Source: a bacterium (GTDB lineage: Bacteria > Krumholzibacteriota > Krumholzibacteriia > G020349025). From it: DNA of 64,000 nucleotides. Under the pieces are notes generated by a model that was given only the letters and a program-made list of their open reading frames with translations, made no database searches and was not told the DNA's origin. The position numbers and the translations under genes are program-made. The DNA lies in assembly GCA_031362565.1 (NCBI GenBank), contig JANLSU010000120.1, positions 96,001 to 160,000 on the forward strand, given 5' to 3'. Position 1 is the stretch's first letter. Each line of letters opens with the position of its first letter. This document shows, piece by piece, positions 1 to 64,000 of the stretch.

Positions 1-3000
1 CATCGCCCATGGCTCGGCCGTCACTTCGGACGACGGAACGTTCAAGGTCGAGTTCGTCGCGGCCCCGGATCGCTCCATCCCCGAGAAGAACGAACCAACT
101 TTCGTATACGAAATCCACGCTGATGTAACGGACACGAACGGCGAAACGCGCAGCGATGAACAGAGCGTGCGCGCCGGCTACACGGCGCTGCAGGCGTCAC
201 TCACCGCAGCGGACTGGCAGACTCCGGCGAAGCCCGTCGAGTTGACGGTCGGGACGACATCGCTGGACGGCGAGCCACAGGCGGTGCAGGGCACGCTGAA
301 AATCTACCGGCTCGTGCAACCCGCGAAGGTGGCGCGCGCCGCGGTTTCCGGGCGCGCCCGCGACCGGTATTCGGAACTCTTCGGCGAAACCGCCGAACCG
401 CAACCGGACCCTGCGGACCCGAACTCATGGGCCGCCGGTGACGTTGTAGGCGACAAGGTTTTTCAAACGGACGACAAGGGCGTTGCGAAGGTCGCCGTCC
501 GCCTGCCGGCGGGCGCGTACCGCGCGATGTTGGAAACGAGCGACCGGTTCGGCAAGCGGGTCCAGGCGCGGCTGCTGATTCAGGTCGTCAACCCCAAAGT
601 CAAACACCTGCGCACCAAAGTTGCAAACGTGTTCACGGCAATGGAATGGACCGTAGAACCCGGCGAACGCTTCGCGGCGCTTTGGGGCACCGGCTATGAC
701 AAGGGGCGGGCTTTCGTCGAGATCGAGCATCGTGGCAAGCAGTTGCGCGGCTATTGGACGCCGGCCGACCAGACTCAGGAACTCGTCGATCAGATCGTCA
801 ACGAAGACATGCGCGGCGGCTTCACCATACGCGTCACTTTCGTGCACGACAACCGCGCCTATGTCAACGAGCGCATCGTCGATGTGCCGTGGTCCAACAA
901 GGAACTCACGGTACGCTGGGAGCACTTCCGTTCCAAGCTCGATCCCGGCAAGAAAGAAACCTGGACCGCCACGGTTACGACACCCAACGACAAGAAGGCT
1001 GCCGCCGAGATGGTGGCAACGCTGTACGACGCGTCGCTGGATCAGTTCGTGGGGCACGAGTGGATGGATGGCTTCGGCGTCTTCCGCCACGAGATCCAGA
1101 ACGCCGGCACCACGTTCGCCAACTCGCGGCTCGAGTTCCAATTCATTCTGGGCGACTGGTCGCGCGCTTATCGCGAGGCCGAGCTGCGCTACCGGTCTTT
1201 CGGGTCCGACGTTGTTGAGGGCGCTTTTCCGAACCAGGTGCGCTTGGAGAAGGGCCCCTCTGCGGCCTCTGCGTGGAGGATCCAGGGCGCAGATCTGAAC
1301 CTTCCCCCCTCCTTGCCGCAGCCCGCCACGCCCATGCCTGTGACAATGCCGGGAGTGCTGTCGGAGGCCTTCGAGGTCGCCCTTCCCAAGGTCAGCCAAG
1401 CCCGCGGCCCCGACCTCAGCAAGGTCCAAGCGCGCAAGAATCTCGACGAGACGGCGTTCTTCTTCCCGCATCTGCTCGCCGACAAGAACGGCACCGTCAA
1501 ACTGGAATTCACGATGCCGGAAGCGCTGACCGAGTGGAAGTTCCTGGGCTTCGCCCATGACAGCGATCTGCGGAGTGGCCTCTTGACCGACCGGGCCGTG
1601 ACCGCCAAGGACCTCATGGTGGAACCGAATCCGCCGCGCTTCGTGCGCGAAGGCGACCAGATCGAGTTCACGGTCAAGGTCAGCAACCAGACAGCCGCCC
1701 GCCAAACCGGCCGCGTCCAGTTGATGTTTGCCAATGCGCGCAGCCTCGAATCGATGGACCGGGCGCTCGGCAACACCAAGACGGAGGTCGATTTCGACGT
1801 GCCCGGGAAGCAGTCACGTACCTACGCGTGGCGCCTCACCGTGCCGGATGGTTGTGAGTTCCTCACCTACAAGGCGGTCGGCGGAACCGCCACCTTGAGC
1901 GACGGCGAAGAGGGTTTCCTACCGGTTCTGAGCCGGCGCATCCTCGTCATCGAGTCGCTGCCGTTGCCGATCCGCGGCGCGCAAACGAAGCAATTCGAGT
2001 TCACCAAGCTGCTCGACGCCGGCAAGTCCGCCTCACTCCGCCACCAGTCGCTCACCGTGCAGATGGTTTCGCAGCCGGCGTGGTATGCGGTCATGGCACT
2101 GCCCTACTTGATGGAGTATCCGTACGAGTGCAGCGAGCAGACCTTCAATCGCCTGTATGCCAACGTCTTGGCGCGCCATATCGCCGCTTCCGATCCCAAG
2201 ATCCGGCGGGTCTTCGACCTGTGGAAGGGCACCCCGGCGCTCGACAGTCCCCTGCAGAAGAACCAAGATCTCAAGGCCGTGATGCTCGAGGAGACGCCAT
2301 GGCTGCAACAAGCGCAAGCCGAAGGCGAAGCCCGCCGCAACGTCGGCCTCTTGTTCGATTCCAACCGGCTCAACGACGAGACTGAACGGGCGCTGCAAAA
2401 GCTCTCGGACATGCAGTCGAGTGACGGCCTGTGGCCGTGGTTCCCGGGTGGGTCTTCGGACTACTACATCACGCTGTACATCACGACCGGTTTCGGCCGC
2501 TTGCGCCACCTGGGTGCCAAGGTGGACCTGGCGCCGGCCGTGAAATCGCTGCCGGCGCTCGACGGCTGGATGAACACGCGGTACCGCGACATTCTGGCGC
2601 ATGGCCACGAAGCCGATAACCATCTCGACTACACGATGGCGCTCTATCTCTACGGCCGCGGTTTCTTTTTGGCGGACCAGCCGGTGGCCGACACGTACCG
2701 CGCCGCGCTCGACTACTGGCGCGGCCAAGCACGCAAGTATTGGCTCGATCTCGGCTGCCGGCAGTCCCAGGCGCACATCGCCCTTGGCCTGCTGCGCTTC
2801 GGCGACAAGGAAACACCGCGAGCCATCATGCAATCGATCAAGGAACACAGCCTGACGAGTCCGGAACTCGGCATGTACTGGCGCGACCTGGAGCGCAGTT
2901 GGTGGTGGTATCGCGCCCCGATCGAGACCCAAGCGATGATGATCGAGGCCTTCGCCGAAGTCACTCAGGACGCTGCCGCCGTTGAAGACTGCAAGGTCTG

Positions 3001-3730
3001 GCTGTTGAAGCAGAAACAAACCCAGGACTGGAAAACGACCAAAGCGACGGCCGACGCGATCTACGGGCTCCTGCTGCAAGGCACGAACTTGCTTTCGAGC
3101 GATGCATTGGTGGAGGTTGCACTCGCCGGCAAGACGCTCCAGCCCGAGAGGATCGAGGCGGGCACCGGCTTCTACGAACAGCGTTTCACGCGCGGCGAGA
3201 TCCAGCCGGCCATGGGCCGCATCACGGTCAAGAAGACGGACGCCGGGGTGAGCTGGGGCAGCGTGCATTGGCAGTACTTGGAGGACATGGCGAAGGTGAC
3301 GCCCTACGAGGGGACGCCGCTCAAGCTCAAAAAGACGCTCTTCACCAAGGTGACGACGAAAAAAGGCCAGGTCCTGCAGCCGGTGACCGGCACGCTCGGT
3401 GTCGGGGATGAACTCGTCGTGCGCATCGAACTTCGCACCGATCGCGACATGGAATATGTCCATCTGACAGACCAACGCGGTAGCGGCACGGAGCCGGTGA
3501 GTGTGCAGAGCCGATACAAGTTTCAGGATGGCCTGGGGTACTACGAGAGCACGCGGGACACCGCCAGCCATTTCTTCATCAGCTACCTGCCGAAGGGCGT
3601 CTACGTCTTCGAGTACAGCACCCGCATTCAGAGCCGCGGTGCCTACCAGACGGGCATCGCCTCGATTCAGTCCATGTATGCGCCGGAGTTCAACAGCCAC
3701 TCCGAGAGCTTCGTCTTGGAAGTGAAGTGA
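1..3730 (+). CDS. Alpha-2-macroglobulin family protein (5'-truncated by window edge)
   Basis: Frame is open from the window start. Contains RKNLDETAFFFP, PEALTEW and NPPRFVREGD segments, the thioester motif YPYECSEQT, and the C-terminal MYAPEF. A Pro-rich bait-like stretch precedes the macroglobulin core. Confidence 0.93.
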   Translation, partial: IAHGSAVTSDDGTFKVEFVAAPDRSIPEKNEPTFVYEIHADVTDTNGETRSDEQSVRAGYTALQASLTAADWQTPAKPVELTVGTTSLDGEPQAVQGTLKIYRLVQPAKVARAAVSGRARDRYSELFGETAEPQPDPADPNSWAAGDVVGDKVFQTDDKGVAKVAVRLPAGAYRAMLETSDRFGKRVQARLLIQVVNPKVKHLRTKVANVFTAMEWTVEPGERFAALWGTGYDKGRAFVEIEHRGKQLRGYWTPADQTQELVDQIVNEDMRGGFTIRVTFVHDNRAYVNERIVDVPWSNKELTVRWEHFRSKLDPGKKETWTATVTTPNDKKAAAEMVATLYDASLDQFVGHEWMDGFGVFRHEIQNAGTTFANSRLEFQFILGDWSRAYREAELRYRSFGSDVVEGAFPNQVRLEKGPSAASAWRIQGADLNLPPSLPQPATPMPVTMPGVLSEAFEVALPKVSQARGPDLSKVQARKNLDETAFFFPHLLADKNGTVKLEFTMPEALTEWKFLGFAHDSDLRSGLLTDRAVTAKDLMVEPNPPRFVREGDQIEFTVKVSNQTAARQTGRVQLMFANARSLESMDRALGNTKTEVDFDVPGKQSRTYAWRLTVPDGCEFLTYKAVGGTATLSDGEEGFLPVLSRRILVIESLPLPIRGAQTKQFEFTKLLDAGKSASLRHQSLTVQMVSQPAWYAVMALPYLMEYPYECSEQTFNRLYANVLARHIAASDPKIRRVFDLWKGTPALDSPLQKNQDLKAVMLEETPWLQQAQAEGEARRNVGLLFDSNRLNDETERALQKLSDMQSSDGLWPWFPGGSSDYYITLYITTGFGRLRHLGAKVDLAPAVKSLPALDGWMNTRYRDILAHGHEADNHLDYTMALYLYGRGFFLADQPVADTYRAALDYWRGQARKYWLDLGCRQSQAHIALGLLRFGDKETPRAIMQSIKEHSLTSPELGMYWRDLERSWWWYRAPIETQAMMIEAFAEVTQDAAAVEDCKVWLLKQKQTQDWKTTKATADAIYGLLLQGTNLLSSDALVEVALAGKTLQPERIEAGTGFYEQRFTRGEIQPAMGRITVKKTDAGVSWGSVHWQYLEDMAKVTPYEGTPLKLKKTLFTKVTTKKGQVLQPVTGTLGVGDELVVRIELRTDRDMEYVHLTDQRGSGTEPVSVQSRYKFQDGLGYYESTRDTASHFFISYLPKGVYVFEYSTRIQSRGAYQTGIASIQSMYAPEFNSHSESFVLEVK

Positions 3731-3732
3731 GC

Positions 3733-4074
3733 ATGTCCCAAGCGGACGATCTGGCGTCGAGAGAGTGTGTGCCATGCCGCGGCGGGACGCCGCCAGTTGC
3801 GGCCGCGGAGCGCGATCGGCTGCACGCCCGACTCGATCCCGGTTGGAGCATCTTGGACGGCCGCCGCCTCGCCCGTGAGTTTCGATTTCCCGACTTCGCC
3901 GCCGCGCTCGCGTTCACGAACCGGGTGGGCGAAATCGCGGCGACCCAGAACCATCATCCCGACATCGCGCTCGCCTGGGGGCGCGCCGGCGTCACGATCT
4001 GGACGCACGTGATCGACGGCCTTACCGAAAACGACTTCATCCTCGCCGCCAAGATCGACCGCCTGCCCGAATGA
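3733..4074 (+). CDS. Pterin-4-alpha-carbinolamine dehydratase (PhhB family)
   Basis: CVPC N-terminus, FxDF, NHHPDI and WTHVIDGLTENDFILAAKID motifs. Alternative GTG start at 3727. Confidence 0.92.
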   Translation: MSQADDLASRECVPCRGGTPPVAAAERDRLHARLDPGWSILDGRRLAREFRFPDFAAALAFTNRVGEIAATQNHHPDIALAWGRAGVTIWTHVIDGLTENDFILAAKIDRLPE

Positions 4075-4185
4075 GCCGTGGCTTCGCAACTCGCCGTTCC
4101 GTCGGGTATAATCGATGCCGTCCCCAGAACTGCACACATGGCACGACAAACAACTCACGGGTCGACTTCACGTGCGGGTGCCCGG

Positions 4186-6147
4186 ATGAACAAGTTTCGC
4201 GTCGCCCTCAGGGCAGGCTGCCTCACGGTCGCGGTGGCCGTCCAGGCCCAGGCGCTGCCGACGAACCTCTTGGACTTCAAGCTCCCGGGTTCGCAGCCGG
4301 GCCAGTCCGGCACCGTCGAGGCACCGAGTCAATGTGTCGCCTGTCACGGCGGCTATGCCCCCAGCGTCGAACCCGATTTCACCTGGCGCGGCAGCATGAT
4401 GGCGCATGCGGCGCGCGATCCGCTCTTCCATGCGGCGCTCACGATCGCCAACCAAGACGCGCCGCAAAGCGGCGATGCGTGCATCCGCTGCCACTCGCCA
4501 TCCGGATGGCTCGAGGGGCGTTCGACCCCGACCAACGGCGCAGCGCTCACGGCCGACGACCGCCAGAGTGTTCAGTGCGCTTTCTGCCACGGACTCGTCA
4601 AGCCGGCGCCGATCGGCGTCAACCCGTATCCAGGTGACGCGACCTACACGAGTGGGACGTACTCGCAGGATCAGAGCTACCTCGCAACCCTGGCGCAGAT
4701 CCCACCGGCGTCCTCGAGCGGCATGTACGTCGTCGACTCGGGTGACGTGCGACGCGGGCCGCGCAGCGGCGTCACGTCGCCACACCCGACGGCCTATTCG
4801 CCGTTCCACGCCGAAGCGGCGCTTTGCGCCACGTGCCACGACGTCAGCAACCCGCTCTTCTCACGCGACTCGACCGGCGCCTACGTCTTGAATGCCTTCG
4901 GCCAGCCGGCGCCCAGCGCCAACCCCCTCGATCTCTTCCCCGTCGAGCGTACCTACAGCGAGTGGAAGATGAGCGCCTACAACTCGCCGGGTGGCGTCTA
5001 TGCGCCGCAGTTCGGCGGCAACCGGACCAACGTGTCGACTTGCCAGGATTGCCACATGCGGGCGGTGACCGGCAAGGCATGCAACCGGGTGAATGCGCCG
5101 GTGCGTGACGACCTCGCGCTGCACGACCTGACCGGCGGCAACACCTTTGCACCGAAACTCGTGGCGGCTCTCTACCCGGCCGAGGTCGACACCGCGCAGT
5201 TGAACGACGGCGTGCGGCGGGCCCGCTACATGCTGCAACACGCGGCATCGCTCGACTTGCAGGTATCGCCGCTGTGGACCGGCTGGCGGGCGCGCGTGCG
5301 AGTCACCAACGAGACCGGCCACAAACTGCCGTCGGGCTACGTCGAGGGCCGGCGCATGTGGGTTCGTTTGCAGGCCTGGGATGCGAGCGATTCGCTGGTG
5401 TACGAATCCGGCGCCTACGACACGACCGCTGCGGCGCTCGTGCCGGACCCCAATGCTAAAATCTATGAGTGCGATCTCGGCATCTCTGCCGAGCTCGCAC
5501 CGGTCGTCGGACTGCCGGCCGGTCCGTCGTTCCACTTCATCCTCAATGATCAGATCTACAAGGACAACCGCATTCCGCCGCGCGGCTTCACGAATGCCGG
5601 ATTTGCGTCAGTGCAAGCCCAGCCGGTGGGTGCCACGTACGCCGATGGCCAATACTGGGACGACACCGACTTCACGCTGCCGCCGACCGCCCGGCGCGTC
5701 ACTGCGACGCTTTTCTACCAAACTGCGAGCCGCGAGTACGTCGAGTTCCTGCGCGACGCGAACGTCACCGACACGCGCGGGCAGATCGTGCACGACCTGT
5801 GGCAGGCAAACGGCAAGTCGGCACCGGAGGTCATGGCCGCGGCGTCAGACACGCTGCAGCCCACGACGGATGTGGGCCCCGGCAGTGGCGAAGAGCGATT
5901 GGCGCTTGCCACGGCAACGCGACACGATGCGGTTCGATGCGCGATCTTCTTACCGCACCCAGGTCCGGTACAAGTCGTGGTCTACGACGTGCGGTCGCGC
6001 CGCGTCGCGACACTTGCCGACGGTGCGTTCACCGCCGGCCACCACACCCTCGACTGGCCGACCGGCGCCGCTCCAAGCGGCATCTACTTCGTGCACGTCC
6101 AGTCGCCGGACGGTGCGCTGACGCAAAAGGTGATCCTGCTGCACTGA
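4186..6147 (+). CDS. Secreted pentaheme cytochrome c with FlgD-Ig/T9SS-type C-terminal domain
   Basis: Signal peptide MNKFRVALR...AQA. Five CxxCH motifs (CVACH, CIRCH, CAFCH, CATCH, CQDCH), GHKLPSG motif, and tail SGIYFVHVQ...TQKVILLH. TATAAT at 4107-4112 upstream. Confidence 0.85.
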   Translation: MNKFRVALRAGCLTVAVAVQAQALPTNLLDFKLPGSQPGQSGTVEAPSQCVACHGGYAPSVEPDFTWRGSMMAHAARDPLFHAALTIANQDAPQSGDACIRCHSPSGWLEGRSTPTNGAALTADDRQSVQCAFCHGLVKPAPIGVNPYPGDATYTSGTYSQDQSYLATLAQIPPASSSGMYVVDSGDVRRGPRSGVTSPHPTAYSPFHAEAALCATCHDVSNPLFSRDSTGAYVLNAFGQPAPSANPLDLFPVERTYSEWKMSAYNSPGGVYAPQFGGNRTNVSTCQDCHMRAVTGKACNRVNAPVRDDLALHDLTGGNTFAPKLVAALYPAEVDTAQLNDGVRRARYMLQHAASLDLQVSPLWTGWRARVRVTNETGHKLPSGYVEGRRMWVRLQAWDASDSLVYESGAYDTTAAALVPDPNAKIYECDLGISAELAPVVGLPAGPSFHFILNDQIYKDNRIPPRGFTNAGFASVQAQPVGATYADGQYWDDTDFTLPPTARRVTATLFYQTASREYVEFLRDANVTDTRGQIVHDLWQANGKSAPEVMAAASDTLQPTTDVGPGSGEERLALATATRHDAVRCAIFLPHPGPVQVVVYDVRSRRVATLADGAFTAGHHTLDWPTGAAPSGIYFVHVQSPDGALTQKVILLH

Positions 6148-6317
6148 GTCGATGCGACGGCGGGCGGTTTCGGCGTGCGGCACGCGATCCCCCATCGGCA
6201 GTTTGTCATCATTCCTTGTATGCCGGCGGGCACAGCTCGACATCAGCATCATCCCGGTGTCGGTCGAGGCCGCCACATGGACCGGCGTCAAGACTCGGTT
6301 CGGCCACTGAGACAGCT

Positions 6318-8777
6318 TCAGAGCCCGTGTTCGCTCGCGACGGAGAGGACACGGCCGCGTTCGTACTCGGAGCGAATGGTGCGGGCGGCGTCCAGGAACG
6401 GCTGGCGCGTCTCGGCATCCACGCCGTGTTGGCTTGCGAGCTGCACGAGCAGTTCGGCGCGCTCGTACTCTGAATGGATCGTCGGCGCCGACTTCAACAC
6501 CGAAAGCAGGACCGGCGTGCCGACGTTGCGGCGCTCGAGCAGCGTCGCCAACACGCGCCGGTGTTCGTAGTCCGAACCCAAGTTGTCGGCGGCATTCAGG
6601 AACTCGACTCCCAACGGCTGGCTCGCTGGCTGCACTTTCAGCACTTCAATGAGCAATTCGGCGGACTCGTAGTCGGATTCGATGCCGGACGCGACTTTCA
6701 GGAGCGCCGTCGTCACCGCCGGTGATGCCGGGCCCTTCTTCAGCATGGCCGACAGAACGCGGTGGCGTTCGTAGTCCGAATCGACGGTTCCGGCTGCCTG
6801 CACGAAAGCAGCACACGTCGCATCGTCGAGCAAACGCCCGTTGCTCACCTGGACGAGCAGTTCAGCCAGTTCGTAGTCGGATTCGATGTCGTCGCCGGCC
6901 TGTTGCACAAGGCGTTGAATCGTGGCGCCATCGAGGTTGTCCATCTGGAGCAGTACCGCGTAGTACTGGCGGCGCGAATAGTCACTCTGGATCTCGTGCA
7001 CCTCGCGCATCAGACCGTCGACGCCATCACGCGCCAGGATGTTCTTGGCACGTGCCTCGGCGCCGTAGCCGGTGCGGCGGAAGAGCGTCGCCAGCGATTG
7101 CGCGAACCACTGCTGCGCCTCTGTATCGTACGGACGGGCATCGCCATCGACCCAATATTGGCGTTCGACTCCGCCGCTGGCTTGTGGCCGCAACTCGAGC
7201 CGGCGCTTCGGGTCGGCGCCCTTGTCCTCGAGTTCGAAATAGCCATCGCTGGAGATTTTGACAATGTCCGTTTGGTCGTCGTTGAAGTCGATCTTGCCCT
7301 CGGCGTCGACCTTGAGGTTCACGCCGTCGCCGCGCACCATCATCTTGAGATGGCCGTCGTCGTCTTGAATCGAGGCGGCGGTGCGGCCCTTGCCGCTGAC
7401 GTCGGTGTGCGTGCTCACGTGCGCGTGGGACGACCCTGCAACACGCGTGTCGGCCGCTGCACCGATGCTGAAAGCCGGCGCAGATTCGCCCGCCGCTTGC
7501 GCCGCCTGGGCCGTTTGGGCCGTTTGGGCCCGCGAAACTGCGGCAGGCGGCGACAGTGGCTGTGGCGCCGAAACGGACTCGGGTTCCGACTGGCTCGCGG
7601 GCGCGGGCGCGGCCGAGCCCGTTTGCTGTGGCACCTTCGGGCCGATAGCGGCGAGCGGTACGCTGATACAAAGCACCGCGATCCACGCCAGTACCGCGAG
7701 CTTGCGGGTTGGAACGGTCCGGCGCCGCTTGTCGTCCAGGATGGCGAGCAGACGCACGCTGAGTTGTGACGGTTGCGCCATTGCGACCGTCGGCGCAAGG
7801 CGCGCCGCCATCGGGCGGAGCGAACGCGACATCTCGAGCAGTTGCGTCGCATAGTCGGACGCTTTCGAGCCGCTGCGCAGCACTTGATCGTCGCACGCTC
7901 GCTCGCGTTCGAGGCGCAGTTGCGCGGCCGCGATCCACACGAGCGGATTGAACCAGTACAGGCCGCAGGCGATCTGCCCCAAGAACTGCATGGCGCAATC
8001 GTGGCGTTTGACGTGCGCCAGTTCATGCAGCAGCACCGCGCGGCGGCGTTCCGCCGGCCACTCGCCTGCATCGGCCGGCAGAAGGACGACCGGCCGCAGG
8101 AAGCCCCACGTCATCGGCATCGCCGGACCGCGAGCCCGCAGCAGGGTGATGCGGCGCCGCAGTCCGATCTCCCGGGCCAGCGATTGCGCCAAGCCCGGCA
8201 GCGCGCCCGACGTCTCGACGCCGGCCGCGCGGCACAGCATCCAGATGCCACCGATGCCGAGGCCGAGCCGCACGACGACCGCCAGCACACCCGCCGTCCA
8301 AGCGAGCAACACCCAGAGCCGCCAGTTGGCCGCGAGACTCGCGCCGCTCGCGCCGGCCGGTACGGTTGTGAGGTTGCTTGAAGGCGTGACTTGCGGGCTC
8401 GGTGTTGCGGGTGCATTGGCTTCGATCGGGTTCACTTCATGCGGCTTAGGCAGCGCGACGCTGGCAAACGTCTGTAGCACCGCCATCTGGGTGGCGTTCC
8501 GCGCCGGGCTTGGCAGCGCGGCCTGCGGCACGAGCCGTGGGACAAACGCCAGTTCCCAGCTCGGCAAGAGCGCCGAGAGGAGCGGCATCACGAGCGCGGC
8601 GCTGAGAGCCAGGCTCCAAACCAAATGGCGCACCGCGGCGCCCGTGTGGCGCAACGACCGCACCGCAAGCGCCGCGAGCCCCAACAAGACGGCGGTCTTG
8701 AGACTCGCATCGAACAGGATCCGCAGGACGTCGGTACCGGCCGCGAATTGCAAGGCGCGATCCAGGAGTGAGCCCAT
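6318..8777 (-). CDS. M56 (BlaR1/MecR1-type) membrane metallopeptidase with C-terminal helical repeat domain
   Basis: HELAHVKRHD, YWFNPLVW and ERERACDD motifs, transmembrane segments, and seven S(D/E)Y-containing repeats at the C-terminus. Confidence 0.92.
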   Translation of the reverse strand: MGSLLDRALQFAAGTDVLRILFDASLKTAVLLGLAALAVRSLRHTGAAVRHLVWSLALSAALVMPLLSALLPSWELAFVPRLVPQAALPSPARNATQMAVLQTFASVALPKPHEVNPIEANAPATPSPQVTPSSNLTTVPAGASGASLAANWRLWVLLAWTAGVLAVVVRLGLGIGGIWMLCRAAGVETSGALPGLAQSLAREIGLRRRITLLRARGPAMPMTWGFLRPVVLLPADAGEWPAERRRAVLLHELAHVKRHDCAMQFLGQIACGLYWFNPLVWIAAAQLRLERERACDDQVLRSGSKASDYATQLLEMSRSLRPMAARLAPTVAMAQPSQLSVRLLAILDDKRRRTVPTRKLAVLAWIAVLCISVPLAAIGPKVPQQTGSAAPAPASQSEPESVSAPQPLSPPAAVSRAQTAQTAQAAQAAGESAPAFSIGAAADTRVAGSSHAHVSTHTDVSGKGRTAASIQDDDGHLKMMVRGDGVNLKVDAEGKIDFNDDQTDIVKISSDGYFELEDKGADPKRRLELRPQASGGVERQYWVDGDARPYDTEAQQWFAQSLATLFRRTGYGAEARAKNILARDGVDGLMREVHEIQSDYSRRQYYAVLLQMDNLDGATIQRLVQQAGDDIESDYELAELLVQVSNGRLLDDATCAAFVQAAGTVDSDYERHRVLSAMLKKGPASPAVTTALLKVASGIESDYESAELLIEVLKVQPASQPLGVEFLNAADNLGSDYEHRRVLATLLERRNVGTPVLLSVLKSAPTIHSEYERAELLVQLASQHGVDAETRQPFLDAARTIRSEYERGRVLSVASEHGL

Positions 8778-8779
8778 GT

Positions 8780-9169
8780 TCATCGTCCTTCTTTCCTGGC
8801 CTGTTCGATCAGTTGCGACAACCGTTCGAGTTCATCGTTGGAGAGGTCCGACGACGACATGTCGAGGAGCGCCGCCATGGCCTGTTCAGTCGACCCGGCG
8901 AAAAAGGTCCGCACCAACTGCTGCATCGCCGACTGGCGCGCTTTCTCGCGCGGCACGGTCGGCAGGTACACGTAACGCGGGCCATCCTGAACGTGCTTGA
9001 TGTGATTCTTGTCCTCCAGCACCCGCAGGAGTGCACGCACCGCCGAATAGCTCGGTGGATCGGGCAGGTTGGCTTGCACGGCACCCGCCGTCGCCTTCCC
9101 CAGTCGATACAGCACGTCCATGATCTGGCGCTCGCGGCGGCTCAGAACCGGACGGGGTTTCTCGGCCAT
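8780..9169 (-). CDS. BlaI/MecI/CopY family transcriptional repressor
   Basis: LSRRERQIMDVLY, PSYSAVRALLRVLEDK and FFAGS motifs. Directly upstream of the M56 gene. Confidence 0.93.
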   Translation of the reverse strand: MAEKPRPVLSRRERQIMDVLYRLGKATAGAVQANLPDPPSYSAVRALLRVLEDKNHIKHVQDGPRYVYLPTVPREKARQSAMQQLVRTFFAGSTEQAMAALLDMSSSDLSNDELERLSQLIEQARKEGR

Positions 9170-9200
9170 TCTCGGACTCCTCCGCCAATCCCGCTATGGG

Positions 9201-9236
9201 TGCTAGAAATTTAGCTCTGTGCTAAAAATACTGCAC
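9201..9236. promoter_or_regulatory. Candidate BlaI-type operator (two related imperfect palindromes)
   Basis: GCTAgaaattTAGC (9202-9215) and GTGCtaaaaatactGCAC (9219-9236), an AT-rich patch ~30-65 bp upstream of the blaI-like start. Confidence 0.5.
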
Positions 9237-9275
9237 CTCGGCGCGCAGCGTCAAGGGCCTTTCCTCTGCGCTTGA

Positions 9276-9980
9276 TCAGGCGGTCCGGCGGCGCTGCGGG
9301 CGCCTGCGGGGCGCGGCGGGCGATGGCTTGACGGTTTCCCACAGGCGGAAGCCGCCCACGAAGGCGTTGGCGTTGTTGCCGAGGCGCGTACCGCTCGGCA
9401 GCTCGTCGAGCTTCTTGGCGTTACCGCCGCCGATGACGACACAATCCGATTCGAGTGCGGCGCGCAACCGTTCGACGACGTCCGCGACGCACTGGCGCCA
9501 CTTCTTCTTGCCAATCCGTTCGAGGCCGCGCAGACCGACGTAGTCTTCGTAGGTGCGCCCATTCTTGTAGGGCAAGTGTCCCAGCTCCATCGGTGCCAGC
9601 TGACCGTTGATGACCATCGCGGAGCCGAGCCCGGTGCCAAGCCCAAGAAACAACATGCGGCCCGTCTCATAGCTGCCGAGCGCCTGCATCGCCGCATCGT
9701 TCACGACCTTCACCGGGCAGCCGAATGCCTTTTGAAAATCGAAACCGATCCAGCCACGCGCGAGGTTGTGCGGTTCGGCCGTGATCCGATCGTCAACGAC
9801 CAGTCCGGGGTAACCGATCGAAATCACGTCGTACGGCCAACCGGCGGCAAGATGCCGAACCGCCTCCACCATGCGCTCAGGGGTCATGGTGGGCCCCGAT
9901 TCGACCTTGCGCGGCTCGGACTGGCCGCTGGCCAGCACTTTCACGTGCGTTCCGCCGACATCGATGGTGAGTACTTTCAT
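9276..9980 (-). CDS. ROK-family polyphosphate/ATP glucokinase (PpgK-like)
   Basis: IDVGGTHVK, NDAAMQALG, LGLGTGLGS, MELGHL and IGGGNAKK motifs. Start MKVLTID at 9980. Confidence 0.85.
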   Translation of the reverse strand: MKVLTIDVGGTHVKVLASGQSEPRKVESGPTMTPERMVEAVRHLAAGWPYDVISIGYPGLVVDDRITAEPHNLARGWIGFDFQKAFGCPVKVVNDAAMQALGSYETGRMLFLGLGTGLGSAMVINGQLAPMELGHLPYKNGRTYEDYVGLRGLERIGKKKWRQCVADVVERLRAALESDCVVIGGGNAKKLDELPSGTRLGNNANAFVGGFRLWETVKPSPAAPRRRPQRRRTA

Positions 9981-9983
9981 GGC

Positions 9984-10055
9984 TCCCCTTGCGGACAAAC
10001 CCAGCCGCCGACCTCCGCGGTCAAGCGATCGGCCTCGGCCGGGCCCCAGGTGCCC
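9984..10055. repeat. 72-bp direct repeat, copy 1 (duplicate of the zwf 3' end)
   Basis: Identical to 11397-11468 (tccccttgcggacaaacccagcc...gggccccaggtgccc). Confidence 0.95.
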
Positions 10056-10108
10056 TTGGTCGAAGCCGTATTCCCACATCGTGTCTCGCGCTTGCCCATG
10101 ACCACCGC

Positions 10109-10707
10109 CTACCAGTACCAGTTGAAGCCGAGACCTCCCGCGAGCAGGGTGTCCGATCCAAGCGTGTCTAGACTTTGGTATGTGGCCTCGACCTGTGGCG
10201 CAAGTGCGAATCGCCGCGTGAGCCGCCACTCGTGCCCAACAGCAAAAAGCAGTGCAAGGCCGGTCTCGTCATCGGACACGGTGACGCCGAGGATCTTGAC
10301 TTCCACAGCGACCCGGGCAAGGCCGATTCCGCCGCGAAGGAAGAGGCCCGTTCCGGGTGCATAGTACGTAAGTGCCGCCAACGCACTTGCACAGTAGTGT
10401 TGACGTCTCCAAAGATCTCCGTGATACCGTCGTCCGCAATCCCGAGAAACTCATCGTCGAAGGTCCTGGTCCAAGCGTTGCTTTCGAAGTGCAGCACAAG
10501 GTCTGGACGCGCGGCATACCCGATGCGAAAATTACCCATCACGCTGCCCTTACGCGCATCAGCGTCCTCAAATCCCAAGCTACCGCCCCCGATTCCAAAA
10601 CCAACCATGAACCCGTCGCGAGTATGGGGATGTGCTTGACCCCAAGCCAACGTCGTCACCAACTGGCAGGTGATGAACGCGAGGATCGTAGCGCGGCATC
10701 TTTTCAT
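10109..10707 (-). pseudogene. Outer-membrane beta-barrel protein split by a frameshift near 10385-10400
   Basis: N-terminal frame has a signal peptide plus HTRDGFMVGFGIGGG and RIGY. A second frame continues LTYY...GLFLRGGIG...GLGFNWYW, ending in an aromatic beta-signal. Confidence 0.7.
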
Positions 10708-10748
10708 TTTCGGCTCCTTCTTCCCGTTAATGTGTCCTTACAAATCGA

Positions 10749-11132
10749 CTATTCGGGCGCTCTTAGGACTCGGACTGCAATTGCGCGGCCCTTTCGTTCC
10801 GCGCTAGTACCGAAGATTGCAGCCGCGACCTTTGCCCCAGCGCCAGGTTCACTCAGTGCATCCAGGATGATTCCGTTCGCGCCCAACTTCGACGCTTCCT
10901 TGCGCATTGATTTGATCATCTGAGCTTCGTTCGTCCACCCCGATGAGCCGGCAGAGTTCAGCAGGGCGATCTCCTCGTACTTACCGGGAACCTGACTCGC
11001 CGTGCGGTAAACAACAACGCTGTCAACGGGGACAGGCCCATACGTAGGACCGGAGCCAAGTTTGACAAAATTGGTAGAGACACAAGAGACGAGAAACAAT
11101 GCAAGCACGAGAACGGCGACAAGAGGGCGCAT
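10749..11132 (-). CDS. Small lipoprotein, hypothetical (YbjQ-like signature)
   Basis: Lipobox LVSC, an EASKLGANGIIL motif, and RBS AGGAG upstream. Confidence 0.7.
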   Translation of the reverse strand: MRPLVAVLVLALFLVSCVSTNFVKLGSGPTYGPVPVDSVVVYRTASQVPGKYEEIALLNSAGSSGWTNEAQMIKSMRKEASKLGANGIILDALSEPGAGAKVAAAIFGTSAERKGRAIAVRVLRAPE

Positions 11133-11392
11133 CGAACCACTCCTTGTTTGATCCAGCAAGCGGCCACACCTTGGGTGTGCGAACCCCGCCGAGACGAGGG
11201 ATCGGAATAGCACTCGTGCAGCCCAAGCCATGGATGCAGACCTTACGCGCCAATGGAAGCCAATGCAAGGGCCGCGTACTGCAGGCGATTGGTTCTCACA
11301 TGTCAGGTAAGCGGCGAGTTCCCGGCGCGGTGTTCTACGTCTGGACCAAGGCTCGCCCCGGTTCCGGATTGCCTCGGTCGCGGCGTGCACAT

Positions 11393-12763
11393 CTATTCCC
11401 CTTGCGGACAAACCCAGCCGCCGACCTCCGCGGTCAAGCGATCGGCCTCGGCCGGGCCCCAGGTGCCCGGTTCGTATTCGTGCGCCGGCACCGCGTTGCC
11501 GAGTACGGGTTCGACGATCTTCCAAGCCGCCTCGACCGCATCCTGCCGTGCAAACAACGTCGGATTGCCATCCATCGCGTCGCCGAGCAGCCGCTCGTAA
11601 GCACCCATTTCGTTGTTGGCCGGCCGGTGGACGAAGGTCAGCTCGGTCGGCTCGGCGATCATCGCCAAGCCCGGTGTCTTCACCCGCGCGCCGATCGCAA
11701 TCGTCACATCGGGACTCAGCCGCAACCGCACATGGTTGCCTTGGCCGGGGGCGAGGTTGGTGAGCGGCGGCCGCTTGAAGGTGACCATGACTTCGGTGGC
11801 GGTCACGGGCATACATTTGCCGGCGCGCATGAAAAACGGTACGCCATCCCAGCGCCACGAATCAATGTTGACTCGTACCGCCGCGAACGTTTCGACTTGC
11901 GAGCTGGGATCGACACCAGACTCGCCCCGATAGCCACCGAACTGGCCGCGCACCAAATTCTTGGGCGCGAAAGGTTCGACTTGGCGAAAGACCTTCACGA
12001 GTTCATCGCGAATCGACTCGTTGTAGGTCGTCGCCGGCGGCTCCATGGCCAGAATCCCGAGCACCTGCAGCATGTGGTTCTGCACCACATCACGGATGGC
12101 GCCGGCCTCTTCGTAGAAGCGTCCGCGACCCTCGACACCGATCTGCTCGGCCATCGTGATCTGCACGCTCTCGATGTAGTTGCGGTTCCACACCGGCTCG
12201 AGAAGGGTGTTGGCGAACCGGAAGACGATGAGGTTCTGGACCGCTTCCTTGCCCAAGTAGTGGTCGATGCGAAACACCGCCGGCTCGTCGAAAACGGTGT
12301 GCAAGGTTCGATTCAGCGCCTCGGCCGAAGCCACATCACGGCCGAACGGCTTCTCGACGACGACCCGGGCATTTTTGGCGCAACCCGACCGGCCGAGGTT
12401 CTCGACCACGACGGGAAACATGCTGGGCGGAATCGCGAGATAGTGGACCGGCCGGGTCGTACCATCGAGCCGGCGGCAGAGGGCGTCGAAAGTGGCACTG
12501 TCGTTGTAGTCACCGTCGACGTAACCCAGCAACTGCGCGAGTTTCGCGAACGCCGTCTCGTCGACACCGCCGCCATGCTCTTGCAGACTCGCCCGGGCGC
12601 GCGCCCGGAGTTCGTCGATCGTCCAGCCGGCCTTCGCGACCCCGATGACCGGCATGTCGAGCCGGCCACGGCGAATCATCGCTTGCAGCGCCGGGAAGAT
12701 CTTCTTGTACGCGAGATCGCCGGTCGCGCCGAAGAAAACAAACGCGTCGGAGCGGTTCGCCAT
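11393..12763 (-). CDS. zwf: Glucose-6-phosphate 1-dehydrogenase
   Basis: FGATGDLA, VEKPFG, RIDHYLGKE, RDVVQNH, RWDGVPF and YEPGTWGP motifs. Confidence 0.97.
   Translation of the reverse strand: MANRSDAFVFFGATGDLAYKKIFPALQAMIRRGRLDMPVIGVAKAGWTIDELRARARASLQEHGGGVDETAFAKLAQLLGYVDGDYNDSATFDALCRRLDGTTRPVHYLAIPPSMFPVVVENLGRSGCAKNARVVVEKPFGRDVASAEALNRTLHTVFDEPAVFRIDHYLGKEAVQNLIVFRFANTLLEPVWNRNYIESVQITMAEQIGVEGRGRFYEEAGAIRDVVQNHMLQVLGILAMEPPATTYNESIRDELVKVFRQVEPFAPKNLVRGQFGGYRGESGVDPSSQVETFAAVRVNIDSWRWDGVPFFMRAGKCMPVTATEVMVTFKRPPLTNLAPGQGNHVRLRLSPDVTIAIGARVKTPGLAMIAEPTELTFVHRPANNEMGAYERLLGDAMDGNPTLFARQDAVEAAWKIVEPVLGNAVPAHEYEPGTWGPAEADRLTAEVGGWVCPQGE
11397..11468. repeat. 72-bp direct repeat, copy 2 (the functional zwf 3' end)
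   Basis: Identical to 9984-10055. Confidence 0.95.
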
Positions 12764-12932
12764 TGCGCGTCTGTCACCCCGCCCTGAGATCGAGTGGCAA
12801 AGAGGTCCGAGCTCGCCCGCCGCGTCACGTTGCGCCTCCCGCACCGGAATCGTCAACCACCCGACGTTTGACGTACGTCCGCAATCGGCCTATACACTTC
12901 ATCCGGGGCCTCGTCCGAAAGGGAGCGCCAAG

Positions 12933-13322
12933 ATGAAGTTTTTGCAACGTTACTCACCCGCCATTTACGCAATCCTACGCATCGTGGCCGGCGTGCTGTT
13001 CGCCTGCCATGGTGCACAGAAGCTCTTCGGCGCCTTCGGCGCTCAACCTGCAACCGGCAACCCGCTCATGCTCGTGGGCGGCATTGTCGAGTTCGGCGGT
13101 GGAGTGCTGGTCGCCATTGGCCTGTGGGCCGGCCTCGCCGCCTTCATCTGCAGCGGCCAGATGGCGGTTGCCTATTTCAAGGCGCATGCCGCCGGCGGCT
13201 TCTGGCCGATCGTCAATCATGGCGAGCTGGCGGTCCTCTACTGTTTCCTTTTCCTCTACATCGCCGCACACGGCGCCGGAATTTGGAGTGTCGACTCGCT
13301 CATGAAGCGGCGGCGCGGCTGA
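12933..13322 (+). CDS. DoxX family membrane protein
   Basis: LRIVAGVLFACHGAQKLFG, SGQMAVAYF, FWPIVNHGELAVLYCF and GAGIWSVD motifs. Confidence 0.92.
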   Translation: MKFLQRYSPAIYAILRIVAGVLFACHGAQKLFGAFGAQPATGNPLMLVGGIVEFGGGVLVAIGLWAGLAAFICSGQMAVAYFKAHAAGGFWPIVNHGELAVLYCFLFLYIAAHGAGIWSVDSLMKRRRG

Positions 13323-13343
13323 TTTCGCACCCGAAAGAAGGAA

Positions 13344-13373
13344 GCGCCCCGAAGCGTCATGGCTTCGGGGCGC
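13344..13373. terminator. Hairpin between convergent genes
   Basis: GCGCCCCGAAGC-gtcatg-GCTTCGGGGCGC, a perfect 12-bp stem with no clear U-tract. Confidence 0.55.
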
Positions 13374-13428
13374 AGTCCGTCGCGATCGGTTTCGCGTCAC
13401 AAGGACGCGGCGCCCGCTCGCATGAGCG

Positions 13429-14664
13429 CTATCCGGACGAAGCGCGAACAATCTCGTTCGACGGTGTTTGCTGATTGCGACCGGAACCGCCCGGGCGCGG
13501 AATCGGAACCGGCGCGGGCACGGGCGGCGATGCGTCCGTGTCGACCTGCGCGTCGAAAACGAGGTTCGCCCAATTGCGTGAACCACCGACCGCATAAGCG
13601 TGCAGGAAGAACATGCCGCCGAGCGGTGCCGTGGTGCGTTCCGTGGCTTGCAAGGACGCTACAGTGGCGCCGGTTCCACGCCGCGTGACGAGTGCCGTCC
13701 AACGCACGCCGCCGGCCAGGCGCGTTGCCGTCAACACGAAGTGCAGCCACTCGTTGCTCGGTTGATAAAAGCCGCTCGCGTTCAGCGTACCGGTAAGGCG
13801 AGTGTCCGCACCGGGCGTGCCCGCCGAGCCACCCCAAGGCCACGTCTCGGTCGCGGTTGGACCCGAGCGGAGCGAGATCGCGTCGCGATCGAATTGCAGG
13901 CGCACGTAGTCGCGCTTCGAACGCCCCGTCGGCTGCAACTCACCGGCTTGCATGCCCACCGAAATCCAGCGGTCCACCCGCACATCGCCTTCGAGACGCA
14001 TGTCGTGGAAACGGCCGTGCCAGGGCACACCCTTGAACACGAAGTAGGACGAAGGATTGCGCGACTGCGGAAAGATGGCGGCACTCGTCGAATGGGTCTG
14101 ATTCAGTGCGACCCCGCGGCCGCGAATCCCGAACCGGTCGGTATAGGTCGCGACCTTCCACGGCGACGAATCGATGAACCCGTCCTCGAGCACGAAGCCG
14201 AAGCCGGGCAGCACGGCGCCATCGGACAAGCCGGCAATGACGTTGTTCAGTTCCCAGTGGTAAACGGGCGGGATCGTGATGGCCGGCAACGGTCCGGTGG
14301 TGCGCGCGACCCAGTCGAGAATCGTGCGCTTCTCACTGACCGGCAGCCGGACGACGAGCGGTGCCATCTCCTGCTGAACGCCGGTGCCGATGGCCTGCAC
14401 GGTGGCGAGCGTTTGCGAGCGCTGTGTGAAATCGAAGCCGCCGGTCGGATGCTGCGGTGTGTGACACCACACGCACCGTTGCTGCACCACGTTCCAGACG
14501 GCGTCTGGCATGGTGACGGTCGCGGCTGTTTGCGTACCGTTCTTGGCCACGAATCGTTCGGCCAGTCCAACCGGCGTCGGCTCGGTGCTGCAACCCAACA
14601 TCGCCGTCCACACACCACAGAGCGCCAGAGCCAGCGCGCACTTCCCTGATCCCCGCATCATCAT
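13429..14664 (-). CDS. Lipoprotein with a monoheme cytochrome c domain and a beta-rich C-terminal domain
   Basis: Lipobox MLGC, single CVWCH, distal EMAP and helix EKRTILDWV, followed by an aromatic beta-strand-rich region. Confidence 0.65.
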   Translation of the reverse strand: MMMRGSGKCALALALCGVWTAMLGCSTEPTPVGLAERFVAKNGTQTAATVTMPDAVWNVVQQRCVWCHTPQHPTGGFDFTQRSQTLATVQAIGTGVQQEMAPLVVRLPVSEKRTILDWVARTTGPLPAITIPPVYHWELNNVIAGLSDGAVLPGFGFVLEDGFIDSSPWKVATYTDRFGIRGRGVALNQTHSTSAAIFPQSRNPSSYFVFKGVPWHGRFHDMRLEGDVRVDRWISVGMQAGELQPTGRSKRDYVRLQFDRDAISLRSGPTATETWPWGGSAGTPGADTRLTGTLNASGFYQPSNEWLHFVLTATRLAGGVRWTALVTRRGTGATVASLQATERTTAPLGGMFFLHAYAVGGSRNWANLVFDAQVDTDASPPVPAPVPIPRPGGSGRNQQTPSNEIVRASSG

Positions 14665-14832
14665 CCCCCGCGCATCGCCGGTTGGACCGGCACGTCTCGG
14701 GAGGAGTTCTGCAGGGATCGAACCAAACGGGCAGCGCATCGTGGCCGGCGGTGCCGCGTCGCTCCACATGCGAGCGGGGCGCGGTGTCAGGAGAGGCCGG
14801 ACGGCCTCAGAATCGGCTCAGGTCACATCCGG

Positions 14833-15390
14833 CTAGACCCGTGGCAGGGTGATTCCAACTTGGTGCATGTACTTGCCGGAGCGCTGCGAATACGGCTGCT
14901 CGCACTCTTCGTCGGATTCCAGGAAGAGCACCTGCGCCAGGCCCTCGCCGCTGTAGATCTTGGCCGGCAGCGGCGTCGTGTTCGAAATCTCGAGCGTCAG
15001 GGTTCCCGCCCATAAGGGTTCGAGCGGCGTGATGTTGCAGATGATGCCGCAGCGCGCGTAACTGCTCTTGCCGATGCAGATTCCCAGGACGTTGCGTGGG
15101 ATCTTGAACGCTTCGATGCTGCGTGCGAGCGCGAACGAGTTCGGCGGGATGATGCAGACCTCGCCCCGGAAATCGACGAACGAGTCGGGCGAAAAATCCT
15201 TGGGATCAACGATCGTGTTCCGGACGTTGGTGAAAATCTTGTACTCGTCGGCGACCCGCAGGTCGTAGCCGTAGGACGAGAGCCCGTACGAGATGACACC
15301 CTTGCGCTTCTGGTCGTAGTCGATGAACGGCGCGATCATCTCGTGCTCGATCGCCATACGGCGAATCCAGCGGTCGTTCTTGATGGCCAC
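14833..15390 (-). CDS. dcd: dCTP deaminase
   Basis: [44 protein letters not shown] and GKY motifs. GTG start with GGAG RBS. Confidence 0.95.
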
Positions 15391-15752
15391 CAGGGCTCCT
15401 CGGGTGTGTGGGCAGGGGTTCTCGGGTGTCTTCGGCCGCCGGGCATCGGAGCCGGCGCCCACTCTACCGCAGCGCGCCGGGCGCGCGGCAGGTCCCCCGG
15501 CGGAAAAAAACGCTGTGCGAGTGGTACGGCGGCGCGAATCCACTGTTTTCATAGACCTTTTCGCGTTCGCCTGGCGCCTTTCCCGGCATTCAGGCCCGTG
15601 CGCCGCTCGGATGTAATTGTGGATGTCCGCGCAACTCCGGACACCATGTGCAGTTGACTCGCCAGGGATGGTTCGCGCCCCGACCTCGTCCCACCGCAGC
15701 CTCTTGGACCGCGATGGTTTTCCACACCACGCTCTGGACTCAGGTGCATCTA

Positions 15753-15800
15753 ACACAAGATGTTGTGAGTCCAGACCTCACAAAACACTACAGGTTGAGA
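15753..15800. promoter_or_regulatory. Tandem NrdR boxes
   Basis: acaCAAGATGTTGtga (15753-15768) and acaCTACAGGTTGaga (15785-15800) are 32 bp apart, resemble the acaCwAtATaTwGtg consensus, and lie upstream of an RNR gene. Confidence 0.8.
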
Positions 15801-15807
15801 AATATGC

Positions 15808-15836
15808 TTGACGACCCCGAAGGCGCCTCCTAGAGT
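15808..15836 (+). promoter_or_regulatory. Sigma-70 promoter for nrdJ
   Basis: TTGACG-N17-TAGAGT immediately after the second NrdR box. Confidence 0.7.
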
Positions 15837-16117
15837 GCCCCCTTGCAAGCTTGCCGGCTGATGGGGTGAGAGCAGGAAGCTCGGATCCCCTTCCTCCAGA
15901 CGACCGTCCGCAGTAGGTGCTCGTCCGCAGGGTGCTGCGTCATTGCGTAGACCCACGGAACAGGTGCCTTGGACTTTTGCGTCTTCAGGGGGAAATCCAC
16001 ACCAGGCCGGCTTTGGCGACGAGTTCGAGAAACCGAGTCACTGGCGTTCGCGGGGCAGTTGTGTCGTGGAGCGGAGTGCTGGGACTCGCGTCTTCGAGGT
16101 TCTTAAAGGAGTCCGTT

Positions 16118-18925
<2,808 letters not shown>

Positions 18926-19160
18926 TGGCGCGGTGACGGCGCCGGTCCGTGGTGTCACCAGCCACGGCGCGGCGTTCCGGCTGGCGCGCACTGCAGCGTT
19001 GCGGGTCGCGCCGGCCGGAAACCTCTCGCCCCATGAGGTCCGGCACGGGGGTCAGCAGGGGGAGCCGACGCGAGCTGCACGCCTTGCGCTGAGTGTGTGC
19101 TGCTTGCTACGCTCGAATTGCGTGAAGGGTCCACGGGTACGCTGACGCGGGGGTGCACCG

Positions 19161-19496
19161 GTGGCGCTGGTCGAATTGACGCCGAGAGCCGAGAAGAGCC
19201 TTCTCGAGATCCTGAGTACGAAGCGTCTGGACGACACGTTACTCGTTGTCGAGATGATCGAGGGCGAGCGCGAAGCTCACTTGTCGGTCAAGACATCAGA
19301 GGACTTGAGAAGTCTGCAGAGAAACATCGAAATGGTCGGTCCTTTCCGGTTGCCGTTGGGAAGTGAGGAAGTCGCACTCTTCGTGAGTGAGCCTCACACG
19401 TCCGTCGGCGGCCGGTACGAGTTGGACTACTACTCCTGCGGCGGAAGGAACTGCTTCCAGATCCGCCCACAGGATCTGCAGAACATCGCGGACTGA
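19161..19496 (+). CDS. Hypothetical protein (weak HesB/IscA-like N-terminus)
   Basis: 111-aa ORF with protein-like composition (VELTPRAEKSL), followed by a clear terminator. Confidence 0.6.
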   Translation: MALVELTPRAEKSLLEILSTKRLDDTLLVVEMIEGEREAHLSVKTSEDLRSLQRNIEMVGPFRLPLGSEEVALFVSEPHTSVGGRYELDYYSCGGRNCFQIRPQDLQNIAD

Positions 19497-19507
19497 ATTC
19501 GCCAGTC

Positions 19508-19546
19508 ACACCCCACGCAGCGCAGGCTGCGTGGGGTGTTTTCTTT
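19508..19546 (+). terminator. Rho-independent terminator
   Basis: ACACCCCACGCAGC-gcag-GCTGCGTGGGGTGT followed by a T-rich tract. Confidence 0.85.
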
Positions 19547-19580
19547 GTGGGGTGCGCCTCACTGGTGGCCGCGCCGCGAT

Positions 19581-19943
19581 TTACGCGTCGCGGTGCACGG
19601 TGTCGGGGGTGAATCCTGGCAGACAGACGGCAACATACTCGGCGCCTTCGGCGCCCGGGGTGCTGTAACGCACCCATTCGCCGCGCGGCACGATGATGGC
19701 CTGGCCTGGCTGCACGTCGAAGGCCCGTGCCTTGGTCTCGACGTGCAAAGTGCCGTGCAGCACGACCGTATACTCGTCGAACTCCGGAGTCTGTCCCGGC
19801 TCCACCCAACCACCGGGGCTGCGCATGCGCGCGACGCTGACCGCGGCCGTCTGGGTATTCACGCGCCCGACGAATTCTTCGATCAATTTCGGCTTGTTGC
19901 CGGCGGATTCGATCACGGTCGGACGCTCGACGAGCGTAGCCAT
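19581..19943 (-). CDS. Cupin domain protein (EutQ-like size)
   Basis: EPGQTPEFDEYTVVLHGTL...GQAIIVPRGEWVRYSTP cupin motifs. Confidence 0.85.
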   Translation of the reverse strand: MATLVERPTVIESAGNKPKLIEEFVGRVNTQTAAVSVARMRSPGGWVEPGQTPEFDEYTVVLHGTLHVETKARAFDVQPGQAIIVPRGEWVRYSTPGAEGAEYVAVCLPGFTPDTVHRDA

Positions 19944-19987
19944 GTGTGCCTCACTCGATTGCTTTCGTGATGGACAGCGCCAGCCGT

Positions 19988-20638
19988 TCAACCGGCGCGC
20001 GATGAGTCGTGCTCGCGTCCCGTGAGCTGCTCCAAAGCGCGCACCGCGGCTTCCATCGCCGAATCGATGTTCGACTCGTCGCCCGAGAGCATGACGCGGC
20101 CAAAAGCGCCGTAGGGCTGTACGTGCACGAGCTTGATGCGCGCCGCCTTCTCGGCCTCGTTCGCCGCATACACGGCATAAGCCGCCGGAGTCGTCTCCAG
20201 GATGAAGAGTGATTCCCCCGGAATCAGCATGTTGCCTTCGCGATTACGGTTCACGACTTGGGCGTGCATGGGTTCGATGGCGCGGATGATCTGCTTGGAT
20301 ACGACTGTTGGCTTCAAGCGGTCGGTCTCTTCCATTTCCAAGTAGTTGAGTGCGGCGCGGCCCGCCTGGCGCACCTCGCCTTGATCGGAGTGGTGCAGTT
20401 CCAGGATCCCGAAAGCGCGCTCGACGACTTGGTTGGCGGGCTGTACGCCGGTTGCCTTCAGGCAAATGTCTGTGATGTTGTTGATCGCGATGCCGGGCGC
20501 GATCTCGATCCACAGCGACGCCATGTCGCGCACCGGCGCGAAACCGCGCCCGGTGACCCCAATGAACGCCGCGAGCTGCGGCTGCAAACTGTCGAGAAAA
20601 ACGTAGGTACGCAGCGTGATCGATCGCGAATCGGCCAT
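19988..20638 (-). CDS. Bacterial microcompartment tandem-domain shell protein (BMC-T, CsoS1D/CcmP-like)
   Basis: [54 protein letters not shown] and GAFGRV motifs. Confidence 0.88.
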
Positions 20639-20677
20639 GAGTCGAGCCTCCAAAGCCCGTGAGTTCGGATGGCCGAC

Positions 20678-20783
20678 AGTGTACCGCTCGGCGCCTCCCG
20701 GGTGCTAGGCTCCAGCGGTCGCATCACGAAGTCTTGGCCTCGGGAAGGGAGTGCCCCATGGCCGCGGAGATCCAGCCGCTCGA
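20678..20783. repeat. ~106-bp imperfect direct repeat, copy A (bidirectional promoter, RBS and ATG)
   Basis: About 90% identical to 24106-24212 by hand alignment. Contains minus-strand TACACT, plus-strand TGcTAGGCT and GGAG..ATG. Confidence 0.9.
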
Positions 20784-20844
20784 AATCGCCGCAATGAAAT
20801 TTTGCTGGGGCATGAGCAACCGCACCTGAGCAGTGGAGGAACAA

Positions 20845-21321
20845 ATGCCGATCGGCTCTTCAGAGCAAGAAGACGATTTCGTGATGCGGCAGATCCGCCT
20901 ACTCGCTCAAACGCTGGCGCGAATATGCGGCCTGCAAGCGATGGGCGATGCCATGGCAGCCGATGCGGAATTGAGCGCGGCCCGCGCAACTCTTCTCGGC
21001 GGCCGCGCGGACCTCATTGATCACTTGGACCCCGCGTCCGGCGCGGAGTTGCTCGCCGAGCCGAACGCGATCCTGGCTGCGGCCGAGCTGTGTGCGATGG
21101 AAGCCGAGCTGCTGCGCATGCGCGGCGCAGGCGATCGGGCCGGCGCGTTGGATTGCCGGGCGCTGCAGTTCGCATTGGAAGCTTGGCTGCGTGACCCGCA
21201 GACCGAAGAGACGCTAGCGCGGATTCGTGTCTCCGCGGCGCGCCTGCCGCCCGGCGCGTTGCCGTCAACGTACGATGCCACCCTGCGGCTTGCGCTCGAT
21301 CAGCCCACCGGGCCCGCGTAG
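20845..21321 (+). CDS. Hypothetical helical protein (DUF6483-like N-terminus)
   Basis: GGAGGA RBS and EDDFVMRQIRLLAQTLARI start. Confidence 0.65.
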   Translation: MPIGSSEQEDDFVMRQIRLLAQTLARICGLQAMGDAMAADAELSAARATLLGGRADLIDHLDPASGAELLAEPNAILAAAELCAMEAELLRMRGAGDRAGALDCRALQFALEAWLRDPQTEETLARIRVSAARLPPGALPSTYDATLRLALDQPTGPA

Positions 21322-21332
21322 CGCGCCGAGCG

Positions 21333-24044
<2,712 letters not shown>

Positions 24045-24105
24045 GGTACGGGTGTGCTTGGGATGCGGTCAAGCTGAAGCCGCAGAGGTTCAGTGCCGCG
24101 CTGCG

Positions 24106-24212
24106 AGTGTACCGCTCGACGCCTCCCGGGTGCTAGGCTCCACCGGTCGCATCGCGACTTCTTGGCCTCGGCAAAGGAGTGCCCCCATGCTCGCGGGGAT
24201 CCAGCCGCTCGA
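24106..24212. repeat. ~107-bp imperfect direct repeat, copy B
   Basis: About 90% identical to 20678-20783. Confidence 0.9.
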
Positions 24213-24570
24213 TCGAATCGCGTGCCCGCCCAGCGCGCAACATCGCGGAACGATCGCTTGATGCCGGCCTCTTCGCCGGTTACGCCTGTCGCTCTTTGCG
24301 CAAGACGAAATGCAGGTGGCGAAGCATCCGGCCTTGGGCTCGCTGCGTGAAGCGCTCCTTGCCGCCGGTGTTCCGGCGCGATGCGTAGGACTCACTATGT
24401 TGCCGGCGAAGAAATTGATCCATTGGTCGTTCGCAATGAGTCAGCCGGTGACCACCGGCCGAAATTTGGAAAGCACTCACCGCTGTCCCGGGTCCGCATC
24501 CGCCCGGACCTGCGACCGGCATGTGGATCGCAGGTACATCCGCCGCCTGGCGACGGTATCGCCATCCTGA
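24187..24570 (+). pseudogene. Possible degraded gene remnant
   Basis: RBS plus ATG (MLAGIQPLD...) stops after 24 codons. A downstream frame reads QVAKHPALGSLREALLAAGVP. No family recognised. Confidence 0.25.
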
Positions 24571-24964
24571 TCTCAGCCGGGGCGGCTCAGTGTCGCCGGA
24601 AGGAGCCGGTTTCGGCGGCGCATTCTCGTCCGACCAAACGCCCGCGACGAGTGCATTGTCGTGAATTGGGTCAAATTCCACATGTAATGCACTCGTTGCA
24701 CTCGGGCGGCGCGAAGAAATCGAATTCGAGCTTGTCAAAAACCCTTTTCCGTTGATCCTCGCTCCCGTGCCGCGTAGCATTGCGACATTGAGTCACGTCG
24801 CTTGTCCGTCGGCTCGCCCCCGCGTACCCGTGGTTTCGCGTGGCGATGTCCCACGGTCCGGTTCACTTGGTCGGCTGCCGCACGCGGCACCTGGCTGACG
24901 CGAATCGGGAGCCCGCATCGCCACTGATGGACCGGCGCAATCTCTGCATCATGGAGGCCTCTCG

Positions 24965-27283
24965 ATGTCCACATCTGTTATCGCGGTAAGGCGCTTTCGG
25001 CGTCTCAACGGCGTTGCGGCATTGGTGTTGGTGCTCGCGCTGGGTGCGCTGGCGCTGGCGCCGGCGAGTGCCACCGCTGACTCCGTCACGTTCGGCGCGC
25101 CTTCGCCCGCCGGCGCATGCGTCACGGTGCCCGTCAACATCACGCGGACGGCAGCAACGGCTGCTCGGAGCATCAGCGTGACGATCCAACTGAGCGCCGA
25201 TCTAGTCCTTTGTTCGCCGACGCCAACGGTGAGTATCACGCGCGGTACTTGGCTCGACGGTTTCGGGTCGGGTGTTCCGTTCTACTTCGTCCTCGACCAG
25301 GGCGCTGGAAAGTATCAAATCGATCAGAGTGTCGCCGGCACACCGTGCGGTCCCACCGGCAACGGAACTCTGTTCAACGTGTCGGTGAAAGCGGCTTCTG
25401 GCGCCGTTACCTCCGGAACGATCTCGATTCTTTCGACGCCGAGCGCCGTCGACTGCACCGGTGGTGGGTTCACTCCGAGCGCCGGCAGCCCAGTCACGCT
25501 CACCTTCCCCAGCGGTGCACTCGGCCCGATTACCGGCTTCACCGCGACGCGGGTCCCAACGGGCAATGACGCCGATGGCACGGCGAAAACCCGGTTCGAA
25601 TTCACGCTACCAGCCGGGGCGACAGCAGCGGAAATCTATGCGGCGCCGTTCGGCAACTATCCCGAGTTCGACGATCCAACCTCGACCGGTCCGGTGCGCA
25701 AGATCAACTTCCAGCCCAGCGCTACGACGGTTCCGGTCGGCTTCGAGGGTGATTTTGGTCTCGTTTACACTGCGGCGCGCGGCTATGGCTGGAACGCACC
25801 GGTTCCGACGACCAACCGCAATCTCAATCCGGGCAACCCCAACGATACCTTCGCATTCGCCTTCAACTCCGATCCGGCCGCCACTTGGGAGATCGATGTG
25901 GCTCCCGGCTCGGTACACCAGGTGCGTGTCGTGTGCGGCGATCCTAGCAATCAGCAGCGCGCCAACGTGGTCGTCGAGGGAGTCACTTTCCTCACCAACA
26001 TCCTCACGAATGGCGGCGTTTACACGGAAGCGACGCATTCTGTAACAGTCGCCGACGGCAAACTGACAGTGCAAATCGGCGGGGCTGCTGGGGGATCGCC
26101 ACCGTTGTCGCACACCAAGATCGACTTCATCGAGGTTGGCGGCGTTGCGACCGGTCCCGGTGGATCCCTGCCACCGGTTGTGGGTTCGTTTCCGCCGCCC
26201 GCGCGCTACACGCTGCTTGGCACACCGGCGACATCGCCCGCGTTCCTCGAGTCGACGGTTCGCGACTACTATTCCTTCGTTGCCTTCGCCGTCAGCGGTG
26301 GGACGCGTTCGGCACCGGTGGCTACAGCGAGCGGTCTGCTGAACTACCACTTGGGGGATGTCTACCCGGCGTGCTCCGGAGACAACGTCATCGACGTTCA
26401 TGATTTGAGTTTGTTCGCAGCGAACTACGGGTTGACCATTCCGAATGGCGACTCGCGTGGGTGTCTCGACTTCTGCCCGGTCGGCACTACCGATCCGAGC
26501 AAGGGCCTCTCCCAGACCGACAATGTGATCGACTTTCAGGACCTGAACTGTCTTGCCACGAACTACGGTGCCGTGTCGAAGGCCGTGATCCGGCCACTGC
26601 CCATGTCCACGAACTTGCTTTCGTTGGAAGCGGTCGAGCAGGATGGCGTGCATCTCGTGCGCGCGGATGTCCGCATGCAGGGCGATGGAACGGTCCGAAC
26701 CGCATCAGTGAAACTGGCGTGGAACGGGCGCGTAGTCGAGCCGATCGATGTCGCGATCGGCGATTTTCTCGACGCGCAAGGTGGCATCGCGTTGCAGCCG
26801 TGTCCCGGAAGTGTGGACTTCGCGATACTCGGGACCGCGGAAGTGGGGTTCTTGGGGGATGGACTCGCGGCGAGCGTCCGGTTTCGACGGCTGACGCCGG
26901 GTGACCCGGGCCTCGCAATCGAACAGGTTCGGGCGATCGATCTTCAGGGCGCTACTGCAGCCGTCCAGATTGCGGTGGGTCGCGATCAATCGACCGCACC
27001 ACGACCCCGCACGGCGCTGGTTGGAAACATCCCGAATCCGTTCAATCCTTCGACAAAGATTTCGTTCTCTGTCGCCGCTCGCGAGACCGTACGAATTTCG
27101 ATTTACGGGCTCGATGGGCGTTTGGTGAAACATCTCGTGCATGGCGAACTCGACGCTGGCTCGCACGAGGTCACTTGGGACGGCGCGGACGATCGCGGCG
27201 CTCGCGTCGCATCCGGCGTGTACTACGCCCGGCTTGCGACCCAGGAAGGTACTTTGTCGCGGCCGCTCGTACTCGTCAAGTAA
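24965..27283 (+). CDS. Secreted modular protein: cohesin-like, galactose-binding/CBM-like, dockerin-like, cohesin-like and FlgD-Ig/T9SS-type tail
   Basis: Signal peptide; VTVPVNI...GNGTLFNVSVK; KINFQP...ARGYGW...VADGKLTV...KIDFIEV; duplicated DNVIDxxDL...NYG; PNPFNPSTKISF...WDG.DD.G..VASGVYY. Confidence 0.8.
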   Translation: MSTSVIAVRRFRRLNGVAALVLVLALGALALAPASATADSVTFGAPSPAGACVTVPVNITRTAATAARSISVTIQLSADLVLCSPTPTVSITRGTWLDGFGSGVPFYFVLDQGAGKYQIDQSVAGTPCGPTGNGTLFNVSVKAASGAVTSGTISILSTPSAVDCTGGGFTPSAGSPVTLTFPSGALGPITGFTATRVPTGNDADGTAKTRFEFTLPAGATAAEIYAAPFGNYPEFDDPTSTGPVRKINFQPSATTVPVGFEGDFGLVYTAARGYGWNAPVPTTNRNLNPGNPNDTFAFAFNSDPAATWEIDVAPGSVHQVRVVCGDPSNQQRANVVVEGVTFLTNILTNGGVYTEATHSVTVADGKLTVQIGGAAGGSPPLSHTKIDFIEVGGVATGPGGSLPPVVGSFPPPARYTLLGTPATSPAFLESTVRDYYSFVAFAVSGGTRSAPVATASGLLNYHLGDVYPACSGDNVIDVHDLSLFAANYGLTIPNGDSRGCLDFCPVGTTDPSKGLSQTDNVIDFQDLNCLATNYGAVSKAVIRPLPMSTNLLSLEAVEQDGVHLVRADVRMQGDGTVRTASVKLAWNGRVVEPIDVAIGDFLDAQGGIALQPCPGSVDFAILGTAEVGFLGDGLAASVRFRRLTPGDPGLAIEQVRAIDLQGATAAVQIAVGRDQSTAPRPRTALVGNIPNPFNPSTKISFSVAARETVRISIYGLDGRLVKHLVHGELDAGSHEVTWDGADDRGARVASGVYYARLATQEGTLSRPLVLVK

Positions 27284-27405
27284 TGGCGGCGGGCGCCTGG
27301 TGGAGTGCCCGCGTACGACACCTGGACGATCGGATGGGCTCGCCCGGCGGGCGAGCCCATCTTCGCCCGTCTCGAGGTCACGGTTCGTTCATCCAGGAGG
27401 CGGTA

Positions 27406-28208
27406 TGAACCATAGACGGAGGGCATTCGTCGTCCTGATGTTGACGGCGGCGCTCGTATCGACCGCTCGCGCCGGCGTCCATGTGGCGCTGCTGCCGAGC
27501 GTCACACACGTGAACCTCGGAGCCGACTTTCAGGTTGTACTACAAATCACCGAGGCCGGGTCTCTCTTCAACGCGTATGCAGCCGCGATCGCCTACGACC
27601 CTTCGGCCATCACCTTCGTGCAGGAGCCACTGTCGTCTCAGGAGGGCGCCTACATGCACGACGCTTGCGGCAACACCTTTCAGACGTTCCATGCGACAAG
27701 CGCCCAGCTGACGATCGAGCACGTGATTATTTGTACCGGGATGGCACTGTCCGGTCCCGGTAATCTTTACGTGCTGCACTTCCGAGCCGGGAGCCGCGCC
27801 CGATTGGCGAACATCGCGTTCGCCTCGGTGCAATTCCTCAATGGTGGCGGCCCGGTTCCCCTGTCGTCGAGTACCGGCGCTTCGGTCATGATCGGTTCAC
27901 CCACGGATTCGGCAGAGCCGTTCGGTGCGGGTCTCGGGATGACGCTGGTCGCCTCACCCAATCCATTCGTGTCGCAGACCATCCTCGCGGTTCGCGGTGC
28001 CGATGCCGCGGCCGCCGCGATTGATATCCACGACTCGCGCGGCCGGCTCGTGCGCGTGCTCGAGGTAGTTTCGTCCAACACCGGCGCGCATTCGCTGTCG
28101 TGGGACGGATGCGATTCCGGCGGCGCCCGGCTTGCGGCAGGCGTCTACTGGGCCACACTGCACGGTCGAACGTCCGCAATCACGCGCCGGCTGGTGCTAC
28201 TGCGCTGA
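27406..28208 (+). CDS. Secreted cohesin-like domain protein with FlgD-Ig/T9SS-type tail
   Basis: AGGAGG RBS; signal peptide; G.DFQVVL.I...IAYDPSAITFV...EG...G.LYVLHFRA; PNPF...WDG...AGVYW. Confidence 0.8.
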
Positions 28209-28481
28209 CATGATTCGTCGCTCGTACGCTGGTCCCTCCTCCAGCAAAACTCCTGACAACATTGCGTCGCATCGCGCGTTTCCAGACGCCGTTTGAGTCG
28301 GCTGACGCGTATCGCGCCCGCGCCGCGGTGATGCTGCGTGTTGTTCCGGACACCGGCGGCGTGCCACCGGCCTTTGCTTGCCATGCAGCCGCCGCTCGTG
28401 ATACCGGTCTCATCCGCGCGTTTCCCATGAGCGCCGCGATTGCTGCGTTTTGAACCGTCGGGCCTGGGTTGTGGAGGGAAG

Positions 28482-29297
28482 ATGAGACCGGTTCTTCGAA
28501 CGATCTGCATGTTATCGCTATTCGTCTGCTGCATTGTCCCGATGCTTGCCGGCCGCGCCGCGGCTGCCATCGACGCGACACTTGTCCCAAGTGCGAGCAC
28601 CGTGCACGCGGGAACCGAATTCGAAGTTCGTATTCACGTCACGAATCCTGGTGTCGAGTTCAACACCTACGAGGCATACATCGGCTACGACCCTGCGTTC
28701 CTGACCTTCGTTCCGTCGTCGCCACTCTCCCTGCAGGAGGGTGCGTACATGACCACGGCGTGCGGCAACACGTTCCACCTTTTCCAGCCGTCGGCAACAG
28801 TGTTGCACATCACCCACTCGCTTCTGTGCGCGAATCAGTTTCTGGTGACCGGCGGAGATGTCTATATTCTCCATTTTCAAGCCAAAGCCCTGGCCGGCAA
28901 CACCCAGATCACGTTCAACCAGATACAATTTCTACGCGGCGGTAACCCAGCCACCGCCGGAACATTGACGAACGCCACGGTCCAGATCTCGAGCCCGACG
29001 GATGCCGGCGTGCCGACCGCAACCCACCTGCGGGTGCGAGTGACTCCGAACCCTTTCAATCCAACCGCCGTCGTCACGATCGAATCGGCGCAGGCTGGGT
29101 TCCAGCGCGTGCTCGTACACGACATGCGGGGACGCTTGCTCGCAACCCTCGGCTCGGGGGACTTCCCGGCCGGTACGCGACGCGTCATCTGGTCCGGGCA
29201 GAACGCGAGCGGCCAGCACCTGCCCTCGGGAGCATACGTTCTGTCGGTGCAGACCCCGAACGAGACCCGCTCGCAGCGCGTGTTCTTGATCAAGTAG
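28482..29297 (+). CDS. Secreted cohesin-like domain protein with FlgD-Ig/T9SS-type tail (paralog of 27406-28208)
   Basis: Shares YDP..TFV, QEGAYM..ACGNTF and Y.LHF.A with the neighbouring gene. Tail PNPFNPT...PSGAY. Confidence 0.8.
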   Translation: MRPVLRTICMLSLFVCCIVPMLAGRAAAAIDATLVPSASTVHAGTEFEVRIHVTNPGVEFNTYEAYIGYDPAFLTFVPSSPLSLQEGAYMTTACGNTFHLFQPSATVLHITHSLLCANQFLVTGGDVYILHFQAKALAGNTQITFNQIQFLRGGNPATAGTLTNATVQISSPTDAGVPTATHLRVRVTPNPFNPTAVVTIESAQAGFQRVLVHDMRGRLLATLGSGDFPAGTRRVIWSGQNASGQHLPSGAYVLSVQTPNETRSQRVFLIK

Positions 29298-29327
29298 GAG
29301 AATCAGGCGCCGCGCGGCGCATCAGGC

Positions 29328-31178
29328 TCAGTGCCGCGCGGCGACCTCGAAGACTTGGACGGCGCCGAATCGCGCCACTGGAACGAGCCGGCCTGCCTGT
29401 TGCCATTCCGCGAGCCGCTTTCGCGGCAGCAAGGTGCTTCGATCCGGCACGACGATCCAGCGAACGCCTTTATAGGTCACGGGGTCGGAGGGAGTCTGAA
29501 CTGCGATCACCCGCCGGCGCTGGACCCACTCGGGCGGAAAGCCAAAACCCTCGGTCGCCCCGTCGATTTGCAGTTCCGGCAAACCTCCGAGTTGCGCGTA
29601 CCGCGGTGCGACTTCGGGTGGGCTGAAGACGATTTCTCCGGCGCGAATGTGCTGGCGCAACCATGAGATCGTGGCGGCATGGTCGGCGTCGACGGGCGGC
29701 GGCGATGGGAAGAAGAACACCGGCAGGTTCTTGGCAGGGTGCGCGAGACAGGCAAGAAAACCCGCCCCCGGCACGGCCACGCCGGCGAGCAACAAGGCGG
29801 CTAGCGGCAATGCCAAGACACGGCGGCGCGCCGCAACGAGTTGCGCCAAAGCGACGCCCGAAGCCATTCCCAGAGCGAGCGCCGCAACCGTTCCGAACTT
29901 GCTGATGTCCCACGAATGCTCGTACTTCATCGCATTCACAACCACGATGCTGCCAGATGCGAGGCAAGCCAGCACCAACCCCCAGGCGGTGCTCCGGCGC
30001 AAGAGCAACACGATCCCAATGATTCCGAGCGGCAACGCGAAGCCCAAAGACGCTAGATCCCACAGCAGATTCGTCGCCACCCGGCCCGTTTGACTCCAAG
30101 GAGAAAACTTCAGGCCGTAACTCACTTCGGGGACCGATGCAAAGAACCCTCCGAGCCGGCTCGCGACGCCAACCGAGACGACCATCAGGCCACCCCACGC
30201 GACGGCGGTGCGCCACGCGGCCCGCGCGTTGCTCGCGACCTGTACAACTCCGAGCGCGGCGAGAAGTGTGCAGAACAACACGAAATGACAGATCGATAAA
30301 CAGAGAAACAAGACCAACAGAACACTAAAGCGCCACTTGGAAGCACCCGGCTGGCGATCGAGCCCGAGTCCCAGGATCGTGAGCGTCAGCGGAATGCCGA
30401 TCGACCACGGATGTTGGAAAAAATACGACACGATGGACGGGTTCAGTACCGCGCGGTCGACCGTCACGAGACCGAACCAGCGATGCAGGCCGGCGGGTGC
30501 GCCGTACGGCTCACCGAGCAGCGCGAAGGGCCCGTTCAGCAACAATGTGATCGGCAGGATCCACCCGCGTCCTGCGCCGCAGAGCCGCTCGCCCAAGCCC
30601 CACCCCAAGCACCAGGCGTAGAACCAGCCGGCGGCCGTAACGGCGTCGATCGATCGCTCGACCGACAAACGCGTCAGCGTGCTGACCAACGCGACGAGAA
30701 GGTCGAACCCGTAGTGGTAACGCAACAGGCAGTCGGCGAATTGGCCATGCCGCGGCGGATAGATTCCATTTTGGATCTGCGATGCAAACGCCTGGTGGCC
30801 CGAGATCCAAAGCTCGTCGTGGAACGCAAACCGGAACGCCGCGGGGAGGAACAAGAGGAGTGCAGCGCAGGCCGGCAGCCACATGGCGAGAGGCAAGCGA
30901 GCATCGTGGTCTCGAGGCCGCCGGCGGTCGAACCAGAGGAGGATCCCAGCCGCGGTCCCAACCGCGAGTGTCCCCGCCCACATGCCGCGCGTGAAGGAGT
31001 GCGTCACGAGCCCGATGACATGAACGCCGAGGAGCCACAGCGCCACGGCGATCGCCGGTGCGGCCACGCGCCCAAAGATCGGGTCGAGCGTCACCCGCCG
31101 TGCAACCGGCCGTGCGGCTGCAAAGATCACCACTACAAAGGGAATGAGAACGACGGCGGCCGGCGATTGCGGCGACAT
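29328..31178 (-). CDS. Polytopic membrane protein (possible GT-C-fold glycosyltransferase-like)
   Basis: More than 10 hydrophobic segments, a loop motif FHDELWISGH...YPP...LRYHYGFD, and a soluble C-terminal domain. Confidence 0.6.
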   Translation of the reverse strand: MSPQSPAAVVLIPFVVVIFAAARPVARRVTLDPIFGRVAAPAIAVALWLLGVHVIGLVTHSFTRGMWAGTLAVGTAAGILLWFDRRRPRDHDARLPLAMWLPACAALLLFLPAAFRFAFHDELWISGHQAFASQIQNGIYPPRHGQFADCLLRYHYGFDLLVALVSTLTRLSVERSIDAVTAAGWFYAWCLGWGLGERLCGAGRGWILPITLLLNGPFALLGEPYGAPAGLHRWFGLVTVDRAVLNPSIVSYFFQHPWSIGIPLTLTILGLGLDRQPGASKWRFSVLLVLFLCLSICHFVLFCTLLAALGVVQVASNARAAWRTAVAWGGLMVVSVGVASRLGGFFASVPEVSYGLKFSPWSQTGRVATNLLWDLASLGFALPLGIIGIVLLLRRSTAWGLVLACLASGSIVVVNAMKYEHSWDISKFGTVAALALGMASGVALAQLVAARRRVLALPLAALLLAGVAVPGAGFLACLAHPAKNLPVFFFPSPPPVDADHAATISWLRQHIRAGEIVFSPPEVAPRYAQLGGLPELQIDGATEGFGFPPEWVQRRRVIAVQTPSDPVTYKGVRWIVVPDRSTLLPRKRLAEWQQAGRLVPVARFGAVQVFEVAARH

Positions 31179-31183
31179 GACGT

Positions 31184-32017
31184 TCACGATTTGCCGGCCC
31201 GGCAATCGAAACACGCGAATGGAATCGTGAGGGTGATCTCGCCGCGTTGGGCGGCGATCGCATCCAGCTTGGTCTCGAGCCCAGCAAGGAATGCGGCGGC
31301 ATCGGCCGCCGGCACGATGCTTTGCCAACCGGGCAGGAATGCGAGGCGGATGAAATGATGGCTGAGGAGCGCATTGCCACTCGCATAGCGCATGGGAAAC
31401 GCCCGCTCGACGACGTTCGAGATGCGGAAACCCGCCGCGACGAGCCGCGCTTCGGTCTCGGCGCGCGGCAATCGCTTCGAGGCAATCTGCGCCTGCACGG
31501 CCGGCACCAGTGCCCCGCGCCCCGTCTCCTGCAGCAACTCGAGCATCGCCGCGTAGAGTTCGTGCATCGTGTCAGGTAGGTTCATGGTCAACACGAACTG
31601 CGCGCCCCGACGGCTCACGCGCCGGCACTCGGCGAGCGCCCGCGGTTGGTCTTGTACGTTGTTGAGGCCGTTGTTCGACACAATGAGATCGAAGGTTGCA
31701 TCGGCGAACGGCAGGTGTTCGGCGACACCTTCGGCCACTTCGACGTTGGTGACACCATATTGGCGGATCTTCTCGTGGATGCGATCCAGTGCCTCACCCC
31801 ATGGATCGACCCCGTAGACCCGCGCCTGCGGCCCCAATCGCTCTGCAAGTTCGAGAAGGGGGAATCCGGTTCCACAGCCGAAGTCGAGAGCCACGGTGCG
31901 GGGGCGCATTTCAACGGCTTCGAGAAGCGCGAGTCCGAAGGGCGCCGACCAAAGCGGCAGCTCGTCGAACACCGCGACGACTTCCGGATCCTGCCACGGT
32001 TCCCGGTGTTGCAGCAC
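31184..32017 (-). CDS. Class I SAM-dependent methyltransferase
   Basis: LDFGCGTG, GVDPW and AEHLPFADATFDLIVSN motifs. Confidence 0.92.
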   Translation of the reverse strand: MLQHREPWQDPEVVAVFDELPLWSAPFGLALLEAVEMRPRTVALDFGCGTGFPLLELAERLGPQARVYGVDPWGEALDRIHEKIRQYGVTNVEVAEGVAEHLPFADATFDLIVSNNGLNNVQDQPRALAECRRVSRRGAQFVLTMNLPDTMHELYAAMLELLQETGRGALVPAVQAQIASKRLPRAETEARLVAAGFRISNVVERAFPMRYASGNALLSHHFIRLAFLPGWQSIVPAADAAAFLAGLETKLDAIAAQRGEITLTIPFACFDCRAGKS

Positions 32018-32031
32018 GGCCGGCCTCCCCC

Positions 32032-32598
32032 TCAGGGTGCGAGTTCGTCCTCGCTGTCGTCCTCGGCGTCGACATGGTGGCGGTATTCCTTGAGATAGGT
32101 GAGCGTCGTCAGGTCCGCCATACGATCCAAGTACACCTTACCGCCCAAGTGATCCGTCTCGTGCTGAACAACGGCCGCCAAATAGCCCTGCGCCGTGAAC
32201 CGAAACGGATTACCGTCGCGGTCGAGTGCCTCGATTTCCAGCTCTTTGATCCGCGGCACCTTGCCGCGCAGCCCGGGCACGCTCAAGCAGCCCTCCCAGT
32301 GCACGAACTTGCGCTCGACTTTGAAACGCACGACGGGGTTCACGAGCGTGAACACCCGGCGCGCGACCGCCGGCACTTTGTCATCGTCGCCCAGCAACTC
32401 GCCGTTGATCACCGCGAGCTGCTTCGACACGTGGACTTGCGGCCCGGCCAGCCCGACACCGTCGTACTCGCGCATCGTTTCGATCATGTCGTCGATGAGG
32501 CGCTGCATTTCAGCCGATCCAAGCTGCGCTGGATCGATCTTGGCGGACGTTTTCCGCAACACCGGATGGCCCAAGTGAGAGACCTTGAGAATCGCCAA
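32032..32598 (-). CDS. def: Peptide deformylase
   Basis: GVGLAGPQ, EGCLS and QHETDHL motifs. Confidence 0.96.
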   Translation of the reverse strand: MAILKVSHLGHPVLRKTSAKIDPAQLGSAEMQRLIDDMIETMREYDGVGLAGPQVHVSKQLAVINGELLGDDDKVPAVARRVFTLVNPVVRFKVERKFVHWEGCLSVPGLRGKVPRIKELEIEALDRDGNPFRFTAQGYLAAVVQHETDHLGGKVYLDRMADLTTLTYLKEYRHHVDAEDDSEDELAP

Positions 32599-32615
32599 TG
32601 CCGTCCCCTTCGTGG

Positions 32616-33476
32616 TCAGCCGCGCCGCAGCGCGGCGGGCATTGTACGCGCGATTTCCTCGAGCCGTGCAACCCGCTCGTCGGTGCTCGGGTGGGTCGAG
32701 AAGAGACCCGCGATCCCGCCACGCAACGGATTGACGATGAACTGGTGCGCCGTCGCTTCGGTCGCCATGGCCATCGGTGCCGCGATCACGCCGCGTTCGA
32801 GCTTGCGAAGTGCCGAGGCGAGCGCCAGCGGTTTGCCCGAAAGCTCGGCGCCAGACCGGTCCGCCGCGAACTCGCGCGTCCGCGACACACCCATCTGGAC
32901 GAGCATCGCCGCCAAAGGCGCCGCGACGATCGCGATCAGCATCATGATCGGGCTGCCGCCGCGATCCCCGCCGCGCCGGCCGCGCCCGCCAAACATGGCG
33001 CTCCGCGACATCATCGTGATCGCCCCCGCCAGCGTTGCGACAATACAGCTCGTGAGGGTGTCGCGATTGCGCACGTGCGCCAGCTCGTGGGCGAGCACCG
33101 CCTCCAGTTCCTCACGCGTCAACATCCGCAGGATGCCTTGCGTGACGGCGACGGCCGCGTGCTGCGGATCACGCCCGGTGGCGAAGGCGTTCGGGGATTC
33201 ACTCGGCACCAAATAGACGGCCGGCATCGGCAGGCCGGCGTGTTGCGTGAGGCCGCGGACCGTGTCGTACAGCTCCGGCGCCTGCGCCTCGGTCACGGGC
33301 TGCGCCTGGTACATGCGCAGCACGGCTTTGTCCGAGAACCAGTAGGCGAAGAAGTTCATCCCCGCCGCGAAGAGGAGAAACAGCCACATTCCTTGCCGGC
33401 CGGCGACGAGATCGCCGACCCAGACGAGGAGCGCGGTCATCAATGCCATGAGGAACGTGGTCTTGATTACATTCAT
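32616..33476 (-). CDS. htpX: Zinc metalloprotease HtpX (M48)
   Basis: PNAFATGRDP, AHELAHV, SRTREFAAD and FSTHP motifs. Confidence 0.95.
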   Translation of the reverse strand: MNVIKTTFLMALMTALLVWVGDLVAGRQGMWLFLLFAAGMNFFAYWFSDKAVLRMYQAQPVTEAQAPELYDTVRGLTQHAGLPMPAVYLVPSESPNAFATGRDPQHAAVAVTQGILRMLTREELEAVLAHELAHVRNRDTLTSCIVATLAGAITMMSRSAMFGGRGRRGGDRGGSPIMMLIAIVAAPLAAMLVQMGVSRTREFAADRSGAELSGKPLALASALRKLERGVIAAPMAMATEATAHQFIVNPLRGGIAGLFSTHPSTDERVARLEEIARTMPAALRRG

Positions 33477-33531
33477 GCGTGCAGTATCGACGATGCCCTG
33501 GCGGCACACAAGCCAGGCCGGGGAGCCACCG

Positions 33532-35880
33532 TCAGCGGCTCCGCAACGAGGGTTCCTGCACGGCGGGTTTCTGCCCGGGTGCACGGCCGAGGATGTCCTC
33601 GCAATAGGCGCGTAGAATCTCGGCGACGGCCAGCGTATGCGCCGGGAGGCCGCGCGGCCAGTGCGGTGCGTTGCCCCAGAAGAGTTCCGAAATCTGTCCG
33701 AGGCCGTCCTCGACCAAGTGCTGCTCGAAAGGCTTCAAGAGCCTGGCGGCTTCGACACGTCCCGTCGCGCCGTGCGCCTTCACGAGGGCGGAGATATACG
33801 GCCCCAAGAGCCACGCCCACGCCGTGCCCTGATGCAGCGCCGCATCGCGTTGCTTCGCATCGCCGTCATAGACGCCGCGGAATTCGGCGTGCCCCGCGTC
33901 GAGGGTGCGAAGTCCCATCGGCGTCAGCAGTTTCTCGCCGACGACCTTCACCACGCTCTGCGCACTCTCGCTGTCGAGCAACGGAAACGGCAGGCTGACG
34001 GCCAGAATCTGATTCGGCCGGATGGCGCCGTCGCCGCCCGCGTAGTCCACGACATCCAGCAAGCAGCCGGCTTGTTCGTTCCAGAACACCGACAGGAAGT
34101 TCTCTTCCAGGGTGTCCGCCATCTTCCCGAAGCGCGCCATGTCATGGGGGATCGAAAACCGTTGGGCCAGGCGTTCCATGATCCGCAGCGCGTTGTACCA
34201 GAGCGCGTTCACTTCGACCGGCTTGCCGGCGCGCTGGGTCACGGGGACGTCCCCGACCCGCGCATCCATCCACGTGAGCGCCATGCCGGGCTCGCCGCAA
34301 CGCAACATGCCGTCGCCTTCGACCCGAATCCCGAAGCGCGTGCCCTGGCTGTAGTAGCGAATGGTTTCGAGCATCGGAATCCGCAGCTCGGTCTTCACGA
34401 AGTCGAAGTCGCCGGTGTACTGCAGGTACTTGAAAATCGCCACGAAGAACCACAGCGTCGCATCCACCGAACCGAATTCGGACCGTTCGCTGCCGTCCGG
34501 CAGGCGGTTGGGCAGGAGGCCGCGTTCGAGAGTCCGCGCGTAGGTGCGGAGAATGGATTTGGCTTCGCGAAAGCGATTCGTCACCAGAAATAGGCCGGGC
34601 AGGGCCGCGAGCGTGTCGCGCGCCGAGTCGGTCGACCACGGGTAGCCGGCGAGCACCGAGGCTACATCGCGATCACGCCGCACGATGAACTGTTCGGCCG
34701 CGAGCGTCAGCCGGCGCGCCAGCGGTTTGTCGTCCGGGCTCTGCAGCATGATCTGGCCGCGGCGCTCCATCTCGCGCTCCTGCGGCCAAACCGGGGCGCG
34801 CTTCTCCGGCGGCGTCAGCGTGCAGCCGATCGATAGCGCCTCACCCGAGCGCAGTTCGACTTCGTAATATCCGTAGGTCCACAGGTCCTCGCGGAAATCG
34901 AGGCCGCGGTAGCGATCCTGCGGATACTCGACGTTCTTGTACCAATCGGGCGCCTCGTGAAACATGGCTTGCGGGCAGACGAGATACACCGGTTCCCAAT
35001 CGGGATACGGCGCGAAGCGGGCGATCGAGCCGCGCGCTTCGTGCGCCCGGGTGCCGACGGCGCGCTGAATGCGATCGTTCTCGAGTGCGAGTTCATGCAC
35101 GTCGCGGAACCCGAACAGCGGCTTCACGCGCAGCTTGAGCGTCTCGAGCGGGGCAACGAGATCGTCGCCCGCAGCGTCGGCCGTCGCGCCCGCTTCGACG
35201 CCCGTATCGTTCGCGCCGGCCCCGGCCTCACTCGTTCCTGGGACGATCTTGCCCTTCTTGTTGCGCCGCGGCCGCGCCGCCGGCAGCATCCGGTAGGTCA
35301 CGACCACGGTGCTCTCGCCATGCACCAAATAGATCGTCTTCTCGAGCCGCCATCCCGCGCCCGCATAGGTGATCGACGGGAACGGGTAGAGGCTGAAGTT
35401 TTCCAGGTTCTCGAAGCCGCGCGGATGCACCACGCCCGGATAGAAATTCGTGTCCAGCGACACTGGGCCCGTAGGCAACGTCAGCAGCTCATCCATCTTG
35501 GAGAGAATGACGACGCGCTGCAGCGGCGATTTCTGCGATGCGACGAGCAGGCCGTGATAGCGCCGGGTATTCAAACCCGCGATGGTCGACATCGCGTAGC
35601 CGCCGATGCCGTTCGTGAGCAGGTATTCCTTCTTGCTGGCACTCGTCAGGTCGCGGCATGTCTTGCCATCGAGGCGAATTTGTACTGGATCGAAGACGGT
35701 GCGCGAATCGAGCCGTGGCCCGGTTTGCGTCGCCGGGCGGGCGGTGCCGCCGAGCGCCCGCACGTGCGCCGTGTCGGGCCCGAACGGACGGGTGCTCGCG
35801 GGCCGGATCGTGACGGTATCGACTTTGGGCGATTCGGTGGCCGCTCGAACGGCCGGCTGCGGCTTGATGTTGTCGCTCAT
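33532..35880 (-). CDS. Glycogen debranching enzyme / amylo-alpha-1,6-glucosidase family (GDE_N plus GDE_C)
   Basis: EYLLTNGIGGYA, TRRYHGLL, GLLPN, DATLWF, LTWMDA, GKPVEVNALWYNAL, RPNQ and LTPMGLRTL motifs. Confidence 0.88.
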   Translation of the reverse strand: MSDNIKPQPAVRAATESPKVDTVTIRPASTRPFGPDTAHVRALGGTARPATQTGPRLDSRTVFDPVQIRLDGKTCRDLTSASKKEYLLTNGIGGYAMSTIAGLNTRRYHGLLVASQKSPLQRVVILSKMDELLTLPTGPVSLDTNFYPGVVHPRGFENLENFSLYPFPSITYAGAGWRLEKTIYLVHGESTVVVTYRMLPAARPRRNKKGKIVPGTSEAGAGANDTGVEAGATADAAGDDLVAPLETLKLRVKPLFGFRDVHELALENDRIQRAVGTRAHEARGSIARFAPYPDWEPVYLVCPQAMFHEAPDWYKNVEYPQDRYRGLDFREDLWTYGYYEVELRSGEALSIGCTLTPPEKRAPVWPQEREMERRGQIMLQSPDDKPLARRLTLAAEQFIVRRDRDVASVLAGYPWSTDSARDTLAALPGLFLVTNRFREAKSILRTYARTLERGLLPNRLPDGSERSEFGSVDATLWFFVAIFKYLQYTGDFDFVKTELRIPMLETIRYYSQGTRFGIRVEGDGMLRCGEPGMALTWMDARVGDVPVTQRAGKPVEVNALWYNALRIMERLAQRFSIPHDMARFGKMADTLEENFLSVFWNEQAGCLLDVVDYAGGDGAIRPNQILAVSLPFPLLDSESAQSVVKVVGEKLLTPMGLRTLDAGHAEFRGVYDGDAKQRDAALHQGTAWAWLLGPYISALVKAHGATGRVEAARLLKPFEQHLVEDGLGQISELFWGNAPHWPRGLPAHTLAVAEILRAYCEDILGRAPGQKPAVQEPSLRSR

Positions 35881-35899
35881 GCCTTCGTGCCCCCCACTG

Positions 35900-36736
35900 T
35901 CACCCCTGCCGCTCCAACCAGACGATCGTGTGCTCGAGCGCACGCTCGAGTTCTGGAGTCGGCCCCTTCCACGGATGCTCCGCGCCGAATGTGTGTCCGG
36001 CTCCCGGCAAGAGCAGCAACTCGGCGCGTCCCGCCGGCGCTGCCCCATACACCGCACTTGCTTCGGCTGCGGGCACCGACGGATCCGCGTCACCATGCAC
36101 GATCAACAGCGGCGCTTGCGACTCGGACGCGGCGCGCAAGATGTCGAACCGGCCGGCGTTCGTTTCCAAGTCATCGAGCAGTGCGACGTTGACCCGCATC
36201 ATCTGTCCGGTGCGCGTATTCGGAAACACGGCGAAGCCGCGCTCCCGCCACGCGCGCCGCTCTTCGACGGGCCAGCGCAACCCCTTGGCGACACCGGCCC
36301 AGGTCACGACCGCGCCGATTCGCCGGTCCTCGCGAGCGCGGAGCACTGCGATTCCACCGCCACGCGAATGTCCGAGCACCGCGATGTGTCTGGGATCGGC
36401 AACCCCGCCCCCGAGCGCTCCGCTGGTCACCCCATCCAGGACCGTGCCGAGATCGTCGATTTGGCGCGTGATCGTGTCGGCGGCGAAACGCTCGAGTTCG
36501 GTGAACTCGAAGAGGCCGGCGCCGACCCCGCAGCCCGAGAAATTAAAGGTCACGGAGAGGAATCCCGCGGCGGCCAGACGCTCTCCGAGCCACGGGAAGA
36601 AACCCCAGTTCTTGAACCCTTTGAACCCGTGGCAGACGACGACTGCCGGACGGCGTGCGGTGCCGCCGTCCCAACGGATGTCGCCGCGCAGCGTCCAACC
36701 ACCGGGGATCGCAGTTTCGAAGTTGATGTTCTGCAT
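35900..36736 (-). CDS. Alpha/beta hydrolase (S9-like)
   Basis: HGFKGFKNWG, GHSRGG nucleophile elbow, HGDADPSV and GAGHTF motifs. Confidence 0.92.
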   Translation of the reverse strand: MQNINFETAIPGGWTLRGDIRWDGGTARRPAVVVCHGFKGFKNWGFFPWLGERLAAAGFLSVTFNFSGCGVGAGLFEFTELERFAADTITRQIDDLGTVLDGVTSGALGGGVADPRHIAVLGHSRGGGIAVLRAREDRRIGAVVTWAGVAKGLRWPVEERRAWRERGFAVFPNTRTGQMMRVNVALLDDLETNAGRFDILRAASESQAPLLIVHGDADPSVPAAEASAVYGAAPAGRAELLLLPGAGHTFGAEHPWKGPTPELERALEHTIVWLERQG

Positions 36737-36787
36737 CCCGCAACCTATCGGCTCGTGGCTTCGACGCCGCGCCTGGGACCGGCTGCC

Positions 36788-37543
36788 CTACACTTCGCTC
36801 GACGGACACAGATCCTGGAGGAGACACGCGCCGCACTGGGGCGAGCGCGCGTTGCAGACCCGCCGTCCGTGCTCGATCAGGAGATGCGCCAGGAGGGTCC
36901 ATTTGTCGCGCGGCACGATCTCCATCATTTCGTACTCGATCTTCACGGGGTCATCGTGTGAAGTCAAGTCCAGGCGCCGGGAAAGCCGTCCGACGTGCGT
37001 GTCGACGACCAGCCCCGGAATCCCAAAGGCGTTGCCGAGCACCACATTTGCCGTCTTACGGCCCACCCCCGGGAGTGCCACGAGCGATTCCATATCGCGC
37101 GGCACTTGGCCCCCGTGCCGCGCCATCAACTCCTGACAGCAAGCGATGATGTTCTTGGCCTTGTTGTGATAGAAGCCGGTGCTGCGGATGATTACTTCCA
37201 GGTCGAGTGGCCGGGCTTCGGCCAGCGATTTGGCGTCCGGATACACCGCAAAGAGATCCGGCGTCACCATGTTGACCCGCGCATCGGTGCATTGCGCCGA
37301 AAGAATCGTCGCAATGAGAAGCTGCAACGGATTCTGGTGCAAGAGGGCGCAATGGGCGTTGGGGTAGGCGCGCTCGAGACGCGCGACGATCTCGCCGCCG
37401 CGCAGTTGCGCGGCCCGCAGTCGCGCGGCCCGAAGGGCCGTGCCACGAGCTTGCACCACTTTCCCTACTCCTCGCTGCGGTGTTTTTGTCGGCGCCTTCT
37501 TCACCGCTCTCTTCGCCACCCTCCTCTTCGCTCGCGCCGTCAC
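36788..37543 (-). CDS. nth: Endonuclease III
   Basis: LSAQCTD, LPGVGRKTANVVL, VDTHV and C-x6-C-x2-C-x5-C motifs, with a basic N-terminal extension. Confidence 0.96.
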   Translation of the reverse strand: MTARAKRRVAKRAVKKAPTKTPQRGVGKVVQARGTALRAARLRAAQLRGGEIVARLERAYPNAHCALLHQNPLQLLIATILSAQCTDARVNMVTPDLFAVYPDAKSLAEARPLDLEVIIRSTGFYHNKAKNIIACCQELMARHGGQVPRDMESLVALPGVGRKTANVVLGNAFGIPGLVVDTHVGRLSRRLDLTSHDDPVKIEYEMMEIVPRDKWTLLAHLLIEHGRRVCNARSPQCGACLLQDLCPSSEV

Positions 37544-39429
37544 TTCTTCCCACCTTCATGCCTTTGCCGGGCCACGAAATAGGCCTCGACGTCCGCCGCA
37601 CGGCGCGTATTGAAGACATGCTGCGGTTCGAGCCAGCCACGCCGCGCCATGCTTACACCATAGCGCACATCGGCGAGCCCGGCGACGTCGTGTGCGTCCG
37701 GCGCAATGGAAAGCAGCGCGCCGCAGTCGCGCGCTTGCTGCACGAGCACGCCGTCCAGATCCATCCGGCGCGGATGCCCGTTGATCTCGATCATCACGCC
37801 GTGCCGGGCCGCGGCTTCGAAGACAGCGCGCCAGTCGGCGTCGAGCCCCGGGCGCTCGAGAAGAATTCGCGACGTCGGATGGCCGAGAATAGTGACGCGC
37901 GGATTCTCGACCACACGGAGCAAGCGCTGTGTCTGCTCGTCACGGCTCAGATGCAGCGCATCGTGAATCGCCGCGATGACGAAGTCGAACCCGGCGAGCG
38001 CGGCCGGGTCGAGATCGAGGCCGCCGTCCGGTTGCACGTTGGCTTCGATACCGTGGAAGACGCGAAGGCCCGGCACCTTGCGCCGCACGGCCTCCACGGC
38101 GCGCTGGGCGGCGGCGATGCGCGGCGTATCCATGCCGTTCGCCCACGAGGCCTGCGGGCCATGATCGGTGACGCCGATGAATTCCCAACCAAGCGCGGCG
38201 GCACCGCGCACCATGGCCTCGAGATCGTCGCGGCCATCGCTGGCCGTCGTGTGCACATGCAACGCACCGCGCAAATCGGGCCCGTCGACCAGACGCACCG
38301 GCAACGCATTGGTTTCCGCGGCTTCGATCTCACCATGGTCCTCGCGCAACTCCGGCGGCACGAAGGCGAGATCGACGGCGGCAAAGATCTCCGTTTCGTC
38401 GCGGCAGACAACCAGTTCCTCGCCACGGAAGAGCCCGTACTCGTTCATTTTGATGCCCATGCGCTGGGCGCGACCACGCATCGCGATGTTGTGTTCCTTC
38501 GAACCGGTGAAGTGATGAAGGGCATACGGGTATTGGGCCGCGGTCACGGCGCGCAGGTCCATTTGCAACCCGCCCGGATCGACAACGCTGGTCTTGGTTT
38601 CGCCGCTTCCCAGAACTCGCGCCGCCCACGGGCCGTGCGCGAAGGCCTCCATGACGGCCGGCGCGTCGTCGGTCGCGACCAGCAAGTCGACATCATGGAC
38701 GGTTTCCTTGCGGCGGCGCAGGCTGCCCGCGTACTCGACCTTTTGCACGGCCGGATGCGCACGCAGCGCTTCCACGACCGGCATGACGATCGAGTGCGCG
38801 AAGCTCCAAAGAAATGTGCCGTGCACGCGGCGGATCTGGTCGATGCCCACCAAGATGTTTTGGGCGGTTTTGGCGCCGAAACCCTTCAGATCTTCGAGCC
38901 GTCCGGCACGACACGCCGCTTCCAGTTCGTCGACGCCGCCAATGCCGAGTCCATCGTGCAGCGCTTGCGCCTTCTTGGGCCCCAAGCCCGGGATCTTCAT
39001 CATTTCGAGCAGCCCCGCCGGCACCTGGGCGCGTAGTTCGTCGAGATACGGCAACTGGCCCGTTTGCACGAGAGTCGTGATCTTCTCGGCGATGCTGGCA
39101 CCAACGCCGGGCAATTCGGCGAGAGCCTTGGCATCCAACGTGTCGAGATTCTCACCAAACCCGGCGAGACTGCGCGCCGCATTCTCATACGCGCGCACCT
39201 TGAAGGTATTGGCGTTGGTGAGGAGCAGCAGCGTCGCGATCTCTTGCAGAACACCGGCGACGGCACCCGGGCTCTTCCAGGCTGCCGCGTGATGCGCCGG
39301 ATCGGTTGCCGAATGGGCGAGTTCGGCAGCGATTTCGGGTGGCAGACCAGCCGCAGCAGGCGCCACGGTCGGTGCGGCCGTGTTCGAGGCCGGTGCCGCC
39401 TTCACGCCCTTCGTGCGCCGTGCCGCCAT
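37540..39429 (-). CDS. polX: DNA polymerase X / PHP-domain 3'-5' exonuclease
   Basis: HhH motifs, GSLRRRKETVHDVD, HFTGSKEHN, NEYGL, and PHP motifs HVHT, TDH, GHPT, EIN and DAH. Confidence 0.93.
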   Translation of the reverse strand: MAARRTKGVKAAPASNTAAPTVAPAAAGLPPEIAAELAHSATDPAHHAAAWKSPGAVAGVLQEIATLLLLTNANTFKVRAYENAARSLAGFGENLDTLDAKALAELPGVGASIAEKITTLVQTGQLPYLDELRAQVPAGLLEMMKIPGLGPKKAQALHDGLGIGGVDELEAACRAGRLEDLKGFGAKTAQNILVGIDQIRRVHGTFLWSFAHSIVMPVVEALRAHPAVQKVEYAGSLRRRKETVHDVDLLVATDDAPAVMEAFAHGPWAARVLGSGETKTSVVDPGGLQMDLRAVTAAQYPYALHHFTGSKEHNIAMRGRAQRMGIKMNEYGLFRGEELVVCRDETEIFAAVDLAFVPPELREDHGEIEAAETNALPVRLVDGPDLRGALHVHTTASDGRDDLEAMVRGAAALGWEFIGVTDHGPQASWANGMDTPRIAAAQRAVEAVRRKVPGLRVFHGIEANVQPDGGLDLDPAALAGFDFVIAAIHDALHLSRDEQTQRLLRVVENPRVTILGHPTSRILLERPGLDADWRAVFEAAARHGVMIEINGHPRRMDLDGVLVQQARDCGALLSIAPDAHDVAGLADVRYGVSMARRGWLEPQHVFNTRRAADVEAYFVARQRHEGGKK

Positions 39430-39448
39430 ACGCTCCCTCTGCCGCCCT

Positions 39449-39770
39449 TCAATACCGCGCCAGCGTCGGATCGATCTCCGTGGCCCAGCGCTCGATGCCG
39501 CCACGCAAACTCTTCACGTCCGTAAAGCCGTGCGAGCGCAAATACAGCGCCGCGTGCATGCTGCGGATGCCGTGATGGCAATAGACAACGATCGGCTTGG
39601 ACGCATCCAATTCACCGCGCCGCCCTTCCACTTGGTGCATAGGCATGAATGGCGGCGGCGAGGCGCACAAGCGCTGCTTCCCAGTCCTCGCGCACGTCCA
39701 AGAGTTGCAACTCGGCCCCCGAGGCGAGCAGACCTTCCAACTCCTGGGCGCTGATTTCGAGTTCGGTCAC
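39449..39770 (-). pseudogene. Rhodanese-like sulfurtransferase with a frameshift near 39650
   Basis: Frame 1 from GTG 39770 reads MTELEISAQEL...LLDVREDWE...RLAAA. A +1 frame continues FMPMHQ...IVVYCHHGIRS...LRGGIERWATEIDPTLARY. Confidence 0.8.
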
Positions 39771-40105
39771 GATTCCTCCGCCAGGCGAGCGAGGACTGCA
39801 TCGAGGCGTTCGCGAAGTGCCGCCGCCGTGAGCCCCTGGACGCGAACGCGCTTATCCTGCGACGTCGTACCCGTTTCGATCGCCAGCGTCGCGACCGGCA
39901 CACCGAGTGCAGCCGCGAGCACCGACAACACTTCCTCGTTGGCACGTCCACGCTCCGGCGCGGCGCGTACCGCCAACTTGAGCGCCTCGCCATGCCACCC
40001 GATCAACCCGGCACGCTTGGCGCTTGGTTTGACGCGGACGAGGAGCAGGGCATCCGTTCGAGCGGGCGCGTCGGAACGCGGCACCCGGCTCGGCCGCGCG
40101 GTCAC
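39767..40105 (-). CDS. DUF167 (YggU/UPF0235) protein
   Basis: VRVKPSA, APERGRANEE and GTTSQDK motifs. Confidence 0.88.
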   Translation of the reverse strand: MTARPSRVPRSDAPARTDALLLVRVKPSAKRAGLIGWHGEALKLAVRAAPERGRANEEVLSVLAAALGVPVATLAIETGTTSQDKRVRVQGLTAAALRERLDAVLARLAEES

Positions 40106-42306
40106 CCGCGAGCCACGGCGAGCGCCAACTCGCCGCTTCCCGCCGCGATCTTTTCGACCCGCACCGCAACCGACTTGAACGCCGGCGTCAGGGACCTGGG
40201 ATCGATGCGCCGCGGCACCAGCACATTCGCCTCGGGATAGTAGGCGGCAAGATTGCCCGGCCGAATGTCCGTCAGCCAGACGCGCACCGGGCCCATCCGG
40301 CCGGTTTCCGAAACCAGTGTCACCGGCTCTCCCGCATGCAAGCCAAGCTCGTGCGCATCGTGCGCGCTCATGAACACGATGTCGCGCCCGTCGGTGCCGC
40401 GGTAGAGATCCTCGTACTCATAGACGACAGTATTGAACTGCCCCTCGGAGCGAATCGTCGCAAGCCGCAGTTCGCCCAGTTGCAATATCTCTTGCGGCAC
40501 TGCCGTGACTTGAAAGCGAGCCTTGCCGTCCGCCGTCGCGAACTCCGGCGTGTGCCGAATGCGGCCCTCGAGCGTGAAGTCGCGTTTGGTCGCATCGACG
40601 CCGGCAATCTTCCCGTAGCCGGGGACGATGCGGGCGATCTCGCGGCGCAGATCGCGATGATTTTTCCACTTCGACCAGTCGATCGGCCCCGCGGGCAGCA
40701 CCCGCGCCGCAATCGAGGCCACGATGTCGACTTCCGAGCGCATCTCGGCGGAAGCCGGCGGCGCGCCACCGACCGACAGCCGCACGTAACTGAACATGCT
40801 CTCTTGCGTCGTCGACTGCGTTTCCTCGTCGCGCGTTCGTGCGGGCAGAATGAGCGTCCGCTGGCCGCGGCCGTGGAAATGCCCAGGGTTGAGCTTGGTC
40901 GAGATATAGATCGCCGTTTCGACCCGTTGCAGGGCCCGCGCCGCAAACTCCGAATCCGGATTCGAACTGTAAAGATTGCCGCCCAAGTAGACGGCGGTTC
41001 GCACTCGCCCGTCGGCCATTGCCACGATGCCGTTGTAGGTATCGAAGCCGGGCTCGCGTGGCAATTGGATGCCGTACGCCTCTTCCATGGCGCGTCCAAA
41101 GGCTTCCTTGAGTGCCGGCGTCACGCCGACCGAACCCACGCCTTGCACGTTCGAGTGGCCGCGAATCGGCAGCAATCCGGCACCCGGCTTGCCCGCCATG
41201 CCTCGCAAGAGCGCCAGGTTGACGATCGCGAGCACGTTGTCGACGCCGTGCACGTGGTGCGTGACGCCCATGGCCCACATGAAGATCGCGCGCTTCGATC
41301 GCAGGTAGAGATCGGCGGCGCGCTCCATGGTCGCGCGTGTGACGCCGCTCGACCGTTCCAGGTTCTCCCAGCGCGCCGCCCGCAGGTCGGCCTCGACTTC
41401 CGAACCACCCTGCGTGTGCGCATCCATGAAGGCGCGGTCCATGCCGCCCTTCTCGATGACGATCTTGGCGACACCCTTCAGGAACGCGATATCGCCGCCG
41501 ATGTGCGGCTGCACGTAGAGATCCGAAACACGCGACCCGAAGAGCAGCGACACCGGCCGCGACGGAATCCGAAAGCGTTCGAGACCGATCTCGCGGAGTG
41601 GATTCACGACCACTACATGGCCGCCGCGCCGCCTCACATCCACCAGCCGGGTGATGAGCCGCGGATGATTGGAGGCCGGATTGGCACCCACCAACATCAC
41701 GAAATCCGCCTGCTCCACATCCTCGAGCGATACGGTCGCGGTACTCGTGCCCAGTGCAGCAGTGAGACCGACCCCCGACGCCTGATGGCAGTAGTACGAG
41801 CAATTGTTGACGTTGTTTGTGCCATAGACGCGCGCGAACGTCTGCAGCAGGAACGCCGCTTCGTTGCTGCTCCGGCCCGACATATAGAAGAGAGCGGCCT
41901 GCGGCGGTGTGGTGCGGAGGGCTTCGGCGCCGATCTCGAGGGCCCGATCCCACCCGATGCGCTCGACATGCGACGCGCCGGGCTCGAGCAGGAGCGGAAA
42001 GCCGATGCGGCCGGTATCCTCGAGCTGCTTGTGGTCGAGCGCCAGCAAGTCAGCGAGCGCATGGCGCCGGAAGAACTCCTCCGGCACCGCCGGCTGCATA
42101 TCGGCCGCCTGGGCCTGGAACGACTTCTTGCAGACCTCGAGTGCACTTCCCGACTCGTTCTTCATACCGCTCATGCCAAGCGCGCAGGTCTTGCACGCAT
42201 TGCGCGCCTGCATGCGCTTGTAGAAGGCGAGCACGCCGCCGGCCTCGCGCGCCTTGCGCAACGAATACCGGAGCGCTTGTAGTCCGCCGCCGCTCTTCAC
42301 GAACAT
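40102..42306 (-). CDS. FdhF/YdeP family molybdopterin oxidoreductase
   Basis: CKTCALGM, SGRSSNEAA, NCSYYCHQASG, NPASNHPR, RGHSNVQG, RSEGQFNT and PAFKS motifs. Confidence 0.93.
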   Translation of the reverse strand: MFVKSGGGLQALRYSLRKAREAGGVLAFYKRMQARNACKTCALGMSGMKNESGSALEVCKKSFQAQAADMQPAVPEEFFRRHALADLLALDHKQLEDTGRIGFPLLLEPGASHVERIGWDRALEIGAEALRTTPPQAALFYMSGRSSNEAAFLLQTFARVYGTNNVNNCSYYCHQASGVGLTAALGTSTATVSLEDVEQADFVMLVGANPASNHPRLITRLVDVRRRGGHVVVVNPLREIGLERFRIPSRPVSLLFGSRVSDLYVQPHIGGDIAFLKGVAKIVIEKGGMDRAFMDAHTQGGSEVEADLRAARWENLERSSGVTRATMERAADLYLRSKRAIFMWAMGVTHHVHGVDNVLAIVNLALLRGMAGKPGAGLLPIRGHSNVQGVGSVGVTPALKEAFGRAMEEAYGIQLPREPGFDTYNGIVAMADGRVRTAVYLGGNLYSSNPDSEFAARALQRVETAIYISTKLNPGHFHGRGQRTLILPARTRDEETQSTTQESMFSYVRLSVGGAPPASAEMRSEVDIVASIAARVLPAGPIDWSKWKNHRDLRREIARIVPGYGKIAGVDATKRDFTLEGRIRHTPEFATADGKARFQVTAVPQEILQLGELRLATIRSEGQFNTVVYEYEDLYRGTDGRDIVFMSAHDAHELGLHAGEPVTLVSETGRMGPVRVWLTDIRPGNLAAYYPEANVLVPRRIDPRSLTPAFKSVAVRVEKIAAGSGELALAVARG

Positions 42307-42445
42307 TCCCCCCTCGGGCCCCCCTCTCGGGAGGGCTCCCGCGCCCAGTCTAGGCGGCGCTCGGCTCCCCGGGCAACGGTCGCGAATACCTGCAGCCGTG
42401 GGGCGCGCACACTGCTATCCTGCGCCCTGACGATGGGAGTCGTGC

Positions 42446-44149
42446 ATGCTGGGCCGGTTCTTACGCCTTCTTTTCGCGATGCTCGTGTGCCAGGTCGTAA
42501 TCCTCGCAGGCGGGATGTTCTTGCTGACCGCACTGTTCGTGTCCCGCGAGGGCGGCGCTCCGACCGTGCATCCGCGCTCGACCCTTTGGCTGCACATCTC
42601 GGGTAACGTGGTCGAGTACAACACGCTGCCCACGGTTCCCTTCCTGAACGATCCGCCGCCCTCGCAGACGGCGCTCATCGAAGCGCTGGACCACGCCGCC
42701 CAAGACAAACACATCGAATCGGCACTCGTGGACCTCGACTTCGCGTCGCTCGGCTGGGGCATGGCCGAAGAGCTGCGCGCCGCGATCGCGCGCTTCCGCG
42801 CCACCGGCAAGCCCGTCTTCGCATTCGGGCCGGTGCTCGAAGAAGGCAGCTACTATGTCGCCGCGGCCTGCGATTCCATCTACCTGCCGCCGCAGGGCAA
42901 GCTGGCGCTGAACGGCCTGGCCCTGGAATCGCTCTATTATAAGGGCCTCATGGACAAGGTCGGCGTGCACGCCAATTTCCACCGCATCGGCGCTTTCAAG
43001 AGTGCGGTCGAGGAATACACCCGCGACAAGATGTCGGAGCCGGCGCGCCGCAACGCCGGCTGGTTGCTCGATGACCTGTGGAGCGAATTCCGCGACACCG
43101 TGGCGCGCGACCGCAAGCTGGGCCCGGGCGCCATCGATGAAATCATTGCGCTCGGCACGTTGCAGCCCGAGGAAGCGGTCGACGCCAAGCTGATTGACGA
43201 CGTGCGCTATCGCCAGGATTTGGAAGATTCGTTCCGCGACGAAAACGGCGACTCGCGGCTCATCACCGTGTCCGAATATGCGAAGGCCAACAAGTCGTCA
43301 ACGCGCGGCGGCCCGGCGATTGCGGTCGTGCATACGGCCGGCTTCATCCTGAGCGGCAAGAATGGCTTCAACCCGGCCTTCGGCACCACACTCGGCGACG
43401 AGAGCGTACTGCGCGACCTGCAGGATGCCATCGACGACGACGACGTCAAAGCCATCGTGCTGCGCATCGACAGCCCGGGCGGCGAGGTCATGGCGAGCGA
43501 TACCATCGGCAACGCCGTCGAACGCGCCACGGAAGAAAAGCCGGTCGTGGTTTCGATGGTGGATGTGGCGGCCTCCGGCGGCTACATGATGGCCTATCGC
43601 GCCAGCCGCATCGTGGCGCTCCCGAACACCATCACGGGCAGCATCGGGTCGTTCACCGGCAAATTCAACTTGCACGGCCTGTATTCGAAACTGGGGCTGA
43701 CGAAGGAATTCGTCACCCGCGGCTCGTATCCGCTCATCGACAGTGACTACAGCGACTGGTCGGCCAACGAAGAGAGCCTCATCGTGCGCCAGCACTGGGA
43801 GGACTACGGCGCCTGGATCGACGACATCGCGGTATCCCGCAAGATGGAGTCGGCAGCGGTGGACAGCGTGGCGCGCGGACGCGTGTGGACCGGCCGCCAG
43901 GCGCTCGATCACAAGCTGGTGGACGAACTCGGTGATCTGCGTCACGCGGTCGAGGTCGCTTCGACGCTCGCCAACCTGCCCCAGGATGCCAAGCCGCGCC
44001 TCGTGCACTATCCGAAACCCATGGGCTTGTTCGACGTCATCGAAGAGCGCAGTGAGCTGCTCTCGGCGGTCGCCGCCCACTGGGCACGCGGCACTCTTTT
44101 GCCCAAGGGCGCCAGTTTCGGCGTCCTCGACGTGCGCGTCGCGCCTTGA
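42446..44149 (+). CDS. sppA: Signal peptide peptidase SppA (protease IV, 67K type)
   Basis: FKSAVE, LRIDSPGG, AASGGY, ITGSIG and GRVWTG motifs. Confidence 0.93.
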   Translation: MLGRFLRLLFAMLVCQVVILAGGMFLLTALFVSREGGAPTVHPRSTLWLHISGNVVEYNTLPTVPFLNDPPPSQTALIEALDHAAQDKHIESALVDLDFASLGWGMAEELRAAIARFRATGKPVFAFGPVLEEGSYYVAAACDSIYLPPQGKLALNGLALESLYYKGLMDKVGVHANFHRIGAFKSAVEEYTRDKMSEPARRNAGWLLDDLWSEFRDTVARDRKLGPGAIDEIIALGTLQPEEAVDAKLIDDVRYRQDLEDSFRDENGDSRLITVSEYAKANKSSTRGGPAIAVVHTAGFILSGKNGFNPAFGTTLGDESVLRDLQDAIDDDDVKAIVLRIDSPGGEVMASDTIGNAVERATEEKPVVVSMVDVAASGGYMMAYRASRIVALPNTITGSIGSFTGKFNLHGLYSKLGLTKEFVTRGSYPLIDSDYSDWSANEESLIVRQHWEDYGAWIDDIAVSRKMESAAVDSVARGRVWTGRQALDHKLVDELGDLRHAVEVASTLANLPQDAKPRLVHYPKPMGLFDVIEERSELLSAVAAHWARGTLLPKGASFGVLDVRVAP

Positions 44150-44159
44150 TCCTGCGTGG

Positions 44160-44189
44160 TTGACGCCCGAGCGCCGGCCCCCCGATACT
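44160..44189 (+). promoter_or_regulatory. Sigma-70-like promoter for efp
   Basis: TTGACG-N18-GATACT, with GAGGAG RBS downstream. Confidence 0.5.
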
Positions 44190-44233
44190 AGGGCCACTGG
44201 ACTAGAGCCCCTTAGGACCAACGAGGAGTTTCC

Positions 44234-44794
44234 GTGAGCGTTCAAGCGACGCAGCTCAAAGTCGGCATGATCATCATGCACAACGCCAAGCCACACCGGG
44301 TCATGAGTGTTCTGCACGTGACGCCGGGTAACTGGCGCGGCATGGTGCAGACCAAACTCGTGAACATCGAGACCGGGTCCAATGCCGAGCACCGGTTCCG
44401 GTCCGAAGACCGCGTCGACCAGGCCGACATGGAGCACCACAAGCTGCAACTGTCGTATCGCGCCGCCGACGAATTCAACTTCATGAACACCGAGAACTAC
44501 GAGATGGTGATGCTCGACAAAACCGTCCTCGGTGGCTCCGCGTTGTATCTGCTGGAGGGCATGGAAATCGAGGCGCTGTACTTCGAGGGGCGCGTCGTCG
44601 GCATCGAAGTGCCGACCTTCGTCGAACTCCTCGTTACCGAGACGACTCCCAGCATGAAGGGCGCGACCGCTGCCGCATCGCCCAAGCCCGCGACCCTCGA
44701 GACGGGTTTACAGATCAAGGTGCCGCAGTACGTCAATACCGGTGACCGGGTGAAGATCGATACCCGCACCGACGAATTCGTCGAACGAGCGTAG
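44234..44794 (+). CDS. efp: Elongation factor P
   Basis: HVTPGNWRGMVQ loop, FMNTENYE and KPATLETG..IKVP..V..GD.VKIDTR motifs. Confidence 0.95.
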   Translation: MSVQATQLKVGMIIMHNAKPHRVMSVLHVTPGNWRGMVQTKLVNIETGSNAEHRFRSEDRVDQADMEHHKLQLSYRAADEFNFMNTENYEMVMLDKTVLGGSALYLLEGMEIEALYFEGRVVGIEVPTFVELLVTETTPSMKGATAAASPKPATLETGLQIKVPQYVNTGDRVKIDTRTDEFVERA

Positions 44795-44802
44795 CGTAAG
44801 CC

Positions 44803-45288
44803 ATGCCTGCGACTCTCGAGACTCGCGCCACGATCATTGCGGCATCTCTGGCTCTCGCGGCCTTGCTCTGCGGCTGCGGCGACAAAAAAGCCGTACCGCC
44901 CTACCAACCCGGCCTCGGCGAGATCATGACATTGACGCAGATGCGCCACGCCAAACTCTGGCTGGCCGGCGACGCCCAGAACTGGGCGCTCGCGTCCTAC
45001 GAAGTCGACGAGATCGCCGCGGGTTTCCAAGACGTCATCGCTTATCACCCGACGCACAAAGACTCGCCGGTGCCCTTGCGCGATGCGATTCCGGTGATGA
45101 TCGACGGGCCGATCGAAGAACTGCGGGCAGCGATCGCCAAGCAAGATCCAGCCACCTTCGCGACCGCCTACGACGGCCTGACCGCAGCGTGCAACGCCTG
45201 CCACGAAGCCACGAACTCCGCTTTCAACGTCGTGCAACGCCCCGCCGCGAATCCCTTCCCGAACCAACTCTTCACCGTGCCGCGCTAG
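44803..45288 (+). CDS. Lipoprotein cytochrome c (four-helix, c'-like)
   Basis: Lipobox LCGC, PGLGEIM...QMRHAKLW and C-terminal CNACH. Confidence 0.8.
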   Translation: MPATLETRATIIAASLALAALLCGCGDKKAVPPYQPGLGEIMTLTQMRHAKLWLAGDAQNWALASYEVDEIAAGFQDVIAYHPTHKDSPVPLRDAIPVMIDGPIEELRAAIAKQDPATFATAYDGLTAACNACHEATNSAFNVVQRPAANPFPNQLFTVPR

Positions 45289-45520
45289 AACGCCGACGAG
45301 CCTGGGGCAGCTGACCCGCGACTGGATCTCGCCTTCGCCGACGCGCTTCGGATATCATTCTGCTCTCGACAATTTGGCGTGGCGGAACGGGTTATGGCTG
45401 CGAAGGCGTCTTATGTAAACCTGGCATTGCGCCCGCGGGGCGCGGCCACGCTTTGAGCCGCCCCCCACAACGAGTACTGCGGGTTTATCTTCAAAGAGGA
45501 CACCCCATTCTCCGGAGGGC

Positions 45521-46540
45521 TTGCCCGTGCGGTCACTCGGCCAGATCTGGCGCAACGCTCTGAACAGAGCCGCTCCTGCGGCATTCGCGGTGGCGATTTC
45601 CGGCTGTGACGATGACGTCGCCACACCGGGAACTGGCCACGCGTGCGGCGATTACTCAAGGTCAGTTGCCCAAATCACCTCGAGGGACACTCCGGGCGGC
45701 TGTATCGACCTCGCTGTAGCTGGCAACTACGTCCTCGTCGCGGACTACAGTGCCGGACTTCAGGTGATCGATGTGAGTCGTCCATCATCACCGCAACTGG
45801 TGGCGACGATCCCATATCCCAGCGTAGACCCTCTAGGAGTGGTCATCGCCAATTCGTATGCGTATGCCGCAGGTCCCTCGGGGCTTCGGGTAATCGACAT
45901 CTCCAACCCGACCTCGCCGCGCATCGTTGGGACTCTCGGGACAAATGAGTTCGCCCTAGCCGTGGCAGTTGACCGGGGTCACGCCTTTGTTGCAGTCGGG
46001 TCTGGCGGATTGTTGGTGGCCGACGTCAGTGACCCGACGACCCCGACAGTTGTTGCCACACTCGATACACCTGGGGATGCTCGTGGCGTCGCGATTGCTG
46101 GCGACTTCGCCTACGTCGACGATGGCCGATACGGCCTGCAAATCGTCGACATTAGCAACAAGGAGTCGCCTGTGATTATCAGGACCGTAGATACAGAGTT
46201 TGCGAATGGGGTAGCTGTAGAAGGTGACCACGCCTACGTCGCTGACGGTCGATCCGGCCTGAGGATAATCGATATCCACGACCCCGCTGTAGCCAGAATA
46301 GTGGGAACTATCGACACGCCCGGCGATGCTTCCGACGTCGTCGTTGCGGGACGGTACGCCTACGTCGGCGACTGGGATTCCGGACTTCAGGTCATCGACA
46401 TCAGTGACCCGTTGTCGCCGCGACTTGTGGGAGCAGCGGATACGCCGAGTATTGCCCGTGGCGTTGCTGTGGCTGGTGACTACGTCTACGTGGCGGACCA
46501 CATGGCCGGCCTCCACGTGTTCCCCCGGCAGTGTGACTGA
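45521..46540 (+). CDS. LVIVD-repeat beta-propeller protein (start uncertain)
   Basis: Seven repeats of DTPG.A..V.V.G.YAYVAD...GL.VID.S and a possible lipobox ISGC. Codon usage looks less GC3-biased than the flanks. Confidence 0.85.
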   Translation: MPVRSLGQIWRNALNRAAPAAFAVAISGCDDDVATPGTGHACGDYSRSVAQITSRDTPGGCIDLAVAGNYVLVADYSAGLQVIDVSRPSSPQLVATIPYPSVDPLGVVIANSYAYAAGPSGLRVIDISNPTSPRIVGTLGTNEFALAVAVDRGHAFVAVGSGGLLVADVSDPTTPTVVATLDTPGDARGVAIAGDFAYVDDGRYGLQIVDISNKESPVIIRTVDTEFANGVAVEGDHAYVADGRSGLRIIDIHDPAVARIVGTIDTPGDASDVVVAGRYAYVGDWDSGLQVIDISDPLSPRLVGAADTPSIARGVAVAGDYVYVADHMAGLHVFPRQCD

Positions 46541-46659
46541 TGGCTCCACCATCGCATCTCAGCGCACCTCTTTGACTCCCCTTCCGGCGACGGGTTCCAG
46601 CGGTCAGTTCGCCTTCCGCCTGGTTATACGACAAGCCCCCAGGCCCCTCTGGCACCGAG

Positions 46660-46777
46660 TGCGCCTTCCGCGTAGAAAGACGCAGCCGCTGGCCATCCGC
46701 TCTGGAAACTTGGCGGTTTGCGCGGACCTCGGGTCGCGGAACGCGCCGGCATTGCGCCTTCCGGACCCAAAGACGCA
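46660..46777. repeat. Two copies of a 25-bp imperfect palindrome TGCGCCTTCCG-N5-AAAGACGCA
   Basis: Copies at 46660-46684 and 46753-46777. Confidence 0.7.
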
Positions 46778-46849
46778 ACGCAGAGCCCCGAGGGGGCTGG
46801 TCGTCGCGGCGCCCGCTTGGCGACATCCTCGACGGGTCTCTCCGCGTTC

Positions 46850-48211
46850 CTACACCGCGTCGCTCAGGCTCGAAAATGTGAAGTTGGCGGCTTTGATTGC
46901 CGGCATCACGGCATTGCCGGTCCGAACCGCGGGCGTCATGCCGAGAACGTTGTTGAGCATGACGGCGGGGCTTTCGTTGAAGCGGAAGTTCACCACCGGG
47001 TGGGTGATCTTGCCGTTTTCGATCAACCACAGGCCGTCGCGCGTCAGCCCGGTCAACTGCATCGTCTGTGGGTTGACGACACGGATATACCAGAAGTGGG
47101 TCACCAAGAGACCGCGTTCGGTGGACCCGATGAGCGCCTCCAGCGCGTCCTTGCCGCCTTCAAGCACGAAGTTGCCCGCCGAGGGCGTCGGCTCGCGGTC
47201 ACTCTTCTTCGCCCAATAGCGGTCGTAACTCAAGTTCTTGAGAACGCCGTTTTCGACCCAGGTGATGGGCGTATTCGCGACGCCCGGCTCGCCGCCACCG
47301 AATCCGCCGCCTCCACCGCCGCCGCCGCCGCCACCACCCCAAGGCGAGCCCGGCCGGCGCCGGTCGAGCGGATCGCTCTTCATCGTCACCGATTCGTGAA
47401 ACACCTTTTCGCCGAGCTGCGTGCCGCCGCCCTTTTTCGAGAAGTACGAGCGGCCTTCCTCGGCCGTGCGAGCCGAGAGCGCGCCGCCGATGTTGAACCC
47501 GAGGAGTTCGGCCACCGCCGCGGGCTCCAGAATCACGGTGTAGTCGCCGGGCTCGAGGCGTTGCGGCGCTGCCGACTCGCGGGCTTTGCGGACGGCCGTC
47601 GTTGCGAGCTTCCCGGCGTCAATGTCGCGGACCCGGAAGCTCGAGTCCTCTGCCCATCCCGATCCCGTACCGTCCGGTGTCCGGGCCGTAGCGCTCAGCG
47701 ACACAGTCGTCGACGGGAAATACCCGAAGTTGCCCGCCTTGTTGGCGATGCATTGCACGGCGCTGCTGTTCGTGAAGAACCCGGAGCTGCTCATGCTCTC
47801 GCGCGTCGCCGCTTCGACAACGGCCTGCACGCCCGCGACGCGCCCAGCGGCGCCCAAGCGTGCGGTCGCATCATCCTGAGCAACGATTTCCAGGTACTTC
47901 TGCGGCGCCAGCGGCCCGACGTATTCGGGATCGGCCGGCATCAACGCCGCCAGTTCCTCGGCGCGCTTCATCGCCTTCTCGAGTGCCGCATCACCGGTCT
48001 CGTTCAGCGACACGCGCCCCGTACGTCCATCGCGCGTGGCGCTCACCACAACCGTCACCGACTCCGAATCACCGGACGTCGTGATTTCGTTGTTGGCGAA
48101 GCGCGTGTTCGAATTGCGGCCGAACGTGAGCGCCACCGATGCATCCTCGGCGCTGGTGAAGCCGAGCGCCCGAGCGGCAATCTGCCGGCATTCCTTTTCG
48201 CTCATCGACAT
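46850..48211 (-). CDS. TldE/PmbA family protein
   Basis: TRFANN, LEPGDYTVILEP.AV, TGLTRDG and NFRFNESP motifs, with no HExxxH. Confidence 0.9.
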   Translation of the reverse strand: MSMSEKECRQIAARALGFTSAEDASVALTFGRNSNTRFANNEITTSGDSESVTVVVSATRDGRTGRVSLNETGDAALEKAMKRAEELAALMPADPEYVGPLAPQKYLEIVAQDDATARLGAAGRVAGVQAVVEAATRESMSSSGFFTNSSAVQCIANKAGNFGYFPSTTVSLSATARTPDGTGSGWAEDSSFRVRDIDAGKLATTAVRKARESAAPQRLEPGDYTVILEPAAVAELLGFNIGGALSARTAEEGRSYFSKKGGGTQLGEKVFHESVTMKSDPLDRRRPGSPWGGGGGGGGGGGGFGGGEPGVANTPITWVENGVLKNLSYDRYWAKKSDREPTPSAGNFVLEGGKDALEALIGSTERGLLVTHFWYIRVVNPQTMQLTGLTRDGLWLIENGKITHPVVNFRFNESPAVMLNNVLGMTPAVRTGNAVMPAIKAANFTFSSLSDAV

Positions 48212-48215
48212 GGCT

Positions 48216-49838
48216 TCACTCCGTTCGCAGGACGTTGATGCCGCGGAACAAGGTCGGCGAGCAGCCGTGGCTCATGGCGTTGATTTGGCCCGGCTGGCCC
48301 TTGCCGTCGTTCGTAAGTCCAAAGTTCTGCCAGAACCGCTCGTCGGCGATCGCCGCGCAGGCGTGCCAGAAGTCGGTGGTCTTGCTCTGGTAGGCGACGT
48401 CGGCCAGCATGCGCCCCTTCTTGCCGTTCTTGATCTCCCAGAACGCGTCGCCGCCGAATTGGAAGTTGTAACGCTGATGATCGATCGACCACGAGCCGCG
48501 CCCGTCGATCAGCACGCCGTCCTCGACCATGGCAATGAGGTCATCCAAACTCTTGCCATCCTTGCCGGGCCGCAGCCACACATTTGGGATACGCTGGAAC
48601 GGCACGCTGTCGAACGAGTCGGCGTAGCAGCAGCCGCGCGACTCCTTCTCGCCCACCAAGTGCGCCTGGTCGCGAATCGTTTGATAAGCCTGGAAGACAC
48701 CGTCCTTGACGATGTCGAAGGAGGTGGCCTTGACCCCGTCGTCGTCGTAACCAACCGTCGCCATGCCCTGTGGCAGGGTGCGATCGCCGACGATGTTCAT
48801 GAGCGGTGAACCGATCTCCAGCTTGCCCATGGTCTTGTCGGGTGGCGCTACGAATGACGTGCCGGCGAAATTGGCCTCGTACCCAAGGGCGCGATCCAGC
48901 TCCGTCGAGTGGCCGATGCTCTCGTGGATGGTGAGCGCCAGGTGCGACGGCATCAGCACAAGATCCTTCGCCCCCGGCTCGATCGATGGCGCTGACAGGT
49001 GTTCGACGGCCTCGGCACCGACACGCTCGGCGTTTTCGAGCAGTCCGCAGCGCTCGATGTGCTCGTAACCACCCGTCACCGGCGGGACCTGAAAGCTGCG
49101 CGACTTGTTCTTGCGCGTCGCGAATTCGACCGCGGTTGCGCTGAAGGTCGGTGCCGTCTGCAGGATGAGCTGCTGGATCGATGAGCCGTCCGTGGAAGCG
49201 AAGAATTTGTCCTCGGAGCGAAACGTCAGCGATGAATTGACTTGGCTGACGCCCTTGGTCCGTCGCGCCGCGTCGTGCGCCGACTGCAGGAGACCCAATT
49301 TGTCCTGCAGCGGCACGTCGAAGGGGTTTCTCTCGAACGGCGTCGAGTAGCGATCCTTGTACGCTGGCACCGCGGCGAGTTCCACTCGGTGTTTCTGCAG
49401 GGGCAGGTTGGCCTTGGCGCTCGCGACGGCCGCCGCTGTGATGCGCGCGATCTCGTCCTTGTCCACTTTCGGGCTCGCGGCGAAACCCCAGGTGCCCGAG
49501 TGCAGCACGCGCACCCCGAAACCAAACGATTCACTCTCGAAGACGTTCGGCACGTTGTTGACGGCGCCGCTTGCCGCGCCCTGACTCCGGTCACGGCTCG
49601 TCCGCAGCGCCACGGTCTGGTTGCGATAGCGATTGATGCGAATATCGGCGTACGAGCAGCCAAGCTTGCGGGCTTTGTCGAGGGCGACGGCGGCCAGCGC
49701 ATCCAGATCGCCCGGCGCGAGCGACGTTGCGAGCGCTTTCGGGATCGACAAAAGCGACTCCCGCAACAGGCCACCGACTGCGGCCGCACCGGCGGTCAGG
49801 CCAACGGTACGGAGAAACTCGCGGCGAGTAGGCGACAC
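48216..49838 (-). CDS. tldD: TldD family metalloprotease with Tat signal
   Basis: TRREFL Tat motif, YADIR, G.WGFA, IHESIGH, YDDDG, GSWSID and SHGC motifs. Confidence 0.9.
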   Translation of the reverse strand: MSPTRREFLRTVGLTAGAAAVGGLLRESLLSIPKALATSLAPGDLDALAAVALDKARKLGCSYADIRINRYRNQTVALRTSRDRSQGAASGAVNNVPNVFESESFGFGVRVLHSGTWGFAASPKVDKDEIARITAAAVASAKANLPLQKHRVELAAVPAYKDRYSTPFERNPFDVPLQDKLGLLQSAHDAARRTKGVSQVNSSLTFRSEDKFFASTDGSSIQQLILQTAPTFSATAVEFATRKNKSRSFQVPPVTGGYEHIERCGLLENAERVGAEAVEHLSAPSIEPGAKDLVLMPSHLALTIHESIGHSTELDRALGYEANFAGTSFVAPPDKTMGKLEIGSPLMNIVGDRTLPQGMATVGYDDDGVKATSFDIVKDGVFQAYQTIRDQAHLVGEKESRGCCYADSFDSVPFQRIPNVWLRPGKDGKSLDDLIAMVEDGVLIDGRGSWSIDHQRYNFQFGGDAFWEIKNGKKGRMLADVAYQSKTTDFWHACAAIADERFWQNFGLTNDGKGQPGQINAMSHGCSPTLFRGINVLRTE

Positions 49839-49937
49839 GGCGATCTCCCTTGCGCGAGAGCCCGGGGTTGCGTCTGTTGAACCCCGCCACTCTACCCCAC
49901 GCATGGCTCGGGCGTCACCAGTCCGGAGGCCCGCGCC

Positions 49938-51095
49938 TCAGAGAGTGCCGGCCTGCAAGGTGGCGCAAAACTCCCCGAAGGGCAGAACTTCGATTCCATC
50001 GCGCGTCTTCAACCGATCCTTGCCGGTGTAGACAAGCAGGCTGCGACGTACGCCGGGAAGCACCTTGAAGGCACGCAGTCCCTTGCACATCCCGTCCGAG
50101 AACTTGCTCGACGATTTCACCTCGATCGCGACAATTTCCTTCCCCCGGACGAGTACGAAATCGACTTCGATCGCGACGGAATCGCTCGACGCCCAGTAGA
50201 AGATTCCATCGTAGAGCCGGCGGTAGGCGTTGTACGCCCGTAGCACGGTAAAGACATACCCCTCGAAGAGCCGGCCGGCTTCCTCGCGCGACGGCACGCC
50301 CCAGGATTGCATCGCAGCTCGAGCCAAGCCACAGTCGACCCAATACAGCTTGGGCAACGCGCGTTCGCGAAACCGCAGCTTGGCGTCGAACGCCGGGAGG
50401 CGCAGAGTAAGCAGAGTGTCCTCCAGAATCTCGAGGTATCCCTGCACCGTCGAGCGCGACACGCCAGCTTCGCGAGCGATATTGGAAGCGTTGATCACTT
50501 GCGCATGGGAGAGCGCCGCGACTGGGAAGAACCGTGAGAAGGCCGGCAGATTGCGCACCAGCGCTTCGGCCCGGATTTCCTCTTTGAGATACAGCTCGAC
50601 GTAGGCGCGAAGAGTCTCGTCCGGTTCATCCGCCGCAACGACCAGCGCAATCGACCCGTAGCGCAGCACCCGCGGCAAGCTGAAAGCCTCCCCGAGTTCG
50701 TTCGGAGTCAGGGGGAAGAGCTCGCGTTTCGCGGCGCGGCCCGCCAGCAGGTTCGTTCCGGCCAACTTGAGTTTGCGAGCGCTCGAACCCAGCAGCGCAA
50801 AGCGCTGTTTGCGATCTTCGATCGCCCGGTGCACTTCGTTCAGAAGGTTGGGCAGGCGCTGGATCTCATCGACAACGATCGTGGCCCCGGCCCGCTCGGC
50901 ATTCAGTTTCAGCGCGAAGAGTTCAGGGTTGGACAAATAGCTCTGGAACACCTGCTCATCGAGCAGGTCGATACGTGTCGCGTTCGGGAAGGTCTCACGC
51001 GCGACGGTGCTCTTGCCGACTCCACGCACCCCCAAGAGGAAGAAGCTGCCCTTGGGCGGCGCGAAGAGGCGCTTGAAAACTGGCCTGCTCACCAT
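49938..51095 (-). CDS. AAA+ ATPase (AAA_14 plus DUF4143)
   Basis: GVRGVGKS Walker A, VVDEIQR Walker B, LGSSA, LAGRA, PKLYWVDCG and EVDFV...IEVK motifs. Confidence 0.9.
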   Translation of the reverse strand: MVSRPVFKRLFAPPKGSFFLLGVRGVGKSTVARETFPNATRIDLLDEQVFQSYLSNPELFALKLNAERAGATIVVDEIQRLPNLLNEVHRAIEDRKQRFALLGSSARKLKLAGTNLLAGRAAKRELFPLTPNELGEAFSLPRVLRYGSIALVVAADEPDETLRAYVELYLKEEIRAEALVRNLPAFSRFFPVAALSHAQVINASNIAREAGVSRSTVQGYLEILEDTLLTLRLPAFDAKLRFRERALPKLYWVDCGLARAAMQSWGVPSREEAGRLFEGYVFTVLRAYNAYRRLYDGIFYWASSDSVAIEVDFVLVRGKEIVAIEVKSSSKFSDGMCKGLRAFKVLPGVRRSLLVYTGKDRLKTRDGIEVLPFGEFCATLQAGTL

Positions 51096-51267
51096 GTCGG
51101 CATTTTACGGCGAAAAACGCCGACAAGCTAGACGATTTTTGGAGGTCCACCCCGGGCAGCGCCTGGCACCCACGGCCTACCGACATTGCCGTCCGCGCGG
51201 CCCGCGGCCCTAGAGCGGCAGCGAATCCGTGGAAGTGGAGGTCCCCGCGTGAGTATCGAACCCAACT

Positions 51268-51301
51268 AAAGAGGGCCCCGCGGCTTGCGCCGCGAGGCCC
51301 C
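51268..51301 (-). terminator. Rho-independent terminator of the candidate RNA
   Basis: GGGCCTCGCGGC-GCAA-GCCGCGGGGCCC followed by TCTTT, with a GNRA tetraloop on the minus strand. Confidence 0.75.
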
Positions 51302-51388
51302 ACGGAATGAGGTCCAGTGTCGACGGCGGTGGGTACCCAAGTAGTTGGGGAAAACCCGCCTAAACGCCATGAACGCTGGGGCTCCCTG

Positions 51389-51433
51389 CTACAGGGCCGC
51401 CACCTCCACTGAGCCGCATCGGTCTAAACTCAC
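51389..51433 (-). CDS. Putative 14-aa peptide MSLDRCGSVEVAAL
   Basis: GTG start 7 nt after the GGAGG core of AGGAGGTGATCCA, with TAG stop at 51389-51391. Confidence 0.4.
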   Translation of the reverse strand: MSLDRCGSVEVAAL

Positions 51434-51560
51434 TGGATCACCTCCTCGATCGCCCTACCCAAATCGGCGGGACCCAACCCACCCAGTTCCTCGAGCCGGG
51501 CTCGCTGTCGGAACCGTCACGGTGCCGCGCGGGCAGCCCGTGAGTTTTGTATCGAGATCG

Positions 51561-51569
51561 AGTCTAGCA
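51561..51569 (-). promoter_or_regulatory. Extended -10 element TGcTAGACT
   Basis: Lies just upstream of the first hairpin of the candidate RNA. No strong -35. Confidence 0.5.
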
Positions 51570-51713
51570 AGAATCAACTCGGGACTCCACAACCGGAAAA
51601 GCACCCGGCTCGCCCGGCGCCCCGGCACCCTGCCCCTCCCCCCTTGGCCTGGACGGCCGCCTGCACCATCCTCCACGGGCCCTTGATCGGTCGCCCCCAC
51701 GAAGGAGAATTCC

Positions 51714-52334
51714 ATGCGGTTCCAGTCACGCCACGGGTTCTGTGTCATCGTGTTGGCCCTGGGTTGCTCGAGCGCCGCTTTGGCCCAGGACAAGCCTGCA
51801 CAAGCGCCGCCCATGAGCGCCGAGGAACAGGCGATGCAGGCGAAGTGGATGGCGTTCATGACCCCGGGCGCGGAACACCAGATCCTGGCCGGCCGGGTTG
51901 GAATGTGGAACTCGAAGGTCACCATTTGGGAGGCGCCGGGTGCACCACCGGTTTCCGAAATGTCGAAAACCGAGGTGAAGGCCATTTTCGACGGCCGTTA
52001 CTTCGAAGACACGACCACCGGCAACTTCATGGGGATGCCGTTCAACGGCCGCGCACTCATGGGCTACGACAACCTGAAGAAGAAATTCTTCACTACCTGG
52101 ATCGACAACATGGGCACGGGCATGATGGTCGCCGAGGGCACGTACGACGCCGCGACCAAGACCATTACTTTCGCGGGCGACCATCCTGACATCATGGCCG
52201 GCAAGTACCGCCCGTCCAAGTCGACCGAAAAGTGGGTCAGCGCCGACGAGTGGCAGATGGAGATGTTCAATCAGGGACCCGACGGCAAGTCCTGGTGGAA
52301 GTGCATGGAGATCGTGTACACGCGCGCCAAGTGA
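51714..52334 (+). CDS. DUF1579 domain protein, secreted
   Basis: Signal peptide, TPGAEH..L...G.W and GYDNLKKKF..TWIDNMGTG motifs. Confidence 0.88.
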   Translation: MRFQSRHGFCVIVLALGCSSAALAQDKPAQAPPMSAEEQAMQAKWMAFMTPGAEHQILAGRVGMWNSKVTIWEAPGAPPVSEMSKTEVKAIFDGRYFEDTTTGNFMGMPFNGRALMGYDNLKKKFFTTWIDNMGTGMMVAEGTYDAATKTITFAGDHPDIMAGKYRPSKSTEKWVSADEWQMEMFNQGPDGKSWWKCMEIVYTRAK

Positions 52335-52381
52335 GGGTCTTCACTACGAGACCGGGGACGTTTCACGATGGGGAGATCACG

Positions 52382-52918
52382 ATGCGGTGGATCCGTCGCG
52401 GCCTCATTTGTTGTGCTCTGCTTGTGCCTATCATGGCCTCTTTGTCCTGCACCAAGTATGAACATCGAGGTCTGAAGCCCGCGGACGTTTGGAAACTCAA
52501 GCCCAAGTACGAAGAGACCATCTTACCTGGATGGTTGCTTGGCGGCGGACCGGTTTGCACCTTTTCGTCCACGCCTTCCAATGGCCTTGTCGCATCACCG
52601 TGGCAGTACTCGCGCGATATCGCCCTCACGGCGACCGACGAGGTCGATATTTCGTTCACGAATTTGGGGGCATCTGCCGTCGTGGTCTCCGAGGTAATTT
52701 TGTTTCAGTGCATGGCTGGAGCTTGGATTCCAACGGCATCGGCGGCAGATCCTCGGGTGTTTTTCATCACGAATGACTGCACCGGAAAAACCCTGGCTCC
52801 GAGCGAGGGTTGCTTCGTGAAGATCGGGGTCCGCTCGAGGCTCGGAAAGTCCAAGCTCGAGGTGCACGGTCCAGGTGGCGTTGTGCTGTTCGAGTTCGAC
52901 ATCAATGTCTATCTATAG
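52382..52918 (+). CDS. Hypothetical Cys-containing lipoprotein with an Ig-like domain
   Basis: GGAG RBS, lipobox SLSC, and FTN.G...F.ITNDCTGKTLAPSEGC.V. Confidence 0.6.
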   Translation: MRWIRRGLICCALLVPIMASLSCTKYEHRGLKPADVWKLKPKYEETILPGWLLGGGPVCTFSSTPSNGLVASPWQYSRDIALTATDEVDISFTNLGASAVVVSEVILFQCMAGAWIPTASAADPRVFFITNDCTGKTLAPSEGCFVKIGVRSRLGKSKLEVHGPGGVVLFEFDINVYL

Positions 52919-54149
52919 ACGGCCTGGGCGGGCAGCGCCGCCGCTGCTCGCCGCTTTGTGCGTCGCCTTGCTTGCGCCGCCCGCCCAGGCGGTTCAGAAG
53001 CGTATTCTGTTCGACAACGCCCACGCCGAAACGGCCGGCAACGCCGACTGGCAGATCGACACCGATCAGCCATTCCCACGCCCCGTGCAGAGCGGGGTCA
53101 CGCCGTCGACGCCGCGCACGTACTGGCTCGGTGCCATCTCGTCCTGGGGCATCGACATGGTCAAGCGCGGCTACTTCGTGGCTTCGTTGCCGGCAGCGCA
53201 CGGCGTCACCTATGGCGTCGCGAACGATTCGCTCGATCTGTCGTTCTACGATGTCTTCGTTGTCGACGAACCCAACAAGCGATTCACGGCCGCTGAAGCG
53301 GCGGCCATCTTCAGCTACGTTCATGACGGCGGCGGCCTGGTGGCGGTTTCGGATCACAATATCTCCGACCGCGACAACGACGGCTTCGACTCGCCGCGCA
53401 TTTGGAACCGCCTCGACCCGAATCATTTTTTCGGCGCCCACTTCGACACGACCGGCGAGGTGAACAACAATTTCACGCAAACAAGCACCAACGTCGACCC
53501 GGCGCCCAACGATTCGATCATCCACGGTCCGAACGGGTTCGCGAACGCCCTCGAATTCCACAACGGCACATCCATGGTGTTGTACCCGGGCGTGAATCCG
53601 TCGGTGCGCGGCAAGGTGTGGATGATGGGCGTGCCGGTGGGCTCCACGACCGGAGTGATGGCAGCGGTCTCGACGTATGGCAAGGGTCACATCTTTTTCG
53701 TCGGCGACAGCTCACCCTGTGACGACGGCAGCGCGGCACCCGGCAACAGCAGCATCTTCGACGGTTGGGCGGAGGCGGCCGGTGCCGACAGTGTGCTATT
53801 CCAGAATGCGACCCAGTGGGTGACGCGACGCACGCCGATTCCTTCGTCGCTCCCCGGCCCGGCGGCGGGAGCACTCTTGGCGCTCGAGCGCCCCGGGGCA
53901 AATCCGGCGCATGGGCACGTCGACTTGCGGTTCTCGTTGCCCGCAAGTGGCACTGCACGTATCGAGATCGTGACCGTGAGCGGCGAACGGATCTGGAATT
54001 GGTCGGCAGCGAATCTCACCGCCGGCGAACACCAAATGACTTGGAATGGTCGGCAATCGAACGGCGCGCCGGCGCCCGCCGGAATGTACTTTGCCCGGCT
54101 CACCGCGCCTGCAGGATCGCGCACCCGGCGATTCACGTTCCTGCCCTGA
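52905..54149 (+). CDS. Secreted DUF4350/GATase-like domain protein with FlgD-Ig/T9SS-type tail
   Basis: RILFDNAHAETAGNADW, YDVFVVDEPN, GGGL...SDH and GDSS motifs. Tail WNGR...PAGMYFARL. Confidence 0.75.
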   Translation: MSIYRRPGRAAPPLLAALCVALLAPPAQAVQKRILFDNAHAETAGNADWQIDTDQPFPRPVQSGVTPSTPRTYWLGAISSWGIDMVKRGYFVASLPAAHGVTYGVANDSLDLSFYDVFVVDEPNKRFTAAEAAAIFSYVHDGGGLVAVSDHNISDRDNDGFDSPRIWNRLDPNHFFGAHFDTTGEVNNNFTQTSTNVDPAPNDSIIHGPNGFANALEFHNGTSMVLYPGVNPSVRGKVWMMGVPVGSTTGVMAAVSTYGKGHIFFVGDSSPCDDGSAAPGNSSIFDGWAEAAGADSVLFQNATQWVTRRTPIPSSLPGPAAGALLALERPGANPAHGHVDLRFSLPASGTARIEIVTVSGERIWNWSAANLTAGEHQMTWNGRQSNGAPAPAGMYFARLTAPAGSRTRRFTFLP

Positions 54150-54319
54150 GGGTGCCGCAATCCCGCGGCACGTAAAAACCTGTCAGGGGCGTCAACGGGA
54201 CGTAAAAGATGCGCGCCAGATGTAACCTTTCGCGGCTCTTCGGAGTCTAACCATCCTGATACACGGACCTCGCCAGGCCCCGGAGACGCTTTCCCTTTCA
54301 CAGCGCGTGGAGGAAGTCG

Positions 54320-56599
54320 ATGCCGTCGCGATTGCTCGGCCGTTCAGCCGTTGTTTCTGCCTTGGTTCTGTCCGCCTGCTTCGGCATCGAACCCGCCTCC
54401 GCCCAGGTCACGACCAAGAACGGCGAAGCGATAACGGTGACCCGCGTCGAGAGCGGCATTCGTGTCGACGGCGACATCGACGACGCTGCCTGGAAAACGG
54501 TCCCGGCCATCGAAGGCTGGGTCGAAACCAACCCGGGCGACAACCTGCCGGCGTCCGTCGGGTGCCGTGCCCGGCTGGCCTATGACGGCGACTTCCTGTA
54601 CGCCGTCTTCGAGTTCGACGACCCGGACGCCAAGGCGATCCGCGCCCCGCTCGGGGACCACGACAACGTTCCCGGCTCGACAGACTACGGCGGCATCATT
54701 CTGGACGCGCGCAACGACGGCAAGACGGCGCAAATGTTCCTGGCCAATGCGCGCGGCGTGCAGTACGACGCCATCACAAGCGATACCTCCGGCGAAGACA
54801 ACTCGCCCGATTTCTACTGGGATGCCGCCGGACGCATCACCGATCACGGTTGGCAGCTCGAGATGCGCATTCCATTCTCATCGATTCGCTATACGGACCC
54901 CAACCCTTCGCAGTGGGGCATCCTGCTCTATCGCAACCGGCCGCGCGATTTTCGCTATCAGTATTTTTCGTCACGCTTGCCGCGCGACGTCAATTGTTTC
55001 ATCTGCAACGGCCGTCCGGTCGTGGGCCTGCATGATTTGCCGTCCGGGAGCCACTGGGTCGCGGCACCGTATGCCACCGCGAGCCAAGAATCCCATCAGC
55101 TCGGGGATCTGGGATCACCGCTGACGCGTGACGACGCCAAGTTCGATGGTGGCGCCGACTTCAAGTGGCTGCCCAATCCGGACACGGTGATCGACGCGGC
55201 GCTCAATCCCGATTTCTCGCAGATCGAATCCGATGCCGGTCAGATCAGCGCCAACGAACGCTTCGCGATCTTTCAGCCCGAGAAGCGGCCGTTCTTCCTG
55301 GAAGGCGTCGACCTCTTTTCGACACCGATCACCGCGGTCTACACCCGCACCTTCACCAATCCAGAGTGGGGGGCGCGCGCGACCGGCGGCACCGAGAAGT
55401 CGAAATACACGCTGTTGCTCGGGCATGATCGCGGCGGCGGCAGTGTCATTTTGCCGGGGCCGCTCGGGTCCGATCTTGCCGATCAGCACTATCACTCGTT
55501 GGTCGGAATCGGACGCGTGCGCCGGGACATCGGGCTTTCGTCGGCCAGCTTCCTCTACTCCGGACGCGAGATCGACGGCGGCGGTTCAAATCGCGTCTTC
55601 GGACCGGATTTCGTCTGGCGCCCGAACGATCAATCGACGTTGACCGGGCAATTGCTGTGGAGTTTCAGCAAGACCCCCGACCGCCCGGCGCTGGCGTCGG
55701 AATGGGACGGGCGTTCGCTCGAAGGCCACGCCGCCGAAGTTTGGTACAGCTGGTCCAATCGGCACTGGGACGTCTTCGGCGTTTACGATGACTTTGCAAA
55801 TGGCTTTCGCGCCGACAACGGTTTCGTGCCCGAGGTGGGCTACCGGCTCGGGCGGTTCGACAGCGGCCGCACCTTCCGCCCGCCTTCCGGCGCGGTACGC
55901 CGCGTGCGGGTCTTTCTGCAGGGCGAAGCCAGTGACGATCGCGACGGCGCCACGTTGACGCGCTGGATCGGCCCCGGCTTCGGCATGGATGCGCTCTGGA
56001 ACTCGTTCGTGCGCGTCGAGTTGAATGCTGACCGGGTCCGCGGCCAGGAAAAGCTGCACGACCGGTTCCGCGTCGTGCCGCAGGTGCAGATCCAACCGGG
56101 CAAGATCCTGAACAGCGTCGCCGTCTCCGGCACCTACGGCGATCAGATCGATTTTGCGAATGACCGCGGTGCAAAGGGCGGTGACTTGACCGCCAGTGCC
56201 GACATCCGGCCCACCACCCACTTGCGCCTGACACCGTCTTACCGCCGGCGCTGGCTGAACGTGGATGCAGGCGCTGCCGCCAACGGCCGCTTGTTGACGG
56301 CCCAGATTCCGCGCCTGCGAGCCGTGTACACGTTCAACTCGCAAGCGTGGTTGCGCCTCATCGGCCAGTGGAGCGAGGTCAAGCGTCATCCGGGGCTGTA
56401 CCCCGATCCGAGTGCGGTGGACGCCAAGAGCCGCGACTTCGGTGGCTCGGCGGTCTTCGCCTACAAACTCAACTGGCAGACGGTGCTCTTCCTCGGTTAC
56501 TCGGAAGCGCAGACGCTCGACACGCAGAACGAACCACAAGAGCTACAGCCTGTGGCCCGGCAAGGATTCTTCAAGATCTCTTACGCGTTCCGCGGTTGA
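54320..56599 (+). CDS. CBM9-like plus DUF5916 outer-membrane protein
   Basis: VDGDIDDAAW, W.LEMRIPFSSIRY and NPDFSQIESD...EKRPFFLEG motifs, with terminal FFKISYAF. Confidence 0.88.
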   Translation: MPSRLLGRSAVVSALVLSACFGIEPASAQVTTKNGEAITVTRVESGIRVDGDIDDAAWKTVPAIEGWVETNPGDNLPASVGCRARLAYDGDFLYAVFEFDDPDAKAIRAPLGDHDNVPGSTDYGGIILDARNDGKTAQMFLANARGVQYDAITSDTSGEDNSPDFYWDAAGRITDHGWQLEMRIPFSSIRYTDPNPSQWGILLYRNRPRDFRYQYFSSRLPRDVNCFICNGRPVVGLHDLPSGSHWVAAPYATASQESHQLGDLGSPLTRDDAKFDGGADFKWLPNPDTVIDAALNPDFSQIESDAGQISANERFAIFQPEKRPFFLEGVDLFSTPITAVYTRTFTNPEWGARATGGTEKSKYTLLLGHDRGGGSVILPGPLGSDLADQHYHSLVGIGRVRRDIGLSSASFLYSGREIDGGGSNRVFGPDFVWRPNDQSTLTGQLLWSFSKTPDRPALASEWDGRSLEGHAAEVWYSWSNRHWDVFGVYDDFANGFRADNGFVPEVGYRLGRFDSGRTFRPPSGAVRRVRVFLQGEASDDRDGATLTRWIGPGFGMDALWNSFVRVELNADRVRGQEKLHDRFRVVPQVQIQPGKILNSVAVSGTYGDQIDFANDRGAKGGDLTASADIRPTTHLRLTPSYRRRWLNVDAGAAANGRLLTAQIPRLRAVYTFNSQAWLRLIGQWSEVKRHPGLYPDPSAVDAKSRDFGGSAVFAYKLNWQTVLFLGYSEAQTLDTQNEPQELQPVARQGFFKISYAFRG

Positions 56600-56614
56600 G
56601 TCGTGAGACAGTGG

Positions 56615-57151
56615 TCAAAGCGTTCGGGATCTCTTGATGTCCGCAGTAAGCGCGGTAGCGAAACTCACTGCAAGGCGTCGGAACGCTTCGTCACCCTCGG
56701 TCCAACCGGACACAGCGCCGACGAAGTTTCCGGCAAACACCGTGTGCCCGGACGAGTGGTCGATGAGCCGCAAGTTCGCCGTTAGCGTCGCTTGTCCGAG
56801 CCCAAAGCCAACGAAAAAACGGACGAGCCCATTGCCCCGGTCGAAGTCGAGAAGCGTTCCCTGAACCTCCAAGGGCACCACCGCCCCACCAATTGGTGAC
56901 GCGATGCCAACCCCGGCGTTGCGCAGCTCGGCGGCGATCACTTGCTGGAGTTTCTGCAGCTCTTCGGGCCGCGGTTTCTTGGTGGCTTGCATATCGAGCG
57001 GCAATGCGGTGGTGATTTCACCGACACTCACGACCGGCCGGCGAGAGAGCGGGGCGTCGAGCGGCTGTGTGATGGCGAACTGATTCACATTCACACAGCC
57101 CAGATTGAGCGCGACGATCCATAGACTGGGGAGAATGGAGCGAACCTTCAT
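56615..57151 (-). CDS. DUF4410 family lipoprotein
   Basis: Lipobox NLGC and DRGN..VRFFVGFGLG.A motif. Confidence 0.75.
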   Translation of the reverse strand: MKVRSILPSLWIVALNLGCVNVNQFAITQPLDAPLSRRPVVSVGEITTALPLDMQATKKPRPEELQKLQQVIAAELRNAGVGIASPIGGAVVPLEVQGTLLDFDRGNGLVRFFVGFGLGQATLTANLRLIDHSSGHTVFAGNFVGAVSGWTEGDEAFRRLAVSFATALTADIKRSRTL

Positions 57152-57200
57152 CGGGTCCCCCTTTCCAAATCAAACCGCCGCATACCGCGGCGCCCATCTC

Positions 57201-58370
57201 TCACTGCAGAAGGGCGAATCCGGCGCGAACCCCGGGAACGAACCCGAGCGGGTCCTTCAACAAGAGATCGAGGTCCACAGAGACGGTGAGGCCCACATGC
57301 CGTTGAACGGCGCGAATCAAGCCCGCACCGAGACTCGTGACGAATCCCGCTTCGGTGTCCGTTGCCACAACCGTGACGAGTTGGGTTCCGGTCTGGACGA
57401 CGGCCTCGCCCCGCAAGCGATGCCGGATGGCTCCAAACGACGATTGCACGAACCAGAACCCGGAATTCGGCTGCCACTTGTCGAGTGGCGCATGGTATTC
57501 GACACCCAACTCGACTCGCCAGGGATCCACGTCGTAGCTCTGAGAGACAAAGATGAAATTTGGGTCGAAACTTACCAGGTGAACCGAGTTCGCGAACTCC
57601 ATTCCAACCCGGCTGACATCGAACCGAAGCGCGGTTTCGTCGTTGATCGCGATGTGCAAAACGCCGCCGTATCCGGCGCCACCGCGGGTGCCCGTATAGT
57701 AACCACCGCTCGGCGCGTCGAACCCGCCCTTCAACTCGAGGGCGAACCGCCACGGCAACGCCGAACGAATGGATCCGCCCGCATCAACCACGGGCGGTGC
57801 GTTTGCGGCCGCCGGAGCGAATGACTCCCGGACCAGAACAGAATCCACTGTCGCAGCAACCGCATCCCCAGATCGCGCCGTCACAGTCACGTCGTGGCCT
57901 GCGCTATCGACAATCCGCTGGACCCGGTCCCAGCGAATGGCCCGCGGACGGGCGCCATCCAGAATGAGCATTTCTTGCCGGTTTGGATTCATCACGAACC
58001 TGGTTTTCTTGATCTCTTCGCCGGAGGCGAGGACGATCTGGCGCGCCAAGACAAAGTCCTCGCGCCCAACCTTCTCGAGTCCCGCCGGGTGGTAGTGCAT
58101 TCGAAGCAGCACCGGGGCGATGTTCGCCCCGGTGGAATCGACAATCGCCTCGATATCTGAAAAGCTGATCGACGTGCCCGCATGGTCGTGTTCGACCACC
58201 AGAATCTGCAGGGACCGGCGCAGCGTGAACGGGCGTTGTTCGTAGATCGTGCCATCTTTCAAGAGCACAGTGGCGTGCCGGCGAGACGGCGCGACAAACG
58301 CCGGGCAGGCCGTGGCGGCCAGAAGAAGGATCACGACCGCGAGTCCCCGCGCCATTTGATGCGCACTCAT
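57201..58370 (-). CDS. Secreted protein with duplicated N-terminal small domain and C-terminal OmpA-like beta-barrel
   Basis: Signal peptide, two repeats ending I..IVDS.G..(I/V), and alternating beta-strands ending in RAGFALLQ. Confidence 0.6.
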   Translation of the reverse strand: MSAHQMARGLAVVILLLAATACPAFVAPSRRHATVLLKDGTIYEQRPFTLRRSLQILVVEHDHAGTSISFSDIEAIVDSTGANIAPVLLRMHYHPAGLEKVGREDFVLARQIVLASGEEIKKTRFVMNPNRQEMLILDGARPRAIRWDRVQRIVDSAGHDVTVTARSGDAVAATVDSVLVRESFAPAAANAPPVVDAGGSIRSALPWRFALELKGGFDAPSGGYYTGTRGGAGYGGVLHIAINDETALRFDVSRVGMEFANSVHLVSFDPNFIFVSQSYDVDPWRVELGVEYHAPLDKWQPNSGFWFVQSSFGAIRHRLRGEAVVQTGTQLVTVVATDTEAGFVTSLGAGLIRAVQRHVGLTVSVDLDLLLKDPLGFVPGVRAGFALLQ

Positions 58371-58457
58371 GGGATGCCCTTTCGGCGTGCCCAACCAACA
58401 ACTCGGACGTGTGCGCATGACGGTGCCTCGCAGCGGCGCGGCCTGTCAAGCCCTTGG

Positions 58458-60137
58458 TTAGTGCGGCGCGTCCGGAGCAGCCCTGAGAAATCGGGCCAGT
58501 GTCTTGTCGAACTCCGCGCCGCGCAGTTCCGGGCCCGAGGCGACGATCTTGCCCACCGGGTCCACAAGAACCGCGAACGGAATTCCCACGACCTCGAATG
58601 CCCGTGGCGCGTCTTCGAAATCTTGGCCCGGTGCGAAGGCGTGCTGCCACGGCATCTGCCATTTGCGGCCGCGAAACGCCGCGACGTCACTGCGCTTGGG
58701 GTCGAAAGATACGCTCAGGATCGCGAGCCCGTGATCCTTGTAGGTCGCATACGCTGCATGCAGCCGAGGCATCTCGGCAATGCACGGCGCACACCATGTG
58801 GCCCAGAAGTCGATCAGGAGCCATTGACCGCGAAAGTCGTGCGGGCGGACCACCACGGTGGAGTCTTCGAGCCCCCGGAACACTACGTCGGGCGCCGGAG
58901 CGCCGGCCTTTATCCGGTGATCGGGGCCGAATCGTTTGAGAGCCGCATCGGCCCAGTGGGTCGCCGCGTACTCCTTTACCAACGGCAGATAGCTCACGAT
59001 GAACCGATCGGGGTCATTCTCGGCGTATGCCTTCTGAACGACCGCGTACAGGAATGCGGCGCGGACCACGCTGTCCGGATGTGACGCGATGACGCGGTCC
59101 ATGTACTCGTTGATGGCGGCGGGGCGGCGAGCGGCACGGGCGATCAAGCTGAACACGTTGTTCGGGCCGCCCCACTCGAGCGACCAGGCCGGCGAATCGG
59201 CGGGGATCTCCTGCAAAGCGGTGCGCGCCAGCAGGGAGTCGGAATCCGCCCCATCGAGATGGAAGTACTGCATCAACAACAGTTGTTTGCGCAGCGGCCG
59301 CCGTTCCGCGGCGATGCGGCCGCGCAGATCCCAACGGTCGGCGGTGAAATCATAGGTAAAGTCTTGAGCGTCGCCCCCCGCAGCCTCGAAGGCTCGCGCC
59401 GCCTTGGTGAACCTCGTGCCGCGCTCTTCCGCCTCCCGGTACAGGGCGTACGCGTCCGCAGCGTCCCCACGAGGCGGCTTGAACCGCAGGGCCGGCGGCG
59501 CGGTCGAGTGCGGCAGGCACCCGGGGTCGAACACGATCTCCAGCGGATGTGCGCCCACTGCGACTTCGGACACAAACTTGTCGCCTTGGCCGCCAATCAG
59601 CACTCGGTGCTGCCAATCGAACGCCACACGATCCGCCTGTGTGCCGCTAAGCGGCACCTCGCCTTGTTGAACACCGATCAGTTGATAGTGCAGCGTATCG
59701 CTCTTGCAGTCGATGTTCGCCGTGAACGTGCCGTCGGCACGCTTCAGCATCGGGACAGAGGCTTGCGAAGCAGGTTTGTTGACGCCACTGATGAGGCGCA
59801 CGCTGTCGAGCGGCGTGCCGATCTGCACGCTGCCGAGCCGGATCTCGATCTCGAGCGGGCCGGGTCGATCCACTACAACCGGCACCAATAGAGTGCGGTG
59901 GTGCACCCCGCCAAACCAGATCCAGTACGCGCCGGCGTGCGGGAACGCCATCGAGAAACTGCCATCCACCGGCGGGAACAGCAGATGATTGGGGCCTCCG
60001 TACGGGCGTACGAAGGCCTGGCGCATCGGCCGGCCGTCACAACCGAGCACTTTGCCACGCACGACGTAACCAGCCGCCGCGCGTCCGGCGCCGGCCGCGA
60101 GAACACAGAGCGCAACAAGAATGGCACTGGCCTTCAT
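58458..60137 (-). CDS. TlpA-family thiol-disulfide oxidoreductase with a large N-terminal region
   Basis: LIDFWATWCAPCIAEMP and GIPFAVLVDP.GKI motifs, plus a signal peptide. Confidence 0.9.
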   Translation of the reverse strand: MKASAILVALCVLAAGAGRAAAGYVVRGKVLGCDGRPMRQAFVRPYGGPNHLLFPPVDGSFSMAFPHAGAYWIWFGGVHHRTLLVPVVVDRPGPLEIEIRLGSVQIGTPLDSVRLISGVNKPASQASVPMLKRADGTFTANIDCKSDTLHYQLIGVQQGEVPLSGTQADRVAFDWQHRVLIGGQGDKFVSEVAVGAHPLEIVFDPGCLPHSTAPPALRFKPPRGDAADAYALYREAEERGTRFTKAARAFEAAGGDAQDFTYDFTADRWDLRGRIAAERRPLRKQLLLMQYFHLDGADSDSLLARTALQEIPADSPAWSLEWGGPNNVFSLIARAARRPAAINEYMDRVIASHPDSVVRAAFLYAVVQKAYAENDPDRFIVSYLPLVKEYAATHWADAALKRFGPDHRIKAGAPAPDVVFRGLEDSTVVVRPHDFRGQWLLIDFWATWCAPCIAEMPRLHAAYATYKDHGLAILSVSFDPKRSDVAAFRGRKWQMPWQHAFAPGQDFEDAPRAFEVVGIPFAVLVDPVGKIVASGPELRGAEFDKTLARFLRAAPDAPH

Positions 60138-60365
60138 TGCGGCCTCCCTGGGCAGGAGGCCGTAAATCTATCTTCGCGGCCGCAAGTCGCACAACCGGCG
60201 TGAAAGGAAGGCGGGCGGCGTCAGGGGACACCGCCCGAGTTGATCTGGTTTGCGGGGCGCCTCCCCACGCGGCGGAGGCTTCTGTCTTGAGGAGAGGGTG
60301 CGGTGGGACGCCTGCCATCGTTTGGGAGTCAAGACGACGTGCAGGACGCCCCACCGTGGATGCGC

Positions 60366-60812
60366 TCAGGTGGAAGCGAGGGGGAGCTTCCGAATGCGAG
60401 CGCGCAATTCCTCCAGATCGAAGGGTTTTTCGAGCAAATCGGCGCCCAGGCGGCGGGCCTGCTGGCGCACGTGGCGGTCCACGAATGCGGTCACGACGAG
60501 CACCGGTACGTGCAGTGCACGCACCTTGTTCATCCAGTCGATGGCTTGCAGGCCGGTCAGTCCCGGCATCCGCACGTCGGTGATCACGAGATCGATGCGA
60601 TCCTGAACCCGCATCGCGGTCTCGAGACACTCCAGCAGCTCACTGCCGTTCTTCGCTTCGACGACGTCGTAGCCGTCGCGTCGCAGCGCCTGGGCTACGA
60701 GCCGGCGCATTTCGAAATCGTCCTCGGCCAGCACGATCCGTGGCTGGTCGGTTTGCAGCACCGTGACCGGGCGGGCGGCAGCGCGGCGCGGTGCGAGAGT
60801 GTTCGTTTGCAT
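60366..60812 (-). CDS. Stand-alone response regulator receiver protein (3 of 3)
   Basis: LAEDD, DLVITDVRMPG, VTAF and EKPF motifs. Confidence 0.9.
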   Translation of the reverse strand: MQTNTLAPRRAAARPVTVLQTDQPRIVLAEDDFEMRRLVAQALRRDGYDVVEAKNGSELLECLETAMRVQDRIDLVITDVRMPGLTGLQAIDWMNKVRALHVPVLVVTAFVDRHVRQQARRLGADLLEKPFDLEELRARIRKLPLAST

Positions 60813-60823
60813 TGCTTGCGTCC

Positions 60824-61291
60824 TCACATCAGGAAATCCGAAGCGCGGGCGCGAGGTGGCGCAAAGAGTTCGCGCACGAGCTGGCGTAGCTGATCCAATT
60901 CGAACGGTTTGTCGAGTACGCGTACGGCGCCGACGCGAACCCCTTCGGCATGCACCGAACGATCACCAAAGGCGGTGATCAGGATGACCGGCGCCCGGCA
61001 GCCGAGTTCGCGCAGCCAAGCAACGGCTTCGAAGCCGCCGAGGCCCGGCATGCGCACATCACTCACCACGAGATCCACGGGCCGCCCGTCGCGGAGCGAG
61101 TCGACGATGTTCGAGACGAGCTGCGAGCCGTCGGGGACTTCGACGACGTCGTAGCCGTCGCGGGTCAGCGCTTGCGCGAGGAGGCGGCGCATTTCACCGT
61201 CATCTTCGGCGAGGACGATGCGCCGCAATCGCGTCACGGTTTCGGACTCGCGCGTGTCTTGCGACTCGGCGTTCCGCCGGGCGTCGATCAT
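60824..61291 (-). CDS. Stand-alone response regulator receiver protein (2 of 3)
   Basis: LAEDD, DLVVSDVRMPG, ITAFG and DKPF motifs. Confidence 0.9.
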   Translation of the reverse strand: MIDARRNAESQDTRESETVTRLRRIVLAEDDGEMRRLLAQALTRDGYDVVEVPDGSQLVSNIVDSLRDGRPVDLVVSDVRMPGLGGFEAVAWLRELGCRAPVILITAFGDRSVHAEGVRVGAVRVLDKPFELDQLRQLVRELFAPPRARASDFLM

Positions 61292-61770
61292 GGCTGGGCT
61301 CCCTTGTGGTGGCCCCCGATGCGCTGCTCGGCGCGCAGCGCATCGACGACCGCGCACAAGTCGGCGAGGTCGAAGGGCTTGTCGAGCACGGCCCAGGCGC
61401 CGAGACGTTTGGCCTCCGCATGAACCCGGCGATCACCGAATCCGGTGACGACGACAGCCGGAACGGTCGATCCCACTTCCTGCAGCCAGCCAAGCGCCTC
61501 GAGACCGCCGACCTGCGGCATGCGCACATCGGTGATCACCAGGTCGATGTCGCACCCGGCGGCACGTGAGGCGGCGAATTGATCCATGAGTTCGACGCCG
61601 TCTTGCACTTCGATCACGTGGTAACCGGCTTGGCGCAGCGTTGACGCGAGCAGTTGACGCATCTCACGGTCGTCCTCGGCGAGAAGCACGTGGCCCGCCA
61701 TGGGGGTAGCCGACGGAGAGCTCGCGGGCTGCGTGGCCTCGGCCTTGGACGAACGCGTGAGTTGCATCAC
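61288..61770 (-). CDS. Stand-alone response regulator receiver protein (1 of 3)
   Basis: LAEDD, DLVITDVRMP, VTGFG and DKPF motifs, with GGAGG RBS. Confidence 0.9.
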   Translation of the reverse strand: MMQLTRSSKAEATQPASSPSATPMAGHVLLAEDDREMRQLLASTLRQAGYHVIEVQDGVELMDQFAASRAAGCDIDLVITDVRMPQVGGLEALGWLQEVGSTVPAVVVTGFGDRRVHAEAKRLGAWAVLDKPFDLADLCAVVDALRAEQRIGGHHKGAQP

Positions 61771-61836
61771 CTTGCCTCCGGCGGGGAGTCACGAAGCTTG
61801 GGCGCGCAGCGCTGGGCGCCTGTACAGCGCCGGCAT

Positions 61837-61852
61837 TGCACCCCGCGTGCCA
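61837..61852 (-). promoter_or_regulatory. Sigma-54 (-24/-12) promoter
   Basis: TGGCACgcgggGTGCA (GG-N10-GC) ~70 bp upstream of the receiver operon, next to a bEBP gene. Confidence 0.7.
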
Positions 61853-61984
61853 CCAGCATCTCTATTGTTTGCAACGACTTGCGGACATGGTCGAGCGTGG
61901 CAATCTGCCCCAGGTGCCGGCCTGCAGCCGGTCGACCAGCGCAACTCGCCAGATGTCAGAGAGATACGTGGTGCTTTCAGGCCC

Positions 61985-62001
61985 TGGGGCGTTCTGCCCC
62001 A
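61985..62001. promoter_or_regulatory. Candidate bEBP upstream activating site
   Basis: Perfect palindrome TGGGGC-gttct-GCCCCA. Extra TGCCCCA half-sites at 61906 and 62012. Confidence 0.5.
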
Positions 62002-62019
62002 CGAGGCGCGGTGCCCCAG

Positions 62020-63408
62020 TCACTTCGCGGGATCGGTGTGGTCGTCGCCGGCGGCCTCGCCCCAGCGCTCCAATTTGCGGTACAGCGTCTTGCGATCGAG
62101 TCCAAGCAGACGTGCCGCAGAGGCTTTATTGCCGCCGGCCGCCTCCAACACCCGCAGGATGTAGCGCCGCTCGACTTCCTCGAGTGGCACGACGTCCGTC
62201 GGGTCGTCGCTCACGATGGCCACGTGGCCGCGCCTCGCAGCCCGGAGCTTTTCCGGCAAGTCCTCGACGGTGATCTGCTCGTACTGAGTGAGCGCCACGG
62301 CGCGCTCGATGCAGTTGCGTAGTTCCCGCACGTTGCCGGGCCAACCGTAGGCGAGTAATTTCTCTGCCGCGGCACTCATGATCCCGCTGACGCGTTTGTC
62401 GTTGTGTTTGGCAAATTCATCGACGAAGCGTTGCGCCAAGAGCAACACATCATTGCCCCGCATGCGGAGCGGCGGCACTTCGACCGAAATGACGTGAATC
62501 CGAAAGAAGAGATCCTCGCGGAACCGTCCGGCCTCGACGGCCGCCTCGAGGTCGACGTTCGTGGCGGCTACGAGCCGTACATCGAACGGCACCTCCGTGT
62601 CACTGCCGACCGGGCGCACGGTGCGCTGTTGGAGCGCACGCAGCAGCTTCGGCTGTAGGCCGAGGGGCAAGTCGCCGATCTCATCCAGAAAGAGTGTGCC
62701 GCCGCTCGCCTGCACGAAAAGGCCGGTGCGGCCCACCTTGGCATCCGTGAAGGCGCCGCGGGCATGACCGAACAATTCGCTCTCGAGCAACGTCTCCGGC
62801 ATCGCCGCACAGTTCACGGCCACGAACGGGCCGCCCTGGCGCCGGCCGCGGTCGTGCAGCGCCTGAGCCACGAGTTCTTTGCCCGTACCGCTTTCGCCCG
62901 ACACGAGGACGGAGGCATCGGTTTCGGCAACCCGAGCGAGTAGTTCGTACAGGCGCTTCATAGCGGCGCTCTCGCCGACGAGTGCCCCGAAGCTCTGCAG
63001 GTCCTGCACCGTCTGGCGCAGACGCCGCACTTCTTCGCGCAAGGCGCGGTAGTTGAAAGCGCGCTCGAGCGCCAGAGTCAAGGTTTCGATCTCGACCGGC
63101 TTGGTCAGAAAGTCGTAGGCACCGGCGCGAATCGCCGCGACCGCGGTCTCGAAACTTCCGAACGAAGTCAGGACGATGACCGGCAGATCCGGCCGGTTCT
63201 CGACGATGCGGGCGCACAAGTCGATGCCGTTCACCCCCGGCATGTTGATGTCGGTGACCACGGCACCGAAATCGGTCTGGGCCAGCAATTCGAGTCCTTC
63301 TTGGGGCGATGTCGACCAACGCACGTCGAAATCACGCCGGCCGAGCGCCGCCGCCACCATTTCACACATGGCTTTTTCGTCGTCGACCAAGAGCAAACGG
63401 CGCGTCAT
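62020..63408 (-). CDS. Sigma-54-dependent response regulator (NtrC/AtoC family)
   Basis: Receiver domain, GESGTGKE, ESELFGH.RGAFTDA, FLDEIGD, WPGNVREL and a Fis-type HTH. Confidence 0.96.
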   Translation of the reverse strand: MTRRLLLVDDEKAMCEMVAAALGRRDFDVRWSTSPQEGLELLAQTDFGAVVTDINMPGVNGIDLCARIVENRPDLPVIVLTSFGSFETAVAAIRAGAYDFLTKPVEIETLTLALERAFNYRALREEVRRLRQTVQDLQSFGALVGESAAMKRLYELLARVAETDASVLVSGESGTGKELVAQALHDRGRRQGGPFVAVNCAAMPETLLESELFGHARGAFTDAKVGRTGLFVQASGGTLFLDEIGDLPLGLQPKLLRALQQRTVRPVGSDTEVPFDVRLVAATNVDLEAAVEAGRFREDLFFRIHVISVEVPPLRMRGNDVLLLAQRFVDEFAKHNDKRVSGIMSAAAEKLLAYGWPGNVRELRNCIERAVALTQYEQITVEDLPEKLRAARRGHVAIVSDDPTDVVPLEEVERRYILRVLEAAGGNKASAARLLGLDRKTLYRKLERWGEAAGDDHTDPAK

Positions 63409-64000
63409 ACGGCCACCTCTGTCGCGCGGGCTTGAGCCGGCAGAAACACTGCGAACGTGCTGCCTTGTCCCACTTGTGACTCGACTTCGAGCCAGCCCTC
63501 GTGCTCGCGCACGATTCCCCATGAGACGGCGAGGCCGAGTCCTGTTCCTTCGCCGACATCCTTGGTGGTGAAGAACGGCTCGAAGATCCGCGCCTGATTT
63601 TCCGGCGCGATGCCGGCGCCAGTGTCTCGGACGCGCACCCGGATATAATCGTTGGCGATGCCGCCGACATCCGCCGGCGGCACGACCCGCGCCGTGTCGA
63701 CCTCGACGTGCAGCGTTCCGCCGCGTTTCATGGCATGAATGCCGTTCATCATCAGGTTCAGGAGCACCTGTTGGATTTGGCCGCTGTCGACGTCGCACAC
63801 CACCGGTGCCTCGGGAAGCTTCATTTGCACCTCGACGGAGCTCTTGCGCGCCAGCGGCGCCAGGAATGCCGTCGTTTGCTCGGCGATCGAGCGCACATCC
63901 TGCGGCGCCTTGGTCGGTGACCGGCGGCGCGCGAAGTCCAACAACTGCCGAATGACGCCGGTGATGCGCTGTGATTGTTCGAAGACGATACGGGCCCCGT
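63405..64000 (-). CDS. Sensor histidine kinase (C-terminal HATPase; 5' part outside window)
   Basis: QQVLLNLMMNGIHAM, DTGAGI and FEPFFTTK..GEGTGLGL motifs. Confidence 0.94.
   Translation of the reverse strand, partial: GARIVFEQSQRITGVIRQLLDFARRRSPTKAPQDVRSIAEQTTAFLAPLARKSSVEVQMKLPEAPVVCDVDSGQIQQVLLNLMMNGIHAMKRGGTLHVEVDTARVVPPADVGGIANDYIRVRVRDTGAGIAPENQARIFEPFFTTKDVGEGTGLGLAVSWGIVREHEGWLEVESQVGQGSTFAVFLPAQARATEVAV

Follow-up and report, generated by a model that had tools for sequence, protein, structure and literature searches.

What is the minus-strand element at positions 51265 to 51553 of the window, the 64,000-nt stretch of DNA analyzed here, and what might it do? The initial annotation described a structured RNA carrying a hidden complement to the 3' end of the 16S rRNA and a frame of 14 codons. 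It offered two readings, a ribosome sponge and a micropeptide mRNA resembling type I toxin mRNAs. We examined the complement, the frame, the limits of the gene, its relatives, and its fold, and we then compared the RNA with known families.

The RNA contains a super Shine-Dalgarno (SD) sequence of 14 nt, AGGAGGTGATCCAG, at 51433..51446 on the minus strand. It had been described as an exact complement of the conserved 16S terminus. The 16S gene of the same genome ends in ...GCGGCTGGATCACCTCCTTTCT, and the 14-mer therefore complements the tail of its own 16S rRNA exactly. Exact complements of at least 13 nt occur at only two sites in the whole 5.4-Mb genome, the rRNA gene and this RNA. The 12-mer core is found at the same two sites only. 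The window contains two matches to AGGAGGTGATCCAG with at most two mismatches, against 0.27 expected.

The 12-mer core is nearly invariant among relatives, and the scan that found 75 of them had left the 12-mer out. Of 99 relative sequences, 66 have exactly this core, and most of the variants still pair with the tail through G.U. Nonconsensus bases fill 45 of 1080 cells; 31 of these retain tail pairing by G.U and 14 do not. The length of the complement in relatives is 12 to 17 nt. The Watson-Crick run is most often 14 to 15 nt (51 of 90 relatives), with a maximum of 17. Six of the 90 reach 16 to 17 nt by Watson-Crick pairing, and 63 reach at least 16 nt with G.U pairs. The 16S tails were identical in the three relatives checked.

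Nested thermodynamic folding casts some doubt on the accessibility of the complement, giving the 12-mer an unpaired probability of only 0.32 and no consistent partner. Other SD-sequestering partners were discarded because this folding yields several that are inconsistent with one another. A duplex-energy test for an SD partner pointed to the 5' side of P8, a helix of the 3' domain. That strand reads GGGATCACCCC, a copy of the 16S tail, in about 12 of the 90 aligned sequences. It was rejected as the SD partner because it is variable, is absent from the window RNA (GGGTTTTCCCC), and does not covary with GGTGGTCC variants. SD usage across the genome was scored with a first-start heuristic on 9155 long ORFs. 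It did not differ from random positions, and the heuristic is uninformative.

The complement runs straight into a short frame, as first described. The frame (51389..51433, minus strand) consists of GTG, 13 further codons, and TAG and encodes MSLDRCGSVEVAAL. Its start codon is at 51433-51431, and its stop codon is at 51391-51389. The last G of the 14-mer is base 1 of the start codon, and the complementarity region in the window thus reads AGGAGGTGATCCA-G, with TG following. A frame of 13 to 16 codons lies in the same place in 101 of 101 relative sequences examined. Its length changes by multiples of three only. The start codon is GTG in 89 sequences, TTG in 12, and ATG in none, and it lies 1 nt past the 12-mer in 92 of the 101. 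From the start to the motif of helix P5 there are 26 nt in 92 sequences; in 8 there are 23, 29, or 32 nt, each a multiple of three away. The remaining distance (25 nt) is an anchoring artefact of the pattern used. In the other two frames, too, a stop codon often falls within 57 nt (79 of the 101 sequences in one, 75 in the other).

Is the peptide the product? The RNA would then be a small, highly structured mRNA whose domains tune stability and translation to deliver 14 residues. We consider this unlikely. The kept frame and its changes in threes speak for it, and so do several features of the residues. Ser predominates at residue 2, with AGT/AGC codons here and TCT/TCG codons in the rre frames of alpha-proteobacteria, which points to selection on the amino acid. 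Synonymous codons are both used for Asp at position 4 (GAC, 37; GAT, 22) and for Gly at position 7 (GGC, 58; GGT, 20). The first eight residues are common to one alpha-proteobacterial frame and one member of the present RNA family, an apparent likeness at the N-terminus. The rre genes encode small mRNAs, namely, rreB of Bradyrhizobiaceae and rreR of Rhodobacter/Roseobacter, and their description reports that each of the two peptides, RreB and RreR, is conserved in its own clade (Hahn et al., RNA Biol 2016/17, PMC5711450).

Against a wanted peptide, however, positions 2, 3, 5, and 6 of the frame vary freely. Variation at the first and second codon positions matches that at the third, and third-position periodicity is absent from the first six codons in the 101 relatives. 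The C-terminal half (..VEVAS..) is conserved, but it overlaps helices P4 to P6, and its third positions are invariant too. Its conservation is therefore explained by RNA structure, with which the conservation of the last codons is confounded. A weak start codon and an over-long SD would be odd for a gene with a wanted product. According to the same text, synthetic RreB and RreR are unstructured, and an overproduced rreB derivative that supports translation (putative RreB overproduction) left growth unaffected (PMC5711450). The peptide sequence itself gives little evidence of translation.

The limits of the gene were examined next to those of its relatives. Homology covers the whole predicted RNA (51265..51553, minus strand), which is about 290 nt long. 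We infer its 5' end, and its 3' end is the U-tract of the terminator. An extended -10-like element, TGcTAGACT, is read at 51561..51569 on the minus strand, where it had first been noted. It is a plausible extended -10, and 50 of the 88 relatives examined have a TAnnnT hexamer 12 to 21 nt ahead of P1, often accompanied by a TTG -35-like site and a T-rich tract. A scan for two-hexamer consensus promoters reported none at the locus. The intrinsic terminator (whole element, 51265..51301, minus strand) has the GCAA loop described for it. Its stem-loop, at 51301-51272, has a 13-bp stem and is followed by a T-rich tail. In relatives the terminator helix is 88.8% paired, and all 10 pairs vary on both sides.

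The RNA gene is present in a single copy in its own genome, and nearly all relatives have one match per genome. At 24 loci the flanking genes vary, often with a convergent gene downstream. With its promoter-like site, its terminator, and neighbors that vary between relatives, the RNA from 51553 to 51265 looks like an independent transcription unit, as the initial annotation had proposed.

The window alone might suggest a cis-acting leader or attenuator instead. There, the short frame and then the terminator lie upstream of a co-oriented DUF4143/AAA ATPase gene at 51095-49938, which they would control. This is very unlikely. Downstream genes differ among the 24 loci, with many on the opposite strand, and a conserved co-oriented gene was not found. 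In the window, the next start codon lies about 170 nt past the terminator, and no alternative anti-terminator pairing was seen. A protein-coding reading of the region was also discarded, as the ORFs there, 51345-51686 (plus strand), 51455-51985 (minus strand), and 50995-51303 (minus strand), had no Pfam match.

Related short contigs, 95 to 99% alike, were found in four metatranscriptome runs from four studies. Three of them, 178 to 205 nt long and from three studies, lie wholly inside the predicted RNA, and contigs from RNA libraries are alone no proof of transcription. The contigs from RNA runs leave the terminator and the extreme 5' end uncovered. One metatranscriptome contig, X13, extends 139 nt past the predicted 5' end and is unlike the window sequence there.

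Relatives were retrieved from three phyla. In its own phylum the RNA is present in 81 of 151 genomes (64 of 117 high-quality genomes). It is present in 26 of 151 genomes of a second phylum and in 7 of 10 genomes of a third. It was not found in two families of its own phylum (f3, 0 of 33 genomes; f7, 0 of 6 genomes) and is therefore not universally required. Two genomes from these families have the same 16S tail as the carriers, so a changed anti-SD does not explain the absence. Across the three phyla the RNA is conserved like a housekeeping element. A literature search on Krumholzibacteri and sRNAs showed no paper naming the taxon among those listed.

The structure was tested on a 90-sequence MAFFT alignment with 500 shuffles and slid partners as controls. 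Overall, 85.9% of helix cells are paired compared with 79.6% in shuffles, and 0 of 500 shuffles reach any of five measures. Slid partners are 42 to 47% paired. Covariation supports a 5' domain (P1, P2/P2a, P3, and a possible pseudoknot), a 3' four-way junction, and the terminator. The minus-strand RNA of about 290 nt is a real, conserved small structured RNA gene.

The 5' domain contains the three hairpins that were named at the outset, and their counterparts covary in relatives. P1 (TCACGG..CCGTGA) is at 51517..51543 on the minus strand and was seen in the sequence. It aligns poorly in the 90-sequence alignment (66.7% paired), and the equivalent hairpin covaries in 24 relatives (UA 9/CG 9; AU 11/GC 10). 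P2 (CGGTTCC/GGAACTG) encloses the inner hairpin P2a (CGAGC/GCTCG), and the two occupy 51484..51516 on the minus strand. P2 is 94.2% paired, with both-side changes at six of seven pairs. P2a is 91.8% paired, and its column 77/88 holds GC 49, AU 22, and CG 4. P3 (51466..51483, minus strand) is a G-rich hairpin with a conserved TGGG-containing loop. It is 98.5% paired, its column 105/115 holds AU 65 and GC 25, and the loop G's are invariant.

A linker (51447..51465, minus strand) joins P3 to the SD. The linker of the window RNA reads ...GGGC... In relatives it contains CGCCC, which is proposed to form a pseudoknot with the P2a loop. The candidate pseudoknot (family columns 82-86 with 135-139) is 95.8% paired. 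Its compensatory changes are few (AU 2, CG 1), with GAGCG/CGCTC in addition at two loci of the second phylum. The pseudoknot is doubtful in the window RNA because the complement there is offset by one base and overlaps the RNA's own P2a stem.

The 3' domain (51314..51412, minus strand) is a four-way junction that holds P6, P7, and P8 and is closed by P4 and P5. P4 pairs 51412-51407 with 51319-51314 on the minus strand, that is, TCAGTG inside the frame with the CACTGGACCTC strand. It is 88.4% paired with compensatory changes, and column 223/338 holds AU 35 and GC 22. P5 (GGTGGCGG/CCGCCGTC) pairs 51404-51397 with 51329-51322 on the minus strand and is 99.3% paired, also with compensatory changes. 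The initial annotation had drawn this region as CGAT.GCGG/CCGC.GTCG; a pairing is there, and it is better read as P5. The second GGAGGTG in the frame is part of P5. The triloop of P6 is the stop codon TAG. The inner P8 is 88.9% paired. The CCCTG/CAGGG and CCCAA/TTGGG helices drawn earlier are also present in the window RNA.

The CACTGGACCTC strand had first been given another role. A long-range helix between it and GAGG(tga)TCCAGTG can be drawn in the window sequence, and it had been proposed to bury the SD and the start codon. Across the 90 relatives, 61.6% of its cells are paired, 196 of 500 shuffles do as well, and there is no covariation. The strand pairs with codons 7 to 9 (P4) instead.

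This bears on the likeness to type I toxin mRNAs. Toxin mRNAs of this type (hok-like, AapA1-like) encode a hydrophobic toxic peptide and have a 5'-3' fold-back that occludes the SD. The present RNA would then be locked by the fold-back and repressed by an antisense RNA, which we regard as extremely unlikely. The window sequence permits the fold-back, and the two share a small structured mRNA, a tiny frame, and possible SD occlusion. The fold-back is not conserved, however, and the peptide of the window, which is short and charged, is not hydrophobic. The gene is single copy and vertically conserved across three phyla. No antisense partner was seen, and a simple scan found no antisense promoter.

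Our best explanation, to which we give a probability of about 0.6, is a mini-mRNA of the rre type, present in a single copy and transcribed independently, that would act as a ribosome-operated switch or timer. The linker between the 5' domain and the 3' four-way junction carries the 16S-tail complement, which runs into GTG or TTG. By analogy with rreB, almost all of the 16S tail would be taken up in an SD helix that docks the RNA very tightly on the 30S subunit. Translation may be kept slow and weak by this over-long helix together with the non-ATG start, and the fate of the RNA may be set by ribosome engagement. The frame in this RNA family passes through the 5' strands of P4, P5, and P6 and ends in the P6 loop, so any elongating ribosome would have to unzip the 3' junction. 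Translation and a folded 3' domain would be mutually exclusive.

For the present RNA we infer 30S binding, weak translation, and turnover that depends on ribosomes from rreB, a distant analogue; any downstream role is likewise putative. The paper on rreB reports strong binding to 30S subunits, shown by experiment, with the RNA mainly cosedimenting with them (PMC5711450). For this reason, 30S capture by the present RNA is a reasonable expectation. The same source attributes the weak translation of rreB to its long SD and GTG. It reports that changing the start codon of rreB to a stop codon lengthened the half-life from 10 to 37 min (PMC5711450).

Translation might be unneeded altogether. The RNA would then be noncoding and bind ribosomes, either sequestering the 16S tail as a decoy or sponge or working as a 30S-associated factor. 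Initiation would need a far shorter and less conserved complement. Elaborate conserved domains flank it on both sides, the distribution in three phyla is single copy and housekeeping-like, and rreB is found mainly on 30S subunits (PMC5711450). We nevertheless think this improbable, as it leaves the start codon at a fixed distance, the kept frame length, and the indels in threes unexplained. The sponge version, which the initial annotation had offered, is weakened further. One gene copy faces thousands of ribosomes, and titration is unlikely unless the RNA is extremely abundant. A 20-fold overproduction of ribosome-binding rreB is reported to leave growth unchanged (PMC5711450).

The mini-mRNA reading also raises the question of kinship with described families. 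The RNA had been reported as matching no known family. That holds at Rfam thresholds, with no family found in the window or in the loci of 16 relatives; however, a published rre class exists, and the best subthreshold match is CC2171 (RF01867), a Caulobacter sRNA that represents the alpha-proteobacterial form. The window scored 24.2 bits against a gathering cutoff of 75, with an E value of 0.0055 to 0.0089, and only the SD/start and the terminator align. A model of the present RNA family gave only 13 to 24 bits on 34 alpha-proteobacterial loci, in the SD/start only. The CC2171 consensus resembles the present RNA in that it has AGGAGGUGAUCCAGUG, then a multistem domain closed by an in-frame helix, and then a terminator. 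The members found all begin CAACAA..GAAAGGAGGTGATCC, followed by 1 nt and the start codon, and their frames start MS... The alpha-proteobacterial frames of this type mostly have 18 to 35 codons and often start with ATG, whereas those of the present family have 13 to 16 and start with GTG or TTG. RNAs of the CC2171 type have no 5' domain; the present RNA has one. The CC2171 members found are evidently rre genes of the Caulobacterales/Rhizobiales type. This link is drawn in the present analysis, and the rre paper does not mention CC2171 (PMC5711450).

Two other families were compared and rejected. A 17.8-bit match to BjrC68 (RF02353) covers the terminator only, and 0 of 151 alpha-proteobacterial genomes reach its cutoff. 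tmRNA is likewise a structured RNA with a short internal frame and a stop codon in a hairpin loop. However, it has a tRNA-like domain and a tag frame with neither SD nor start codon, whereas the present RNA has its own SD and GTG and no tRNA-like domain. ARAGORN places the single tmRNA of the genome elsewhere.

Mini-mRNAs with a super SD that covers the whole 16S tail have been described once before, in alpha-proteobacteria (PMC5711450). The same ribosome-binding design in three unrelated, largely uncultured phyla shows that it is ancient or has been selected repeatedly. Within a much larger RNA that covaries, it combines a complement of 12 to 17 nt with a non-ATG start codon 1 nt further on and a tiny frame running into a junction. 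With more than 100 sequences, this second and structurally richer family opens the way to comparative and structural work on the regulatory use of an over-strong SD helix. As a tentative suggestion, one we would not bet on, the present RNA may belong with the alpha-proteobacterial rre/CC2171 RNAs in a single ribosome-docking class that is ancient and widespread and whose members have diverged. The entire 16S tail would be the landing pad, and the token frame would provide release. The structured domains, in the present RNA a pseudoknotted 5' domain and a four-way junction, would make contact with the 30S subunit or with a partner, thereby signaling or controlling the supply of free subunits. 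If so, this would be a new housekeeping ribosome-associated RNA and not a peptide gene.

The closest described system is rre itself. The paper reports these genes only from alpha-proteobacteria (Caulobacterales, Rhizobiales, Rhodobacterales, and Rhodospirillales), and the present RNA family is in three other phyla (PMC5711450). Later papers that cite the rre paper all came from the same laboratory in our literature search and concern other topics by their titles. The likeness drawn here concerns design features given in the paper's text, and the sequence comparison covered alpha-proteobacterial rre-like loci other than rreB and rreR.

The rre RNAs are small stand-alone transcripts with their own promoter and terminator, and the present RNA is predicted to be one as well. 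Both complement the whole single-stranded 16S tail and end the complement in base 1 of a GTG start; in rreB, a 17-nt SD ends in the G of GTG (PMC5711450). The frame is tiny in each case, with 14 codons in rreB, 18 in rreR, and 14 in the present RNA, and the genomic context varies beyond close kin. In the window the complement measures 14 nt, and in relatives 12 to 17 nt, compared with 16 to 17 nt in rre, and rreB with a 14-nt complement is reported to bind ribosomes much more poorly than the 17-nt version (PMC5711450). rreB is 165 nt long with its SD 8 nt from the 5' end, whereas the present RNA is about 290 nt long with a structured domain of about 100 nt before the SD. It also differs from rreB in the four-way junction after the SD. 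From its sequence features, the present RNA is best regarded as a larger variant of the rre kind in new phyla.

The RNA is predicted on the minus strand (51553-51265), in a gap of 618 nt between two genes. The downstream gene encodes a DUF4143/AAA_14 ATPase of 385 aa (minus strand, 51095-49938, ATG at 51095). In the closest relatives (loci L009, L010, and L012), a gene for an ATP-dependent DNA ligase occupies its place. The divergent neighbor is a DUF1579 gene (plus strand, 51714-52334, ATG at 51714; E value, 6.7e-40). A ribosome-binding site, GAAGGAG, precedes its ATG by 7 nt. On the RNA strand, the extended -10 named in the initial annotation, TGcTAGACT, was read as a -10-like match at 51569-51561. 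It is followed by three hairpins and then by a linker with AGGAGGTGATCCAG (51446-51433). A 14-codon frame begins with GTG at 51433-51431 and ends with TAG at 51391-51389. Next come a multi-stem domain and a predicted terminator (51301-51272); the latter has a 13-bp stem and the GCAA loop described earlier. Folding of the RNA strand gave a z score of -3.26 against shuffles, and the opposite strand gave -2.03. Across 24 loci, the flanking genes are unlike one another, and many of the downstream genes are encoded on the opposite strand, so we rejected a leader of a conserved gene.

The RNA is a conserved gene. A homologue search with DNA, of the kind that the initial annotation had proposed, retrieved matches from 24 of 61 related genomes, including its own, which contains one copy. 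A pattern of the 3' domain, built without the Shine-Dalgarno (SD) motif, matched at least 119 loci in named public genomes. Among the 119 listed, 75 fit, along its entire length, a profile made from the 24 sequences obtained first (E value, ≤3.3e-26). The remaining 44, from actinomycetes and others, failed to do so and were dropped as chance hits. The 75 records are mostly labeled Candidatus Krumholzibacteriia/-ota, and others are labeled Latescibacteria, 'uncultured Fibrobacteraceae', Gemmatimonadota, Eiseniibacteriota, Thermoanaerobaculia, Vicinamibacteria, or Acidobacteriota, although such MAG labels are not reliable. From 68 sequences, a covariance model with 140 positions was built for the stretch from the SD to P4. 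In the window's phylum, it retrieved the RNA from 81 of 151 genomes and, among those of high quality, from 64 of 117. Each carrier had one match, except one genome with two. By family of this phylum, it was present in f2 (45/61), f4 (14/17), f5 (8/10), f6 (7/9), f8 (4/9), and f1 (2/4). It was absent from the genomes searched in f3 (0/33), f7 (0/6), and f9 (0/1). One complete-looking genome each of f3 and f7 still has the same 16S tail. With the same model, 26 of 151 genomes of a second phylum (that of a record titled Thermoanaerobaculia) had the RNA, as did 7 of the 10 searched in a third, small phylum.

With 9 duplicates removed, 90 distinct sequences were aligned with MAFFT, and the structure was tested on this alignment. 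The structure contains P1, P2/P2a, and P3 in the 5' domain and a 3' four-way junction (P4 to P8) with P4 and P5 as closing helices. Bases were paired in 85.9% of cells, compared with 79.6% in shuffles, and none of 500 shuffles reached any of five structure measures. Sliding the partners lowered pairing to 42 to 47%. The covariation looked for is present: both sides changed at 6 of 7 pairs in P2 (94.2% paired) and at all 10 pairs in the terminator helix (88.8%). P2a was 91.8% paired, and one of its pairs was GC in 49 sequences, AU in 22, and CG in 4. Pairing was 98.5% in P3, 88.4% in P4, 99.3% in P5, and 88.9% in inner P8. P6, P7, and outer P8, which MAFFT aligned poorly, were 58 to 75% paired.

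The fold-back of CACTGGACCTC on the SD and start codon, by which the initial annotation had both buried, did not hold. That helix was paired in 61.6% of cells, which is the shuffle level (196 of 500), and it had no covariation in the 90-sequence alignment. Its 3' strand instead partners codons 7 to 9, forming P4. A possible pseudoknot would join the P2a loop (UGGGC) to CGCCC, which lies a few nucleotides ahead of the SD; the two were paired in 95.8% of cells. Compensatory changes there are few, with GAGCG/CGCTC in addition at two second-phylum loci. In the window's own RNA the pseudoknot is doubtful, because the complementary bases there are displaced and fall partly within P2a.

The 16S gene of this genome ends in GCGGCTGGATCACCTCCTTTCT, so the 14-mer is the exact complement of its own 16S tail, as had been supposed from general knowledge of that terminus. 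Throughout the 5.4-Mb assembly, only two sites, the rRNA gene and the RNA, carry at least 13 nt of the complement, and its 12-mer is likewise confined to these two. Of 99 sequences, 66 have AGGAGGTGATCC as the 12-mer. Among the variants, AGGAGGTGGTCC is the most frequent (n = 14) and still pairs with the tail through G.U. Among 1,080 cells of the 12-mer, 45 are nonconsensus; 31 are wobble compatible with the tail, and 14 are incompatible, with several mismatches stemming from one misaligned row. The Watson-Crick run with the tail is 14 nt in 22 of 90 sequences and 15 nt in 29, with a maximum of 17. The 16S tail is identical in one carrier genome and in two genomes from families without the RNA. 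Nested folding gave an unpaired probability of 0.32 for the 12-mer and 0.74 to 0.8 for the bases directly before it, and found no consistent pairing partner for the 12-mer.

The window contains a second match to the 14-mer, AGCAGGTGTTCCAG, with 2 mismatches (minus strand, 50943-50956, inside the ATPase gene). This is consistent with chance; two matches occurred in 3 of 100 shuffles. About 12 of the 90 aligned relatives contain GGGATCACCCC on the 5' side of P8 (columns 286 to 301 of alignment A2). It copies GGATCACC of the 16S tail and is perfectly complementary to GGTGATCC in the SD of the RNA itself. At this place (51357-51347), the window's RNA contains GGGTTTTCCCC, not GGGATCACCCC. The motif did not covary with SD variants among the 90 relatives.

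The frame was examined in 101 sequences, the 90 aligned ones and 11 of 12 second-phylum loci; the omitted locus, L200, has the same frame as L199. It has 13 codons in 4 sequences, 14 in 58, 15 in 38, and 16 in 1. The start codon is GTG in 89 and TTG in 12 and is never ATG. In 92 of the 101 sequences, it lies 1 nt past the 12-mer. Measured from the start codon, the P5 motif is 26 nt away in 92 sequences; another 8 have 23, 29, or 32 nt, and the lone 25-nt value (L024) is an artifact of pattern anchoring. Every change in length is thus a multiple of three. The frame traverses P4, P5, and P6 on their 5' sides and reaches its stop in the P6 loop. In the window's RNA, the P6 triloop is the TAG itself. 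Codons 2, 3, 5, and 6 are free to vary and have no third-position periodicity, the conserved ..VEVAS.. overlaps helices, and stops are frequent in the other two frames too (79 and 75 of 101), all of which counts against selection on a peptide. Counting for some such selection are Ser at position 2, Asp at position 4 (GAC in 37, GAT in 22), and Gly at position 7 (GGC in 58, GGT in 20).

Parts of the stretch are present in seven metatranscriptome runs. Contigs from four runs of four studies were aligned to the window. Three lie inside the predicted RNA: 51309-51507 (197 nt), 51314-51520 (205 nt), and 51362-51531 (178 nt), with 95 to 99% identity. The fourth (run X13) is 266 nt long with a depth of 60. 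It covers 51422-51548 and then runs upstream of the predicted 5' end with 139 nt that do not resemble the window. In this relative, transcription may begin farther upstream; a chimeric contig is the other possibility. These RNA-library contigs of close relatives weakly hint at an abundant small transcript.

The nearest described system is rreB of Bradyrhizobium. According to Hahn et al. 2016 (PMC5711450), rreB is a 165-nt mRNA with a 14-codon frame and a 17-nt SD that takes in the G of GTG. It cosediments with 30S subunits, and the long SD and GTG lead to weak translation. Placing a stop at the start codon stabilized it from 10 to 37 min. Its function is given as unknown, and similar genes (rreR and others) were found there only within four alpha-proteobacterial orders. 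That paper was the only one on rreB/rreR in the literature searched; three later papers contain its title and, judging by their own titles, are work of the same laboratory on other topics. The same literature, which is not all literature, yielded no description of such an RNA outside the alpha-proteobacteria.

The window's RNA would similarly dock on the 30S subunit, through an SD helix that takes up nearly all of the free 16S tail. Initiation and clearance would be slow, owing to this over-long helix and to a start codon other than ATG. A ribosome moving on would have to open P4 to P6, so the folded junction and translation would be mutually exclusive. The output may be turnover of the RNA, as for rreB; other candidates are the peptide and a function of the folded junction. 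Taken as a whole, we give a probability of roughly 0.6 that the RNA works like an rre mini-mRNA.

Neither the window nor the loci of 16 relatives gave a match to any Rfam family at threshold, in line with the earlier failure to assign a known family. The best subthreshold match was CC2171 (RF01867; 24.2 bits against a cutoff of 75), and it aligned only at AGGAGGUGAUCCAGUG and the terminator. CC2171-like RNAs were found in 14 of 81 alpha-proteobacterial genomes (E value, ≤0.001), 2 of them above the cutoff. All open with CAACAA..GAAAGGAGGTGATCC, 1 nt, and a start codon, and they encode MS.. frames of mostly 18 to 35 codons. This opening pattern occurs in 48 of 301 alpha-proteobacterial genomes; the reversed control gave 0. 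We infer that they are rre genes; CC2171 goes unmentioned in PMC5711450. In alpha-proteobacterial loci L173, L236, and L237, the super-SD precedes frames of 49 to 56 codons with a signal-peptide-like hydrophobic N terminus, so the design is not confined to tiny frames.

The model of the window RNA's family scored just 13 to 24 bits on 34 alpha-proteobacterial loci, at the SD and start alone. Alpha-proteobacterial L225 and L036 of the window RNA's family have the first 8 residues in common (MSSDLSGL), share most bases, and are near-identical from codon 3 onward. Several alpha-proteobacterial RNAs contain GTGGAGCA(G/A)CC near the frame end, reminiscent of AGTGGAGGTGGCG in the window RNA's family. 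Both likenesses may be a trace of common descent. We class the RNA with the rre mini-mRNAs by its probable mode of working, not by descent. Compared with the rre mRNAs as described in PMC5711450, its family is a new form, because it is larger, has two covarying domains, and occurs in three other phyla.
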